From Gammaproteobacteria bacterium (GTDB lineage: Bacteria > Pseudomonadota > Gammaproteobacteria > Eutrophobiales > Eutrophobiaceae), in assembly GCA_965238225.1 (NCBI GenBank), contig OZ250183.1, positions 640,001-704,000 on the forward strand: DNA of 64,000 nt. Direction: 5' to 3'. Shown here piece after piece: positions 1-64,000 of the stretch (positions within the stretch are counted from its first letter, which is position 1; each line of letters begins with the position of its first letter). The notes beneath the pieces are model-generated. The model searched no databases. It was not told where the DNA came from and saw nothing but the letters and a program-made list of their open reading frames with translations. Both the position numbers and the translations under genes were made by a program.

Positions 1-750
1 GATTCCGGACAGACCATTATTGCTGGTATGGGTGAGCTGCATCTGGAAATTATTGTTGATAGAATGCGGCGTGAATTTAGCGTTGAAGCAAATGTAGGTA
101 AGCCTCAGGTAGCCTATCGTGAAACAATACGTAAGATTGTTGAGAAGGTCGAAGGCAAATTTGTTCGTCAATCTGGCGGTCGTGGCCAATATGGCCATGT
201 GGTATTTAAGCTGGAACCACAAACATCAGGCACAGGCTACGAATTTATTAATAAAATTGTTGGAGGTGCAGTTCCTAGAGAATATATTTCTGCAATAGAT
301 AAAGGTGTGCAGGAACAAATGTTTGACGGTATCTTAGCAGGCTACCCAATTGAAGATGTCAAGGTAACTTTATTCGATGGTTCTTACCACGATGTTGACT
401 CAAATGAAATGGCGTTTAAAATCGCTGGCTCGATGGGGTTCAAGGCAGGTGCAATCAAAGCAGATCCTGTATTGTTGGAACCTGTGATGAAAGTCGAAAT
501 TGTGACACCAGAAGATTATTTGGGTACAGTGAATGGTGATTTAAGCAGACGTCGTGGCATATTACAAGGTGCTGATAATTCATCTGCAGGAAAAGTAATA
601 CATGCAGAAGTACCGCTGTCTGAAATGTTTGGATATGCAACCGATTTGCGTTCAGCAACACAAGGACGTGCTGTGTACACGATGGAATTTAAAAAATATA
701 ATGAGGTTCCAGCAAATATTGCCGAAGCCATCATCAATAAGCACCACTAG
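1..750 (+). CDS. fusA: Elongation factor G, C-terminal part (gene starts before the window)
   Basis: [30 protein letters not shown] and SYHDVDS motifs; directly upstream of tuf. Confidence 0.98.
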
Positions 751-799
751 AAATACACATTAAGATTAACGAACTTTAAATATTAAGAGGTGATTGGCT

Positions 800-1990
800 G
801 TGTCTAAGGAGAAATTTGAACGAACGAAACCGCATGTAAATGTAGGAACGATAGGCCATGTTGATCATGGCAAGACAACGTTGACTGCGGCAATTACCAA
901 GGTCATGGCAGAACAACATGGCGGTGAATTCAAGGCCTATGATCAGATTGATAACGCGCCAGAAGAAAAAGAACGCGGTATTACGATTGCAACAGCGCAC
1001 GTAGAGTACGAAAGCAATGATCGCCACTATGCGCACGTAGACTGCCCAGGTCATGCTGACTACGTCAAGAACATGATTACTGGTGCAGCACAGATGGACG
1101 GAGCAATCCTGGTCTGCAGTGCAGCAGATGGCCCAATGCCACAAACCCGTGAACATATCCTGCTGGCGCGTCAGGTCGGGGTTCCCTACGTGGTAGTCTA
1201 TTTAAACAAAGTCGATCAAGTCGATGATGCAGAGTTACTGGAACTGGTTGAAATGGAAGTTCGTGAACTGCTGGATGCTTATGAATTTCCCGGAGACAAC
1301 ACCCCTATCGTTACAGGTTCGGCACTGAAGGCTTTAGAAGGCGATGACAGCGATATCGGTATTCCCTCAATTTTGCAACTGGTAGCAGCAATGGATGACT
1401 ATATTCCAGTACCCAAGCGCCCGGTAGACCAACCATTTTTGATGCCAATTGAAGATGTATTCTCAATATCAGGTCGCGGTACCGTGGTGACTGGACGTAT
1501 AGAACGTGGCATCGTCAAAGTAGGCGAAGAGATTGAGATTGTAGGGATTAAAGAGACACAGAAGACCACCTGTACTGGTGTTGAAATGTTCAGAAAGTTA
1601 CTTGACGAAGGCCAAGCCGGAGACAACGTCGGTGTCTTATTACGGGGTACCAAACGAGAAGAAGTGGAACGTGGACAGGTCTTATGCCATCCAGATTCAA
1701 TCACGCCACATACCCGTTTTGAAGCAGAAATATACGTACTGTCAAAAGATGAAGGTGGTCGCCATACCCCCTTCTTTGCCAACTATCGTCCGCAATTTTA
1801 CTTTCGCACCACAGATGTAACGGGTGCCATTCAGTTATCCAGTGGCACAGAGATGGTGATGCCCGGCGATAACATTAAGCTGGAAGTAACACTAATAAAT
1901 CCCATTGCTATGGAGGAAGGCTTACGCTTTGCCATTCGTGAAGGCGGTCGTACCGTTGGTGCAGGTGTCGTTGCTAAGGTTATTGAGTAA
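800..1990 (+). CDS. tuf: Elongation factor Tu
   Basis: [25 protein letters not shown]; probable GTG start at 800 after GAGGTG RBS. Confidence 0.99.
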
Positions 1991-1995
1991 TCACT

Positions 1996-2310
1996 ATGAC
2001 CGCACAACAAATAATACGAATCCGTTTAAAAGCATTTGATCATCGTTTAATTGATCAATCAACACGTGAAATTGTTGAAACGGCTAAGCGGACTGGTGCG
2101 CAGATAAAAGGTCCAATTCCTCTGCCGACCAAAAAAGAAAGATTTACAATTTTAATATCGCCGCATGTAAATAAAGATGCGCGTGATCAATATGAGATTC
2201 GCACGCACAAGCGTTTGATGGATATTGTAAATCCAACTGATAAAACAGTGGATGCGTTGATGAAACTAGACCTTGCTGCTGGTGTAGATGTGCAAATTAA
2301 ACTTAACTAA
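1996..2310 (+). CDS. rpsJ: 30S ribosomal protein S10
   Basis: [21 protein letters not shown]. Confidence 0.99.
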
Positions 2311-2336
2311 TAATATTGGGCGTTGCCAGCAAGATA

Positions 2337-2975
2337 ATGACTATTGGACTTATTGGACATAAACGGGGAATGACTCGGATCTTCATAGAAGGTGGTCACT
2401 CAATACCCGTGACAGTTATCGAGGCCGGAGTTAATCGGGTTTTTCGCCTTATTTGTTCTGAAAAAGATGGATATCAGGCTGTACAGGTTAGCTGGGGCAG
2501 TAAGAAGCAAGGCAAAGCAAGCAAGGCAGTAGCAGGTGCTTACGCCAAAGCAAATATTGATTCAGGTGAAGGCTTGGTTGAATTTAGGATTACAGATAAA
2601 GAAGAGCTACCTGATGATGGCGAACTTAAAGTAGATATGTTTTCAGCAGGTCAAAAAGTTGATGTTTCCGGAATAACAATCGGCAAAGGTTATAGTGGCG
2701 TTATTAAACGTCATAATTTTAGTCACCAAAGAAATTCACACGGTAACTCACTCTCTCACCGCGCTCCTGGTTCTATTGGTCAATGTCAGACACCTGGACG
2801 AGTATTCAAAGGTAAGAAGATGGCAGGCCATATGGGTAACGTGAAGAGAACGACTCAAAACCTTGAGATCATAAAAGTAGACAATGAAAAAAACCTTTTA
2901 TTAGTTAAAGGTTCAGTGCCAGGTGCCAAAGGCGGCAAAGTGATCATTAAATCATCCGTAAAGACTTGTGCCTGA
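2337..2975 (+). CDS. rplC: 50S ribosomal protein L3
   Basis: [30 protein letters not shown]; ATG at 2337. Confidence 0.98.
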
Positions 2976-2999
2976 AAAGTCAGTTTTTAAGATTTTGTT

Positions 3000-3617
3000 A
3001 TGAAATTAAAACTAAAAAAATTAAACAAAAAAACTGATGGAAAAATTACAGTGTCAGATAGTATTTTTGCATCCAAGTACAATGAAGCACTTATTCATCA
3101 GGCGTTGATAGCTTTTATGGCAGGTTCACGCGCGGGCACTAAGGCTCAAAAGACGCGTTCTAATGTTCGTGGCGGCGGCAGAAAGCCATGGACGCAGAAA
3201 GGCACTGGTCGATCCAGAGCGGGAACCATAAGAAGTCCGATATGGAGAAGTGGTGGCGTTACCTTCGCAGCAAAGCCAAGAGATTATTCTCAGAAGCTTA
3301 ATAAGAAAATGTATTGTGGTGCCATGCGTTCAATCCTTGCTGAATTGGTTCGTCAAGATAGACTTATTTTGATTGATGAATTTGTAGCTGTTGCACCAAA
3401 AACAAAAGATATGGTGGCACAATTAAAGTCACTGGATTTGGACGATGTATTAGTTGTGACCGACGAAATGACAGAAAATCTTTTCTTATCTACAAAAAAT
3501 ATTCCCCATGTCGATGTTGCTGATACAGACGAAATTAATCCTTATGTATTGATTGGCTATAACAAGATATTAATGACACAGGGTGCGCTTAAAAAAGTAG
3601 AGAAATTATTGGCATGA
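3000..3617 (+). CDS. rplD: 50S ribosomal protein L4
   Basis: RGGGRKPWTQKGTGRSRAGTIRSP. Confidence 0.98.
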   Translation: MKLKLKKLNKKTDGKITVSDSIFASKYNEALIHQALIAFMAGSRAGTKAQKTRSNVRGGGRKPWTQKGTGRSRAGTIRSPIWRSGGVTFAAKPRDYSQKLNKKMYCGAMRSILAELVRQDRLILIDEFVAVAPKTKDMVAQLKSLDLDDVLVVTDEMTENLFLSTKNIPHVDVADTDEINPYVLIGYNKILMTQGALKKVEKLLA

Positions 3618-3937
3618 ACGAACAAGAAATTACTCATGGAATCTTGAGCCAAGAAAGATTAATGAAGATCGTGTTGGAGCCACGTGTTACTGAAAAGAGT
3701 ACTCTGGTTGGAGAAAAACATAATCAATTCGTTTTTAAGGTGCTGAAAGACGCAACCAAGCCTGAGATTAAAAATGCAGTTGAGTTACTTTTTAAGGTCG
3801 AAGTAGAGTCTGTTCAGATAACTCATGTAAAAGGTAAACATAAAATATTTAAACGTGAACCGGGCAAGCGTTCGGACTGGAAGAAAGCCTATGTGAAACT
3901 GAAACCTGGTTTTGATATTGATTTCGTAGGAGCATAG
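3614..3937 (+). CDS. rplW: 50S ribosomal protein L23
   Basis: PRVTEKS, WKKAYVKL; operon position. Confidence 0.97.
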   Translation: MNEQEITHGILSQERLMKIVLEPRVTEKSTLVGEKHNQFVFKVLKDATKPEIKNAVELLFKVEVESVQITHVKGKHKIFKREPGKRSDWKKAYVKLKPGFDIDFVGA

Positions 3938-3957
3938 CGCGGGTACTATGATTGATT

Positions 3958-4782
3958 ATGGTATTAGTTAAACCAAAACCAACCTCTGCAGGGCGTCGTG
4001 CACAAGTTAAGGTCGCAAGTCCTTATCTATACAAGGGCGCGCCTTATGAACCTTTGCTTGAAAAACAAAGCAAAAACTCAGGCCGTAACAACAATGGTCG
4101 TATTACAGTACGTCATCGTGGCGGCGGTGCAAAACAGCGTTATCGCGTGATTGACTTTAAACGTAACAAAGACGGAATTACTGCCAAAGTTGAGCATATT
4201 GAGTATGACCCTGACAGAACAGCGCACATTGCTTTACTGTTATATGCTGATGGCGAACGTCGTTACGTCATTGCTTCAGAGGGTATGGTGGAAGGTTATG
4301 AAATAATGTCAGGTGAAGCTGTACAGATTAAAGCAGGCAACTGTATGCCATTAAGAAATATACCCTTAGGTACAACAGTTCATTGCGTAGAAATGAAGCC
4401 CGGCAAAGGTGCGCAAATGGCAAGAAGCGCAGGCGCCAGTGTGCAACTAGTCGCCCGTGAAGGCAGTCATGCAACATTAAGAATGCGTTCAGGTGAGATG
4501 AGAAAAGTTTTAGCCGAGTGTCGCGCGACCATTGGTGAAGTAGGTAATGGTGAGCATGCACTTAGATCCTTGGGTAAAGCGGGTGCTAAAAGATGGCGTG
4601 GCGTACGACCAACAGTACGAGGTGTTGCCATGAATCCTGTCGACCACCCACACGGTGGTGGTGAAGGAAGAACCTCAGGCGGTCGTCACCCAGTAAGCCC
4701 ATGGGGCGTTCCAACTAAAGGCTATAAGACTCGTAAAAACAAGCGTTCAGATAATGTGATCGTACGTAAACGTCAAAAATAA
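3958..4782 (+). CDS. rplB: 50S ribosomal protein L2
   Basis: [33 protein letters not shown]. Confidence 0.99.
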
Positions 4783-4794
4783 CGGAAACAATAG

Positions 4795-5064
4795 ATGTCA
4801 CGTTCAATTAAAAAAGGCCCATTCGTCGATCATCATTTAGCAAAGAAGGTTGATATTGCTAAAGAATCAAATGATAAGCGACCAATTAAAACTTGGTCTC
4901 GCCGGTCGATGGTATTACCAAATATGGTTGGATTAACTATTACTGTACATAACGGTCGTGATCATATGCCAGTTTATATTACGGAAAATATGGTTGGCCA
5001 TAAATTAGGTGAATTTGCAGGTACGCGTACCTTCAGAGGTCATTTTGCGGATCGAAAGAGTTAA
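4795..5064 (+). CDS. rpsS: 30S ribosomal protein S19
   Basis: [20 protein letters not shown]. Confidence 0.99.
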
Positions 5065-5081
5065 TCATCTGGATTCCACAT

Positions 5082-5414
5082 ATGTCGACATCAGCAAAAC
5101 TTAAAAATTCAAGGATTTCGCCGCAAAAAATGCGTCTGGTTGCAGACCAGATAAGAGGTTTGTCAGTAGAAAGAGCGTTGGATGTACTTACATTTAGTAG
5201 CAAAAAAGCAGCAACCATAATCAGGAAAGTGCTTGAATCAGCAATTGCAAATGCAGAGCATAATAATGGCGCCGATATTGATGAACTCAAGATATCTGAA
5301 ATACTTGTTGACGCAGGTTCAACTACGAAACGGTTACGCCCCAGAGCACGCGGCCGCGCCGACAGAATTATAAAGAGGACTAGCCACTTGAAAGTGACTG
5401 TCTCAGAGACATAA
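5082..5414 (+). CDS. rplV: 50S ribosomal protein L22
   Basis: [22 protein letters not shown]. Confidence 0.98.
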
Positions 5415-5431
5415 GTAAGGATAAAATTGTA

Positions 5432-6115
5432 ATGGGTCAAAAAGTACATCCAATAGGCATGCGTCTGGGCATTATTAAAGACTGGACGTCAACGTGGTAC
5501 GCCGACTCTGCGAACTACTCCAAGTTTTTGCATACAGATTTAAAAGTGCGTGAATATTTACAAAAAAAGCTGGAGAATGCCTCAGTGAGCCGAATTCAGA
5601 TTGAACGTCCAGCGAATAATGCAAGAATTATAATTCATACTGCAAGACCGGGGATTGTGATTGGCAAAAAAGGTGAAGATATTGATCGTTTGCGTATTGC
5701 TGTTTCAAAAATAATGGGTGTACCAGCTCAGGTAAGCGTTGAAGAAATTCGCAAGCCAGAACTAGACGCGACATTGGTTGCACAAAATGTTGCATCTCAA
5801 TTAGAGCGTCGAATTATGTATCGACGTGCCATGAAACGTGCAGTAACAAACACCATGCGATTAGGCGCTGAAGGTATCAAAATTAATCTTGCTGGAAGAT
5901 TAAATGGTGTGGAAATTGCGCGATCGGAATGGTACAGAGAAGGTCGTGTGCCCTTACATACATTGAGGGCAGATATTGATTATGGTGTTGCAGAAGCAAG
6001 CACAACTTACGGGATCATCGGTATTAAGGTATGGATATTTAAAGGCGAGATTTTTGATTACAGTAAGAAAGATAGTGCAGAAGCCAAAACCTCTAAAGAA
6101 ATTTCTGAAAATTAG
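5432..6115 (+). CDS. rpsC: 30S ribosomal protein S3
   Basis: [20 protein letters not shown]. Confidence 0.99.
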
Positions 6116-6128
6116 AAGGTATGGATAA

Positions 6129-6542
6129 GTGCTACAGCCTAAAAGAACAAAATTCAAGAAACAGAATAAGGGTCGTAATCGTGGTTTGGCTACTGTGAGC
6201 AATAAGGTGAGCTTTGGTGAATTTGGTTTGAAGGCAACAACCCGTGGGCGTATTACGGCACGTCAAATAGAAGCCGCACGTAGAACCATTACTCGCAAGA
6301 TTAAGCGTGGCGGGAAACTGTGGATCAGAGTATTTCCAGATAAACCCATTACAAAAAAACCTCTGGAAGTGCGTCAGGGCAAGGGCAAGGGCAATGTTGA
6401 ATACTGGGTTGCACAGATTCAGCCTGGCAGGATGCTCTATGAGCTTGAAGGTGTGTCGGAAGATATGGCAAAAGAAGCGTTTAAATTAGCTTTAGCTAAG
6501 TTACCTGTAAAAACAACATTTATTAATAGAACAATAATGTAA
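6129..6542 (+). CDS. rplP: 50S ribosomal protein L16
   Basis: [22 protein letters not shown]. Confidence 0.99.
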
Positions 6543-6739
6543 TGGATATTGCGGAATTAAGACAGAAAAAACCAGAAGATCTGAATGCTTTGGTATTAGC
6601 ACTACTGCGTGAGCAATTTAATCTGCGTATGCAAAAGGGTTCTGGACAATTAAGCAAACCAAGTGAGATGAAACGCGTACGTCGCACTATTGCGCGAGTG
6701 AAAACAGTGATGGCTGAAATGGCAGCAGGTAACAATTGA
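6542..6739 (+). CDS. rpmC: 50S ribosomal protein L29
   Basis: [19 protein letters not shown]; operon position. Confidence 0.97.
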
Positions 6740-7005
6740 TGGACAAAGCACAAAAAATGGCAAGGACGATCACTGGCAAAGTAATAAGCAATAAAATGGA
6801 TAAAAGCATTTCTGTATTAGAATCGCGAAAGGTGAAACATCCTTTATATGAAAAATATATTAAGCGTTCCACAAAGTTTATGGTTCATGACGAGAATAAT
6901 GAGTGTAGTGAAGGCGATATAGTCGTGATAGAAGCATCAAAGCCTATTTCAAAAAACAAAACTTGGAAGCTACAAAAAATAGTTACCAAGACTCAGGATA
7001 TTTAA
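6739..7005 (+). CDS. rpsQ: 30S ribosomal protein S17
   Basis: [25 protein letters not shown]. Confidence 0.97.
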
Positions 7006-7057
7006 AACACAAAAAATTTAGAAGCACGAAATCTAGAAAGTTAAAGGAGTAGCGTAG

Positions 7058-7426
7058 ATGATACAAACACAAACCATGCTGGATACCGCGGATAATAGCG
7101 GCGCAAAGCGGGTGATGTGCATTAAGGTTCTTGGTGGATCTAAGCGACGCTACGCTGGAATTGGCGATGTTATTAAAGTGACAATTAAAGAAGCTATTCC
7201 ACGCGGCAAAGTAAAGAAAGGTGAACTCTATGATGCGGTTGTTGTAAGAACCCGCAAAGGTGTTCGCCGCTCTGACGGATCATTGATTAGGTTTGATAGC
7301 AATGCAGTCGTTTTATTGAATAGCCAGCGTCAACCGTTAGGTACTCGTATTTTTGGCCCGGTGACGCGTGAATTAAGAGGTGCAGAATTTATGAAAATTG
7401 TGTCGTTAGCGCCTGAGGTTTTATAA
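7058..7426 (+). CDS. rplN: 50S ribosomal protein L14
   Basis: [17 protein letters not shown]. Confidence 0.99.
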
Positions 7427-7429
7427 GGG

Positions 7430-7750
7430 GTGCACAAGCTAAGAAAAGGTGATGAAGTCGTTGTTTTGTCTGGCAAAGACAAAGGCAAACGTGGTGTTAT
7501 ATTAAAAATAATGCAAGATATGGAAAAAGTTGTTGTAGAGAATATCAATATGTTTAAACGACACACCAAAGGGAATCCGGCTCAAGGAGCACCTGGAGGC
7601 ATTATCGAAAAAGAAATGCCATTACATGTTTCGAATGTCGCTATTTGGAATCCAGTATTAGACAAAGCAGATCGTGTCGGTATAAAAATGTTGAAAGATG
7701 GAGAGAAGGTGCGTTTTTTTAAAGCTAACAACGAAGTTGTGGATGTATAA
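7430..7750 (+). CDS. rplX: 50S ribosomal protein L24
   Basis: KGDEVVVLSGKDKGKRG KOW motif. Confidence 0.98.
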   Translation: MHKLRKGDEVVVLSGKDKGKRGVILKIMQDMEKVVVENINMFKRHTKGNPAQGAPGGIIEKEMPLHVSNVAIWNPVLDKADRVGIKMLKDGEKVRFFKANNEVVDV

Positions 7751-7765
7751 AAGGCAAAAAGTAAG

Positions 7766-8305
7766 ATGGCAAGATTAGAAATATTTTACAAAGAGAGCGT
7801 CATCAAGGAACTGACTGAACAGTTCAATTATACATCAGTTATGCAGGTACCTCGTATTACAAAGGTGACGTTGAATATGGGTTTAGGCGAAGCTGTTGCT
7901 GATAAAAAAATTATTGAACATGCAGTCAGTGATATGGAAAAGATTGCAGGCCAAAAACCTGTTGTGAATCTTGCTAGAAAATCAGTTGCTAATTTTAAAG
8001 TACGTGAAGGTTGGCCTGTCGGCTGTAAGGTGACATTACGTAGAGAGCGGATGTATGAGTTTATGGATAGGCTTATTGCAATTTCAATTCCCAGAATTCG
8101 TGACTTTCGTGGATTTAATACGAAATCATTTGATGGTCGTGGCAACTACAGCCTTGGCATTAAAGAGCAGATTATTTTCCCGGAAATTGATTATGATAAG
8201 ATTGATACGCTTCGTGGCATGGATATTACCATCACAACAAGCGCGAATACAGATGATGAAGGTCGGGCGTTACTGACGGCCTTCAATTTCCCATTACGTA
8301 AATAA
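7766..8305 (+). CDS. rplE: 50S ribosomal protein L5
   Basis: [18 protein letters not shown]. Confidence 0.99.
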
Positions 8306-8319
8306 TATTTGAGGGCATT

Positions 8320-8625
8320 ATGGCAAAGGTTTCAATGATTAATCGTGAGTACAAGCGCAGCAGACTGGTGAAGAAATACGCAACCAAGCGCGCAGAGTTA
8401 AAGGCTCAGGTTATCAATACATCCCTTAGTGAAGAAGATCGTAAATTAGCAAGAGAAAAACTAAGCATGTTACCGCGCGATTCAAGTCCGGTAAGACAAC
8501 GCAATCGATGTAACTTGACTGGACGCCCGCATGGCTATTACCGCAAATTTGGACTTTCTCGTAACAAACTGCGCGAAGCAGCAATGCGAGGAGATGTTCC
8601 AGGTTTGGTTAAGGCTAGTTGGTAG
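8320..8625 (+). CDS. rpsN: 30S ribosomal protein S14 (long form)
   Basis: [20 protein letters not shown]. Confidence 0.98.
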
Positions 8626-8635
8626 GAGGAAGATT

Positions 8636-9028
8636 ATGAGTATGCAAGATCCATTAGCTGATATGCTAACAAGAATCAGAAATAATCTGGCTAGAGGCAA
8701 GGCAGCAGTGAGCATGCCCTCATCCAAGCTCAAAGTTGCTGTGGCAGAAATTCTGCAGCAAGAAGGTTATATATCAAAATATACTGTGGGCGGCGATGTC
8801 AAAAAAATCTTGATCATTGAACTAAAGTATTTTGAAAATAAACCTGTTATTGAAATGCTCAGTCGATTTAGTCGTCCAAGCATTAGAAGGTATCGATCAA
8901 AAAGTGAACTGCCAACAGTCATTGGTGGTTTGGGTATCGCCATTATCTCCACATCAAAAGGTGTGATGACAGATAAAGATGCTCGTGCTCAGGGTATTGG
9001 CGGTGAGATATTATGTGTTGTTTCTTAA
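8636..9028 (+). CDS. rpsH: 30S ribosomal protein S8
   Basis: [16 protein letters not shown]; start ATG 8636, inside the longer predicted ORF. Confidence 0.98.
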
Positions 9029-9056
9029 GCGTAGGTTAAAACATTAGGATAAAACG

Positions 9057-9590
9057 ATGTCACGAGTAGCAAATAACCCTATCGAATTGCCTTCTGGCGT
9101 TGAATTTAGCGCTGCCCAAAACACAGTTACGATTAAAGGCAGCAAAGGACAAATGCAATACAGTCTGCATCCTCTGGTGAGTGTGTTACAAGATGGTAAT
9201 CAGTTAAAAACGACAATGAATGATAATTCCAAGCAAGCGAATGTATTGGCAGGAACTACACGCGCATTACTGCAAAATATTGTCACGGGCGTTACGGTTG
9301 GTCATGAGCGTAAATTAACTATTATTGGTGTCGGTTATCGTGCACAGGTGCAAGGTAAAATCCTGAATTTAACTTTAGGTTTTTCACATCCAGTGAAATT
9401 TGAGATTCCTGATGGCATTTCCATTGAGACACCAACGCAGACTGAAATTATAATTAAAGGCACAGACAAGCAGTTGGTCGGCCAAACGGCTGCTAATATA
9501 AGAGCATATCGCCCACCAGAACCTTATAAAGGCAAAGGTGTTCGTTACGCGGATGAACATGTTATCCGTAAAGAGGCCAAAAAAACTTAA
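9057..9590 (+). CDS. rplF: 50S ribosomal protein L6
   Basis: RPPEPYKGKGVRY. Confidence 0.99.
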   Translation: MSRVANNPIELPSGVEFSAAQNTVTIKGSKGQMQYSLHPLVSVLQDGNQLKTTMNDNSKQANVLAGTTRALLQNIVTGVTVGHERKLTIIGVGYRAQVQGKILNLTLGFSHPVKFEIPDGISIETPTQTEIIIKGTDKQLVGQTAANIRAYRPPEPYKGKGVRYADEHVIRKEAKKT

Positions 9591-9669
9591 ACTAAAAAAC
9601 CCTAAATAAGAAAACCTTAGATAGGGTGGCGTAAGACAAAGTTAGAGTCAAATAAAATAGAGTCAAATA

Positions 9670-10026
9670 ATGAAAAGTAAAAAACAAGCAAGAATAAAGA
9701 GAGCAACACGTACCAGAGCGCGTATTAGACTGAAAGGTGTCAGTCGTCTTTGTGTTCACAGGACACCAAAACACCTTTACGCACAGGTTATCGCAGCTAA
9801 TGGTTCTGAAGTTCTTGTGAGTGCTTCGACACTAGATAAGGATATTAGAGGTAAGATTCAGTATAGTGGCAACGCCGATGCTGCCATTATTGTCGGTAAG
9901 AAATTAGGCGAACGCGCAAAAAAATCTGGTGTGACACAGGTGGCTTTTGATCGTTCTGGATTTAAATACCATGGACGTATTAAGGCGTTAGCCGATGCTG
10001 CACGTGAACAAGGTTTGGAATTCTAA
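9670..10026 (+). CDS. rplR: 50S ribosomal protein L18
   Basis: [21 protein letters not shown]. Confidence 0.99.
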
Positions 10027-10050
10027 AGGGTTTGGTTGGAGATTTTTAAG

Positions 10051-10557
10051 ATGGCTGCTACTGATTCAATTACAGGAAATGAAAATCTTCTTGAAAAGTT
10101 GGTTCACGTTAATCGTGTCGCCAAGGTAGTCAAAGGCGGACGTCAATTTGGTTTTACAGCACTTACCGTTGTTGGAGATGGCAATGGTAAAGTTGGTTTT
10201 GGTCGAGGTAAGGCCAAAGAAGTGCCAATTGCAATTCAAAAAGCAATGGAAAATGCGCGTAAGAATATGTCGCCAGTCGCCTTAAATGAAGGCACGTTAC
10301 ATTATGCAATGACAGGCATACATGGTGCTGCAAAAGTCTATATGCAACCTGCTTCAGAAGGTACAGGAATTATCGCAGGTGGTTCGATGCGTGCAGTTTT
10401 CGAAGTTGCAGGTGTTAATAATGTGCTTGCTAAGTCGATTGGTTCAACAAATCCAATTAATGTTGTCCGTGCGACTATGAGTGCATTAAGATCTGTCACA
10501 TCACCCGAAATGATCGCGGCTAAACGCGGAAAAACAGTAAAAGAAATACTGGGTTAG
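10051..10557 (+). CDS. rpsE: 30S ribosomal protein S5
   Basis: [22 protein letters not shown]. Confidence 0.99.
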
Positions 10558-10559
10558 AT

Positions 10560-10748
10560 ATGGCAAAGAAGAAACAAATAAACGTTACATTAAAACGTGG
10601 CACTAACAAACGTTTAGCATCACATAAAGCTTGTGTGCAAGGTTTGGGCTTACGTCGAATTGGGCACACCGTTACGGTAGAAGATACTCCAGAAAATCGC
10701 GGCATGGTAAACAAGGTAAATTACTTACTTGCCGTTGAGGAAGCATAA
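10560..10748 (+). CDS. rpmD: 50S ribosomal protein L30
   Basis: [22 protein letters not shown]. Confidence 0.98.
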
Positions 10749-10749
10749 A

Positions 10750-11187
10750 ATGCGACTGAATACATTAAAACCACAAACAGGATCAAAGCCAGATAGAAAA
10801 CGTGTTGGTCGAGGCATTGGTTGTGGTTCAGGCAAGACATGTGGTCGTGGTCATAAAGGTCAGAAGTCAAGAAAAGGCGGTTACCATAAAGTAGGTTTTG
10901 AAGGCGGGCAAATGCCCTTGAAACGCCGTCTTCCTAAAGTTGGGTTTAGCTCTGCCCTGTCAGCTGTGACGGCTGAAATACGTTTACAAGAACTTGAAAA
11001 AGTTGACGCTAAAGTTGTTGATCTAGATTCTTTGTTGGCTGCTAATCTAATTTCTAAGAATATCAAGCGCGCAAAAATCCTTGATTCAGGAAAGATTGAG
11101 AAACCTGTTTCTGTAAAAGGTTTGAATGTGACAAAAGGCGCTCGCGCAGCGATAGAAGCCTCTGGCGGGAAAATCTTAGAGGATTAA
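10750..11187 (+). CDS. rplO: 50S ribosomal protein L15
   Basis: [16 protein letters not shown]. Confidence 0.98.
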
Positions 11188-11189
11188 TA

Positions 11190-12533
11190 ATGGCAACATC
11201 TAACCCTACAATCTCTGGAGGCATCGCCGGATTAGGAAAATTGAGAGAGCTGCGTCAGCGATTATTCTTCCTTTTGTGTGCATTATTTATTTTTAGAGTG
11301 TGTTCATTTATTCCTGTACCTGGAATAAACCCAAATGCGTTGGCGATGATGTTTGAGCAACAAAGCGGCACCATACTGGATATGTTTAATATGTTTTCAG
11401 GCGGTGCTTTGCAAAGGCTGTCGGTAATTGCGCTGGGCATTATGCCCTACATATCCGCCTCTATTATTATGCAGTTATTAACTGTCATGGAGCCGAGGCT
11501 AAAACAGATAAGGAAAGAAGGTGAGGCAGGCAGGCGTAAGATTACGCAGTACACACGATATGGCACAGTGATTTTGGCAACATTTCAGGCATTTGGTGTG
11601 GCAACCTTATTGGAGAGTCAGCAAGCAGCCGGTTTAGCAGTGGTCATGGATCCAGGTATTGGGTTCAAAATAACCACGATGACAACACTTGTTACAGGCA
11701 CATTGTTCCTGATGTGGTTGGGTGAACAAATCACTGAACGTGGTGTTGGCAATGGTATTTCCATGATTATCTTTGCAGGTATTGTTGCAGGATTACCATC
11801 CGCTATTGCTGGAACTGTTGAGTTGGCTAGAACGGGTGAATTACATACCTTAGCTGTATTTGTATTGTTCGCATTGGCCATTGTAGTGACAGGTTGTGTT
11901 ATATTTGTCGAAAGAGGGCAGCGCAGAATAACCATTAACTATGCGAAAAAACAGGTTGGACGTAAGCAATATGCTGGACAGTCCAGTCATTTGCCGTTGA
12001 AGCTGAATATGTCAGGTGTCATTCCACCGATATTTGCTTCCAGTTTGATTCTTTTTCCATCCACCATTGCTGGTTGGTTTGGGCAAAGTGAAGGTATGCG
12101 TTGGTTACAGGATATATCGACAATAATGTCACCCGGGCAGCCCATTTATGTATTGATGTATGCTGCTGGCATTATATTTTTCTGTTTCTTTTATACAGCG
12201 ATCGTTTTTGATCCAAAAGAAACAGCTGATAATTTAAAAAAATCTGGTGCCTTTATTCCAGGAATGAGGCCAGGCGAACAAACAGCAGAGTATCTGGATA
12301 ACGTATTAACCAAGTTGACGTTAGCTGGCGCAATCTACATTACTTCGGTATGTTTATTGCCTGAATTTTTGATTTTAAAATTTAATGTGCCTTTCTATTT
12401 TGGTGGCACATCATTGCTGATTATCGTTGTTGTTGTGATGGACTTTATGTCTCAAATACAGGCTCATTTGATGTCTCATCAATATGATTCTTTATTAAAA
12501 AAGGCCAATCTAAAGAAACACGGCAAAAGATAA
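11190..12533 (+). CDS. secY: Preprotein translocase subunit SecY
   Basis: [27 protein letters not shown]; multi-pass membrane protein. Confidence 0.99.
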
Positions 12534-12554
12534 TCAGGTTGATGGAGAACTAAG

Positions 12555-12668
12555 ATGAAGGTAAGAGCGTCCGTTAAAAAAATCTGTCGTCATTGCAAGA
12601 TTGTTCGCCGTAAAGGTGTCATTAGAGTTATATGCTCTGATCTTAGACATAAACAGCGCCAAGGTTAA
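12555..12668 (+). CDS. rpmJ: 50S ribosomal protein L36 (Zn-ribbon form), not in the ORF track
   Basis: Hand translation [37 protein letters not shown]; GGAG RBS upstream. Confidence 0.97.
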
Positions 12669-12711
12669 AAAATATTCAATGGTCAAAAAGATTTTCTGGG
12701 GAACTAAATAA

Positions 12712-13068
12712 ATGGCGCGTGTAGCTGGTGTAAATATACCTGATAACAAGCATCTGAGTATTGCATTGACTTATGTTTATGGTATCGGTCAGACACGTTC
12801 TCGCGATATATGCAATGCAACTAGCTTGAAGGGTGATATCAAGGTTAGAGAATTAACTGAAGGTGATTTAAGCAAGATTCGTTCTGAAATTACCAAGTAT
12901 GGCTTAGAAGGCGATCTAAGGCGCGAAGTCTCAATGAATATTAAACGTTTGATGGATCTTGGTTGTTATCGAGGAATTCGTCATCGCCGTGGCCTGCCCC
13001 TTAGAGGACAGAGAACACGAACCAATGCAAGGACACGTAAGGGTCCACGCAAACTTATTAAGAAATAA
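12712..13068 (+). CDS. rpsM: 30S ribosomal protein S13
   Basis: [14 protein letters not shown]. Confidence 0.99.
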
Positions 13069-13089
13069 TCGGATATAGGTTAACAAAAT

Positions 13090-13479
13090 ATGGCAAGTTC
13101 AAGCTCTGAGGGTCGCAAAAAAGTTAAGAGAACAGTGGTTAATGGTATGGCTCACATTCACGCATCATTTAACAATACAATTATTACGATTACAGATCGC
13201 CAAGGTAATGCGCTTTCATGGGCAACTGCTGGTGGCAGTGGGTTCCGTGGTTCTCGCAAAAGCACCCCTTTTGCAGCGCAAATTGCATCCCAGAAGGCTG
13301 GTGAAATGGCATTAGAATTTAGCATGAAGAGTCTCGAGGTTTTCATTAAAGGTCCAGGGCCTGGCCGAGAATCTGCAGTGAGAGCCTTGCATGCTGTTGG
13401 TCTCAAAATTACTAATATTACTGATGTGACGCCCGTTCCTCATAACGGTTGTCGTCCACCAAAGAAACGCCGTGTATAG
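13090..13479 (+). CDS. rpsK: 30S ribosomal protein S11
   Basis: [23 protein letters not shown]. Confidence 0.99.
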
Positions 13480-13498
13480 GACGAATAGAGTATAAATT

Positions 13499-14119
13499 AT
13501 GGCGCGCTATCTAGGACCAAAATGTAAATTAAGTCGACGTGAAGGAACTGATCTGTTTTTGAAAAACAGAGCAAGGCCTATTGACTCTAAATGTCATATT
13601 GACAAAATTCCTGGTGATAGAGGGGCACGGCAGAAGCGTTTATCAGATTATGCTTTACAGTTAAGGGAAAAACAAAAACTGCGTCGTATCTATGGCGTTT
13701 TGGAAAAACAATTCCGTTCTTATTACAAGGAAGCTGCAAGACGTAAAGGATCTACAGGTGAAAATTTATTAAGTATTTTGGAATGTCGTCTTGACAATGT
13801 CGTCTATAGAATGGGTTTTGGTGTAACACGTAATGAAGCTCGCCAATTGGTGAGTCATAAATCAATATTAGTTAATGGTAAAGGTGTCAATATTCCTTCA
13901 TTTCAAGTGCATACTTCTGATGTTATTTCCGTCCGCGAAAAGAGTAAAAAACAGGTTCGGATTCGGGATTCTCTGGCAATTGCAGAGCAACTTACATTTC
14001 CTGAATGGCTGGAAGTGAACACTAAAGTAATGGAAGGAACTTTTAAGTCTGTCCCAGAGAGAAATGAGTTACCAGCGGAAATTAATGAACAGTTAGTTGT
14101 TGAGCTTTATTCTAAATAG
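13499..14119 (+). CDS. rpsD: 30S ribosomal protein S4
   Basis: [22 protein letters not shown]. Confidence 0.99.
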
Positions 14120-14171
14120 ATAGGCACTCAATATAGTTAAATACCAAAGTAAAAAAATAGGAAAAATAATT

Positions 14172-15191
14172 ATGTCTGCAGCATTTAGTGAAATATTAAA
14201 ACCACATCGCGTTGATGTAGTCTCGGTTAATAATTTCAGCGCGAAGATTACAATCGAACCGCTTGATAAGGGTTTTGGCCATACATTAGGAAATGCACTT
14301 CGTCGTGTATTACTGTCTTCTATGCCTGGCTGCGCTGTTACCGAAGTTGAAATTGATAATGTATTGCATGAATACACCACAATTGAGGGTGTTCAGGAAG
14401 ATGTGACAGATATTTTGCTCAATCTTAAAGGGTTGGCAGTCACCATGCATGCTAAAGATGAAGCAACATTAACATTAAAAAAGAGTGGTTCTGGTGAGGT
14501 TAAAGCTAGTGATATCACAGTCGACCACGATATTGAAATAGCAAACCCTGATCATGTGATTGCTAACTTGACTAAAGCAGGCGATTTAAGCATGAGAATT
14601 AAGGTGGTTAGAGGTCGTGGTTACAAGCCGGTAGTTATTGGTGGCGACGAAGAAGATCAGGCTATTGGTCGATTGAGACTAGATGCCTCATTTAGCCCAA
14701 TTCGTCGTATTACTTATGAGGTGAAAAGCGCGCGCGTTGAGCAACGGACGAATCTGGATATGTTAATTCTTGAGATTGTAACCGACGGCACTATAGATCC
14801 CGAAGATGCTGTACGTGAAGCAGCAGGTATTCTCCGTAGTCAATTGGCTGTATTCGTTGATTTGGAGGCAGAAGAAGCCATTGAAGCCAACGTCATAAAA
14901 GAACCTGAGGCTGATCCAGCATTATTGCGACCAGTAGATGATTTGGAATTAACAGTGCGTTCCGCAAATTGCTTGAAAGCAGAAAGCATTTATTATATTG
15001 GTGATTTAATTCAACGTAGTGAAGCTGAGTTATTGAAAACACCAAATTTGGGCAAAAAATCATTGACCGAAATTAAGGATGTATTGGCATCAAGAGATTT
15101 ATCATTGGGAATGCGTCTAGAAAACTGGCCGCCACAAAGTTTGAATGATACAAGGGAAAGGACTCCTGCCAGATTATTAGAGGGAATTTAA
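14172..15191 (+). CDS. rpoA: RNA polymerase alpha subunit
   Basis: [29 protein letters not shown]. Confidence 0.99.
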
Positions 15192-15193
15192 AA

Positions 15194-15601
15194 ATGCGCC
15201 ATCGTAAAAGCGGAAGACAATTAAATCGTAATAGTTCGCACCGTAAGGCTATGTTTAGAAACATGGCGGTGTCGCTGATGCAGAATGAAATAATTAAGAC
15301 AACTTTGCCAAAAGCAAAAGAATTGCGGCGTGTTGCAGAGCCATTGATTACCATGGCAAAAACTGATTCAGTAGCCAAACGCCGTTTGGCATTCTCACGT
15401 CTTCGTCACAGGAGCGTAGTGATTAAATTATTTAATGAATTAGGTCCAAGATATAAAGAGCGCTCAGGCGGTTATCTGCGTATTTTGAAGTGCGGTTTTC
15501 GCTCAGGCGATAAGGCACCAATGGCAATTGTAGAGCTGATGAATAGGCCTATTTCTGATGATTCGGCTTCTGATGTTCCGATTTCCGATGAAGAAGTATA
15601 G
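15194..15601 (+). CDS. rplQ: 50S ribosomal protein L17
   Basis: [17 protein letters not shown]. Confidence 0.99.
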
Positions 15602-15797
15602 ATAAATCTTCAGTTTAGTTTATACAGATAATTGATAAACAGCAGGTAAATTTATTCTTTTTTTACTTACCCAAAGAAGAATAAATGAAAATGCATCCTA
15701 TGGATGCCTTCCTGAACATACCTTATGGGATTGTTTTCTAAAGTGTTAAGCTTGAGTGCTTACCTTCGGCATTCCTCATGTGTAAGAATCTGATAAT

Positions 15798-17246
15798 ATG
15801 CAATCAACCTATAAGATTAGCTCTATAATTTTTGGAGCATTAATTCTTGCGATAAGTTCTAGCGCACAAGGGGCTAATCTTGATATTTTGCCCAAAAAAG
15901 TTCAGAGTATCTTCAAGAAACACAATCTGCCTCATAATTCTTTGAGTTTATATTTCAAAGAAATAGGCGCACAACAACCTTTGCTTGTGCTACACGAAGA
16001 TTTTCCACGCAATCCTGCATCCAGTATCAAAATAATCACCACTTACGCTGCACTTGAACTGCTTTCTCCTGCTTATACGTGGCAGACTAATTTTTACTTG
16101 GATGGAACGCTGAGCAATGGCACGTTGGATGGTAATTTGATTATGCGTGGGGGAGGCGATCCGTTCCTAGTTAAAGAGGCTTTCTGGCATATTTTATTCA
16201 CCTTGCAAGCAAAAGGGTTAAAACATATTAAGGGTGATTTTTTGATTGACGATGAAGAGTTTGAAGACGAGACAGGCTCACCAAGTAATTTCGATAAAAG
16301 ACCTTATCGGGTATATAACGTATTCCCGGATGCTGCATTGGTTAATTTCCAAGCACATCAATTTCATTTTGCGCCACAAAAAAATGTTTTGCATATTTAT
16401 GCTGACCCTCCTGCAGCAACAATGAAGATAAATAATAAAGTGAAATTAAGCAAAGGTAGATGCCGAGGAAAGTATAAAAAAATTAAACATAGGGTTTCTA
16501 AACAAGGACAAGATGTAGTCGTTACATTTTCAGGAAATTATCCTCGTTCCTGTGGTCATCAACAGTTATTACGTACTATGATTCAAAATGATCAATATAT
16601 CTATGGTGTATTCAAATCATTATGGGAAGGTATGGGCGGAACCATTTCCGGGAAGCTTGGGAAAACCAAAATCAATGAAGAAAAACCATTTTATGTGGCT
16701 ACATCCAAGCCGTTGGGTGAGATTGTTGCTCATATCAATAAATACAGTAACAATGTAATGGCGCGCCAGTTATTACTGACGATTGGTAAAGAAAAATTGA
16801 AATCCGAAGACCAGGAAGGCAAGGGCAGTAAAATATTGGGACGACAAGCGATACAGGAATGGCTGCTCTCCGTAGACATACCAGCACCAGAATTAGTGTT
16901 GGATAATGGCTCAGGCTTGTCACGCAAGACAAGAGTCTCTGCGGCAACCATGGGTAAGTTGCTAGAGCATGCTTATTTTAGCTCTTATCAACCAGAATTT
17001 ATGGCATCATTACCGATGCTGGGCATTGATGGAACTTTACGTAAGCGTCTAAAAGGGTCTATCCCTGCGGGGAAAATTAGAATGAAGACTGGTTTTCTTA
17101 ATGGTGTAAGGGCGATGGCGGGATATGTGCGCAGCCAAAGTGATAAAAATTATGTTGTTGTTATGTTACAAAATCATCCCGGCATTCAAAACGGGGTTGG
17201 TACGCAGATACAGGATGGAGTTTTGAAGTGGTTGTATAAGAAGTAG
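15798..17246 (+). CDS. dacB: D-Ala-D-Ala carboxypeptidase/endopeptidase (PBP4, peptidase S13)
   Basis: Signal peptide; PASSIK (SxxK), SNN, DNGSGLS and KTG motifs. Confidence 0.93.
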   Translation: MQSTYKISSIIFGALILAISSSAQGANLDILPKKVQSIFKKHNLPHNSLSLYFKEIGAQQPLLVLHEDFPRNPASSIKIITTYAALELLSPAYTWQTNFYLDGTLSNGTLDGNLIMRGGGDPFLVKEAFWHILFTLQAKGLKHIKGDFLIDDEEFEDETGSPSNFDKRPYRVYNVFPDAALVNFQAHQFHFAPQKNVLHIYADPPAATMKINNKVKLSKGRCRGKYKKIKHRVSKQGQDVVVTFSGNYPRSCGHQQLLRTMIQNDQYIYGVFKSLWEGMGGTISGKLGKTKINEEKPFYVATSKPLGEIVAHINKYSNNVMARQLLLTIGKEKLKSEDQEGKGSKILGRQAIQEWLLSVDIPAPELVLDNGSGLSRKTRVSAATMGKLLEHAYFSSYQPEFMASLPMLGIDGTLRKRLKGSIPAGKIRMKTGFLNGVRAMAGYVRSQSDKNYVVVMLQNHPGIQNGVGTQIQDGVLKWLYKK

Positions 17247-17285
17247 TTAGTTTTCAGGCTTTTTCTCCTGTCTTGTGGCTATGTT

Positions 17286-17308
17286 CATTTGAACGTGCTG
17301 TTCAAATG
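17286..17308. terminator. Hairpin between convergent genes, possible terminator
   Basis: CATTTGAAC-GTGCT-GTTCAAATG, perfect 9-bp stem; no clear U-tract. Confidence 0.35.
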
Positions 17309-17387
17309 TGCTTACAATCATTCGTCTATTCGGTACGATATAAGAGAGGCAATCCTTTCACTAACGTTGCCAATCAACCGCGTATTT

Positions 17388-18050
17388 TTATATCGTTGGT
17401 TTTTTATCAGTGCTGGTAGAGCCTTCCAGTTGAAGGCGCTCAAAATTGTCAGAGTCTATGATTAGTGATGTAGTATTTATTATTCCATGCGTCTTGATTA
17501 AATCGCCCTTTTGCAAAGAATAGGCGTCTTCTTTCTTAGAAGAAGGTAGGGTTATGCATACAATCCCTCCTGATCTTTGGTTACATATAATCATTGCCCC
17601 GTCCATCCAATCAGATACCGAATAAACGGTGCCAGAAAAAACTACTGTCTTTCCATTAGTTTCTTTTCTGAGATTTGATTGTTCTTTAAACCTCCCATCA
17701 AGAGACTCAAGTTTATTAAAATAATCATCTATATTCAGTAATTGGTCTTGAGTTTGAGAGATTGGTTGCTTTATTAAAGGTTCTTGAATTGTAGTATTTG
17801 AGCTACTGATGTTCGAACCAGCTACACTTATACTTTCGATGGATTTATCTTTTGCATCATCAAAAAAGTCTGTTTTACGATATACCGCTGTAACTGTAAC
17901 GACCAACTCAATTAATAAAGCCAAGTACAACGGCGTTAGGTACTTATCTTCGATGGTGAAAACCTTAGTGATTCCAAGAAGTGTCACTACAGCTGTAACA
18001 AAGAAAATAAATAAAAATGTATAAAACAGGCATTTTTTCATCATTAACAA
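17388..18050 (-). CDS. Hypothetical membrane protein, two TM helices plus probable OB-fold (tRNA_anti-like) domain
   Basis: Two N-terminal hydrophobic segments; C-terminal GKTVVFSGTVYSV...LQKGDLIKTHG pattern. Confidence 0.6.
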   Translation of the reverse strand: MLMMKKCLFYTFLFIFFVTAVVTLLGITKVFTIEDKYLTPLYLALLIELVVTVTAVYRKTDFFDDAKDKSIESISVAGSNISSSNTTIQEPLIKQPISQTQDQLLNIDDYFNKLESLDGRFKEQSNLRKETNGKTVVFSGTVYSVSDWMDGAMIICNQRSGGIVCITLPSSKKEDAYSLQKGDLIKTHGIINTTSLIIDSDNFERLQLEGSTSTDKKPTI

Positions 18051-18241
18051 CTCTGGCTATATATTAAGAGATAACTTGTTAAATTAATGTATATAGGTTC
18101 TAAAAAATAATATGATAGAAACCTCTTTTTTTATTCGTTCGTGTCTGGCTGTATCAGTATACATGGTTTTATGATAACTACTCAGACGTTGGCTTTGGTT
18201 TCGTGAAATGTCTTGGCTTATTCATCCGTGACGACACCCAT

Positions 18242-19687
18242 TCATTTTAATTTTTCTTGCAACAATTGATTGGCTTTTTGTGGGTTGGCTTTTCCTTTAG
18301 ATTGTTTCATTATTTGTCCAATAAAGAATCCGATTAATTTTCCTTGTTTTTCTTTAGGGCTTTCCTGATATTGTTTAACTTGCTTAGGGTTCGCTGCAAT
18401 GACATCATCAATTAATTTCTCAATAGTGCCTGTATCTGTAACTTGTTTTAAGCCTTTTTTTTCAATGATTTCATCGGCATTTCCTGCGCCCTTACACATG
18501 GCTTCGAATACCTGTTTGGCCATTTTACTGGAGATGGTGTTGTCTTTAATGCGTTTTACCATGCCGCCTAACATTTCTGCACTAACGGGGCTTTCTGAAA
18601 TATCTGTATTATTTTTATTTAAACTTGCCAAGAGTTCACCCATTACCCAATTTGCACTTAACTTTGCTTCACCATCGGCGCTTTTTACGACGGTCTCGAA
18701 ATATTCTGCCTGATCACGATTGCTTGTTAAGACATCACTATCATATTCTGACAGGCCGTATTCGCTGATGAATCTTTTACGTTTTGTTTCTGGTAACTCT
18801 GGAAGTTCTGCTTTTATCGCCTCTATAGTTTTTTGATTCAAACAAACAGGAAGTAAATCTGGATCTGGGAAGTAGCGGTAATCATTAGCTTCTTCTTTGC
18901 TGCGCATGGTTCTTGTTTCGTTTTTATGTGGGTCATATAAAAGCGTTTCCTGAATGACTTTGCCACCGGATTTGATGATATCTATTTGACGTACAACCTC
19001 GTGGTTGATTGCTTGTTCGATAAATTTAAAGGAATTTAGGTTTTTTAGTTCAGTCCGCGTGCCCATTTCATTTTGGCCTTTGGGTCGTACAGAAACATTG
19101 GCATCACATCGAAATGAACCTTCCTGCATATTGCCGTCACATATTTTTAGATAACGAACAATGGCATGAATCTTTTTCAAATAGGCAATCGCCTCTTCAG
19201 CAGAACGCATGTCTGGTTCTGAGACAATTTCGATTAATGGCGTGCCTGCACGATTGAGATCGATACCAGTGTTATCAAAGAAGCCATCATGGACAGATTT
19301 TCCAGCATCCTCTTCTAGATGGGCGCGAGTGATACCAATGGTTTTCTTACTGTCGTTAGCTAGTTGAATTTCAATGCTGCCATTGCCGACAATCGGCAAT
19401 TCAAATTGACTGATTTGATAGCCTTTTGGTAGATCAGGATAAAAATAATTCTTGCGCGCAAAGACTGATTTATCAGCAATATGGGCATCCACCGCCAGAC
19501 CAAATTTGATCGCCATCTCAATAGCTTTCTGGTTGAGCACGGGTAAAACTCCCGGTAGGCCTAAATCTACGGCACAGGCCTGAGTATTTGCTTGTGCGCC
19601 ATAGGTCGTTGCGGCACTTGAAAATATTTTACTTTTGGTGGCAAGCTGGGCATGTATCTCAAGCCCAATCACTGGTTCCCATTGCAT
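18242..19687 (-). CDS. gatB: Asp/Glu-tRNA amidotransferase subunit B
   Basis: [35 protein letters not shown]. Confidence 0.99.
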
Positions 19688-19689
19688 GA

Positions 19690-21144
19690 TTATTCAAACC
19701 CCTTGGGAGACTGCTGGTGCCAGTCTGTGGCCTGTTGGAATTTATGTGCAATGTTCAGCAGTTTTGCTTCAGAGAAATAATCGCCGATGATTTGCATGCC
19801 TACCGGGAGTTCTGTGACAAAACCAGCAGGCACAGAGACGGCAGGTAGCCCAGCCAGATTTACTGATACGGTGTAAATGTCTGACAGATACATACTAACA
19901 GGATCATCAGTGAATTCATTTAGTTTAAAAGCTACTTGTGGTGCGGTGGGTCCGATAATGATATCAACATTTTCAAGTGCCCTGCGAAAATCATCACGTA
20001 TTAAACGGCGAAGTTTTTGTGCTTTTAGATAATAGGCATCGTAATAACCAGCAGACAAAACATAAGTTCCGGTGATGATTCGTCGTTTCACTTCTTTATC
20101 AAACCCTTCAGCGCGTGATCGTAGATATAGATCAGTCAAATCTTCCGGGTCATCACAACGATGCCCAAAATGAACCCCGTCAAAACGTGCCAGATTAGAC
20201 GAACATTCTGCTGTTGCAATCACGTAATACGCAGGGATGGATAGTTCTGAATTCGGTAATTCAATTTCTTTAATATTTGCACCAAGATTCTCTAACTCTT
20301 TGACAGCTGTTTGCATTACAGACTCAATGCTGGCATCAAGTCGGTCATCAAAATATTGTTTGGGCAAGCCAATTGTCAGCCCGTCGAGGTTTGCATTGAG
20401 ATTTTTTGTGTAATCTTCAATAGGTTGCTCTGCTGACGTTGAGTCACGTTCATCAAAACCTGCCATAGCATTTAACATGATGGCGGCATCTTCAGCCGTT
20501 TGTGTCATAGGGCCTCCTTGATCGAGACTAGATGCGTAAGCAATCATGCCGTAGCGTGAAACCCTGCCATAGGTGGGTTTCAGGCCAGTTATTCCGCATA
20601 AGGAAGCAGGTTGGCGAATTGAACCTCCAGTATCCGTTCCTGTTGCAACAGGAACAAGTTTTGCTGCTACCGCCGCCGCCGATCCCCCTGAAGAACCACC
20701 AGGAACACGATTCGTATCCCATGGATTTTTAGTTGCACCATAGAAGCTGGTTTCGCTTGTTGAGCCCATAGCAAACTCATCCATATTGGTTTTGCCTAAT
20801 ATCACCATGCCTGCCTCGTGCAAACGAGCAACAACAGTCGCATCATAAGGAGCAATAAAATTATCCAGCATCTTTGAGCCGCAGCTAGTCTTTGTGCCTC
20901 TAGTACAGAAGATATCTTTATGCGCCAGAGGAATCCCTGTCAATGGCTTCGCATTACCACTTAGTATTTTTTTATCTGCAGATTTAGCCTGTTCTATGGC
21001 TTCTTCAGGTATCAAACTAATGAAGCAGTTTAAATCTGCATTATGTAATTCACATCGAGACAGATAAGATGATACAAGTTCTTCACTGCTGAATTCTTTA
21101 TTTTGCAATGCGCTGTTTAATTCTTTGATTGTTTTATTGTGCAT
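19690..21144 (-). CDS. gatA: Asp/Glu-tRNA amidotransferase subunit A
   Basis: Amidase signature [21 protein letters not shown]. Confidence 0.99.
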
Positions 21145-21255
21145 GAAATTCCGTAAATATTTATGACAATGTCTTTTTGTATTATGTTTATCCTGTAGCG
21201 TGTTTAGCTAAAGATCTCTACGGAGATCGTAGTCTTGAGGGTTTGACCTTCTTGT

Positions 21256-21543
21256 TTATTCAATAACCTTCGGAACAAGATAATAACCATTATCTACAGA
21301 CGGGGCACATTTTTGAAAATGTGTCCGCTGATTAGTTTCTGTGACTTTGTCACTCCTAAGTCTGGCGGTGAGTTCCAGCGGATGGGCAAGTGGTTCGATA
21401 TTATCTGTATCTACATCATTCATTTTCTTAACCAGCTTTAAAATGTTAGACACATCATGAAGGTAATTTGGGATATCTTCTTCTGCAATACGAAGACGCG
21501 CCAACCAGGCAATTTTGTTGATATCAGACTTATCTAGAGACAT
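21256..21543 (-). CDS. gatC: Asp/Glu-tRNA amidotransferase subunit C
   Basis: IAWLARL, YLVPKVIE; upstream of gatA. Confidence 0.97.
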   Translation of the reverse strand: MSLDKSDINKIAWLARLRIAEEDIPNYLHDVSNILKLVKKMNDVDTDNIEPLAHPLELTARLRSDKVTETNQRTHFQKCAPSVDNGYYLVPKVIE

Positions 21544-21848
21544 TCAATATCCTGCTATTAGTTTTATTTACCATTGGAAATTTATCACATTCTATCTATC
21601 ACTTGCCCAAAGTGATACTCATTGTTACAGTTACGGCATTAAGCAGGAAAGTTTCTGCAAGGAGCCTTGCAATTACCCTAAAATTAACCCTAAAAAGCCA
21701 GAAAATGAGTAAAATAAGCACCTTTGGTGATTCCGTAGCAAACGCCGCAATAGACCTTTTTCAAGCAGCTATGCCTAGGCGCTTGTTTTTAAGCTGAAAT
21801 TAGCCAAGCTTTTTCCACTAAAGCGTATCATATTTAATTTAACCATAA

Positions 21849-23817
<1,969 letters not shown>

Positions 23818-23829
23818 GCGAGACTGTAA

Positions 23830-24315
23830 ATGTTAAATAAAAATAACGGTGGCTGGATAATATTTATAAGCTTGCTAATTGCATTTATATTAACAGCTTT
23901 ACCTTTGCCTGCCTGGGGCAATGATTGGCGACCTGCTTGGGTTATAATGGTGTTTATTTATTGGTGTATGGCACTACCGCACAGGATAGGCATCGGGATT
24001 GCATGGTGTCTGGGTCTGTTTCTGGATGTACAACAAGGTGTCTTACTAGGTCAAAATGCCATGAGTTTGACATTGATCGCTTATTTTGTGTTTCAGACTC
24101 ACAAACGTTTTCGTATTTTCCCGTTGGTTCAACAATCCTGTCTAATCGGGTTCGTAATTATAATTTATTTACTTATTGCCTTATGGGTTAATAAGATTAT
24201 GGGAATACCCTCTCAGACATGGACTTATTGGATGCCCTCAATAAGCAGTATGGTTCTGTGGCCATGGTTGTTTATTATTCTTAGGGACATACGCCGCAAG
24301 TATCACGTGAGCTAA
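23830..24315 (+). CDS. mreD: Rod shape-determining protein MreD
   Basis: WRPAW...YWCMALP, hydrophobic; operon position. Confidence 0.96.
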   Translation: MLNKNNGGWIIFISLLIAFILTALPLPAWGNDWRPAWVIMVFIYWCMALPHRIGIGIAWCLGLFLDVQQGVLLGQNAMSLTLIAYFVFQTHKRFRIFPLVQQSCLIGFVIIIYLLIALWVNKIMGIPSQTWTYWMPSISSMVLWPWLFIILRDIRRKYHVS

Positions 24316-24334
24316 TAGTAATACTCGTCAAATT

Positions 24335-26188
24335 ATGGGTTTAAAGTTTACACTTAAAGATATTAAAGAGGAATCAAGACTCGTTCGTTTTCGTATTTAT
24401 ACTGCAGTGGTAATAATTATTTTATTAGTAATAATACTTGTTGGACGCTTGTTTTATTTGCAAGTGATTCGATATGATTATTTTACTACCTTATCTCAAA
24501 ACAACAGAGTTAAGATTTTACCGATTCCGCCGATCCGGGGACTGGTCTTTAGTCGAGACGGTGTTTTGGTCGCAGACAATCATCCTTCATTTAGTCTGGA
24601 ATTAATTCCAGAGAAAATTGAGAATTTGGACGAGACAATAAGCCAGATTTCCAGATTGATTGATATTGATGAAGAAAATATTAATCGTTTCAAAAAACTA
24701 CAGCAAGACGAAAGACATCTCGAGAGCATACCGCTTAAATTTAATTTGTCAGAGGATGAAATCGCACGTTTTTCTGTCGATCGACATAAGATTCCCAGTG
24801 CTAAAGTGATTGTTCGTTTTTATCGCCGTTATCCCAAGAAATCAAATTTGGTGCATGTATTGGGATATGTCGCCCGTGTTGATAAGAAAGATCTGCAAAA
24901 TATTAATGAGTCAGATTACCTAGGCACAACTCATATTGGGAAACTTGGTGTTGAGAAAGCATATGAAGATTTATTACATGGGCGTGTAGGTCATCAACAA
25001 GTTGAAGTCAATGCTCAAGGCATCATCATCCGTGTTCTTGAAAAAGCCTCACCAAAATCTGGTCAAAATATTCATTTGACCTTGGATCTTTCACTACAGA
25101 CTGTTGCAGCTAATCTTATGTCTGAGAAACGCGGATCGATCGTTGCTATGGATCCTGAAAATGGAGATATCTTGGCGCTTGTCAGTGCGCCCGCTTATGA
25201 CCCGAACCCTTTCGTAAACGGTATAGATTCAGAGTCATACAAGGTGTTACTGAATGACAAGGACACGCCTCTTGTCAACCGAGCGCTTAATGGCAAATAT
25301 CCTCCAGGTTCGACTGTAAAACCTTTTTTAGGAATCGCGGCACTCACACTCGGCATTAGAGAGAATGCTGAAAAAACCTGGTGTAAGGGTTGGTATTCAT
25401 TAAAGAACCATGAACATCGTTATCGTGACTGGAAAAAAGATGGACATGGTCATTTAGCCTTAAAGGATGCAATTATAGAATCTTGCGATGTTTATTTTTA
25501 CGCATTGGCGCACGATTTCGGTATAACTAGACTGAATAAAGCTTTAACGAATTTTGGCTTTGGCCGTAAGACGGGGATTGATATTGGTGGAGAATCACCG
25601 GCATTGGCTCCCTCTATCGAGTGGAAACGTCGAGTATTGAATCAACCATGGTACCCTGGTGAAACTTTAATCGCTGGCATTGGTCAGGGTTATGTCTTAA
25701 CAACACCTTTACAACTCGCCACAGCAACCGCTATCTTGGCTAACCATGGTAAACGTGTTTCTCCAAGATTAGTAAATAAAACAAGCGATCCTGTTTCAGG
25801 AGAATTCACAATATTGCCATTTACAACCCCGAACTATGTTGATGACTACAAAAAGGAATATTGGGATTATATTATACAAGCTATGGAAGGTGTCGTTCAT
25901 GGAGGGAGAGGGACTGCCAGACTCAGCGGCGCTAATGCTGCCTATAAGTTTGCTGGAAAGACAGGAACAGCACAAGTAGTGAGCATTGGGCAGGATGAAG
26001 ACGACGATGATATACCGCAACAGTTTCGAGACCATGCATTATTTATTGCATTTGCTCCTGTCGAGACACCTAAAATAGCACTGGCCATTATTGTAGAAAA
26101 TGGTGGAGACGGATCAGCAACTGCTGCACCTATTGCTAGGCAATTACTTGATCACTATTTGCTGGATGAGCATGGGAATCTTAAATGA
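24335..26188 (+). CDS. mrdA: Penicillin-binding protein 2
   Basis: PPGSTVKP, SCDVYFY, KTGTAQ. Confidence 0.98.
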   Translation: MGLKFTLKDIKEESRLVRFRIYTAVVIIILLVIILVGRLFYLQVIRYDYFTTLSQNNRVKILPIPPIRGLVFSRDGVLVADNHPSFSLELIPEKIENLDETISQISRLIDIDEENINRFKKLQQDERHLESIPLKFNLSEDEIARFSVDRHKIPSAKVIVRFYRRYPKKSNLVHVLGYVARVDKKDLQNINESDYLGTTHIGKLGVEKAYEDLLHGRVGHQQVEVNAQGIIIRVLEKASPKSGQNIHLTLDLSLQTVAANLMSEKRGSIVAMDPENGDILALVSAPAYDPNPFVNGIDSESYKVLLNDKDTPLVNRALNGKYPPGSTVKPFLGIAALTLGIRENAEKTWCKGWYSLKNHEHRYRDWKKDGHGHLALKDAIIESCDVYFYALAHDFGITRLNKALTNFGFGRKTGIDIGGESPALAPSIEWKRRVLNQPWYPGETLIAGIGQGYVLTTPLQLATATAILANHGKRVSPRLVNKTSDPVSGEFTILPFTTPNYVDDYKKEYWDYIIQAMEGVVHGGRGTARLSGANAAYKFAGKTGTAQVVSIGQDEDDDDIPQQFRDHALFIAFAPVETPKIALAIIVENGGDGSATAAPIARQLLDHYLLDEHGNLK

Positions 26189-27285
26189 GCCATTTTGAAC
26201 AACAGTCTCTCTTTCAACGATTTCATATAGACGTACCTTTGTGTTTTGGTTTGTTGATGTTGTGCGGTTTGGGTTTGACTATATTTTATAGTGCTGGCGG
26301 GGAGGATATTGGTGTTTTAATCCGACAAATTGTACGCATGACTATCGCTTTTGTATTAATGTTTTTAGTGGCGCAATTATCGCCAAGCACCATTGAAAGA
26401 TGGTCGATATGGATTTTTATCATAGGGATCATCATGTTAGTCATAGTGCTGTGGGTAGGGTACGCTGGCAGGGGGGCTCAGCGTTGGCTGGATGTTGGGC
26501 TCTTTAGATTTCAACCTTCTGAACTCATGAAATTAGCTGTGCCTATGGTTGTCGCTCGCTATCTTTCTAACAAATCATTGCCTCCAAGTTATGGTAATAT
26601 CTTTATCGTCGGGTTGCTCATCCTCCTGCCTGTTGGCTTAATTGCGAAACAACCCGATTTGGGAACTTCATTATTGGTAGCAACCGCAGGACTTTCTGTT
26701 TTGTTTATTTCGGGGATGCGTTGGAAATTTATCGCGACCTTCGTTGCATTTTGCAGTTTGTTCGCACCGATACTCTGGCATTTTATGCATGATTATCAGA
26801 GACGTCGTATTTTAATCTTGTTTGATCCGGAGCAAGATCCTTTGGGTTCCGGTTATCATATTATTCAGTCTATGATTGCCATCGGATCGGGTGGACTCTA
26901 TGGCAAAGGTTGGCTAAATGGCACGCAATCTCATTTGGCATTTTTGCCAGAGCGCTCAACTGATTTTATTTTTGCAGTCTATTGCGAAGAATTTGGTTTA
27001 ATGGGCGTGCTACTCCTGCTTTCTATTTACCTATTTATCATTTTTAGAGGTTTGTATATTGCAATGAATGCACAACAGACATATGGAAAATTACTGGCTG
27101 CAGCACTAACACTGACATTTTTTGTTTATGTATTTGTCAATATGGGTATGGTGATAGGTCAGTTGCCTGTGGTTGGCATCCCTTTACCGTTAATCAGTCA
27201 TGGAGGAACATCAATGGTTACATTGATGCTGGCTTTCGGTATTCTCATGTCAATACAGACGCATCGCAGAATATTAGCAGGCTGA
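26185..27285 (+). CDS. rodA: Rod shape-determining protein RodA
   Basis: GAQRW, FQPSE, QPDLGT, TDFIF. Confidence 0.98.
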   Translation: MSHFEQQSLFQRFHIDVPLCFGLLMLCGLGLTIFYSAGGEDIGVLIRQIVRMTIAFVLMFLVAQLSPSTIERWSIWIFIIGIIMLVIVLWVGYAGRGAQRWLDVGLFRFQPSELMKLAVPMVVARYLSNKSLPPSYGNIFIVGLLILLPVGLIAKQPDLGTSLLVATAGLSVLFISGMRWKFIATFVAFCSLFAPILWHFMHDYQRRRILILFDPEQDPLGSGYHIIQSMIAIGSGGLYGKGWLNGTQSHLAFLPERSTDFIFAVYCEEFGLMGVLLLLSIYLFIIFRGLYIAMNAQQTYGKLLAAALTLTFFVYVFVNMGMVIGQLPVVGIPLPLISHGGTSMVTLMLAFGILMSIQTHRRILAG

Positions 27286-27321
27286 ATACCCTGAATAATA
27301 ATTTTTTAATTATGGATATAT

Positions 27322-28317
27322 ATGCGTAATCTATCAAAAGTAAGTTTATTATTGGTTCTATTTTTGCCAAATGTTGGCTTTGCTCAATCTCTAGATTACG
27401 AACAGGTAAATAAATTTATTGATGAGATGGTGAGAAAACATGGATTTGGTACTAATGAATTGAGAATATTGTTTGGTGGAACAAAATATTCAAATAAAGT
27501 TCTAAAAGCCATGTCGCAGCCTGCTGAAAGATTGGCTTGGTATAAATATCGTAAAATATTTTTACAAGATTCTCGAATCAAAAAAGGTGTTACATTTTGG
27601 AAAAAACATAAATCTACCTTAGACAGAGCCGAGGAAATCTATAGCGTTCCACCTCAGATCATCACCTCCATTATAGGAGTAGAAACACAGTACGGACAAT
27701 ATAAAGGTAAAGATAAAGTAATGGACTCTCTGGCGACACTCGCCTTTCATTATCCAAAGCGTGCAAAATTCTTTCGTAATGAATTAGAGCAGTTTTTATT
27801 GCTAACCAGAGAACAGAATGTGGATCCACTCTTGTTAAAGGGATCTTATGCAGGGGCGATGGGTATCCCGCAATTTATTTCCAGCAGCTACAGAAATTTT
27901 TCTGTGGATTTTGATAAAGATGGCAAGAAAGATCTTTGGCAGAGTCCTGTTGATGCTATTGGCAGTATTGCGAATTATTTTAGTCGGCATGAATGGGAGT
28001 CAGGAGCAGCAATAACATACCCTGTACATGTTACAGGTGACAAAGTAGATACAATTATAGATAAAGATCTTATGCCAAATATCAAGGCAGGCAATTTAAA
28101 GAATTATAATATCATTCATGACAAAGATCTTTCAGAAGATACTTTGCTGAAAGTGATGAGGTTTGAGCAAAAAAAAAGTGATGATTATTGGATAGGGTTG
28201 CATAATTTTTATGTAATTACGCGCTATAATCATAGCGCATCATATGCCATGGTCGTTTATCAGTTATCAGAAGCAATAAAAAAAGAATATGAGAAAGAAA
28301 CTACTATTGAAAAATAA
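27322..28317 (+). CDS. mltB: Lytic murein transglycosylase B
   Basis: IIGVET, GSYAGAMGIPQFI, ITRYNHS. Confidence 0.96.
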   Translation: MRNLSKVSLLLVLFLPNVGFAQSLDYEQVNKFIDEMVRKHGFGTNELRILFGGTKYSNKVLKAMSQPAERLAWYKYRKIFLQDSRIKKGVTFWKKHKSTLDRAEEIYSVPPQIITSIIGVETQYGQYKGKDKVMDSLATLAFHYPKRAKFFRNELEQFLLLTREQNVDPLLLKGSYAGAMGIPQFISSSYRNFSVDFDKDGKKDLWQSPVDAIGSIANYFSRHEWESGAAITYPVHVTGDKVDTIIDKDLMPNIKAGNLKNYNIIHDKDLSEDTLLKVMRFEQKKSDDYWIGLHNFYVITRYNHSASYAMVVYQLSEAIKKEYEKETTIEK

Positions 28318-29131
28318 TACTTACAATCAAAGCGTATATCATTATATTTTCCTACTGCTCATTTTTCTGGCATTCGTCGGATGTTCTTCTGTTACTGTTC
28401 AGCGTGATAATGCTCGTGATGTAGATATAGATATTTCATCTGTGCCTGATGCCATTCCAAAAATGGAAACTAGGAGTAAATATGGAAATTCAGAATCGTA
28501 CGTTGTCTTCGGTAAACGATATTATGTAATGGATGACAATGCGGGATTTACTCAACGTGGCATTGCGTCCTGGTACGGTAAAAAATTCCACGGTAAGCGA
28601 ACATCAAACGGTGAAACCTACGATATGTATGCAATGACGGCAGCACATAAAACTATAATATTGCCTGCTTATGTTGAAGTTACTAACCTTGATAATGGCA
28701 AGAAAATCATTGTCAAGGTAAATGACAGAGGGCCTTTTCATGACAACAGGATTATAGACCTATCTTATTCGGCTGCTGTAAAACTTGATATTATTGCTAA
28801 AGGCACAGGTCTGGTGGAAATACGTGTCGTAGGTCTAGAATATACATCTAAGCAGGTGCCTAAAAATCGCAATACACCTACTAAAACATATTATCCTGAT
28901 CGTTTGCCGGTAGATTTTTATATACAGGCTGATGATTTTTCTGAATTAAATAACGCAGAAAAATAAATAATATTGGCAACAACATTGGTAAAAATATACC
29001 GTTCAATCATTGATAACAGATCGTTCTATAGAGTAGGAATAGGCTCATTATTTGATATAGAGAATGCAGATAATACAGTGCAACAATTAATTCGGCTTGG
29101 TGAATATGATCACCATATCATTTTTAACTAA
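28289..29131 (+). CDS. rlpA: Septal lytic transglycosylase RlpA; SPOR domain interrupted by an in-frame TAA at 28964-28966
   Basis: Lipobox FVGC; ASWYG, AAHKT, VNDRGPF, RIIDLS; the frame continues after the stop with SPOR-like FYRVGIGSL to 29131. Confidence 0.9.
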
Positions 29132-29152
29132 AATAATTATATATAAAACCTT

Positions 29153-30292
29153 ATGCATATAAATATACTTATACTACTTGTCGGGCAATTATTATTTAGC
29201 TCTATTGCTTATGCTGGAATCATTGCAATTCCTGCTCCGCCCAGCATGAAGGAAAATTCATATCTACTTCAGGATTTTAACAGTGGAAAAATTTTGGCAT
29301 CAAAAAACATTGACCAGAAAATTCCTCCAGCAAGTTTGACCAAAATGATGACAGTCTATGTTATTTCAAAAGAATTAATCGCAGGCAGAATATCACAAGA
29401 TGATGAAGTTTTAATAAGTAAAAATGCATGGAAGATGCCTGGCTCACGTATGTTTATAGAGGCGAGCAAGAAAGTATTACTTGGTGACTTATTGCGAGGT
29501 GTAATAATCCAGTCTGGTAATGATGCCAGTGTGGCATTAGCAGAACATATCTCTGGCAGTGAAGAAGCATTTTCAGATATTATGAATCAATATGCTAGTA
29601 GGTTAGGGATGACAAATAGTCATTTTACAAACAGTACTGGGCTGCCAGATGAGCAGCATTATACAACAGCAAAAGATATGGCAATTCTTGCGGCGGCTCT
29701 AATCAGAGATGCACCTGAAATATACGACCTGCATTCTGTGAAACAATTTACCTTTAATAATATTACTCAACAAAACAGAAATAAGTTACTTTGGCGCGAT
29801 CCAAGTGTCGATGGTATAAAGACAGGACATACAGAGGATGCGGGATTTTGCCTAGTTATCTCGGCAAAGAGAGATAACATGAGGCTTATATCGGTGGTAA
29901 TGGGTGCTCAGAGTGATGCCGCAAGAGTAGAAGCAAGCCAGTCATTGCTTGGTTACGGTTTCCGATTCTTTGAGACACAGAAGATATATAGTGCTAAAGA
30001 AGGTATCACTTATGTGAAAATATGGAAGGGCGATATTGATAATTTGGGCTTGGGCATAAATGCCGATCTTTATATTACCTTCCCTAGAGGTCAAAAAGGT
30101 AAGCTAACAACTACATTTGATTTATTTGATCAATATATCGCACCCTTAACCAAGGGAGATATACAGGGCAGTCTAAAGATTAATCTTGCAGATGATGAAG
30201 TCGTAGAGGCAGAATTAATTGCCTTGCAATCGATTAATGAAGGGAGTTTTATAGTACGTCTGAAAGATAGTCTTAAATTACTCCTTGAGTAA
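29153..30292 (+). CDS. dacA: D-Ala-D-Ala carboxypeptidase (PBP5/6, peptidase S11)
   Basis: PASLTK, SGNDA, KTGHT. Confidence 0.95.
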   Translation: MHINILILLVGQLLFSSIAYAGIIAIPAPPSMKENSYLLQDFNSGKILASKNIDQKIPPASLTKMMTVYVISKELIAGRISQDDEVLISKNAWKMPGSRMFIEASKKVLLGDLLRGVIIQSGNDASVALAEHISGSEEAFSDIMNQYASRLGMTNSHFTNSTGLPDEQHYTTAKDMAILAAALIRDAPEIYDLHSVKQFTFNNITQQNRNKLLWRDPSVDGIKTGHTEDAGFCLVISAKRDNMRLISVVMGAQSDAARVEASQSLLGYGFRFFETQKIYSAKEGITYVKIWKGDIDNLGLGINADLYITFPRGQKGKLTTTFDLFDQYIAPLTKGDIQGSLKINLADDEVVEAELIALQSINEGSFIVRLKDSLKLLLE

Positions 30293-30300
30293 ATTGTAAT

Positions 30301-31140
30301 ATGTCTTCTATTGTTTATCTGAACGGTCAATATATACCGATTGAAAAAGCTAAGATCTCTGTACTAGATAGGGGATTTATATTTGCTGATGGTGTATATG
30401 AGGTGATTCCTGTATATCACGGGCATATTTTCAGATTAAAAAACCATATAGAAAGGCTAAATAGTAGCCTTGATGAAGTATATATTGAAAGACCTTATGA
30501 TTTAGCGCAGTGGCAAGAAATATTGTGTGAATTGATTCGCCAGAACCCCGCAGAAGATCATTCTTTATATATTCAAGTTACCAGAGGTGTTTCAGAAAGA
30601 GATCACGCTATAGCAACGGCAAAAAAACAAACTATATTTGCAATGAGCAGGCCGTTACTTAAAAAGAATTATGAAGCAGGAATATCTGCTATTGTTGCAG
30701 AAGATATCAGATGGAAACTTTGCCATATAAAGGCCATTACTTTACTTCCCAGCGTGATCTTAAGACATAAGGCAAGCCAAGCAGGGGCAACTGAAGCACT
30801 GTTGGTGAAAGATGGTAATGTCACAGAGGGAGCAGCAAGTAATATATTTATTGTCAAAGACGGTGTTGTTAAGACCCCCCCCAAAGACGGCAGCCTACTC
30901 CCAGGTATCACCAGAGATTTGCTTGTTGAACTATTATCAGCATCAGATATTGCCTGCGAAGAAACGAGCATCTCTGAAAAAGAATTAAGACAGGCTGATG
31001 AAATATGGATTACCGGTTCCATATGGGAAATTGTGTCAGTGGTAAAGCTGGATGCCGAGTTTATCGGCACAGGCAAGCCGGGCGAGATCTGGCAACAGGC
31101 CTCAAAAATCTACCAGACATTTAAACAGGAGAGCGGATAA
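30301..31140 (+). CDS. dat: D-amino-acid aminotransferase (class IV PLP)
   Basis: DRGFIFADGVYEV, EGAASN, LPGITR. Confidence 0.9.
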   Translation: MSSIVYLNGQYIPIEKAKISVLDRGFIFADGVYEVIPVYHGHIFRLKNHIERLNSSLDEVYIERPYDLAQWQEILCELIRQNPAEDHSLYIQVTRGVSERDHAIATAKKQTIFAMSRPLLKKNYEAGISAIVAEDIRWKLCHIKAITLLPSVILRHKASQAGATEALLVKDGNVTEGAASNIFIVKDGVVKTPPKDGSLLPGITRDLLVELLSASDIACEETSISEKELRQADEIWITGSIWEIVSVVKLDAEFIGTGKPGEIWQQASKIYQTFKQESG

Positions 31141-31208
31141 TACTTGTTTATCCCTGCCGGAAGGCAGGGGTAGCAATATCAAAAAAATTAATGAGTTAAT
31201 ATAATTAT

Positions 31209-31565
31209 ATGGATATATACAAAGAATTTACAATTGAGGCGGCACACCTTTTACCTAATGTTCCTGAAGGCCATAAATGTAGAAGACTGCACGGCCATTC
31301 TTTTAGAATAGAGATTCATGTAGAGGGAGATATCGATCCAAAACTAGGTTGGGTAATGGATTTTATACAGTTAAAAAGTAAGTTTAATCCTATATTTGAA
31401 CAGTTAGACCATAACTACCTAAATGAGATAGAAGGCTTGGAGAATCCTACCAGCGAGAATCTTGCGCGTTGGGTGTGGTTAAAATTACTCCCTGATTTAC
31501 CAGCACTGAAAAAAATTGTTGTTAAGGAAACATGTAATTCAGGATGTATCTATCAAGGCAAATAA
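31209..31565 (+). CDS. queD: 6-carboxytetrahydropterin synthase
   Basis: AAHLLP, CRRLHGHSF, LENPTSENLA. Confidence 0.96.
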   Translation: MDIYKEFTIEAAHLLPNVPEGHKCRRLHGHSFRIEIHVEGDIDPKLGWVMDFIQLKSKFNPIFEQLDHNYLNEIEGLENPTSENLARWVWLKLLPDLPALKKIVVKETCNSGCIYQGK

Positions 31566-31571
31566 CAGCGC

Positions 31572-32345
31572 TTAAACTTTAATTCCCGTGCCTTTATTTA
31601 ATAGATAAAGACAAAAACTGAAAAGTATAACAATGAATATTAATATAATTACGAATGCAGGCTGAATATTAATATCTGATACTCCTAACATGCCATAACG
31701 AAATGCATTGACCATATAGAATATAGGATTAATTTTTGAAACCGTTTGCCAAAATTCAGGCAATAGGCTGATTGTGTAAAAAACACCGCCTAGATAAGTG
31801 AGCGGGGTGAGTACAAAAGATGGAATAATGACAATATCATCAAATTTTTTGGCAAAAATTCCATTTATAAACCCAGCTAGAGAAAAAAGAGTTGATGTGA
31901 GTAGTGCAACGCTAATTACTATCAGAGGATGTTCGATGTGCAGTTCAGTAAAAAATAGCGCAGTCAGTGTAACCACAAAACCTACCGCCATACCTCGAGC
32001 AACCCCTCCAGCGACATAACCACTCAGTATTATTATATTGGGAATGGGTGCAACCAACATTTCCTCAATATGTTTTTGAAATTTTGCTCCAAAGAAAGAT
32101 GAGACAACATTAGCATAAGAGCTATTGATGATAGACATCATAATAATACCGGGCGCTATATACTGGATATAATTGAATCCATCCATCTGTCCGATACGAG
32201 ATCCTATCAGATTACCAAAAATGACAAAATAGAGCGACATGCTAACTGCGGGAGGCAAGACAGTCTGTACCCAGATACGCACAAACCGATTCACCTCTTT
32301 GGTAACAATGGTACGAAATGCAGTGAAATATAAATTTGTATTCAT
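31572..32345 (-). CDS. yadH: ABC-2 transporter permease (YadH-like)
   Basis: RIWVQTVLPP, SYANVVSSFF, PLTYLGGVFY. Confidence 0.9.
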   Translation of the reverse strand: MNTNLYFTAFRTIVTKEVNRFVRIWVQTVLPPAVSMSLYFVIFGNLIGSRIGQMDGFNYIQYIAPGIIMMSIINSSYANVVSSFFGAKFQKHIEEMLVAPIPNIIILSGYVAGGVARGMAVGFVVTLTALFFTELHIEHPLIVISVALLTSTLFSLAGFINGIFAKKFDDIVIIPSFVLTPLTYLGGVFYTISLLPEFWQTVSKINPIFYMVNAFRYGMLGVSDINIQPAFVIILIFIVILFSFCLYLLNKGTGIKV

Positions 32346-32347
32346 GT

Positions 32348-33271
32348 TTAGCTGTCAGATTTATTTTCTTCAAGGAGTCTGATAAATAGCTCCTCAAGGC
32401 GATTAGATTTATTCCGCATACTGAGCGCTTCAATTTTTTGCTCGGATAATTGTTTGAATAAATTATTAAGACTTTGTTGTCTGGATATATCGATTTGTAA
32501 TGTTGAATCATCGATCATAAGGTAATTATAATCATTGATATTCGGCGCGGTTGATTGGAGCTTCTTTATATCAAAAATAAATGTCTCAATATCTAGTTTT
32601 GACAGGATTAATTTTATTGAAGTATTTTCAATAATATTTCCTTTGTCGATAATAGCGATGTTTCTGCAAAGATTTTCAGCTTCCTCAAGGTAATGTGTTG
32701 TTAGCACTATTGTCGTTCCCTGTTCGTTAATCTTGATTAAAAAATCCCACATTGAACGCCGCAATTCAACATCAACCCCTGCGGTCGGTTCATCAAGTAT
32801 CAGTAATTTTGGCTTATGAATTAGTGCACGAGCCATCATCAATCTTTGTTTCAAGCCGCCTGATAATGTGTGAGAAGGGTCGTTACGTTTCCCCCAAAGC
32901 CCCATGACACTCATATATTCTTCGGCACGCTCATACGCCACCCTTTTATTTATCCCGTAGTAACCAGCCTGATTAATGAGAATCTCAAGCGGACTTTCAA
33001 ATTGCGAAAAATTTACTTCTTGAGGGGTGAAGCCTATAAGTGATTTTGCTTCAATAGAGTGGGAATCAATATTCAGACCAAAAATACTTACTTCTCCATC
33101 AGTCTTATTTACCAGAGAAGTAACAATGCCAATGGTTGTTGATTTTCCTGCGCCATTTGGTCCGAGCAGGGCAAAAAAATCTCCTTCACTGATTTCTAGG
33201 TTAATTCCTTTTAAGGCCTGAAAACCATTTTTGTAGGTCTTTTTTAGATTTTTAATTTGCAGTGCCTTCAC
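32348..33271 (-). CDS. yadG: ABC transporter ATP-binding protein (YadG-like)
   Basis: GPNGAGKST, LSGG, LDEPTAGVD, NRLEELF. Confidence 0.9.
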   Translation of the reverse strand: MKALQIKNLKKTYKNGFQALKGINLEISEGDFFALLGPNGAGKSTTIGIVTSLVNKTDGEVSIFGLNIDSHSIEAKSLIGFTPQEVNFSQFESPLEILINQAGYYGINKRVAYERAEEYMSVMGLWGKRNDPSHTLSGGLKQRLMMARALIHKPKLLILDEPTAGVDVELRRSMWDFLIKINEQGTTIVLTTHYLEEAENLCRNIAIIDKGNIIENTSIKLILSKLDIETFIFDIKKLQSTAPNINDYNYLMIDDSTLQIDISRQQSLNNLFKQLSEQKIEALSMRNKSNRLEELFIRLLEENKSDS

Positions 33272-33572
33272 GAGAATATTATAGCAGATACCGTATTACA
33301 ACGAGTATTTTTTAGAATTGGCAGCTAAAGAAAATAAAAATAAATTATTAAAGGATGCGTATTTAATTTTTCTTATTATAGATAATTACACTCTTTCGTT
33401 AAGAATGATTTTATTTATTAATGACCTAAATTTTCTAAAATACGAACGTTTTATAGATAAAATTCCAAGATAGAATTTAAATTAATATCACAAAAATTAT
33501 GCACTAAGGCATGAATTAATATGACAAATTAATGTAGTAATGATAGTGACCTTACCAAGCTTTTAACTGAGT

Positions 33573-36500
33573 TTAAGCTTGTGACCCGAGTACATAATCT
33601 AGCCACAAATCAGATAATTTTTCTTGTACGGTATTTTGCCTGAGACGGGCATCTAAATTTGAAAAATCTACCCTGTCCAAATCCTGATCCTGATTGTAAC
33701 AGGAATATACAAAATATTCTTCTCCAGTATGAGGGTCAACGTGTTTACATAAACACTGCGCACAGACACCTTTCATCATGCACTGCATAGGGGAATTAAT
33801 CGATCCAATCGCCGTGTGTTCAGGTTTTAGATAGGGTTTTAATTGTTCCTCCCGTGCTTTTTTTACTGCCGCCATCATTTTATCAGAACCGATAACGATC
33901 ATTTGATCAACATCTTTCAGATTAATGGTTATTTCACCGAGCTGCCCTTTTGCATAGGATTCAATCGATTCAATAATATTGCCAATACATGTCCTGTCTT
34001 GTATCCGTGTCGGTTTTATGGTTTCGACTCCAAGTGCTGGGTCAACAGACCATACAATAACGTCAGAAGCCTCTTCAATATCTTTAACTTTAAACACGTC
34101 AGTCGGACTCTTGTAACCTGCAAAATAAATAACTTTATTGTTAGTTTTACGCAGTGCCTTGCCGATAGAAAATTGCACAGCATTCCCAAGACCACCGCCA
34201 ACTAGCATGATTGTCATGCCTTCACTGATTTCAGTTGGCTCACCTGTAACACCCATAACGACAAGAGGATCATCCGGTTTCCACAAGGAACACAATTTTG
34301 AAGAACTCCCCATTTCTAATGTGATGAGTGAAATGATTCCAGTTTCCTTATTAACTTCGGCACCAGTTAGTGCTAAGCCTTCCGCAGCAAGCACTGTACC
34401 ATGAGAAACTGGCGCTAGGCTTTCTAAATTTTGGACGCGGTAGAATTGTCCTGGCTGGAATTTTCTGGCTTGCATAGGTGCTTTGACAAGCACTTCTATA
34501 ATAGTTGGTGTTAGCCTGTTAACTTCTACGACTGTCGCAAGCAATTCATTATCCAGATGATCAAAGAGTTTTTTTAAGGATTGATCTCTATCCATCTGCT
34601 TTTCAGGATCAAGTGTTTTTAGTTCTTGTTCGAATAATTTAACAACATAAGGATAACCATCTTTAGCGCTGGCCATGGCTTTAACGACGTTACCCGCATA
34701 TACAGGATGATTGTCGCCGTAGAAAGATATAAATCTTCCGTTTCTACAGTACGATGTCATAGGCGCGGGTTTGCCAATCTTTGGTTGTGCTGCATCATCC
34801 ATTGGTACCAGTTCGGGAAGTTTGGAGTTGTTCCAACGTGGCTCATAACGTTGGAAGAATTTACCATCCATGCGAAAGGTGTAGGGAATTTCCTGCTCAT
34901 AGATTGTATTTGGTGAAGTCCCAGCAGCAATAAATAGACTGCGTAACGGGACATTCAGTAAATTATCTTCACCGATCCATCTACCTTCTTTTTCAACCAG
35001 CAAGTCAAAATTAACCGCTTTTAATGCACCATATTCATCTTCAATAGCTTCATAAGGACTCATGCCTTCAGCAAGCTGAATGCCTTCTTGTAGTGCTTCG
35101 TGAATTTCTTCATGGTTTTGTTTATATGCTGGTGCATCCTTAATTCCTTTGCGATAGAACATGGTGACACCGCCCCATTGGTCAATCAATGGTTGAAAGT
35201 TTGGTGATTCTCCAACAGCTTTAGCTCTGTTACGTTCTGTACAAATTGCACGACCATGCTGTATAAATTCATCTAGTATTATGATTTCTTCTTTGTCATA
35301 ACGAGCACGAATAATTTTCTCTCCTTTTTCTAACACCAGTTTTTCATAACGATGAAGAATTTTCTCAACTTGAACGGGATAATACGCCATGACCTCGGTG
35401 GTTGTATCAAGGGCAGTCAGACCTCCGCCAATGACTCCAGCTGGCAGACGAACTTGTAAATTTGCGAGCGATGATTCCTTCGCTGCCCCGGTAAGCTGTA
35501 GTGACATGAGAAAATCAGAGGCTTTGCGTATGCCTCTGATAAGGTTGTTTTTGAGCCCGATAATAGTGGGTTTGCCGGCACCATTGGCAATAGCAATATG
35601 ATCAAAACCTAAATTCCATGCTTCTTCTATGGTTATTGTGCCGCCAAAACGGACACCACCATAACATTTGAAGGACTGACGTCTGGCAAGATTCAGGTAG
35701 ATGACCTTGAGAAAATTTTTATCCCATCGAACAGTAATTCCATATTCAGCAACACCACCAAACCCCGCAAGCATTCTTTTATCCAAGTCCTCATAGAGTT
35801 CGCTGAAATCTTTTACTGGCGTTGGTAATTTATCATTGGTACCAATGAGTTTATTTGGCAGTGGTTCAATTTTTAAAGCATCGACACCGACGACGCCAAA
35901 GCCTTCACTAACAAGATAATGTGATAAAGTGTATCCGGCTGGCCCCAAACCAACCACTAGGGTATTTTTACCATTATATGGCAGGGCGTAAGGACGTTTG
36001 ATATTGAGCGGGTTCCAGCGAGTCAGCAGGCTATATATTTCAAATCCCCAAGGCATGAACAGAACATCAGTTAACACATTCGTTTCAATTTGTGGGATAT
36101 TAACTGGTTCTGTTTTCTGGTAAATGCAGCTTTTCATACATTCATTACAGATACGATGTCCGGTTCCCGGAACCATAGGATTATCAATCGTAATAAGTGC
36201 CAGCGCGCCGATATTGTCCCCTTGCCGTTTGAGGATATGCATTTCCGAAATTTTTTGTTCAAGTGGACAGCCTGTGATGGCGGTACCAATATCTGTCGAT
36301 TTAAAACCACCCGTTTTTTTATTACGCATGCCTTTTGAGCATGAATCTGTATCTCGGTCATGACAATAGATGCAGTGGTCTACTTCATATAGAGTTTCTC
36401 TTGTATTGAAACGTAGATCAGTCAGACTAAAACCATCCCGACGTCTATGCTCATGTTTAGGGCAAACCCATGTCTTAAAACCATCACGCTGCTTCATCTC

Positions 36501-37304
36501 GTGATGAACAAGATTATTTGAGTCTGTTTTCTTTGGGTTTTTGAAACTTACCCATCCAACAACTAATTTTGAAAGTTCATCATCATTTTGTGCGGCATAA
36601 CTCCAACGCTGAACCACATCTAATAATCTATTAATGAATTCAGACGTTTGTTCTTCTGAAAGCGCAGATTTAAAAGTAGTTTTTGCATCCGTATTTTCAC
36701 TGATTAATTTTCGTATTTCCGATACCTGTATATCCGCATCATCTATGTGATCACATTGATCTTCAGGCTTACCTTTAGTAATAAGCTGATAATGGTTTGC
36801 AAGTCGTATCAGTTTTGCGCCGATACGACTGATACTTCTTTCTGCATCCGGATCGTTTGCAGCGACAGGGAAGGCCGCTTTCTTCAATAGTTCTAGATCA
36901 GAGCGTATCTTTACGATGTCCCAATTTGAAATATCTTCATTTTTGAATTTTAATTTACCGACGACTTCATTGCGATAGATAAAAATTGAATCGACTTCTT
37001 CTTTTATCAACTGGGTTTGCGCAGCAACTTCATCTTCTATCTGAAAAATCTTTGTAACAAATTTCCCTACATAAGGTGCCATGCGAATTAATAAATCAGA
37101 GATAACTTGTGGGGACATATTTTCACCCTGACGGTTCTGATATTCTTGAAATTCAGAAAATAAATCCTGATCATGTTGTTGTACAGAATCTTTAAATGTC
37201 TTGTGTAAATCACGAAGACGAAGCGGCTGATGCAAATCAGCATAAGTATATCCATTAATTCCAAGAGGAAAATCTTTGTTCGTTATTTTTGTATTTGATG
37301 ACAA
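33573..37304 (-). CDS. Fe-S flavoprotein fusion: GltD/NfnB-like domain plus FNR/PyrK(NfnA)-like domain
   Basis: Cys cluster CIYCH..SC..GCP..CNECMKSC, GLGPAG, GGGLTA, PGQFYR, GGGLGNA and C-terminal MQCMMKGVCAQC. Confidence 0.85.
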   Translation of the reverse strand: MSSNTKITNKDFPLGINGYTYADLHQPLRLRDLHKTFKDSVQQHDQDLFSEFQEYQNRQGENMSPQVISDLLIRMAPYVGKFVTKIFQIEDEVAAQTQLIKEEVDSIFIYRNEVVGKLKFKNEDISNWDIVKIRSDLELLKKAAFPVAANDPDAERSISRIGAKLIRLANHYQLITKGKPEDQCDHIDDADIQVSEIRKLISENTDAKTTFKSALSEEQTSEFINRLLDVVQRWSYAAQNDDELSKLVVGWVSFKNPKKTDSNNLVHHEMKQRDGFKTWVCPKHEHRRRDGFSLTDLRFNTRETLYEVDHCIYCHDRDTDSCSKGMRNKKTGGFKSTDIGTAITGCPLEQKISEMHILKRQGDNIGALALITIDNPMVPGTGHRICNECMKSCIYQKTEPVNIPQIETNVLTDVLFMPWGFEIYSLLTRWNPLNIKRPYALPYNGKNTLVVGLGPAGYTLSHYLVSEGFGVVGVDALKIEPLPNKLIGTNDKLPTPVKDFSELYEDLDKRMLAGFGGVAEYGITVRWDKNFLKVIYLNLARRQSFKCYGGVRFGGTITIEEAWNLGFDHIAIANGAGKPTIIGLKNNLIRGIRKASDFLMSLQLTGAAKESSLANLQVRLPAGVIGGGLTALDTTTEVMAYYPVQVEKILHRYEKLVLEKGEKIIRARYDKEEIIILDEFIQHGRAICTERNRAKAVGESPNFQPLIDQWGGVTMFYRKGIKDAPAYKQNHEEIHEALQEGIQLAEGMSPYEAIEDEYGALKAVNFDLLVEKEGRWIGEDNLLNVPLRSLFIAAGTSPNTIYEQEIPYTFRMDGKFFQRYEPRWNNSKLPELVPMDDAAQPKIGKPAPMTSYCRNGRFISFYGDNHPVYAGNVVKAMASAKDGYPYVVKLFEQELKTLDPEKQMDRDQSLKKLFDHLDNELLATVVEVNRLTPTIIEVLVKAPMQARKFQPGQFYRVQNLESLAPVSHGTVLAAEGLALTGAEVNKETGIISLITLEMGSSSKLCSLWKPDDPLVVMGVTGEPTEISEGMTIMLVGGGLGNAVQFSIGKALRKTNNKVIYFAGYKSPTDVFKVKDIEEASDVIVWSVDPALGVETIKPTRIQDRTCIGNIIESIESYAKGQLGEITINLKDVDQMIVIGSDKMMAAVKKAREEQLKPYLKPEHTAIGSINSPMQCMMKGVCAQCLCKHVDPHTGEEYFVYSCYNQDQDLDRVDFSNLDARLRQNTVQEKLSDLWLDYVLGSQA

Positions 37305-37420
37305 TATAACCGCCTCATTTTTACTTATTAAACACGCGTGATTTAAACTCGCCTTTACATATTTTCAGGATAAATTTAAGAGGAGCAATGTAGTGGAGTA
37401 TAAATATAATTATAATTAAT

Positions 37421-37441
37421 ATTCTTATAATTTATAAGAAT
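37421..37441. promoter_or_regulatory. Perfect 10-1-10 inverted repeat, candidate operator
   Basis: ATTCTTATAA-T-TTATAAGAAT about 120 bp upstream of the Fe-S flavoprotein gene. Confidence 0.4.
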
Positions 37442-37583
37442 AAGAAACATTACTTCTTATTCACTCTAAGCAACACCATAAACCTTGGAACCTTGCGAGT
37501 CTGGCCTAAGGAGTGTGCGGTATTTTGGTTTGGAGCTGGTCAGAGTGAAATTAAATTATTCAGCTTAGGATCTGGTTTAATTT

Positions 37584-37928
37584 TCACTCTTGTCGCTCGT
37601 TATTCTTGCGCGAAGTACTTTTCTTTTTTGTCACTTTTTTAAGACTTTGCGCTTTTATATCCCCTTCAGAGAAAGGGCTGAAAGGAAACGGACGTTTTTC
37701 GGATTGAAAAGTAACATAGTGCAAAACTTGTATTGTGTAGGAAGTTATTGTCGCGCTGAATCGTTTAAGATTATCATTTAGCCTGCCAGTTAGAACCTTA
37801 GTGATAAACTGAAAGACAACCAGTAGCCAGATGATGCAATAGAGGACATAAAAAATTACCCCAAAAACCAGAATGAAGAATCCTCTAATCCACGTATCCG
37901 TATTTTTTATATTATCTTTAATATTCAT
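37584..37928 (-). CDS. DUF4389-like small membrane protein
   Basis: WIRGFFILVF...VVFQF...YVTFQSEKRPFPFS pattern. Confidence 0.8.
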   Translation of the reverse strand: MNIKDNIKNTDTWIRGFFILVFGVIFYVLYCIIWLLVVFQFITKVLTGRLNDNLKRFSATITSYTIQVLHYVTFQSEKRPFPFSPFSEGDIKAQSLKKVTKKKSTSRKNNERQE

Positions 37929-38241
37929 TTTTCATTCCTTAATCTTAAATTCGCATTCTTTAAATTTGTTTGTAAAAAACAGCAGAACTCAATATTTATT
38001 GCTGTGGATTATACCACTCAAGCCAGTAAAAAGTTACATTGATATCACATGAATACTAAAGATTTTGTGCAGCACCTACTCTTCTGGAACTTTTGAGTAT
38101 AAGCTGGCTTTACGAGCACAACTCATAAGGTGGTAAGGCGTAAGGACTTGCCCGTGCACGGGTTTTAGTGGAAGTAGGTTTTTAATGGAAAATCAGCATG
38201 TTGCTTGCCGTGTGGATTGGCCTGCTGCTGTATTCCGATGA

Positions 38242-38544
38242 ATGAACAAAATCATGAAACAAGAAGATAATAAGCAAGCCCAAACAGAGGAAACCTTAAT
38301 GACATTTCCATGTAGTTTTCCGGTAAAGGTAATGGGGGAAGCGGCTGATAATTTTGATGGTTTGATCGCAGAGATTGTGCGTAAACATTTTCCTGATTTA
38401 ACTGAAAGCTCAGTAAAAACAAAACTAAGTCGTGGAAGAAAATATATTTCAGTGACGGTAACTGTAAACGCACAAAGCAAAAAACAGCTTGATGATATTT
38501 ATCTTGAGCTAACAGCGCATGAACGCGTTTTGATGGCATTGTAA
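38242..38544 (+). CDS. ybeD: YbeD (DUF493) family protein
   Basis: FPCSFPVKVMG, SRGRKYISVT; upstream of lipB. Confidence 0.93.
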   Translation: MNKIMKQEDNKQAQTEETLMTFPCSFPVKVMGEAADNFDGLIAEIVRKHFPDLTESSVKTKLSRGRKYISVTVTVNAQSKKQLDDIYLELTAHERVLMAL

Positions 38545-38545
38545 G

Positions 38546-39214
38546 ATGTCTTTTGAGCCTATTATCAAGAATAAGGGGTTGTGCGATTATGCAGAAACCT
38601 ATATTGCAATGTCCCGTTTTACTGATAATCGAAATACGACAACAACTGATGAAATCTGGTGTTTACAACATTTACCAGTTTATACATTAGGATTAAATGG
38701 CCATCGTAAGCACATCATAAACCCAAGAAAAATACCCGTGATTGAAACTGATCGTGGTGGTCAGGTGACGTATCATGGCCCAGGACAACTGATAGTTTAC
38801 TTATTGTTAGACATAAAACGCAAGTCTATTGGTGTTAAGGATTATGTGTATCGTTTGGAACAATCAGTGATTGATATGTTGGAGGTGTATAATATCGTGG
38901 GTCATGGAAGAACAGGCGCTCCGGGGATTTATGTTGATAATAAAAAAATCTCAGCCTTAGGAATCAGAGTCCGAAAAGGCTGCGCGTATCATGGCTTATC
39001 TATTAATATTGATATGGACTTAACGCCATATAATGATATACATACGTGTGGATATTCTGATCTTGAAGTAACGCAGATGTGCGCGCTTGGAATAGAGGAT
39101 ACTTTAGTGCAAATAACAAATACATTCCTGCCTTTCCTGTTAAAACAAATGTATTCTTCAGAAGAAAATATTAACATTATTAGTGAGACTGACTCAAAGA
39201 TTCAGACTGCTTAA
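38546..39214 (+). CDS. lipB: Octanoyltransferase LipB
   Basis: HLPVYTLG, DRGGQVTYHGPGQ, KISALG. Confidence 0.97.
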   Translation: MSFEPIIKNKGLCDYAETYIAMSRFTDNRNTTTTDEIWCLQHLPVYTLGLNGHRKHIINPRKIPVIETDRGGQVTYHGPGQLIVYLLLDIKRKSIGVKDYVYRLEQSVIDMLEVYNIVGHGRTGAPGIYVDNKKISALGIRVRKGCAYHGLSINIDMDLTPYNDIHTCGYSDLEVTQMCALGIEDTLVQITNTFLPFLLKQMYSSEENINIISETDSKIQTA

Positions 39215-39235
39215 TTAATATGGAACTCTTAATTT

Positions 39236-40276
39236 ATGTCTAATAAAAATATGCTTGGTGATGTTCAAAAAAAACCATCTCGAGACCAACGTGGAAAATT
39301 AAAAACTGCGAAAATCCCTATTAAAGTCATCCCCATGGAAGGCAAGCCTGCGCGTAAGCCATCATGGATCCGATCCAAAGCGCCTATTGGAAATAAAGTT
39401 GCACATCTAAAAACTTTACTTCGTGAACAAAATTTACACACAGTTTGTGAGGAGGCAGCTTGCCCAAATTTAGGCGAATGTTTCTCGCACGGTACCGCAA
39501 CATTTATGATTATGGGCGATGTTTGTACGCGGCGCTGTCCGTTTTGTGATGTTGCCCATGGCCGCCCCAAACCTTTGGATTTAAACGAGCCAGAACACCT
39601 CGCACAGGCAATCAGCAAGATGAATCTAAATTATGTCGTTATTACCTCAGTTGATCGTGATGATTTAAAAGATGGAGGTGCCAGTCATTTTTCAGCATGT
39701 ATTGAAGCGGTTCGCAATAAATCACCAAGTATAAAAATTGAGATATTGGTGCCTGATTTCAGGAGACGTATGGAAATTGCTTTGAACACATTATCCAAGT
39801 CACCGCCTGATGTGTTTAATCATAATCTTGAGACTATCCCGCGCTTGTATAGAAAGGCTCGACCCGGAGCAGATTATGACTGGTCATTACAATTGATTAA
39901 AAAATTTAAGGCGCTTCATCCTGAGCGTCCCACTAAATCAGGTTTGATGTTGGGCTTAGGAGAATCTTTGGATGAAGTAAAAGAAGTGCTGCAAGATTTA
40001 CGAGCGCATGATTGCGACATGCTTACCCTCGGGCAATATTTACAGCCGAGCCGCTTTCATCTTCCAGTGGAACGCTTTGTAAGCCCTAATGAATTTACAG
40101 AATTGGGCAGTTATGCAGAAGACTTAGGGTTTCAGAATGTAGCCAGTGCGCCCATGGTACGTTCTTCTTACCATGCAGATATGCAGGCAGCTGGGGAGGC
40201 ATTAGAAGTTGTTACGGGTGTTCTTGATGATAGCCTTGGCAAACATTTCAGCAGCATCGACTTCGATGATCGTTAA
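39236..40276 (+). CDS. lipA: Lipoyl synthase
   Basis: [26 protein letters not shown]. Confidence 0.99.
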
Positions 40277-40326
40277 CGAGGCAAGTGAATTCAAGTTTTA
40301 CGCAGTTACAATGAGGAGAAAATTTT

Positions 40327-40692
40327 ATGAGTAAAAAATATGAAGAAATATATGGCGAACTAAAAAAGTTAATATTAGTATCTACACTAACCGTGGCGGG
40401 ACTTCTTGTCTTACAAGGCTGCGCTACTAAACACTATGGTCGCCAAGGTGTTTTATCCCATTATGAGAAAGATACAATGACGTGCAGGGAAATTGATCTT
40501 GAAATAGCACAGATGCGTGGATTTATTGATCATGTAAATAAAGAAAGTGAATTTAGCGGAAAAGATGTACTTGCGATATTAGGTGATTTTGGGATAGGTA
40601 ATGCTATGGAAAAAAGTTCAGCTATAGAGAGCGCAAATAATCGCATTAATGATTTGAGAGAATTGAAAGATGGTAAAAAATGCTTAAAATAG
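40327..40692 (+). CDS. Hypothetical lipoprotein
   Basis: GAGGAG RBS; lipobox LQGC; two further Cys residues. Confidence 0.7.
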   Translation: MSKKYEEIYGELKKLILVSTLTVAGLLVLQGCATKHYGRQGVLSHYEKDTMTCREIDLEIAQMRGFIDHVNKESEFSGKDVLAILGDFGIGNAMEKSSAIESANNRINDLRELKDGKKCLK

Positions 40693-40730
40693 TTCAACAA
40701 AACAATTTATAAGAAATATCGGTATGTATT

Positions 40731-41291
40731 ATGCGTGCTGTTAGCGAGGAAGATGTTGATCTATCAATGCTCCCAGAAAAATTTGTAGTTTTTGACCTTG
40801 AAACAACCGGGTTTAGTCCGAGAAAAAACGAAATAATTGAAATAGGCGCAGTAAAAATTAATCGCGATTTTGATAATCATGAAATATTTCAGGCGCTAAT
40901 AAAGCCAAACAAAGAGATACCAAGGAAGATAACCGAGATGACTGGTATAACTCAGGAGATGGTCGATAACGAAGGTGAAAACCTAGCATCCGCTTTGGAA
41001 GAGTTTGTTAATTTTATCGAAGATTTAAGACTTGTTGCATATAATGCAGATTTTGATATGCGTTTTATAAAAGAGGCATTAATGTCGCATGACATTACAA
41101 TAAAAAACCCAGTGTCATGCGCTCTAAAAATGGCGCGACGAGCTTGGCCTGGTCTAAAGAGTTACAAATTGAAAGATATAGCAAATATTAGAGGACTTTC
41201 TACTGAAGGAAATCATCGTGCTTTGAAGGATTGTGAATTAACAATTACCGTCTATTCAGAAGCGGCAGCAGAGCTCGGTTCAGTTAAGTGA
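40731..41291 (+). CDS. Stand-alone DEDDh 3'-5' exonuclease (DnaQ-like)
   Basis: FDLETTG, AYNADFD, HRALKD. Confidence 0.9.
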   Translation: MRAVSEEDVDLSMLPEKFVVFDLETTGFSPRKNEIIEIGAVKINRDFDNHEIFQALIKPNKEIPRKITEMTGITQEMVDNEGENLASALEEFVNFIEDLRLVAYNADFDMRFIKEALMSHDITIKNPVSCALKMARRAWPGLKSYKLKDIANIRGLSTEGNHRALKDCELTITVYSEAAAELGSVK

Positions 41292-41379
41292 AATATACGC
41301 AATCTAAAATTCACTTTTAAATTATTTTTTCTTAATATTCTTCTTAGTATTCCTTTTAAGAATTTTATTATTAGTTAAT

Positions 41380-42714
41380 TCATTCAACCGTGCACTTTGC
41401 CTCGCCTTGGTGAAAGCGTGTGATTATTTTATCCCCTGCGCTTAGTTGTTTTGCCTCGCGTATTATTTCCTGATTGTCATATTTTTGTACAATCGCATAA
41501 CCTCTACTTAAAGTTGCAAGCGGGCTCACCGTGTTTAATGCCCTTGTCGTCGTTTGTATTTGTGCATGCAGATTTTGGTAGTGATGATTTATTGCGCGTT
41601 GCAAGCGTTGATAGATTTGCTCAGACTGAGCTATAAAAAAATGTAATTTGTGTAAGGGGTTTTGTTTATTTAGAGCAGAAAGTTGTTCGTGTACTCTATA
41701 ATTTTGTTGTGCCACTATTTCTTTGCTTGAACGATGCATGCGTATAAAAAGATCGTCAAGCCTTTGCGCATGATTTTGTAATTGTGTTGCTGGACTGGTC
41801 AAGCATTTCCCTAGATGTATAATATTTTGTTTAAGCACTCTTAAGTTAGCCTGAAGAATTTGTGATAAACGGGTGTACTGAAGCGATAAAGTCTGTTTTA
41901 TTTGCATCTGATCCGGGCTAACTAACTCGGCTGCTGCCGTTGGTGTGGCGGCACGTTGGTCGGCAACAAAATCGGCAATGGTAAAATCAATCTCATGGCC
42001 GATTCCAGATACAACAGGAAGAGCACAAGCAAAAATAGCTCGAGCAAATGTTTCATCATTAAATGCCCAGAGGTCTTCTGTAGAACCTCCGCCACGCGCA
42101 ATAATAATCACATCACATTCATTTCTTTTTTCGGCAGTTTTGAGCATTACTGTAATTTTTTTTGCAGCACCATCGCCTTGAACAACCACAGGGTAAATTA
42201 TGATATTCCCTGCTGGATAGCGACGCTTTACGACACTTAAAATATCCCTGATGGCTGCACCTGTAGGAGATGTAATAATGCCGATTGTTTTAGGTATGGT
42301 GGGGATAGGTTTTTTATGGCGTTCTTCAAACAAACCTTCCTTAAATAATTTTTGTTTTAATTCTTCATATGCACGTTGAAGCTCGCCCTCGCCAGCAAGC
42401 TCCATATGTTCAATGATTAATTGAAATTCACCACGCCCTTCATAAAGACTGACATTTGCGTGAACCAGAACTTCCGCACCATTTTTTGGTTCAAATTTAA
42501 GGTATCGGTTTTTACCTTTAAACATGGCGCAGCGTACCTGAGAGTGAATATCTTTTAAGGAGAGATACATATGGCCTGAGGCAGGGCAGGCAAAATTTGA
42601 TATTTCGCCCTGTAACCAGATAGACGGAAAATTACCCTCTAATAGCGCACGAACTTCACGATTTAGCCGGGTAACATTGTAAATATTTTGTTGTTTGTGG
42701 GGGGTATCGCTCAT
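41380..42714 (-). CDS. xseA: Exodeoxyribonuclease VII large subunit
   Basis: SGHMY, TSPTGAAIRD, ARGGGS, GHEIDFT, ATPTAAAE. Confidence 0.98.
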   Translation of the reverse strand: MSDTPHKQQNIYNVTRLNREVRALLEGNFPSIWLQGEISNFACPASGHMYLSLKDIHSQVRCAMFKGKNRYLKFEPKNGAEVLVHANVSLYEGRGEFQLIIEHMELAGEGELQRAYEELKQKLFKEGLFEERHKKPIPTIPKTIGIITSPTGAAIRDILSVVKRRYPAGNIIIYPVVVQGDGAAKKITVMLKTAEKRNECDVIIIARGGGSTEDLWAFNDETFARAIFACALPVVSGIGHEIDFTIADFVADQRAATPTAAAELVSPDQMQIKQTLSLQYTRLSQILQANLRVLKQNIIHLGKCLTSPATQLQNHAQRLDDLFIRMHRSSKEIVAQQNYRVHEQLSALNKQNPLHKLHFFIAQSEQIYQRLQRAINHHYQNLHAQIQTTTRALNTVSPLATLSRGYAIVQKYDNQEIIREAKQLSAGDKIITRFHQGEAKCTVE

Positions 42715-42847
42715 AACCTAATGCTACGTCAAAGAAACATCGCTTGGCAAAATAAATAATGATTTACCATTTTATCAGTTAGCGTTAGGATATGCGGCTA
42801 TTCTTTATCTTTAAACCAGTCAGTTAAGATGGGCAGATAGCATAAAT

Positions 42848-44311
42848 ATGCGTGTAACGGAGCAAGCTCTTACCTTTGATGATGTTTTGTTAGTTCCCGA
42901 TTTTTCGGATGTTTTGCCTCGGGAAGTCGATATCACTACCCGCCTCACAAAAACCATCACACTTAATATACCCTTACTGTCGTCTGCTATGGATACTGTT
43001 ACTGAATCTCGTTTGGCGATTGCCATGGCTCAAGAAGGCGGTATTGGCATTATCCACAAGAATATGAGATCAGAAGCACAGGCCAAGCAAGTCCGCTTAG
43101 TGAAAAAACATGAAAGCGGGGTGGTTAAAGACCCACTCACAGTATCACCAGAAACATCTATCCAAGAAGTGCTGGCTTTAACCAAGCGTTACAATATATC
43201 TGGTTTGCCTGTTGTAGATGGTGAGGATTTGGTTGGCATTGTCACCAGCCGAGACATGCGTTTTGAAACACGTCTTGAAGACCCCGTCAGCAATATCATG
43301 ACAAAGAAAAATAAGCTGGTCACAGTCTTTGAGCAAGCAAGAAAAGAAGAGATAAAAGAGCTATTACATAAACACCGTATTGAAAAGATATTAGTGGTTA
43401 ATAAGAATTTCCAATTACGTGGATTGATAACAGTCAAAGATATTCATAAGGCACAAGAATTCCCTAATGCTTGTAAAGATGAGGATGAACAATTACGTGT
43501 AGGCGCTGCTGTTGGCATAGGCGAAACATCTCAGCGCAGAGTTGAAGAGCTCATTGAAGCGGGTGTTGATGTGCTTGTGGTTGATACTGCACATGCCCAT
43601 TCTGCTGGTGTGCTTGAAATGATCCAATGGATTAAAAAAACATTTTCTGGCAGTCAGGTAGTTGGTGGAAATGTGGCAACAGCGGCGGGTGCTAAAGCGC
43701 TTGTTGATGCAGGTGTAGATGGCGTGAAGGTTGGTATTGGCCCTGGATCAATTTGCACAACGCGCATAGTCTCAGGTGTTGGTGTGCCGCAAGTAAGCGC
43801 GATTTCTAATGTTGCAGAAGCATTAAAGGGAACGGATATACCGTTTATTGCAGATGGCGGAGTTCGTTTTTCAGGTGATCTTGCTAAGGCAATTGTTGCT
43901 GGTGCGCATTCTATCATGATTGGCGGATTGTTTGCCGGAACGGAAGAAGCCCCAGGCGAAGTTGAGTTATACAAAGGACGCTCTTATAAGTCATACCGGG
44001 GCATGGGTTCGATTGGTGCTATGTCACAAAAACACAGTTCCTCTGATCGTTATTTTCAAGAGAATGATGAGATTGAAAAACTTGTACCTGAAGGTATCGA
44101 AGGACGTGTTCCATATAAAGGGTCTTTGGATACCGTTATTTATCAATTATTGGGCGGGTTGCGTGCTGCAATGGGTTATACTGGCTGTAAAGATCTTAAA
44201 GAAATGCAAACACGCCCGCAGTTCTTGCGTTTAACCAATGCGGGAATGCGTGAAAGTCATGTACATGATGTGACTATTACCAAAGAACCGCCCAATTATA
44301 GAATGGAGTAA
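42848..44311 (+). CDS. guaB: IMP dehydrogenase
   Basis: [14 protein letters not shown] domains, YRGMGS. Confidence 0.99.
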
Positions 44312-44363
44312 TATAAATTACTGCTTCGTTGTTATTTTTCTCAGTTAATTGCGTTTTCAAATA

Positions 44364-45938
44364 ATGCCTGATCTTCATTCTGAAAAAATCCTTATTCTGG
44401 ATTTTGGCTCCCAGTACACACAGTTAATTGCACGTCGTGTGCGCGAAGCAAATGTCTATAGTGAAATCCAACCTTTTGATATATCAGAAGACGAAATCAA
44501 GACATTAAACCCTAAAGCAATTATCCTTTCAGGAGGGTCAGAGTCTGTCGTCGTGCAAAGCTACTGCAAAGCGCCAGAGATAATTTTTCAAATGAATATT
44601 CCTGTTCTGGGGATATGTTATGGCATGCAAACTATGGCAGCGCAACTTGGCGGCAAGATTGAATCTTCCAGCATAAGAGAGTTTGGTTACGCACAAGTAC
44701 GCGCTAAAGGTCATACAACATTATTAAAAGATATTCAGGATAGCTCAAATGACGAAGGGCATGGTTTATTGGATGTTTGGATGAGTCATGGTGATACAGT
44801 CGTCGAGTTGCCCGAAGGATTCAAGCTTATGGCTTCGACAGAAAATGCGCCAATAGCAGGCATGGCGGATGAAAAAAGAAATTTTTATGGCGTGCAATTT
44901 CATCCAGAAGTCACACATACCAAGCAAGGCGCAGCTATCATTAAACGATTTCTCTATAAGATTACTGGTTGCGAGCCTTTGTGGGATATAGACACCATCG
45001 CAAAAGACACAATCAACACCCTCAAAAAGAAAGTTGGTAAAGATAAAGTATTACTAGGATTATCAGGCGGTGTAGATTCTTCCGTTACCGCTGCTTTGCT
45101 TGACGAAGCCATTGGCGAGCAATTAATTTGTGTCTTTGTTGATAATGGTTTGTTGCGTTTACATGAAGGCGATGAAGTGATGAAAATTTTTGCCAAGCAC
45201 ATGGGTATTAAAGTTATTCGTGTTGATGCAGAGGATCGGTTTTTAAATGCGCTTTCCGGTATTTTTGATCCTGAAGAAAAAAGAAAAATTATTGGTAAAA
45301 CTTTTATTGAAGTTTTTAATGAAGAAGCCGAAAAGTTTGATGGTGTTAAGTGGTTAGCTCAGGGAACCATATATCCTGATGTCATCGAATCAGCCGGCGC
45401 AAAGACAGGCAAGGCGCAAGTCATCAAAACACATCATAATGTTGGCGGCCTGCCAGATAATATGCAATTTAAATTGGTTGAACCTCTGCGTGATCTGTTT
45501 AAAGACGAAGTGCGAAAACTTGGCATACAGTTAGGCTTGCCAAAAAGCATGGTCTATCGTCATCCATTCCCAGGGCCAGGCTTGGGTGTAAGGATTCTTG
45601 GAGAGGTAAAAAAAGAATATGCCGATCTTTTGCGTAAAGCCGACGCGATTTACATGGAAGAATTAAACAAGCAAGATTTATATAGCACAATCAGCCAAGC
45701 CTTTGCGGTTTTTCTTCCTGTAAAATCTGTAGGCGTGATGGGGGATGCACGTAAATATGATTATGTTATCGCGCTTCGCGCTGTTCAGACAATTGATTTT
45801 ATGACAGCACGATGGGCGAGGCTGCCTTATGAATTTTTAGAAACTATTTCAAGTAGGATTATTAATGAAGTCGATGGTATTTCGCGTGTTACTTATGATA
45901 TTTCAAGCAAGCCACCGGCAACTATTGAGTGGGAATAG
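44364..45938 (+). CDS. guaA: GMP synthase
   Basis: [26 protein letters not shown]. Confidence 0.99.
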
Positions 45939-48100
45939 AAAACCCCTCTGAAACCCTTTAAAATAAAGGGTTTGAGATCATTCAAAGTGTGACAAACTTT
46001 GTCAAAGTAATGAAAGAATGCCAGTTTCAGAGCACTAAAAACAAACATACGGTAAACTCTCGCTACTACTGAAAGTCATAAGTTGTTAAGGATTTTGTAA
46101 AAATAATCAATTATATTTAAGATATTACTTTAAGTAAAATTTTCAAACATGGATCCTTCTATGAAAAAGAACATTTCCTATTCTACAATCGATGGAACTT
46201 TAATAAAAAAAATCGTTAGTGAAGCTGTTGATATTTTAGGTTTTGAAGATAAAAAAATTCTGCATCTTAATATTACAAACTTGTTTGAAGATAATTTTTC
46301 ACTTTTTGATACAAATAAGAATAAGAAACTTAAAAATCAGTATGTCAACAAGGAGACATCAGAATTTAACAAGGAAGAAAATCAAAAATACAGCAAAGAT
46401 ATTGATGCCATAGGTCAAATTATAGAAGGGAATTCAAAAAACAAATATGATTTTATATTTGCAGACATTCCATTTGATGGTCGATCTGAAAAAGATTATT
46501 GCCTTTCAATAATGAAATCATTGGAGTCTAGTGGTGTAGGAGTTTTTTTAATGCCTAGTTATTTAAATACTTTTAAAAGTTTTCAAGGCAAAAAATTCAC
46601 AAAAAACTTAAAAGAAGAGGGTTATAAAGTTTTGTCAGTTATCCAATTGCCTAGAAACTTAATGCGCCCAAGTAGCATGATTCAAACAAACCTAATCTTT
46701 TTAACAGAAGATAACGGCATCGCAGAAACTTATTTTGCTAAATGCTCTGAATATCAATTTTTTGATTTTCAATCTAAATTGATAGGTTTGGGCATGCTTG
46801 CACTTTATGATAAAAAAACAAGAAAAGAGTTTTTTGAAGCAGAAACAGATGAGATTAAAAAAACAAATAGAAAAAGAAAAAATTTATTTTATGGTGTTGA
46901 AGAAAATATAGATAACTTTAATGGTTTTGAGCACTGGGAGAACGAAAGAGAATTTCAAAAGATTGAAACAGAATATGGTGGTTATAATTTTTTAAAATTA
47001 AATGAATTCACCACTATCAATCAGACTAGAGATAAATTTGATGATTTAGATAATGCATTCTACATCCCTGCTATTGGAGAGACATTAGTGACTAAAGAGA
47101 TTCCAGATGAATCCTTAAAAAAGAAACCACAAAATTATTTTCAAATAATAGTTAATAATAATAGAGTAAAAAAAGAATATTTAGTTATTTATTTTAATAG
47201 TGAACATGGTCAAAAAAGTATTGAACTTGAATTCTTAAAGTATGCCGAGGTAACTATGCAGATGTTAAGAAAAACAGACATTGAAAATATCTTAATTCCT
47301 GTTCCTAATTTAGGCATTCAAGATGAAATTATTGAAAATATTTCTAAATTAAAGAAAGTTAAAACTTTACTAACAAGTATCGAAAATAGTCTTTCATTCA
47401 AACCTATATCATCCTCAGAACAGTTAAGTAAACTAAATCAAATTTATGAATCCTCTATGGACTTAAGTGAGGTAGAAATAACCTTTAATGATATAAAAAA
47501 AGGAGAATCCATAAATAGAGAGTTTAAGCAAACATTTGCATTAGATATAAAAAGTAAAAAAAGAGAAGACCATATAGTTTTCGAGTGTATAAAAACAGTT
47601 GCAGGTTTTTTAAATGGCAGTGGTGGAAATCTATATATAGGTGTTGCAGATAATTCAGACATTACCGGAATAAATGTTGAAATTGGCAGTAAGAAATTAT
47701 TTAAAAGTCTCGATAAGTATTTATTAAGTATTAAAGATACCCTTAAGAGAAAGTTAGGGGTTGCAAGTCTAAAGAACTGTAATTTTGTTCCGGTTAAACT
47801 TAAAGGAAAGCAGATTCTTACAATAAAGTGTCAACAATCAGGTCATCAAGTTTATATTGATGAAAAAGATACTTACTTAAGGGTTGGTCCATCAACAGAA
47901 AAACTTGAAGGACCAGAGTTAGTAAAATTTTCTAAAGAAAGATTTGGTTAATAGATCGAGTCAATCTTTGTCACAAAATTACTCAAAATAGGGAATTATG
48001 ATAGTTAAAACAGAATATGTCGTGACAAACTACTTTTTTCACCTCTACATCCCTTTGTTTGTAAGGTTTTCAAAATTACCGACTATTGAGTAGGAATAGA
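45921..48100. mobile_element. Integrase-less mini genomic island at the guaA 3' end
   Basis: ACTATTGAGTGGGAATAGA (45921-45939) repeated as ACTATTGAGTAGGAATAGA (48082-48100), 18/19 identical; AT-rich single-gene cargo. Confidence 0.8.
46149..47951 (+). CDS. Degenerate N6-MTase-like / TRD-like / Schlafen AlbA_2 fusion protein, putative defence
   Basis: YDFIFADIPF and VIQLPRNL (MTase-like); EYLVIYFNS, ILIPVPNLGIQDEII (HsdS-like); GESINREFK, AGFLNGSGGNLYIGVAD (AlbA_2). Confidence 0.75.
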   Translation: MDPSMKKNISYSTIDGTLIKKIVSEAVDILGFEDKKILHLNITNLFEDNFSLFDTNKNKKLKNQYVNKETSEFNKEENQKYSKDIDAIGQIIEGNSKNKYDFIFADIPFDGRSEKDYCLSIMKSLESSGVGVFLMPSYLNTFKSFQGKKFTKNLKEEGYKVLSVIQLPRNLMRPSSMIQTNLIFLTEDNGIAETYFAKCSEYQFFDFQSKLIGLGMLALYDKKTRKEFFEAETDEIKKTNRKRKNLFYGVEENIDNFNGFEHWENEREFQKIETEYGGYNFLKLNEFTTINQTRDKFDDLDNAFYIPAIGETLVTKEIPDESLKKKPQNYFQIIVNNNRVKKEYLVIYFNSEHGQKSIELEFLKYAEVTMQMLRKTDIENILIPVPNLGIQDEIIENISKLKKVKTLLTSIENSLSFKPISSSEQLSKLNQIYESSMDLSEVEITFNDIKKGESINREFKQTFALDIKSKKREDHIVFECIKTVAGFLNGSGGNLYIGVADNSDITGINVEIGSKKLFKSLDKYLLSIKDTLKRKLGVASLKNCNFVPVKLKGKQILTIKCQQSGHQVYIDEKDTYLRVGPSTEKLEGPELVKFSKERFG

Positions 48101-48138
48101 GAAGAAAATTATTTAAAACAAACGATTTAGGAGAAAAA

Positions 48139-48252
48139 ATGAAATATATTTTAATTTTGTCTTTAATATTTCTTTCGGCATGTCTTGGATCAGTAAAACC
48201 ATCAGTTAAAAATTTCACTGAAAATTTTAGCCTAGAGAGACTTTCAGATTAA
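48139..48252 (+). CDS. Small or truncated lipoprotein (37 aa)
   Basis: AGGAG RBS; MKYILILSLIFLSACLGS... with lipobox LSAC. Confidence 0.4.
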   Translation: MKYILILSLIFLSACLGSVKPSVKNFTENFSLERLSD

Positions 48253-48291
48253 GTTAAACACAGTTCTTCAATAATTATATTAAAGCCTTAT

Positions 48292-48313
48292 CTGTAGCAT
48301 GACTGTAGCATGA
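48292..48313. repeat. Tandem 11-bp direct repeat
   Basis: CTGTAGCATGA x2. Confidence 0.8.
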
Positions 48314-48392
48314 ATATAAAAAATTATTGTTATGATAATGTTGCCTGAAAGAAATTCTGTTTTTCTACAGGCAGATAAAAAAAGCAGGGAAA

Positions 48393-48854
48393 ATGATTAC
48401 TGATAAAAAATTCATGCAAAAAGCTTTTAAGCTGGCAAAAAAAGCCGAAGTACAGAATGAAATTCCAGTCGGCGCTGTCGTTGTTTGTGAGGGGGAAGTA
48501 GTCGGCGAAGGCTGGAATCAATCAATATTATCAAATGACCCAACAGCGCATGCAGAAATTATGGCGTTGCGAGCTGCTGGGAAGAAGATTGCTAATTATC
48601 GTTTACCAAACGCAACTATTTATACCACGCTTGAGCCTTGCGCTATGTGTGCGGGTGCAATTATTCATGCGCGTCTTTCTAAACTTGTATACGCGGTTGA
48701 TGATCCAAAAACAGGCGCTTGTGGCAGTGTGGTTAATCTACTTCAGCTTGCAGAATTAAATCACAAAGTTGAAATAGAAAAAGGTGTTTTAGAAAAAGAG
48801 TGCAGAATATTGCTACAGAATTTTTTTAGAAATAAAAGATTAAACAAAGCATGA
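48393..48854 (+). CDS. tadA: tRNA adenosine(34) deaminase
   Basis: EIPVGA, HAE, TLEPCAMC. Confidence 0.96.
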   Translation: MITDKKFMQKAFKLAKKAEVQNEIPVGAVVVCEGEVVGEGWNQSILSNDPTAHAEIMALRAAGKKIANYRLPNATIYTTLEPCAMCAGAIIHARLSKLVYAVDDPKTGACGSVVNLLQLAELNHKVEIEKGVLEKECRILLQNFFRNKRLNKA

Positions 48855-49348
48855 CCGATATCGCAATACAACAAGCTGAGCAACTCGCCAAATTATTTTT
48901 AAAAACATCAAGCAAGATAGTCACAGCTGAATCGTGTACTGGCGGCGGTTTGGCGGAAATACTCACAAGCATACCCGGTAGTTCTGCTTGGTTTGAGCGT
49001 GGTTTTGTGGTTTATTCGAATGAATCAAAACATGAGTTATTGTCAGTCTCGCTGAAGACCATCGAGCAATTTGGCGCGGTCAGTGAAGAAACAGCAAGTG
49101 CCATGGCAAAAGGCGCTGTAGAGAATAGCCGCGCAGATTACGGCGTTGCCATTACTGGTATCGCTGGCCCTGTTGGCGGAACAGAGTTTAAACCTGTTGG
49201 TACAGTTTGTTTTGCTTGGTACAGTAAAAATAACGGTGTTAGCACAACGCAAATATGTTTTGATGGCGACCGACTTAGGGTGAGGCAACAAGCGTGCATG
49301 TTGGCAATGCAAGGATTGCTTGATGTATTACAAAAAGCTTCTGAATAA
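48851..49348 (+). CDS. pncC: NMN amidohydrolase (CinA C-terminal family)
   Basis: TAESCTGG, GAVS, ITGIAGP, KPVGTV. Confidence 0.95.
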   Translation: MTDIAIQQAEQLAKLFLKTSSKIVTAESCTGGGLAEILTSIPGSSAWFERGFVVYSNESKHELLSVSLKTIEQFGAVSEETASAMAKGAVENSRADYGVAITGIAGPVGGTEFKPVGTVCFAWYSKNNGVSTTQICFDGDRLRVRQQACMLAMQGLLDVLQKASE

Positions 49349-49464
49349 AAAGTTTTAGGGTAGATATATCGAAATATGCCATGCCATTACCATTAAATAA
49401 CCAAAAAAATTATGACCAAAAAGGCGAGCGTCTTACCTATATTCTATTTCCTTATATGTCAGAC

Positions 49465-50340
49465 TTAGCTAAATGCCCATGCCGCGAAAGGTTCGATTTC
49501 ATCCTGGTTTACAACGATTAATTGATGTTTTATTGGGTTCAATGAGTGATCCGAAGTCGTATCTACGGATAATTGTTGTAACAGATAACCGATCAAAGCA
49601 CGCCGGATTTTTATTTCAATCAAATCATACTTACACTCGTAATCAATGAGCAAACTGGCCTTCTTTTTATCATCCAGATTCGGATGTGGTGCCAATTGTA
49701 CAGTGATTATCTCTGTCCAATCATCATCATACTGGGCGCTGGATTCAGCAGCCTGGTCAAGACATATTGCAGATTCAAAGCGGGACAAGACGAAATCTCT
49801 AAAATCAAATGTATCTTCGTTATAAGCGCGAACATGCCAACGAAAACCAGTGTTGATTAAAGCGTGCGCTTCGATAATACGAGATTTTTTATTACCGCTA
49901 TCAGAAAGTGAATGGTAACTAACCTTTAGTTTCTTATGGCCATGTATGGCGCGCGTAATTTGCGCAAGTACGGGCTTATCAGGGAATCGGCTCGGCAATG
50001 TTAGACCTTCGACGGGGATTCCAAAAATAGCACTTTCTTGATTGGCTTCGCCGGTTGCGACCAAATTGGCGTAAATGATAGGCAAAACAACCTCAGGGGA
50101 GAGATCGGCAAAGACTTCCTTAAACTCAAGTGTCGGGACAAATCCGAAGACATTATGTTTGTATATCAAGTTTTCTGGGGCTATATCATTGTAAAGCTTC
50201 AGGTCTTTGGTGGCGGCAGCATCTGAAACTCCAAACGCCTTGGCAACATCACTGCGAGTGATAAGCCCCGTGTAATAGGCTATTAGCTCTATATATTGCA
50301 ATCTTTGGCGTGTTGCCCATTTGATCTCATTTAACATCAT
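49465..50340 (-). CDS. WYL-domain transcriptional regulator (CapW/BrxR-like wHTH-WYL-WCX)
   Basis: RLQYIE..ITRSDVAKAFGVS..ATKDL wHTH; RWHVRAY..FRDFVLSR WYL core; start ATG 50340 or TTG 50361. Confidence 0.9.
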   Translation of the reverse strand: MMLNEIKWATRQRLQYIELIAYYTGLITRSDVAKAFGVSDAAATKDLKLYNDIAPENLIYKHNVFGFVPTLEFKEVFADLSPEVVLPIIYANLVATGEANQESAIFGIPVEGLTLPSRFPDKPVLAQITRAIHGHKKLKVSYHSLSDSGNKKSRIIEAHALINTGFRWHVRAYNEDTFDFRDFVLSRFESAICLDQAAESSAQYDDDWTEIITVQLAPHPNLDDKKKASLLIDYECKYDLIEIKIRRALIGYLLQQLSVDTTSDHSLNPIKHQLIVVNQDEIEPFAAWAFS

Positions 50341-50418
50341 TTTTTCTGTTTTTACGCCCAATTGATAGAAATATTAAGAAATTATACTAAAATCTGGCTA
50401 TAGCTATATATAATATAC

Positions 50419-50454
50419 TATATAGTAAAAAATATTTATATAGTAAAAAATATT
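50419..50454. repeat. Perfect 18-bp tandem repeat overlapping the recA -35 box
   Basis: TATATAGTAAAAAATATT at 50419-50436 and 50437-50454. Confidence 0.9.
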
Positions 50455-50481
50455 GACATATTAAGAAGTATAGCTTATATT
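50453..50481 (+). promoter_or_regulatory. Sigma70 promoter of recA
   Basis: TTGACA (50453-50458), 17-bp spacer, TATATT (50476-50481). Confidence 0.75.
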
Positions 50482-50568
50482 CTTTATCAAGCGGGCTTTC
50501 CAAGACATTAATTGGCATAGCTCGGTTGAAGCAAACCCAAGATTAAGCGTTTAAATAGGAGAATAAAA

Positions 50569-51639
50569 ATGACTACAGCAACAGCTAGAGACAGCAAACA
50601 TAAGGCATTAGAGGTAGCGCTCAGCCAGATTGAAAAACAATTTGGCAAAGGCTCTGTGATGAAAATGGGCGATCAATTGGTCGCAAATATTCCCACTGTC
50701 AGCACCGGATCATTAGGTCTTGATGTAGCATTAGGCGTGGGGGGGTTGCCTTATGGGCGTGTTGTTGAGATTTACGGCCCGGAATCATCCGGCAAAACAA
50801 CATTAACCTTGTCAGTCATTGCTGAGGCACAAAAACAAGGCAAGATCTGTGCTTTTATTGATGCAGAGCATGCGCTGGATCCAGTTTATGCAGAAAAATT
50901 GGGTGTCAATATTGATGATTTACTGGTTTCACAGCCCGACACAGGCGAACAGGCTTTGGAAATTTGTGACATGTTGGTTCGTAGCGGTGCGGTTGAACTT
51001 GTGGTGATCGATTCAGTCGCAGCCTTGGTGCCAAAGGCAGAAATAGAAGGGGACATGGGTGATTCACACATGGGGCTTGCTGCGCGTTTAATGTCACAGG
51101 CATTAAGGAAATTAACTGGCAACATCAAACGTGCAAATTGCTGTGTCATTTTTATTAATCAGATAAGAATGAAGATTGGCGTTGTGTTTGGAAACCCTGA
51201 AACAACAACGGGCGGTAATGCGCTGAAATTTTATTCCTCGGTTCGTTTAGATATTCGCCGAATTGGCGCAATAAAAAAAGGTGATGAGGTTGTCGGTAAC
51301 GAAACACGAGTCAAGGTGGTTAAAAATAAAGTAGCGCCGCCATTCAAGCAAGCGGAATTTAATATCTTGTATGGCGAAGGAATATCCCGCCATGGTGAAA
51401 TAATAGACTTAGGCGTGCAGCTTGACCTGATTGAAAAATCAGGATCATGGTACAGCTACAATAAAGACAGAATTGGACAAGGCAAAGATAACGTTCGTAG
51501 TTTTCTAAAAGAAAACCCTGATATTGCAGATAAAATTGAGGCACAAATAAAAGCAAAGCTTATGCCTGCCATTGCAGATAAATCTTTACCTGATGATGCC
51601 AAAGCAGCCGAAGCAGCCAAGGCAAATCTTAGCGCCTGA
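50569..51639 (+). CDS. recA: Recombinase RecA
   Basis: [25 protein letters not shown]. Confidence 0.99.
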
Positions 51640-51643
51640 TTGA

Positions 51644-52099
51644 ATGGATGCTCAAGAAGTTTTACAGCGCGAAGTTTTACAGAAAGCCTGTGATTTTTTG
51701 GCCAGACGTGAGCATTCTCGTAAGGAGCTTTGTTATAAACTTCTGCGAACATGTAAGGATGAATCCTTGGTCGAAGAGTTGCTGAATAAACTTGCAGAGG
51801 AAGGTTTGCAAAGTGATGAGCGTTTTGCTGAAAACTTTGTGTATCACCGTGTTAATAATGGCAAGGGGCCATTGAAGATTCAGCAGGAATTAGATGAACG
51901 TGGTGTGCATCAAGATATTATTTCAGCTTATCTGGATTCTAAAAATATTGATTGGCTGGAAGTAGCAGAGGCAGTAAGAACAAAGAAATATGGAAAAGCA
52001 GTTCCTTCTCGGTATTCAGATAAGGCAATACAATCCCGATTCCTATATAGTCGTGGTTTTAACAGTGAAGTTATAAAAGTCTTACTGAAGACGGACTAA
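51644..52099 (+). CDS. recX: Regulatory protein RecX
   Basis: LARREHS, QSDERFAE, RFLYSRGF; follows recA. Confidence 0.96.
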   Translation: MDAQEVLQREVLQKACDFLARREHSRKELCYKLLRTCKDESLVEELLNKLAEEGLQSDERFAENFVYHRVNNGKGPLKIQQELDERGVHQDIISAYLDSKNIDWLEVAEAVRTKKYGKAVPSRYSDKAIQSRFLYSRGFNSEVIKVLLKTD

Positions 52100-52181
52100 A
52101 CTCAAAAGACTTAAAACCATCAAATTAAAATTGGTCAAAAAATATCCATTACTAAAGATGTATTCATGATAAAAATAAACT

Positions 52182-54833
52182 ATGAAAAGTAGTTCCGATA
52201 TTCGCACTGCTTTCCTTGATTTTTTTCGTGATAAAGGTCATGAGATTGTTGCCAGTAGTTCTCTGGTTCCTAGAAATGATCCTACCTTGCTTTTTACAAA
52301 TTCCGGCATGGTTCAGTTCAAGGATGTTTTTCTCGGCATTGATAAACACCCATACAACAAAGCTGCGACTTCACAACGCTGTATTCGCGCTGGCGGTAAA
52401 CATAACGATCTTGAGAATGTAGGCTATACCGCACGTCACCACACCTTTTTTGAAATGTTAGGAAATTTCAGTTTTGGTGATTATTTCAAGCGTGATGCCA
52501 TTTTCTATGCTTGGGAGTTTTTAACAAAAAAGTTAGGCATTCCAGAAACACGTTTGTGGGTCACAGTGTTTGAAGGTGATGAAGAAACTACAGATATCTG
52601 GCTAAATGAAATAGGCATTGCAAAAGATCGTTTTAGTCTATGTGGTGAGAAAGATAATTTCTGGCAGATGGGAGATACAGGTCCCTGCGGTCCGTGTACT
52701 GAAATATTTTATGACCATGGTGAAGATATCCCGGGCAAACCGCCTGGCAGTCTAGCTACAGAAAGTGATCGTTATATCGAAATTTGGAACTTGGTATTTA
52801 CCCAGTATGATCGTGATGCAACAGGAAATCTTAAACCGATACCATTTCCCTCTGTGGATACAGGCATGGGACTCGAACGCATTACCGCAGTGATGCAGAA
52901 TGTGCATAATAATTATGAAATTGATTTATTTAAATCATTAATCGCATCAATAGAATCGCTTATTCCGCGTGATGTCAGTGAAGAAAAACGTAATCAAACA
53001 GTTTCCTTGCAGGTGATTGCTGATCATATTCGTGCCTCGGCATTTTTAATTGCAGATGGTGTCGTTCCTCATAATGAAGATCGTGGCTATGTATTACGCA
53101 GGATTATTCGACGTGCTGCAAGGCATGGGAACAAACTTGGGTTTACTGACCCATTCCTTTATAAACTGGTGCTGCCTTTGAGTGAATTAATGGGACAAGC
53201 CTACCCGGAACTGAATAAAGATTATGAGCAAATTGCTCAGGTAATTTTTCGAGAAGAACAACGCTTTGCGGATACTTTGGAACAAGGGTTAAAACATCTT
53301 CAGGATGCTTTCAAAGAGATGCAAGGTTCGGTCGTATCAGGTGATGTCGTATTCATGCTTCATGATACCTACGGATTTCCAGTTGATTTAACCGCTGACA
53401 TTGCCCGTGAAAGAGGTTTGTCTTTGGATTGTGTAGGATACAAAAGAGCCATGCAGAAGCAGCGTGAAAGAGCGCGTACAATCAACTTGTTTACTACTGA
53501 TCATGTATCTATGTCTGATAGTCTAAATATAAAATTTTTTAAAGGTGTTACTGAAACTAAATTTAATGGCTATGAATTAATGAGTCAGGAGGCAACTATT
53601 GAAGCCCTGTATCAGGATGGCAAAGCAGTCGATACTTTACAGGCTGGAGATTCAGCTGGAGTTATACTCAATGCAACTCCATTTTATGCGAGGTCTGGAG
53701 GTCAAGTTGGTGATACCGGATCTTTATTCTCAAAAGGCATGCTATTTGAAGTTAACGATACACAAAAACAAGGATTGGCATATGTGCATTTGGGGGTTCT
53801 GCAAGAAGGTACAATGAAAGTGGGGCAGTCAATCAATTGTCAAATTGATGAAAAACGACGATTACATATTACACGCAATCACTCCGCCACGCATTTACTG
53901 CATGCTGCTTTGAGAAAAGTGCTTGGTGAACACGTGAAACAGAAGGGCTCTTTGGTTAATGCTGATAGGTTACGGTTTGATTTTTCACACAGCGAACCAG
54001 TGACTGCAGATGAGTTATCGCAAATTGAGTTTATGGTCAATCATCAAATTTTTGCAAATGAGCAAACGCAAATAGAGGTGATGACACTTGAAGATGCCAA
54101 GGAGTCTGGCGCCATGTTTTTGTTTGGTGAAAAATATGACGAGACAGTGCGCGTATTAAAAATCGGCGGCGAATTTTCAGTTGAATTATGTGGCGGTACA
54201 CATGTAAATAGTGCTGGAGATATTGGCATCATGAAGATTGTATCCGAGTCTGCCGTTGCTGCTTGTGTGCGTCGGCTAGAAGCAGTGACGGGTCTTAGTG
54301 CTTTAAATTGGATTAAAGATAGTGAACAGAAACTAAATGAGCTAACGAGATTGCTTAAGGCAAACCGTACTTCGGTGGTTTCACGCACGGAACAACAGAT
54401 TGCACAGATGCGTGATATGGACAGAACACTGCAAACACTAAAGATAAAACAAGCCAAAAATACTGGTGACGATATAGCAGCAGAAGCAGAAGATATTGAG
54501 GGCATTAAAGTAGGTGCAGGGGTGATTGAAGACGCTGATGCGAATGCACTTAGAGAAACAGTAGATCAATTGAAAAATAAATTGGGAACAGCAGTATTAG
54601 TGCTGGCCTCAGTAGAGGACGATAAAATTACCCTCATTGCAGGCGTTACTAAAGATGTTACCAATAAGATAAAGGCAGGAGATTTGGTTAATTTTGTTGC
54701 GCAGCAAGTAGGTGGAAAAGGCGGGGGGCGAGCAGATATGGCACAGGCAGGAGGAAATAACCCGACCAAGTTAAATCAAGCGCTCGAAAACATCACAGAT
54801 TGGGTGCGAGAAAAGCTTAAAACCCAAGCCTGA
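52182..54833 (+). CDS. alaS: Alanine--tRNA ligase
   Basis: HHTFFEMLGNFSFGDYFK, HSATHLLH, ELCGGTH, GGKGGG. Confidence 0.99.
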   Translation: MKSSSDIRTAFLDFFRDKGHEIVASSSLVPRNDPTLLFTNSGMVQFKDVFLGIDKHPYNKAATSQRCIRAGGKHNDLENVGYTARHHTFFEMLGNFSFGDYFKRDAIFYAWEFLTKKLGIPETRLWVTVFEGDEETTDIWLNEIGIAKDRFSLCGEKDNFWQMGDTGPCGPCTEIFYDHGEDIPGKPPGSLATESDRYIEIWNLVFTQYDRDATGNLKPIPFPSVDTGMGLERITAVMQNVHNNYEIDLFKSLIASIESLIPRDVSEEKRNQTVSLQVIADHIRASAFLIADGVVPHNEDRGYVLRRIIRRAARHGNKLGFTDPFLYKLVLPLSELMGQAYPELNKDYEQIAQVIFREEQRFADTLEQGLKHLQDAFKEMQGSVVSGDVVFMLHDTYGFPVDLTADIARERGLSLDCVGYKRAMQKQRERARTINLFTTDHVSMSDSLNIKFFKGVTETKFNGYELMSQEATIEALYQDGKAVDTLQAGDSAGVILNATPFYARSGGQVGDTGSLFSKGMLFEVNDTQKQGLAYVHLGVLQEGTMKVGQSINCQIDEKRRLHITRNHSATHLLHAALRKVLGEHVKQKGSLVNADRLRFDFSHSEPVTADELSQIEFMVNHQIFANEQTQIEVMTLEDAKESGAMFLFGEKYDETVRVLKIGGEFSVELCGGTHVNSAGDIGIMKIVSESAVAACVRRLEAVTGLSALNWIKDSEQKLNELTRLLKANRTSVVSRTEQQIAQMRDMDRTLQTLKIKQAKNTGDDIAAEAEDIEGIKVGAGVIEDADANALRETVDQLKNKLGTAVLVLASVEDDKITLIAGVTKDVTNKIKAGDLVNFVAQQVGGKGGGRADMAQAGGNNPTKLNQALENITDWVREKLKTQA

Positions 54834-55053
54834 TTCAAATTTGAACCTGATTCAAATAATTAACAATTCACAAATAAACATCAATTCATATACAATAGCC
54901 TAAGCAATATTAAGATTAAACCTTAGGGATAGTTTAAGGGACGGGATTCTCAGCCATGCTGTTTGCCTTAGAATTCTTCAGTTAAAACTTCAATCCTTCT
55001 AAGAACCACACTATATACCTCTTTGATAGAGTATACTTATTGGCAAGGAAAAT

Positions 55054-56286
55054 ATGGCGCTATTAGTACAGAAATTTGGCGGAACCTCTGTTGGTAGCAT
55101 TGGGCGCATACAGGCTGTTGCCGAGAAGATTGCTAGAGTCCGCGCTGAGGGGCATGATGTTGTGGTGGTGGCTTCGGCCATGAGTGGAGAGACAAATCGT
55201 CTGTTAGAATTGGCACAAGAGATTTCAAAACAGCCAAATTCCAGAGAGATGGATGTGCTGTTATCTACTGGTGAGCAGGTGACTATTGCCCTTTTAACTA
55301 TGGCGCTTGAAGAACAAAACTGTAAAGCGTGTTCATTCACTGGTGCCCAAGTTCGTATTTATACGGACAGCGTTCATTGCAAGGCAAGAATTATTAATAT
55401 TGATTCTGCCAGAGTAAAGAAAGGACTCAAGGCGGGAAAAGTTATTGTGATTGCTGGTTTTCAAGGCACAGATGAGCGCGGGAACATCACCACGCTTGGC
55501 AGAGGAGGTTCGGATACTACTGCGGTGGCGATGGCTGTAGCCTTAAAGGCAGATGAATGTCATATTTTTACAGATGTGGATGGTGTTTATACTGCCGATC
55601 CACGTATTGAGCCTAAGGCACGACGTTTGGATGTCATCACTTATGAGGAGATGATGGAAATGGCAAGCTTGGGTTCGAAAATACTACAAATACGCTCAGT
55701 GGAGTTTGCCGGAAAATATAATGTGCAGCTTCGGATTTTATCCTCATTTGAGGATGGGGATGGAACGCTGATTGCAAAAGAGAGGAAAGATATGGAACAA
55801 GCATTCATTTCAGGAATTGCGCATAACAAAGATGAAGCGAAATTAACAATGGTCGGTGTGCCAGATCAACCCGGGGTTGCATACCAGATTTTAGAGCCAA
55901 TCGCAGATGCCAATATTGAGGTCGATATGATTGTGCAAAATGTCGGCATCAATAATACAACCGATTTTACTTTTACTGTCAACAGGAGTGATTTTGATCA
56001 AGCGCTGTCTATTTTGAACAATACGGCTGGTGAATTGAATGCCTCTGATGTGAAAAGCGATGATCGTATCGCAAAGATTTCTGTTGTAGGTGTTGGTATG
56101 CGTTCTCATGCAGGCATCGCCAGTAAGATGTTTAATGCCTTATCTAAGGAAGGTATTAATATAAAAATGATTTCTACATCAGAGATAAAAATATCTGTCG
56201 TTGTTGATGAGAAATACATGGAGTTGGGTGTAAGGACCCTGCATTCAGAATTTAATTTGGGAGATAGTGCGGCCTCGGTAGGCTAG
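55054..56286 (+). CDS. lysC: Aspartate kinase
   Basis: QKFGGTSV, LGRGGSDTTA, TDVDGVY; ACT domains. Confidence 0.97.
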   Translation: MALLVQKFGGTSVGSIGRIQAVAEKIARVRAEGHDVVVVASAMSGETNRLLELAQEISKQPNSREMDVLLSTGEQVTIALLTMALEEQNCKACSFTGAQVRIYTDSVHCKARIINIDSARVKKGLKAGKVIVIAGFQGTDERGNITTLGRGGSDTTAVAMAVALKADECHIFTDVDGVYTADPRIEPKARRLDVITYEEMMEMASLGSKILQIRSVEFAGKYNVQLRILSSFEDGDGTLIAKERKDMEQAFISGIAHNKDEAKLTMVGVPDQPGVAYQILEPIADANIEVDMIVQNVGINNTTDFTFTVNRSDFDQALSILNNTAGELNASDVKSDDRIAKISVVGVGMRSHAGIASKMFNALSKEGINIKMISTSEIKISVVVDEKYMELGVRTLHSEFNLGDSAASVG

Positions 56287-56366
56287 GGTATTGTTGGTTC
56301 AAGGCTAGGCTTGAAAATAGACTTAAAGTTAAATTGGTTCAATAAGGAAGTTACAGGGAGAAGCAG

Positions 56367-56564
56367 ATGTTAATATTGACGCGTAAAGTAGGTGAGTCAC
56401 TGATGATAGGTGATGAGGTTATTGTCACCGTTTTGGGAATCAAAGGCAATCAGGCTCGTATCGGTGTGAATGCACCTAAAGAAATTGCTGTTCATCGTGA
56501 AGAAATTTACGATCGAATTCAGCATGAGGGCAATAATAGTCAAGCGGATAACGAAGACTATTAG
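56367..56564 (+). CDS. csrA: Carbon storage regulator CsrA
   Basis: [23 protein letters not shown]. Confidence 0.99.
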
Positions 56565-56604
56565 TATTCGATAGCAAATCAGATATGTATCAATATACTT
56601 ACAC

Positions 56605-56695
56605 GGAGAGGTGGCCGAGCGGCTGAAGGCGCTCCCCTGCTAAGGGAGTATGGGTCAAAAGCCCATCGAGGGTTCGAATCCCTCTCTCTCCGCCA
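56605..56695 (+). tRNA. tRNA-Ser(GCT)
   Basis: GGAGAGG...CTCTCCGCCA; CTGCTAA anticodon loop; long variable arm; GTTCGAATC. Confidence 0.97.
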
Positions 56696-56732
56696 TTTGA
56701 TTAGCACAAAAACGCACCTGCCACGCAAACAT

Positions 56733-56809
56733 GCGCCCGTAGCTCAGCTGGATAGAGTGCCTGGCTACGAACCAGGAGGTCGGGAGTTCGAATCTCTCCG
56801 GGCGCGCCA
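56733..56809 (+). tRNA. tRNA-Arg(ACG)
   Basis: GCGCCCG...CGGGCGCGCCA; CTACGAA anticodon loop; GTTCGAATC. Confidence 0.98.
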
Positions 56810-56827
56810 ACTCCCATCTTGTACTCC

Positions 56828-57562
56828 TTAATATGTAAATAGCGCCTTACTATCCTTGTAGTTTGTTTCAAACCGCTTCTGTCCATTTTCATCCCACCGA
56901 GTAGACAGTCCATCTTTCTTCCCATCCTTGTAGTTTCCTTCAATCTGCTTCTGTCCATTTTCATGCCACCCAGTAAACAGTCCATCTTCCTTGCCATCCT
57001 TATAGTTTCCTTCAGCCTGCTTCTGTCCATTTTCATCCCAAGTAGTAAGCAGTCCATCTTGCTTGCCATCCTTATAGTTTATTTCAGTCTGCTTCTGTCC
57101 ATTTTCATACCAAGCAGTAAGCAGTCCATCTTGCTTGCCATCCTTATAGTTTCCTTCAACCTGCTTCTGTCCATTTTCATACCAACCAGTAAGCAGTCCA
57201 TCTTGCTTGCCATCCTTATAGTTTCCTTCAGCCTGCTTCTGTCCATTTTCATACCACTCAGTAGTTAGTCCATCTTCCTTGCCATCCTTAAGGTTTATTT
57301 CAGTCTGCTTCTGTCCATTTTCATCCCACCGAGTAAGCAGTCCATCTTTCTTGCCATCCTTATAGTTTATTTCAGCCTGCTTCTGTCCACTAGAATATTT
57401 TCTAGTTACTTTTCCGGTGTAGGGCTGTTCACTATTTACTTCATAATAAACACCATTACGATTCTGTAACTGCTGTGTATCAATTGTCTTCCCATGAGCT
57501 ACTGTATTTTTACAAGCTATGAGAATGATGAACGATATGAATAATATTTTTGTTTTGTTCAT
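56828..57562 (-). CDS. MORN-variant (YwqK-like) repeat lipoprotein, 7 x 24-aa repeats
   Basis: Lipobox LIAC; repeats xNYKDGKxDGLxTxWxENGQKxxE. Confidence 0.88.
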   Translation of the reverse strand: MNKTKILFISFIILIACKNTVAHGKTIDTQQLQNRNGVYYEVNSEQPYTGKVTRKYSSGQKQAEINYKDGKKDGLLTRWDENGQKQTEINLKDGKEDGLTTEWYENGQKQAEGNYKDGKQDGLLTGWYENGQKQVEGNYKDGKQDGLLTAWYENGQKQTEINYKDGKQDGLLTTWDENGQKQAEGNYKDGKEDGLFTGWHENGQKQIEGNYKDGKKDGLSTRWDENGQKRFETNYKDSKALFTY

Positions 57563-57664
57563 CGAAATGATTCCTAAATTATTGTGTAAAAGCGTAGCTT
57601 ATTTGTAACCATTCTATTCTTTTGCTTCATTAATTGATACTAATATTAGCTATTGCGAGCGTTG

Positions 57665-57677
57665 CAAGTTATTGATT
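57665..57677 (-). promoter_or_regulatory. IHF-consensus site near att
   Basis: Minus strand AATCAATAACTTG matches WATCAANNNNTTR; one-mismatch copy at 59522-59534. Confidence 0.5.
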
Positions 57678-57706
57678 TACTTTGATATTATATATTTAAT
57701 ACTAGC

Positions 57707-57759
57707 CTACGAACCAGGAGGTCGGGAGTTCGAATCTCTCCGGGCGCGCCAATTCCCAT
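57707..57759 (+). repeat. att-like copy of tRNA-Arg 3' half (anticodon loop to CCA plus 8 nt)
   Basis: 57707-57751 identical to 56765-56809, followed by ATTCCCAT (ACTCCCAT in the other copies). Confidence 0.95.
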
Positions 57760-57769
57760 CTTGTACTCC

Positions 57770-59417
57770 TTAATATGTAAATAGCGCCTTACCATCCTTG
57801 TAGTTTTCTTCAGACCACTTCTGTCCATTTTCATACCACAAAGTAGTTAAACCATCTTTCTTCCCATCCTTGTAGTTTATTTCAAACCGCTTCTGTCCAT
57901 TTTCATGCCACCAAGTAGCCAGCCCATCTTGCTTCCCATCCTTGTAGTTTTCTTGAGCCTGCTTCTGTCCATTTTCATGCCAGTCAGCAGTTAAACCATC
58001 TTTCTTCCCATCCTTATAGTTTCCTTCAGTCTGCTTCTGTCCATATTTATCCCACCAAATCCTGAAGTTTCCTTGAGCCTTTTTCAGTCCATTTTCATGC
58101 CACCCAGTAGTTAACCCATCTTGCATACCATCCTTGAAGTTTATTTCACCCTCCTTCTGTCCATTTTCATCCCAATAAGTAGACAGTCCATCTTGCTTCC
58201 CATCCTTGTAGTTTGCTTCATCCTTCTTCTGTCCATTTTCATGCCACGAAGTAGTTAAACCATCTTCCTTCCCATCCTTGTAGTTTGTTTCAGACCGCTT
58301 CTGTCCATTTTCATGCCACAAAGTAGTTAAACCATCTTTCTTCCCATCCTTATAGTTTCCTTCAGCCTCCTTCTGTCCATTTTCATGCCACAAAGTAGTT
58401 AAACCATCTTCCTTCCCATCCTTGTAGTTTGTTTCAGACCACTTCTGTCCATTTTCATCCACAAAGTAGTTAACACCATCTTGCTTCCCATCCTTGTAGT
58501 TTGTTTCAGACCACTTCTGTCCATTTTCATGCCACCAAGTAGTTAAACCATCTTTCTTCCCATCCTTGTAGTTCATTTCAGCCTGCTTCTGTCCATTTTC
58601 ATGCCACGAAGTAGTTAAACCATCTTGCTTCCCATCCTTGTAGTTTCTTTCAAACCGCTTCTGTCCATTTTCATGCCACCCAGTAGTTAACCCATCTTGC
58701 ATACCATCCTTGTAGTTCATTTCACCCTCCTTCTGTCCATTTTCATGCCACCAAGTAGACAGTCCATCTTTCTTGCCATCCTTATAGTTTTTTTCAGCCT
58801 CCTTCTGTCCATTTTCATGCCACCCAGTAGTTAACCCATCTTGCATACCATCCTTGTAGTTCATTTCACCCTCCTTCTGTCCATTTTCATACCAAGCAGT
58901 AGCCAGCCCATCTTCCTTACCATCCTTGTAGTTTCATTTCAGACCGCTTCTGTCCATTTTCATGCCACAAAGTAGTTAAACCATCTTTCTTCCCATCCTT
59001 GTAGTTCATTTCACCCTGCTTCTGTCCATTTTCATACCAAGCAGTAGCCAGCCCATCTTCCTTACCATCCTTGTAGTTTCCTTCAGACCGCTTCTGTCCA
59101 TTTTCATGCCACGAAGTAGTTAAACCATCTTCCTTCCCATCCTTGTAGTTCATTTCACCCTCCTTCTGTCCATTTTCATGCCACAAAGTAGTTAAACCAT
59201 CTTCCTTCCCATCCTTGTAGTTTGTTTCAGCCTGCTTCTGTCCACTAGAATATTTTCTAGTTGCTTTTCCGGTGTAGGGCTGTTCACTATTTACTTCATA
59301 ATAAACACCATTACGATTCTGTAACTGCTGTGTATCAATTGTCTTCCCATGATCTACTGTATTTTTACAAGCTATGAGAATGATGAACGATATGAATAAT
59401 ATTTTTGTTTTGTTCAT
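57770..59417 (-). pseudogene. MORN-variant repeat lipoprotein, 19 full repeats plus 1 short repeat, split by a 1-nt insertion
   Basis: ORFs 58917-59444 and 57770-58864 join into 548 aa if one T at 58932-58934 is removed; N- and C-termini nearly identical to cassette 1 gene. Confidence 0.8.
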
Positions 59418-59563
59418 TGAAATGATTCCTAAATTATTGTGCAAAAGCGTAATTTAATTTGTAAACAATTCTATTATTTTACTTCACTAATCTCTACTGA
59501 TATTAGTTATTGCGAGCGTTGCAAGTTATTGGTTTATTTTGATACTGAATACTCAGTACCAAC

Positions 59564-59616
59564 CTACGAACCAGGAGGTCGGGAGTTCGAATCTCTCCGG
59601 GCGCGCCAACTCCCAT
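59564..59616 (+). repeat. att-like copy of tRNA-Arg 3' half
   Basis: Identical to 56765-56817. Confidence 0.95.
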
Positions 59617-60028
59617 AAGGATTAGAACAATTTGACTTTAGTTCGCACAAGACTCCGTAGCCTAACGTAGCTATCTACGGTTTATGATAAGCTAAAATAG
59701 GCTGATTAAATCGATAAGTTTGCCAATTTGGAGTTGAGCCAGTAAATACAGGGAAGAAATCACCGATGTCTGTTATTTATTACCCACCGAAAAATAGAGA
59801 GCCACTTGTCCTCGTTATCGGAAAACGGTATTTACCAATAGTGATATGTTGCAATACAAGAATTTTCATATAGTTTTAGTCTGTAATATTTAAGATGAAA
59901 AACAAGTGTAAATTTAAGTCTCTAAATAGATATAAGATTTTTTATAGTTAGATTACGGCTAGACTAGGCGGTGAGACTAACTGTATATTTTCAGGTGAAG
60001 ATTTTAATCTTCAATGCAGAGCCGAGCT

Positions 60029-60309
60029 ATGTCCAATAATGTTGAACTTAAATACCCTAATGAAAAGCTAAGCAAATTAGCAGATACCGTTTTGGATGAT
60101 GGGGATAAGCAACTGGGAATAGCAGTTGGTTCGCAGATTCGTACGTTTCGAGCACAGTTTTAAAGATGACAGTAGGCGAAGTTGCCAAGCAAGTTGGCTT
60201 GTCCCAAGGCATGTTGTTAAAGATTAAACGAGGCGTAACAGCACCATCTTTGGGAACGCTTTATGCTTTGGCTCGGGCATTACACGCATGGCAACAGAAA
60301 GTTCCGTGA
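60029..60309 (+). pseudogene. Frameshifted, truncated XRE-family HTH regulator
   Basis: ...LGIAVGSQIRTFRAQF* then, in another frame, MTVGEVAKQVGLSQGMLLKIKRGVTAPSLGTLYALARAL. Confidence 0.75.
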
Positions 60310-60469
60310 CAACTTTTGCCTCCCACCCATTTTCGACAGGGGAAATCTTTCCTGCTCGTGATTGGGTTTTGGACTGCATTTTAGGATTTTTCTGAAAAGA
60401 CTGTTAATTTGAGTATTTTTTATGGTATGGTGCGCGCCTAATAATATTTAAAATTGGAGATTGGGCGTT

Positions 60470-61261
60470 ATGAATGTTGTGAGAAAGATTAAAATGATAT
60501 TTTTGACTGGGTTAATGTTTTTAGGCGGCATGATAGGCATGGCAAATGTCTCAGCTGAAGAAGGTAACCCTTTTGCCGCAGAAAATTTTAGTGCAACGAT
60601 GACATTTACCACAGATTATACTTTTCGTGGTACTACGTTCAGTGATAGAGACCCAGCGCTTCAGGGCAGTTTCGATTGGGGCTATGGTTCATTCTTTGCT
60701 GGGGCTTGGGGCAGTAGCACTAACGCAACTGATGATAATATGGTAGGTGGTACGCTCGAGGTTGATTTCTATGTCGGCTGGGCTGATGCTGTCGGTGGTT
60801 TTGATTTAATGGTTATGCCCTTGCTTTATGTTTTCCCTGGTCAAAATGGTTCTGGTGCTCGAGACGATACTACCTTTGAGTTGTGGACTTCCGTTGGTCG
60901 TAGCCTTGAAGGCATGCTTGGTTCGCCTTATGTTAATGTTGCGGTTAACTGGTCTCCGGATTACTTTGATCATGTTACTTATCCTGATGGTGGTAGTGCC
61001 TTATATATAAAACCTTCTGTTTCCTTTGCCTTAGCTGAAAATTTTGGAGTAGATTTTGCCTATGGCTATCAGGATGTTGGCGGTCTAGGAGCCAACGACT
61101 TCTTTTCAGACGATTATGCGCATATTGAAATAGGTGTGACTAGCTCATTGTTAGGTTTTGGTCTTGATCTTCGCTATCATAACAACCTCGATGAAAATGT
61201 GATTGGTCAAGGTTTTGCTTTGGGTGACAAAGTCGTATTCTCGATATCACGTAGTTTCTAA
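60470..61261 (+). CDS. TorF/Gcw_chp-family putative outer-membrane beta-barrel
   Basis: Signal peptide; TTDYTFRG...PALQGSFD, GAWGS, EVDFYVG; C-terminal Phe. Confidence 0.85.
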   Translation: MNVVRKIKMIFLTGLMFLGGMIGMANVSAEEGNPFAAENFSATMTFTTDYTFRGTTFSDRDPALQGSFDWGYGSFFAGAWGSSTNATDDNMVGGTLEVDFYVGWADAVGGFDLMVMPLLYVFPGQNGSGARDDTTFELWTSVGRSLEGMLGSPYVNVAVNWSPDYFDHVTYPDGGSALYIKPSVSFALAENFGVDFAYGYQDVGGLGANDFFSDDYAHIEIGVTSSLLGFGLDLRYHNNLDENVIGQGFALGDKVVFSISRSF

Positions 61262-61802
61262 TTGTTTTTGAAAAGACGCAGGACGCAGGTCGTTTTTTTA
61301 TAAGATAAACCATCAGTAGAGCCAAATATTTGGGGTTCGAACTCTCCCTGTTATCTTGGATACCTGCCAACATAACTTGGTCGTGTGCGCCAGTAATCCA
61401 TTAAGCAGATCAATTTTCGCACAACAAACAACCTACTCTAAACATCTTTACAATTACAAGGCAACCTTCGAAACTGAACGATTAAATCCTATGTCAATTG
61501 TAGCAGTGTATCGTTTTCATGTTAAAGGCAAAGCGAGCATAAAAAATGAATAAGCTACTCATCACAGCCTTAATCTGGATGTATTCATTTTCTACATCAG
61601 CCCATCAACCGCGTTACGGGGATGGTATCGCCGTGGGTTTGTCTATATTACCCAACATCTTTTTTAGCTAGAGGGCTTTAAGTTGTGATAAGGCATTGAT
61701 GTGAATCATTTTTTAATTAAATTTTCAGCATATATTAGCTTGATATTAGCGCATACATAGGGTTTATGTAATTAAATTAAGGCTGAATCTGGAAGGTGAG
61801 AA

Positions 61803-62003
61803 ATGACCGCTTGGGAACAAGTTTTATTAGGCATTGGTGGGCTGTTAGTACTGTTATTTTTCTGGCCTGGTGTCAAAGCTGCTATGGAAAAGAGCAAACA
61901 GGCAGAAAATCCGGATTGGAGTGGCGCATTCATACCAATAGCTGTTGTTGTGATATTCGTTGTTTTATTAGTTATGATTGCACGATCATGCAATAAACTA
62001 TAG
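61803..62003 (+). CDS. Small two-TM hypothetical protein
   Basis: AAGGTGAG RBS; two hydrophobic segments. Confidence 0.7.
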   Translation: MTAWEQVLLGIGGLLVLLFFWPGVKAAMEKSKQAENPDWSGAFIPIAVVVIFVVLLVMIARSCNKL

Positions 62004-62624
62004 TTTGCATATCATATTTTTAAATATGACGCATATATTAAATATGATGCATATAGTGTAGTTACTAATATTTTCCTTAGAAAGAAAAACCATGTGCGGT
62101 TTATGCTCTCGGTTGCAGCGTGGGATTTTCTATAGCTTCGCAAGGCGATTAGTTATTCGTTAATCAAGTCATCTTTCGCCATGCTCAATTATGCGTTGCG
62201 CACGTGGCAGCTGAATAATATTTTATAGCTAATTACTCTAATTATTATTCCAGCGAGATGCTCATTATGCTCATTTGGCGACAGGTACGCGGACTCACTT
62301 GGGAGTACAATTGACATGGAAGTTAGTGCCAAGTCTTATGGCTGGATGAACTGTAAATACCAGCAAACAAAGGTCGTTTCTACCCGAATCTTGGGCAAAA
62401 GGATGCCACAAACCAGCAATAAATAGCCTTAAAAGCCAGATGAGAGTTAGTTTTAAGATTGAATTTGAGTGATTTGCAGGTTTGGTTGGCTCTATTTTGG
62501 TGATTGTTTCGGCATACCTCTTAGATGCTTGATTATTATTGTATCATCAAGCACTGATTCAATTATATAATTGCAGGTTTGGCGGTGCTATTGAGGTGAA
62601 GGTGAAAAATAAGAATTTAAGAGT

Positions 62625-64000
62625 ATGTCTGAAAAAGTAGAACAATTCTCAGAAGTTATCAAGAAACTCATCCCAATTAGCGACTTGTCGCCAAGCGCAC
62701 AAAATGATGTGATTGGGTTTGCTACACTCCTTCAGCTTAAAAAGAAGAAGTTCCTCTTTAAGGAAGGTGATAGAGATAATTACTCTTATTATATTTTAGC
62801 AGGTGAGTTGGAATTGATCGCCAATAAACAAGTTCAGAGCACAATCATATTTGGCAGTGACAATGCTAGATATGCAATTTCACAACTGCAACCAAGACAA
62901 TTTTCTGCCAAAGCAAAAACCCCTGTCACAATTTTAAGGTTAGATAGAGATATGCTGGACAGGTTAATGGTGCACGAAGGAAATCAAGGAGTGGATGCAA
63001 CAGGGGCGGATATCAAAATAGGAGTCAGTGAGATTGAAGAAGAAGATTCTGGCGATTGGATGACGAAAATATTGCAGTCAGGATTATTTTCTCAATTGCC
63101 GATGGCTAATATCCAGCAGATGTTTATTTGTCTCAACGCTATTGAATTTAATGCGGGTGATACAGTAATAAAACAAGGAGAACCGGGTGACCATTATTAC
63201 ATCGTTGGAGAAGGGTCTTGCAAAGTTACGAGAGTCCCCAGAGAGGGAGAAAAACCAGTTAAGTTAGGTGAGTTATCGGCAGGTGATGCTTTTGGCGAAG
63301 AAGCATTATTGACTGGCTCCACCAGAAATTCCACAGTTACAATGTTATCAAGCGGTGTTTTGATGCAGTTGAGCAAAGATCTTTTTATGAACCTGATCAA
63401 AAAGCCATTATCAAGCCCAATTTCTTTTAACAAAGCTCAAAAACTTATTGATGAAGGTGGAAAATGGGTGGATGTGCGATTTCCCAAAGAGTATGCAGTA
63501 TCAAATATAGAAAATAGCATCAATATTCCTTTGAATATTTTGCGTCCTCAATTAGATAAATTTAACAAAGATACTTATTACGTTGTCTGTTGCGATACGG
63601 GCAGTAGGAGTTCTGCTGCAGCATTCATATTAATGCAAGAAGGATTTAGTGTTTCCTATCTTGGTGGTGGTTTTGTCTCCAATCATAAAATTTCCCTTAA
63701 AAAAGATCCGTCTACGGATACTGCGCCACCAGAAAAACGAGAAAAGACCCCTGAAAAGACTCCTAGAAAAACTCCTAGAAAAACTCCTGGAAAAACTCCT
63801 GAAAAAACTCCTGGAAAAACTCTTGGAGAAACTCTTGGAAAGATTCCTGAAAAAATTATTGAAGAGCTTGATCAGACCATTGACAGAGTTGCCGATCCAG
63901 TAGTCAAGGTGTCCATACTAGAAGCAGAATTAGCCAAAAACAAGATAGATATTGAAAAATCAAATAAGAAACAACAACAAGAAAGTGAAGAGTTAAATAA
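62625..64000 (+). CDS. Tandem cNMP-binding domains plus rhodanese plus coiled-coil protein (runs off the window, not in ORF track)
   Basis: Hand translation: LFKEGDRDNYSYYILAGEL, VIKQGEPGDHYYIVGEG, FGEEALL..TRNSTV, WVDVRFPKEY, CCDTGSRS. Confidence 0.88.
   Translation, partial: MSEKVEQFSEVIKKLIPISDLSPSAQNDVIGFATLLQLKKKKFLFKEGDRDNYSYYILAGELELIANKQVQSTIIFGSDNARYAISQLQPRQFSAKAKTPVTILRLDRDMLDRLMVHEGNQGVDATGADIKIGVSEIEEEDSGDWMTKILQSGLFSQLPMANIQQMFICLNAIEFNAGDTVIKQGEPGDHYYIVGEGSCKVTRVPREGEKPVKLGELSAGDAFGEEALLTGSTRNSTVTMLSSGVLMQLSKDLFMNLIKKPLSSPISFNKAQKLIDEGGKWVDVRFPKEYAVSNIENSINIPLNILRPQLDKFNKDTYYVVCCDTGSRSSAAAFILMQEGFSVSYLGGGFVSNHKISLKKDPSTDTAPPEKREKTPEKTPRKTPRKTPGKTPEKTPGKTLGETLGKIPEKIIEELDQTIDRVADPVVKVSILEAELAKNKIDIEKSNKKQQQESEELN
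63744..63851 (+). repeat. Coding 12-bp tandem repeat, 9 imperfect units (KTP[E/R/G])
   Basis: AAAACTCCTGGA-like units in the linker after the rhodanese domain. Confidence 0.85.

Follow-up and report, generated by a model that had tools for sequence, protein, structure and literature searches.

The gene for tRNA-Arg(ACG) in the window, the whole 64-kb stretch of DNA analysed here, is followed by two small units that are bounded by copies of the 3' part of that same tRNA gene and that each carry a gene of MORN_2 repeats with a predicted lipoprotein signal. The locus resembles small genomic islets of a kind already described, and it does not amount to a proven new mobile system. In our judgement there is about an even chance that it is a small relic islet without an integrase, left at tRNA-Arg(ACG) by a site-specific insertion, and that its single-gene unit afterwards underwent duplication in place.

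Repeated 3' part of tRNA-Arg(ACG)

The locus keeps the conserved order csrA-tRNA-Ser-tRNA-Arg. ARAGORN placed tRNA-Ser(GCT) at 56605..56695 on the plus strand (Rfam 55.7 bits) as the upstream neighbour of an intact tRNA-Arg(ACG) at 56733..56809, also on the plus strand (66 bits), and these two tRNAs alone reached the gathering score in the Rfam search of the locus. The last 45 nt of tRNA-Arg(ACG) were found three times, at 56765, 57707 and 59564, with 0 mismatches and with 0 copies expected by chance (100 shuffles), which confirmed the threefold repeat of the original prediction. Together with an 8-nt trailer (A-C/T-TCCCAT) the 45 nt form a 53-nt block whose copies, all on the plus strand, match at 52/53 positions. 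Copy 1 (56765..56817) is the 3' part of the intact tRNA gene, from the anticodon loop to CCA, plus ACTCCCAT; copy 2 (57707..57759) is a tRNA-Arg 3' fragment plus ATTCCCAT; and copy 3 (59564..59616) is a tRNA-Arg 3' fragment plus ACTCCCAT, with unique DNA beyond it. Sensitive blastn across the 64-kb window detected no further copy of the 45-nt or 53-nt block.

Identity sets in at 56765 with the first base of the tRNA-Arg anticodon loop and continues through the CCA end, and the base preceding the 45-nt block differs in each tRNA-Arg fragment. Both displaced fragments lie downstream of the intact tRNA with their orientation unchanged, and each is preceded on its left by cassette DNA that is homologous between the units instead of by a tRNA 5' half, giving the layout A-B-A-B'-A with three A copies and two B units. 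A displaced tRNA 3' fragment that starts in the anticodon loop is the classic footprint of tyrosine integrases that target tRNA genes, and the sublocations of integrases within tRNA genes were reportedly treated by Williams in 2002. The start of the repeat at the first anticodon-loop base and the A-B-A-B'-A layout therefore point to the footprint of a tyrosine-integrase insertion, not to simple tandem duplication, and three A copies for two B units suggest flanking att copies, since plain tandem duplication would give a different count. The proposal that the tRNA pieces are attachment-site copies thus gained support from their anticodon-loop start, CCA end, shared orientation and number relative to the units. 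RNA folds of the antisense fragments had z-scores of +0.56, -0.44 and -0.31, with no special structure, and a search for arm-type repeats near the att copies returned nothing beyond one 8-nt pair, which was not significant.

For comparison we used 80 syntenic loci obtained from one LysC scan of genome contigs, a set from which the window's own genome is absent; its best LysC relative has 85% identity, and LysC, CsrA and RecA are all singletons at 90% identity. tRNA-Arg(ACG) is present at this site in 24/80 of these loci. They bear on an account that would need no integrase at any time, in which the fragments would be what is left of a decayed tandem tRNA-Arg array, ancestral at this site, or would be tRNA-linked repeats, with unequal crossing-over between the tRNA copies as the source of the second MORN gene. 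We hold this to be quite improbable, even though the same locus in E. coli reads alaS-csrA-tRNA-Ser followed by four tRNA-Arg genes, and 3 of the 24 relatives (L046, L059 and L072) carry two full tRNA-Arg(ACG) copies. Repeats of 178 bp are known at E. coli tyrT. Loci L014, L002 and L036 carry units of 140-220 nt after the tRNA, each ending in its last 18-22 nt; such units are far too small for integrative elements, indicating that tRNA-3'-end repeats can arise here without cargo (no Rfam family matched the small units of L014, L002 and L001). However, the boundary of these small repeats falls in the T-arm/acceptor region, whereas both fragments in the window begin exactly at the first base of the anticodon loop, where one large class of integrases prefers to cross over. 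A boundary produced by decay could fall anywhere, and the cassette DNA on the left flank, where an array would have left tRNA 5' halves, likewise speaks against this account.

The two units and their MORN_2 genes

Start-to-start spacings of 942 and 1857 bp define unit 1 (56810..57751, running from the base behind one CCA through to the next) and unit 2 (57752..59608), in agreement with the two homologous units of about 0.94 and 1.86 kb first proposed. Both units combined span 2.8 kb, contain MORN_2 ORFs alone and have a G+C of 39-41%, compared with 39.6% for the window. The expectation of one minus-strand gene per unit held insofar as each unit has a minus-strand MORN_2 gene, but that of unit 2 is frameshifted and not intact.

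Gene 1 (56828..57562, minus strand) encodes a 244-aa lipoprotein-type protein, the mature part of which has 7 full 24-residue MORN_2 repeats and a terminal partial repeat; its upstream non-coding region occupies 57563..57706. Gene 2, also on the minus strand, is split into two ORFs by a +1 frameshift between repeats 4 and 5, at 58932..58934, where a TTT run is one base longer than the run of two in other repeats. Its 5' ORF, with an extent of 58917-59444 and an ATG at 59417 (58917..59417 from that ATG), encodes the predicted signal peptide and the first 4 repeats before running out of frame, and its 3' ORF (57770..58864) encodes 364 aa of MORN_2 repeats; the upstream non-coding region lies at 59418..59563. 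The frameshift was recognised from a repeat spacing of 73 and not 72, from a spacing of 145 (2x72+1) and from in-frame stops, and repeat 11 contains a compensated +1/-1 shift. Across both ORFs we counted 19 full repeats in gene 2, besides a short one of 16 residues and a partial one at the end, so that the predicted contrast of 7 with about 20 repeats was borne out.

Mis-assembly, either of a single unit as two or in the repeat numbers and the frameshift, was weighed against these features and appears very improbable. Repeats of 72 nt at 82-99% identity are hard to assemble, and the frameshift amounts to one extra base in a short homopolymer, so the repeat counts and the single frameshift could be wrong. 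Nevertheless, the units differ at 25/146 upstream positions and in repeat type and hence are not copies of one unit, the window's proteins were assigned to one contig of 1,722,049 bp by exact look-up, and the compensated shift in repeat 11 has the look of genuine sequence history.

The PF07661 (MORN_2) matches in both units had E values of 5.6e-34, 6.1e-54 and 1.1e-20 and scores of 112.6, 174 and 71.7 bits, above the Pfam gathering cut-off of 29.6 bits. In the repeats the scaffold xNYKDGKxDGLxTxWxENGQKxxE is invariant and 7 positions are hypervariable, and both proteins end in KALFTY. The signal peptide of a lipoprotein ends in a lipobox with an invariant Cys, and both genes encode MNKTKILFISFIILIAC, with L-I-A-C at residues 14-17 read from the sequence as a putative lipobox by the usual pattern. 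The products are accordingly predicted, from sequence features, to be exported lipoproteins in which MORN_2 hairpin repeats make up nearly the whole chain, and we infer a putative length-variable envelope or surface binding protein. A PDB sequence search gave 0 matches. The promoter scan (8 sites vs 9.8 in shuffles) and the terminator scan (1 vs 2.3) were uninformative, and these scans, like that for RNA structure, did not rise above shuffled controls, so that expression of the genes is no more than presumed. There is a plus-strand promoter-like site just before fragment 2, and the scan returned no such site at the equivalent position of unit 2.

Thousands of PF07661 relatives share the repeat NYKDGK-DGL-T-WYENGQK. 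Many of the 13 relatives examined have lipoprotein-type N-termini and 0/13 have the KALFTY end, and the best overall identity among the 120 matches listed, 59-63%, was driven by the repeats. The Leptospira LIC20035 adhesin family (NF033566) matched weakly, at 48.1, 67.8 and 40 bits against a cut-off of 250, and the proteins fall outside it. Other MORN_2 families available for comparison, as far as the published accounts consulted describe them, are those under the label 'YwqK family antitoxin' and the MORN2 proteins of Fusobacterium. The neighbours of the units are tRNA genes, csrA and a TorF-family porin gene, with no toxin gene adjacent, as had been noted originally. Immunity proteins of the YwqK type are encoded beside their cognate YwqJ-type toxin gene. 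The suggestion of immunity proteins or decoys draws on the 'YwqK family antitoxin' label attached to MORN_2 proteins in databases and on nothing further; the units have no toxin gene next to them, and the proteins have a predicted lipoprotein signal.

Divergence between the units and origin of the array

Identity between the units is a mosaic. The att copies match at 52/53 positions, the 33 nt that follow them, at the 3' end of the genes, at 33/33 (with identity extending to 39-41 nt), the N-terminal coding block at 183/185 and the upstream non-coding DNA at 121/146 (83%). The near-identical N-termini, the KALFTY ends and the conserved upstream non-coding end were all verified. Both changes in the N-terminal block are non-synonymous, with 0 synonymous changes, whereas the between-gene pS of the repeats is 0.33. 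Repeat consensus sequences of gene 1 and gene 2 agree at 60/72 positions (83%), and the repeats cluster by gene, with the observed value reached in 0/5000 permutations; the closest match of each gene's penultimate repeat is that of the other gene. The difference of 1/53 in the att copies contrasts with 25/146 in the adjoining non-coding DNA (Fisher p = 0.0035), in which a conserved 24-nt block with two AGYTATTG repeats lies 40-65 nt from the 53-nt core. Judged from the 83% identity of both the upstream non-coding DNA and the repeat consensus, the two units are apparently old paralogues, and the sharply bounded blocks of 99-100% identity, being free of synonymous change, suggest that resident paralogues exchanged sequence by gene conversion.

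For the relic duplicated in place, the anatomy of the locus and what is known of tRNA-targeting tyrosine integrases suggest the following course. DNA with a gene for a MORN_2 lipoprotein would first have recombined in or next to the tRNA anticodon loop, regenerating the tRNA and leaving the displaced 3' fragment behind. An exchange between the two 53-nt copies would then have turned A-B-A into A-B-A-B-A, by RecA-dependent unequal crossing-over or through an unlinked integrase, both of which the sequence fits. Thereafter, as the sequence comparison of the units shows, the copies diverged until about 83% of positions matched in the non-coding DNA and in the repeat consensus, and within each gene the 72-nt repeats grew in number and became homogenised, yielding 7 versus 19+ repeats. 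Two sharply bounded blocks, the att copy with the gene 3' end and about 185 nt of 5' coding sequence, were kept or made near-identical, most simply by gene conversion, and gene 2 then gained its +1 frameshift, unless there is a one-base assembly error there. In-place duplication of att-flanked elements has a parallel in tycheposons, for which the portions of the literature consulted report tandem repeat junctions and, under long selection in culture, a duplicated tycheposon function. Several points count against the relic reading. An old duplication, as implied by 17% non-coding divergence, predicts drift in non-functional tRNA fragments, yet they differ at 1/53, so that gene conversion or selection on the fragments would be needed; and long survival of tandem paralogues with identical blocks, without deletion, would also need selection. 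An unlinked integrase and more cassettes may, moreover, lie elsewhere in the genome, and the expression scans gave no signal above their shuffled controls.

The near-identity of the fragments is met more directly if minimal att-flanked cassettes were acquired separately from a diverged pool through an integrase encoded elsewhere, with successive insertions at tRNA-Arg pushing earlier units downstream in an active array that stores surface-lipoprotein variants, an account that we consider unlikely but deserving of serious weight. It fits the att-type anatomy, and independent integrations would directly explain near-perfect att copies beside non-coding DNA of 83% identity. The 53-nt core is, moreover, flanked by conserved stretches, 41 nt on one side and the 24-nt block on the other, although a conserved 24-nt run within 146 nt at 17% divergence is not unusual (estimate ~0.3). 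Published descriptions, as far as we cite them, document both the stacking of elements with partial tRNAs between them and att-flanked islands that lack an integrase and for which mobilisation by neighbouring islands has been proposed.

On the other side, our Pfam scan covered csrA and 67/69 of the window's ORFs with a length of 110 aa or more (the two further ORFs being an open-ended duplicate of 28-750, and 5082-5414) and matched no integrase, recombinase or transposase family, consistent with the earlier statement that units and window are free of an integrase. No integrase relic was found in 59600-60470, where there is one HTH_3 fragment. Cassette-specific DNA queries matched the 80 syntenic loci in the tRNA part alone, as the query did in the phage and plasmid search, where its tRNA-fragment part was all that matched, and tblastn of the 244-aa protein against the 80 loci gave nothing at E <= 1e-3. 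The N-terminal 62 residues found no candidate among proteins of 134-427 or 428-2000 aa in a set of 5.8 billion protein clusters, and by exact look-up both MORN ORFs as delimited here were absent from the protein collection. In relatives, 96 stop-to-stop ORFs that lie within 4 kb downstream of the tRNA reach 150 aa; we tested 31 of the larger ones, drawn from 15 loci, together with ORFs in three tRNA-Ser-to-tRNA-Arg gaps, and found no integrase family among those tested. Gene content 3' of tRNA-Arg varies between syntenic loci.

Further evidence against separately acquired cassettes comes from the units themselves: their base composition is that of the host, one of the two genes is broken, and the blocks with zero synonymous changes need gene conversion in any case. 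The 8-nt trailer of the att copies is the host's own trailer and differs from that of the closest relative, L001, which suggests a local origin. The att-like copies of the original interpretation are therefore supported, whereas its trans-mobilised system accumulating variants is unsupported, though not refuted. With greater reserve still, we mention that the units may represent the smallest tRNA-targeting mobile DNA, single-gene cassettes of ~1-2 kb with attP and one cargo gene, moved by an integrase encoded elsewhere, such that tRNA-Arg would act as an integron-like platform shuffling lipoprotein length-variants.

Comparison with described islands and cassette systems

Cassettes that lack an integrase and are delimited by tRNA fragments have already been described, as additive islands, CIMEs and tycheposon remnants. 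Islander, by the definitions in the portion of its publication consulted, looks for an intact tDNA with a displaced downstream 3' fragment in the same orientation, and for crossover in the anticodon loop or at the T-loop/acceptor junction; the locus has the former, and with its block starting at 56765 it has the anticodon-loop crossover. The same source gives 3' fragments for 3760/3919 islands and anticodon-centred sites for 2083. Islander also asks for an integrase gene and a length of 2-200 kb, whereas the units hold MORN_2 ORFs alone (67/69 window ORFs scanned) and measure 942 and 1857 bp. Because an integrase and at least 2 kb are required, as far as their published descriptions go, standard island finders never report such units. 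If the units are mobile, this filtering by design means that a class of gene flow is undercounted, particularly in poorly sampled lineages, and moving cassettes would imply that integrases aimed at tRNA genes can act in trans on single-gene cassettes that have no integrase of their own. As a mere relic, the locus would illustrate cleanly and on a small scale how att scars can seed tandem gene duplication beside a tRNA gene, and also how repeat proteins evolve by concerted evolution plus gene conversion.

Additive flexible genomic islands such as Alteromonas fGI1 and 'Ca. Methylopumilus' fGI-2, as presented in the accounts consulted, resemble the locus in their conserved tRNA target and in cassettes bounded by tRNA 3'-end repeats, and cassettes at a tRNA gene separated by its 3'-end repeats are what we found here. 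Their cassettes have many genes, kilobases of DNA and differing, strain-variable content, whereas the two units at this locus hold a single gene each, measure 0.9 and 1.9 kb and have paralogous cargo. Like CIMEs, the units are att-flanked and without recombination and transfer genes. A CIME is further marked by excision with the help of a cognate integrase-bearing element, either in tandem or at another place in the genome, and none was found among the window ORFs scanned. According to the published excerpts, fifteen ssrA islands without an integration module are described in Dehalococcoides, and these islands and CIMEs adjoin integrase-bearing islands that could move them by accretion, a partner that this window does not contain; the ssrA islands are also much larger and target tmRNA with a 20-bp repeat, in contrast to the tRNA-Arg target here. 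Tycheposons are defined, in the parts of their description available, by a tyrosine or large serine recombinase of their own, usually with a replication module, and in Prochlorococcus many have replication genes and extend over several to tens of kilobases; the locus has none of these features. Integrons, finally, consist of intI, attI and attC-bounded cassettes with intI adjacent, whereas the repeats here are tRNA fragments and the scanned window ORFs gave no integrase or recombinase match, which places the locus outside the class. The likeness to integron arrays is one of working and not of membership, in that single-gene, promoter-poor units without a recombinase of their own are stacked at one site.

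tRNA-Arg repeats and their probable attachment-site character

The window is gammaproteobacterial core chromosome with a G+C of 39.6%, and it carries fusA-tuf, ribosomal protein operons, mreBCD-pbp2-rodA and recA-recX-alaS-lysC-csrA. Downstream of csrA lie tRNA-Ser(GCT) (56605-56695; Rfam, 55.7 bits) and then tRNA-Arg(ACG) (56733-56809; 66 bits). The 3'-terminal 45 nt of tRNA-Arg were found three times with no mismatches, at 56765, 57707 and 59564, and each copy is trailed by A(C/T)TCCCAT, giving 53-nt copies with 52/53 identity. Since no such 45-nt repeat is expected by chance (100 shuffles), the observation is real and far beyond chance. The original prediction of three copies delimiting two homologous units of about 0.94 and 1.86 kb was thus confirmed, with 942 and then 1857 bp between successive copies. 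A word-7 blastn search of the 64 kb revealed no further copies of the tRNA piece, the cassette ends or the upstream region.

The first base of the identity block is also that of the anticodon loop (CTACGAA, 56765-56771), whose stem is formed by CCTGG (56760-56764) pairing with CCAGG (56772-56776), and in both fragments the preceding base differs from that of the tRNA. The anticodon loop is an established preferred place for integrase crossover (attributed to Williams, 2002). Both 3' fragments lie downstream of the intact tRNA-Arg in a shared orientation. The block order is A-B-A-B'-A, and three A copies for two units indicate flanking att copies, whereas a plain tandem duplication would give equal numbers of A and B. 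In the Islander literature, a displaced 3' fragment downstream of an intact tRNA gene in the kept orientation is the island signature, with a 3' fragment in 3760 of 3919 islands and anticodon-centred sites in 2083. The att-like nature of the repeats, as had been proposed, is well supported by these sequence features, on the strength of which we take integrase-mediated insertion at tRNA-Arg as the probable start of the islet.

MORN_2 cargo genes and the relationship between the units

Both units encode proteins matching MORN_2 (PF07661), with unit ORFs scoring 112.6, 174 and 71.7 bits against a Pfam cut-off of 29.6. Gene 1 of unit 1 (56828-57562, minus strand) encodes 244 aa, and its N-terminus, MNKTKILFISFIILIAC, is what we take to be a predicted signal peptide with a lipobox-like L-I-A-C; one degenerate repeat, seven full 24-residue repeats and a partial repeat ending in KALFTY follow. 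Gene 2 of unit 2 starts and ends as gene 1 does and holds, as read from the assembly, 19 full repeats, one 16-residue repeat and a terminal partial repeat. The claim of one minus-strand gene per unit with common ends therefore stood for the ends and for the differing repeat numbers (7 versus 19 or more), but not for gene 2 as a single gene: between repeats 4 and 5, the run at 58932-58934 has one base too many as assembled, and the resulting frameshift leaves two minus-strand ORFs (58917-59444 and 57770-58864). In repeat 11 (58455-58480), the gain of one base and the loss of another some 20 nt away (+1/-1) restore the frame after seven codons, recoding seven residues (GVNYFVD replaces GLTT.W.), and this compensated pair suggests that gene 2 was under selection for an open frame before the frameshift at 58932-58934 arose. 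With repeat 11 omitted, the other 25 full repeats (of 26) share the scaffold xNYKDGKxDGLxTxWxENGQKxxE with little or no variation; the hypervariable positions are 1, 8, 12, 14, 16, 22 and 23.

MORN_2 proteins occur in very large numbers (E <= 0.001 for 5335 of 8000 scored candidates) and frequently carry the source label 'YwqK family antitoxin'. Among the 120 matches listed, the best identity was 59-63% and repeat-driven. Many of 13 relatives compared have lipoprotein-type N-termini, and none of the 13 ends in KALFTY. The window ORFs fall below threshold for the LIC20035 adhesin family of NCBIfam (40-68 bits against a cut-off of 250), no solved structure matched by sequence, and the N-terminal 62 residues had no relative among the 134-2000 aa proteins of a large protein set.

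Comparison of the units revealed mosaic identity. The 33-41 nt following the att copy (the stop codon and last codons) are 100% identical, and a 185-nt 5' coding block is identical at 183 positions, with both changes non-synonymous and none synonymous; the upstream non-coding region matches at 121/146 aligned positions (83%) and the 72-nt repeat consensus at 60/72 (83%). Repeats resemble each other more within genes (0.88 and 0.84) than between them (0.81), a difference reached by none of 5000 label permutations, and the nearest neighbour of each gene's penultimate repeat is the penultimate repeat of the other gene. Together with a synonymous difference of 0.33 between the repeats of genes 1 and 2, the mosaic identity and within-gene likeness mark the units as old paralogues, the repeats of each array having evolved in concert. 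The near-identical blocks, with their sharp edges and zero synonymous change, are best read as putative gene-conversion tracts. The 17% difference between units excludes a mis-assembly of one unit into two, and an assembly artefact of any kind is very improbable.

With moderate confidence, we propose a relic att-flanked islet in which the inserted unit would have been duplicated in place, and the two units later reshaped by repeat turnover and gene conversion. The att fragments are better conserved than the neighbouring DNA (1/53 versus 25/146 differences; Fisher p = 0.0035), which fits any of three causes: gene conversion, selection acting on the fragments, or integrations that took place separately. 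Fragments so well kept beside diverged DNA favour the last of these, but separate trans-mobilised integrations are less likely than the relic reading, as no mobility test came out positive.

Mobility tests and origin of the islet

Pfam detected no integrase, recombinase or transposase family in csrA or in 67 of the 69 window ORFs that reach 110 aa, in agreement with the earlier statement that the units and window lack an integrase. The units do not differ from the window in G+C (39.3% and 40.7%), and in phage and plasmid collections matches were confined to the tRNA part of the query. Using LysC as query, we gathered 80 syntenic loci from relatives (L001, L002 and so on; the window's own genome was not among them), the nearest having LysC identities of 85% (L001) and 75% (L002). 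Neither cassette DNA nor a MORN protein was present in any of the 80; these results, with the protein searches, gave no support to a trans-mobilised, variant-accumulating system. At 90% identity LysC, CsrA and RecA each cluster alone, and the lineage is essentially unsampled, which makes the mobility negatives weak. tRNA-Arg(ACG) occupies this place in 24 of the 80 loci, and the DNA after it varies by locus; in L001, csrA-tRNA-Ser-tRNA-Arg is followed by other DNA with a trailer unlike the window's. No integrase was found among 31 chosen ORFs after tRNA-Arg in 15 loci.

The 844 nt after the last fragment are gene-poor, with only a short HTH_3-like ORF (60109-60309, plus strand; E 1.9e-8, profile positions 9-48 of 55) before a TorF/Gcw_chp porin gene (60461-61261). 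This ORF could encode a Cro/CI-type regulator, either small or truncated, perhaps as a remnant of an older mobile element. Directly 3' of tRNA-Arg(ACG), L052 carries a TOTE-conflict-system primase/helicase gene (4214-6811, minus) and L053 an HTH_3-Peptidase_M78 (ImmA/IrrE-type) gene (12813-13949, plus); the site is therefore variable and in other lineages accommodates genes of defence systems or mobile elements.

ALTERNATIVES

It is normal for tRNA-Arg genes to stand in tandem here: four come after alaS-csrA-tRNA-Ser in E. coli, and L046, L059 and L072 have two each. Units of 130-220 nt whose ends are the tRNA's last 17-22 nt follow tRNA-Arg in L014 (8580-8933), L002 (9513-9736) and L036 (10288-10471) and tRNA-Ser in L001 (6489-6640). 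Those after tRNA-Arg, of 140-220 nt and ending in the last 18-22 nt, show that tRNA-3'-end repeats can arise here without an integrative element. Together with the tandem genes they favour an origin from tRNA repeats without an integrase, which is nevertheless quite improbable, given the exact anticodon-loop boundary common to both fragments and the homologous cassette DNA to the left of each.

In L014, L002 and L036, each tRNA-end copy is followed by a hairpin and T-run, and the L014 unit comprises at least 2.5 repeats, running to the contig end. The small units of L014, L002 and L001, the three scanned, matched no Rfam family. L001 also has a 22-nt copy of the tRNA-Arg 5' end (6680-6701) lying 135 nt upstream of the intact tRNA-Arg, suggesting that the locus underwent a further rearrangement or insertion.

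Comparable systems and other genes in the window

In marine and freshwater bacteria, 'additive' flexible genomic islands are described as cassettes at a tRNA gene divided by its 3'-end repeats, a layout like that of the units here. Tycheposons are described as stacked elements with just partial tRNA between, degenerate remnants included, and Dehalococcoides ssrA islands as att-flanked, without an integration module and proposed to be cis-mobilizable. Unlike these three, the units here are single-gene (0.9 and 1.9 kb), carry paralogous cargo in both and have no integrase-bearing neighbour. Because Islander-type searches accept only islands with an integrase and a length of 2 kb or more, they would discard such units.

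Elsewhere in the window, a 1243-aa ORF (33573-37304, minus) without a Pfam match at 1e-5 partially matches the NCBIfam bifunctional glutamate synthase beta subunit/2-polyprenylphenol hydroxylase family (630 bits against a cut-off of 1072). Between guaA and recA lie two genes, one for a protein of 600 aa whose C-terminal domain is Schlafen AlbA_2 (46149-47951, plus) and one for a 298-aa WYL-domain protein (49465-50361, minus), neither matching an NCBIfam model; the two flank tadA-like deaminase and cinA-like genes.
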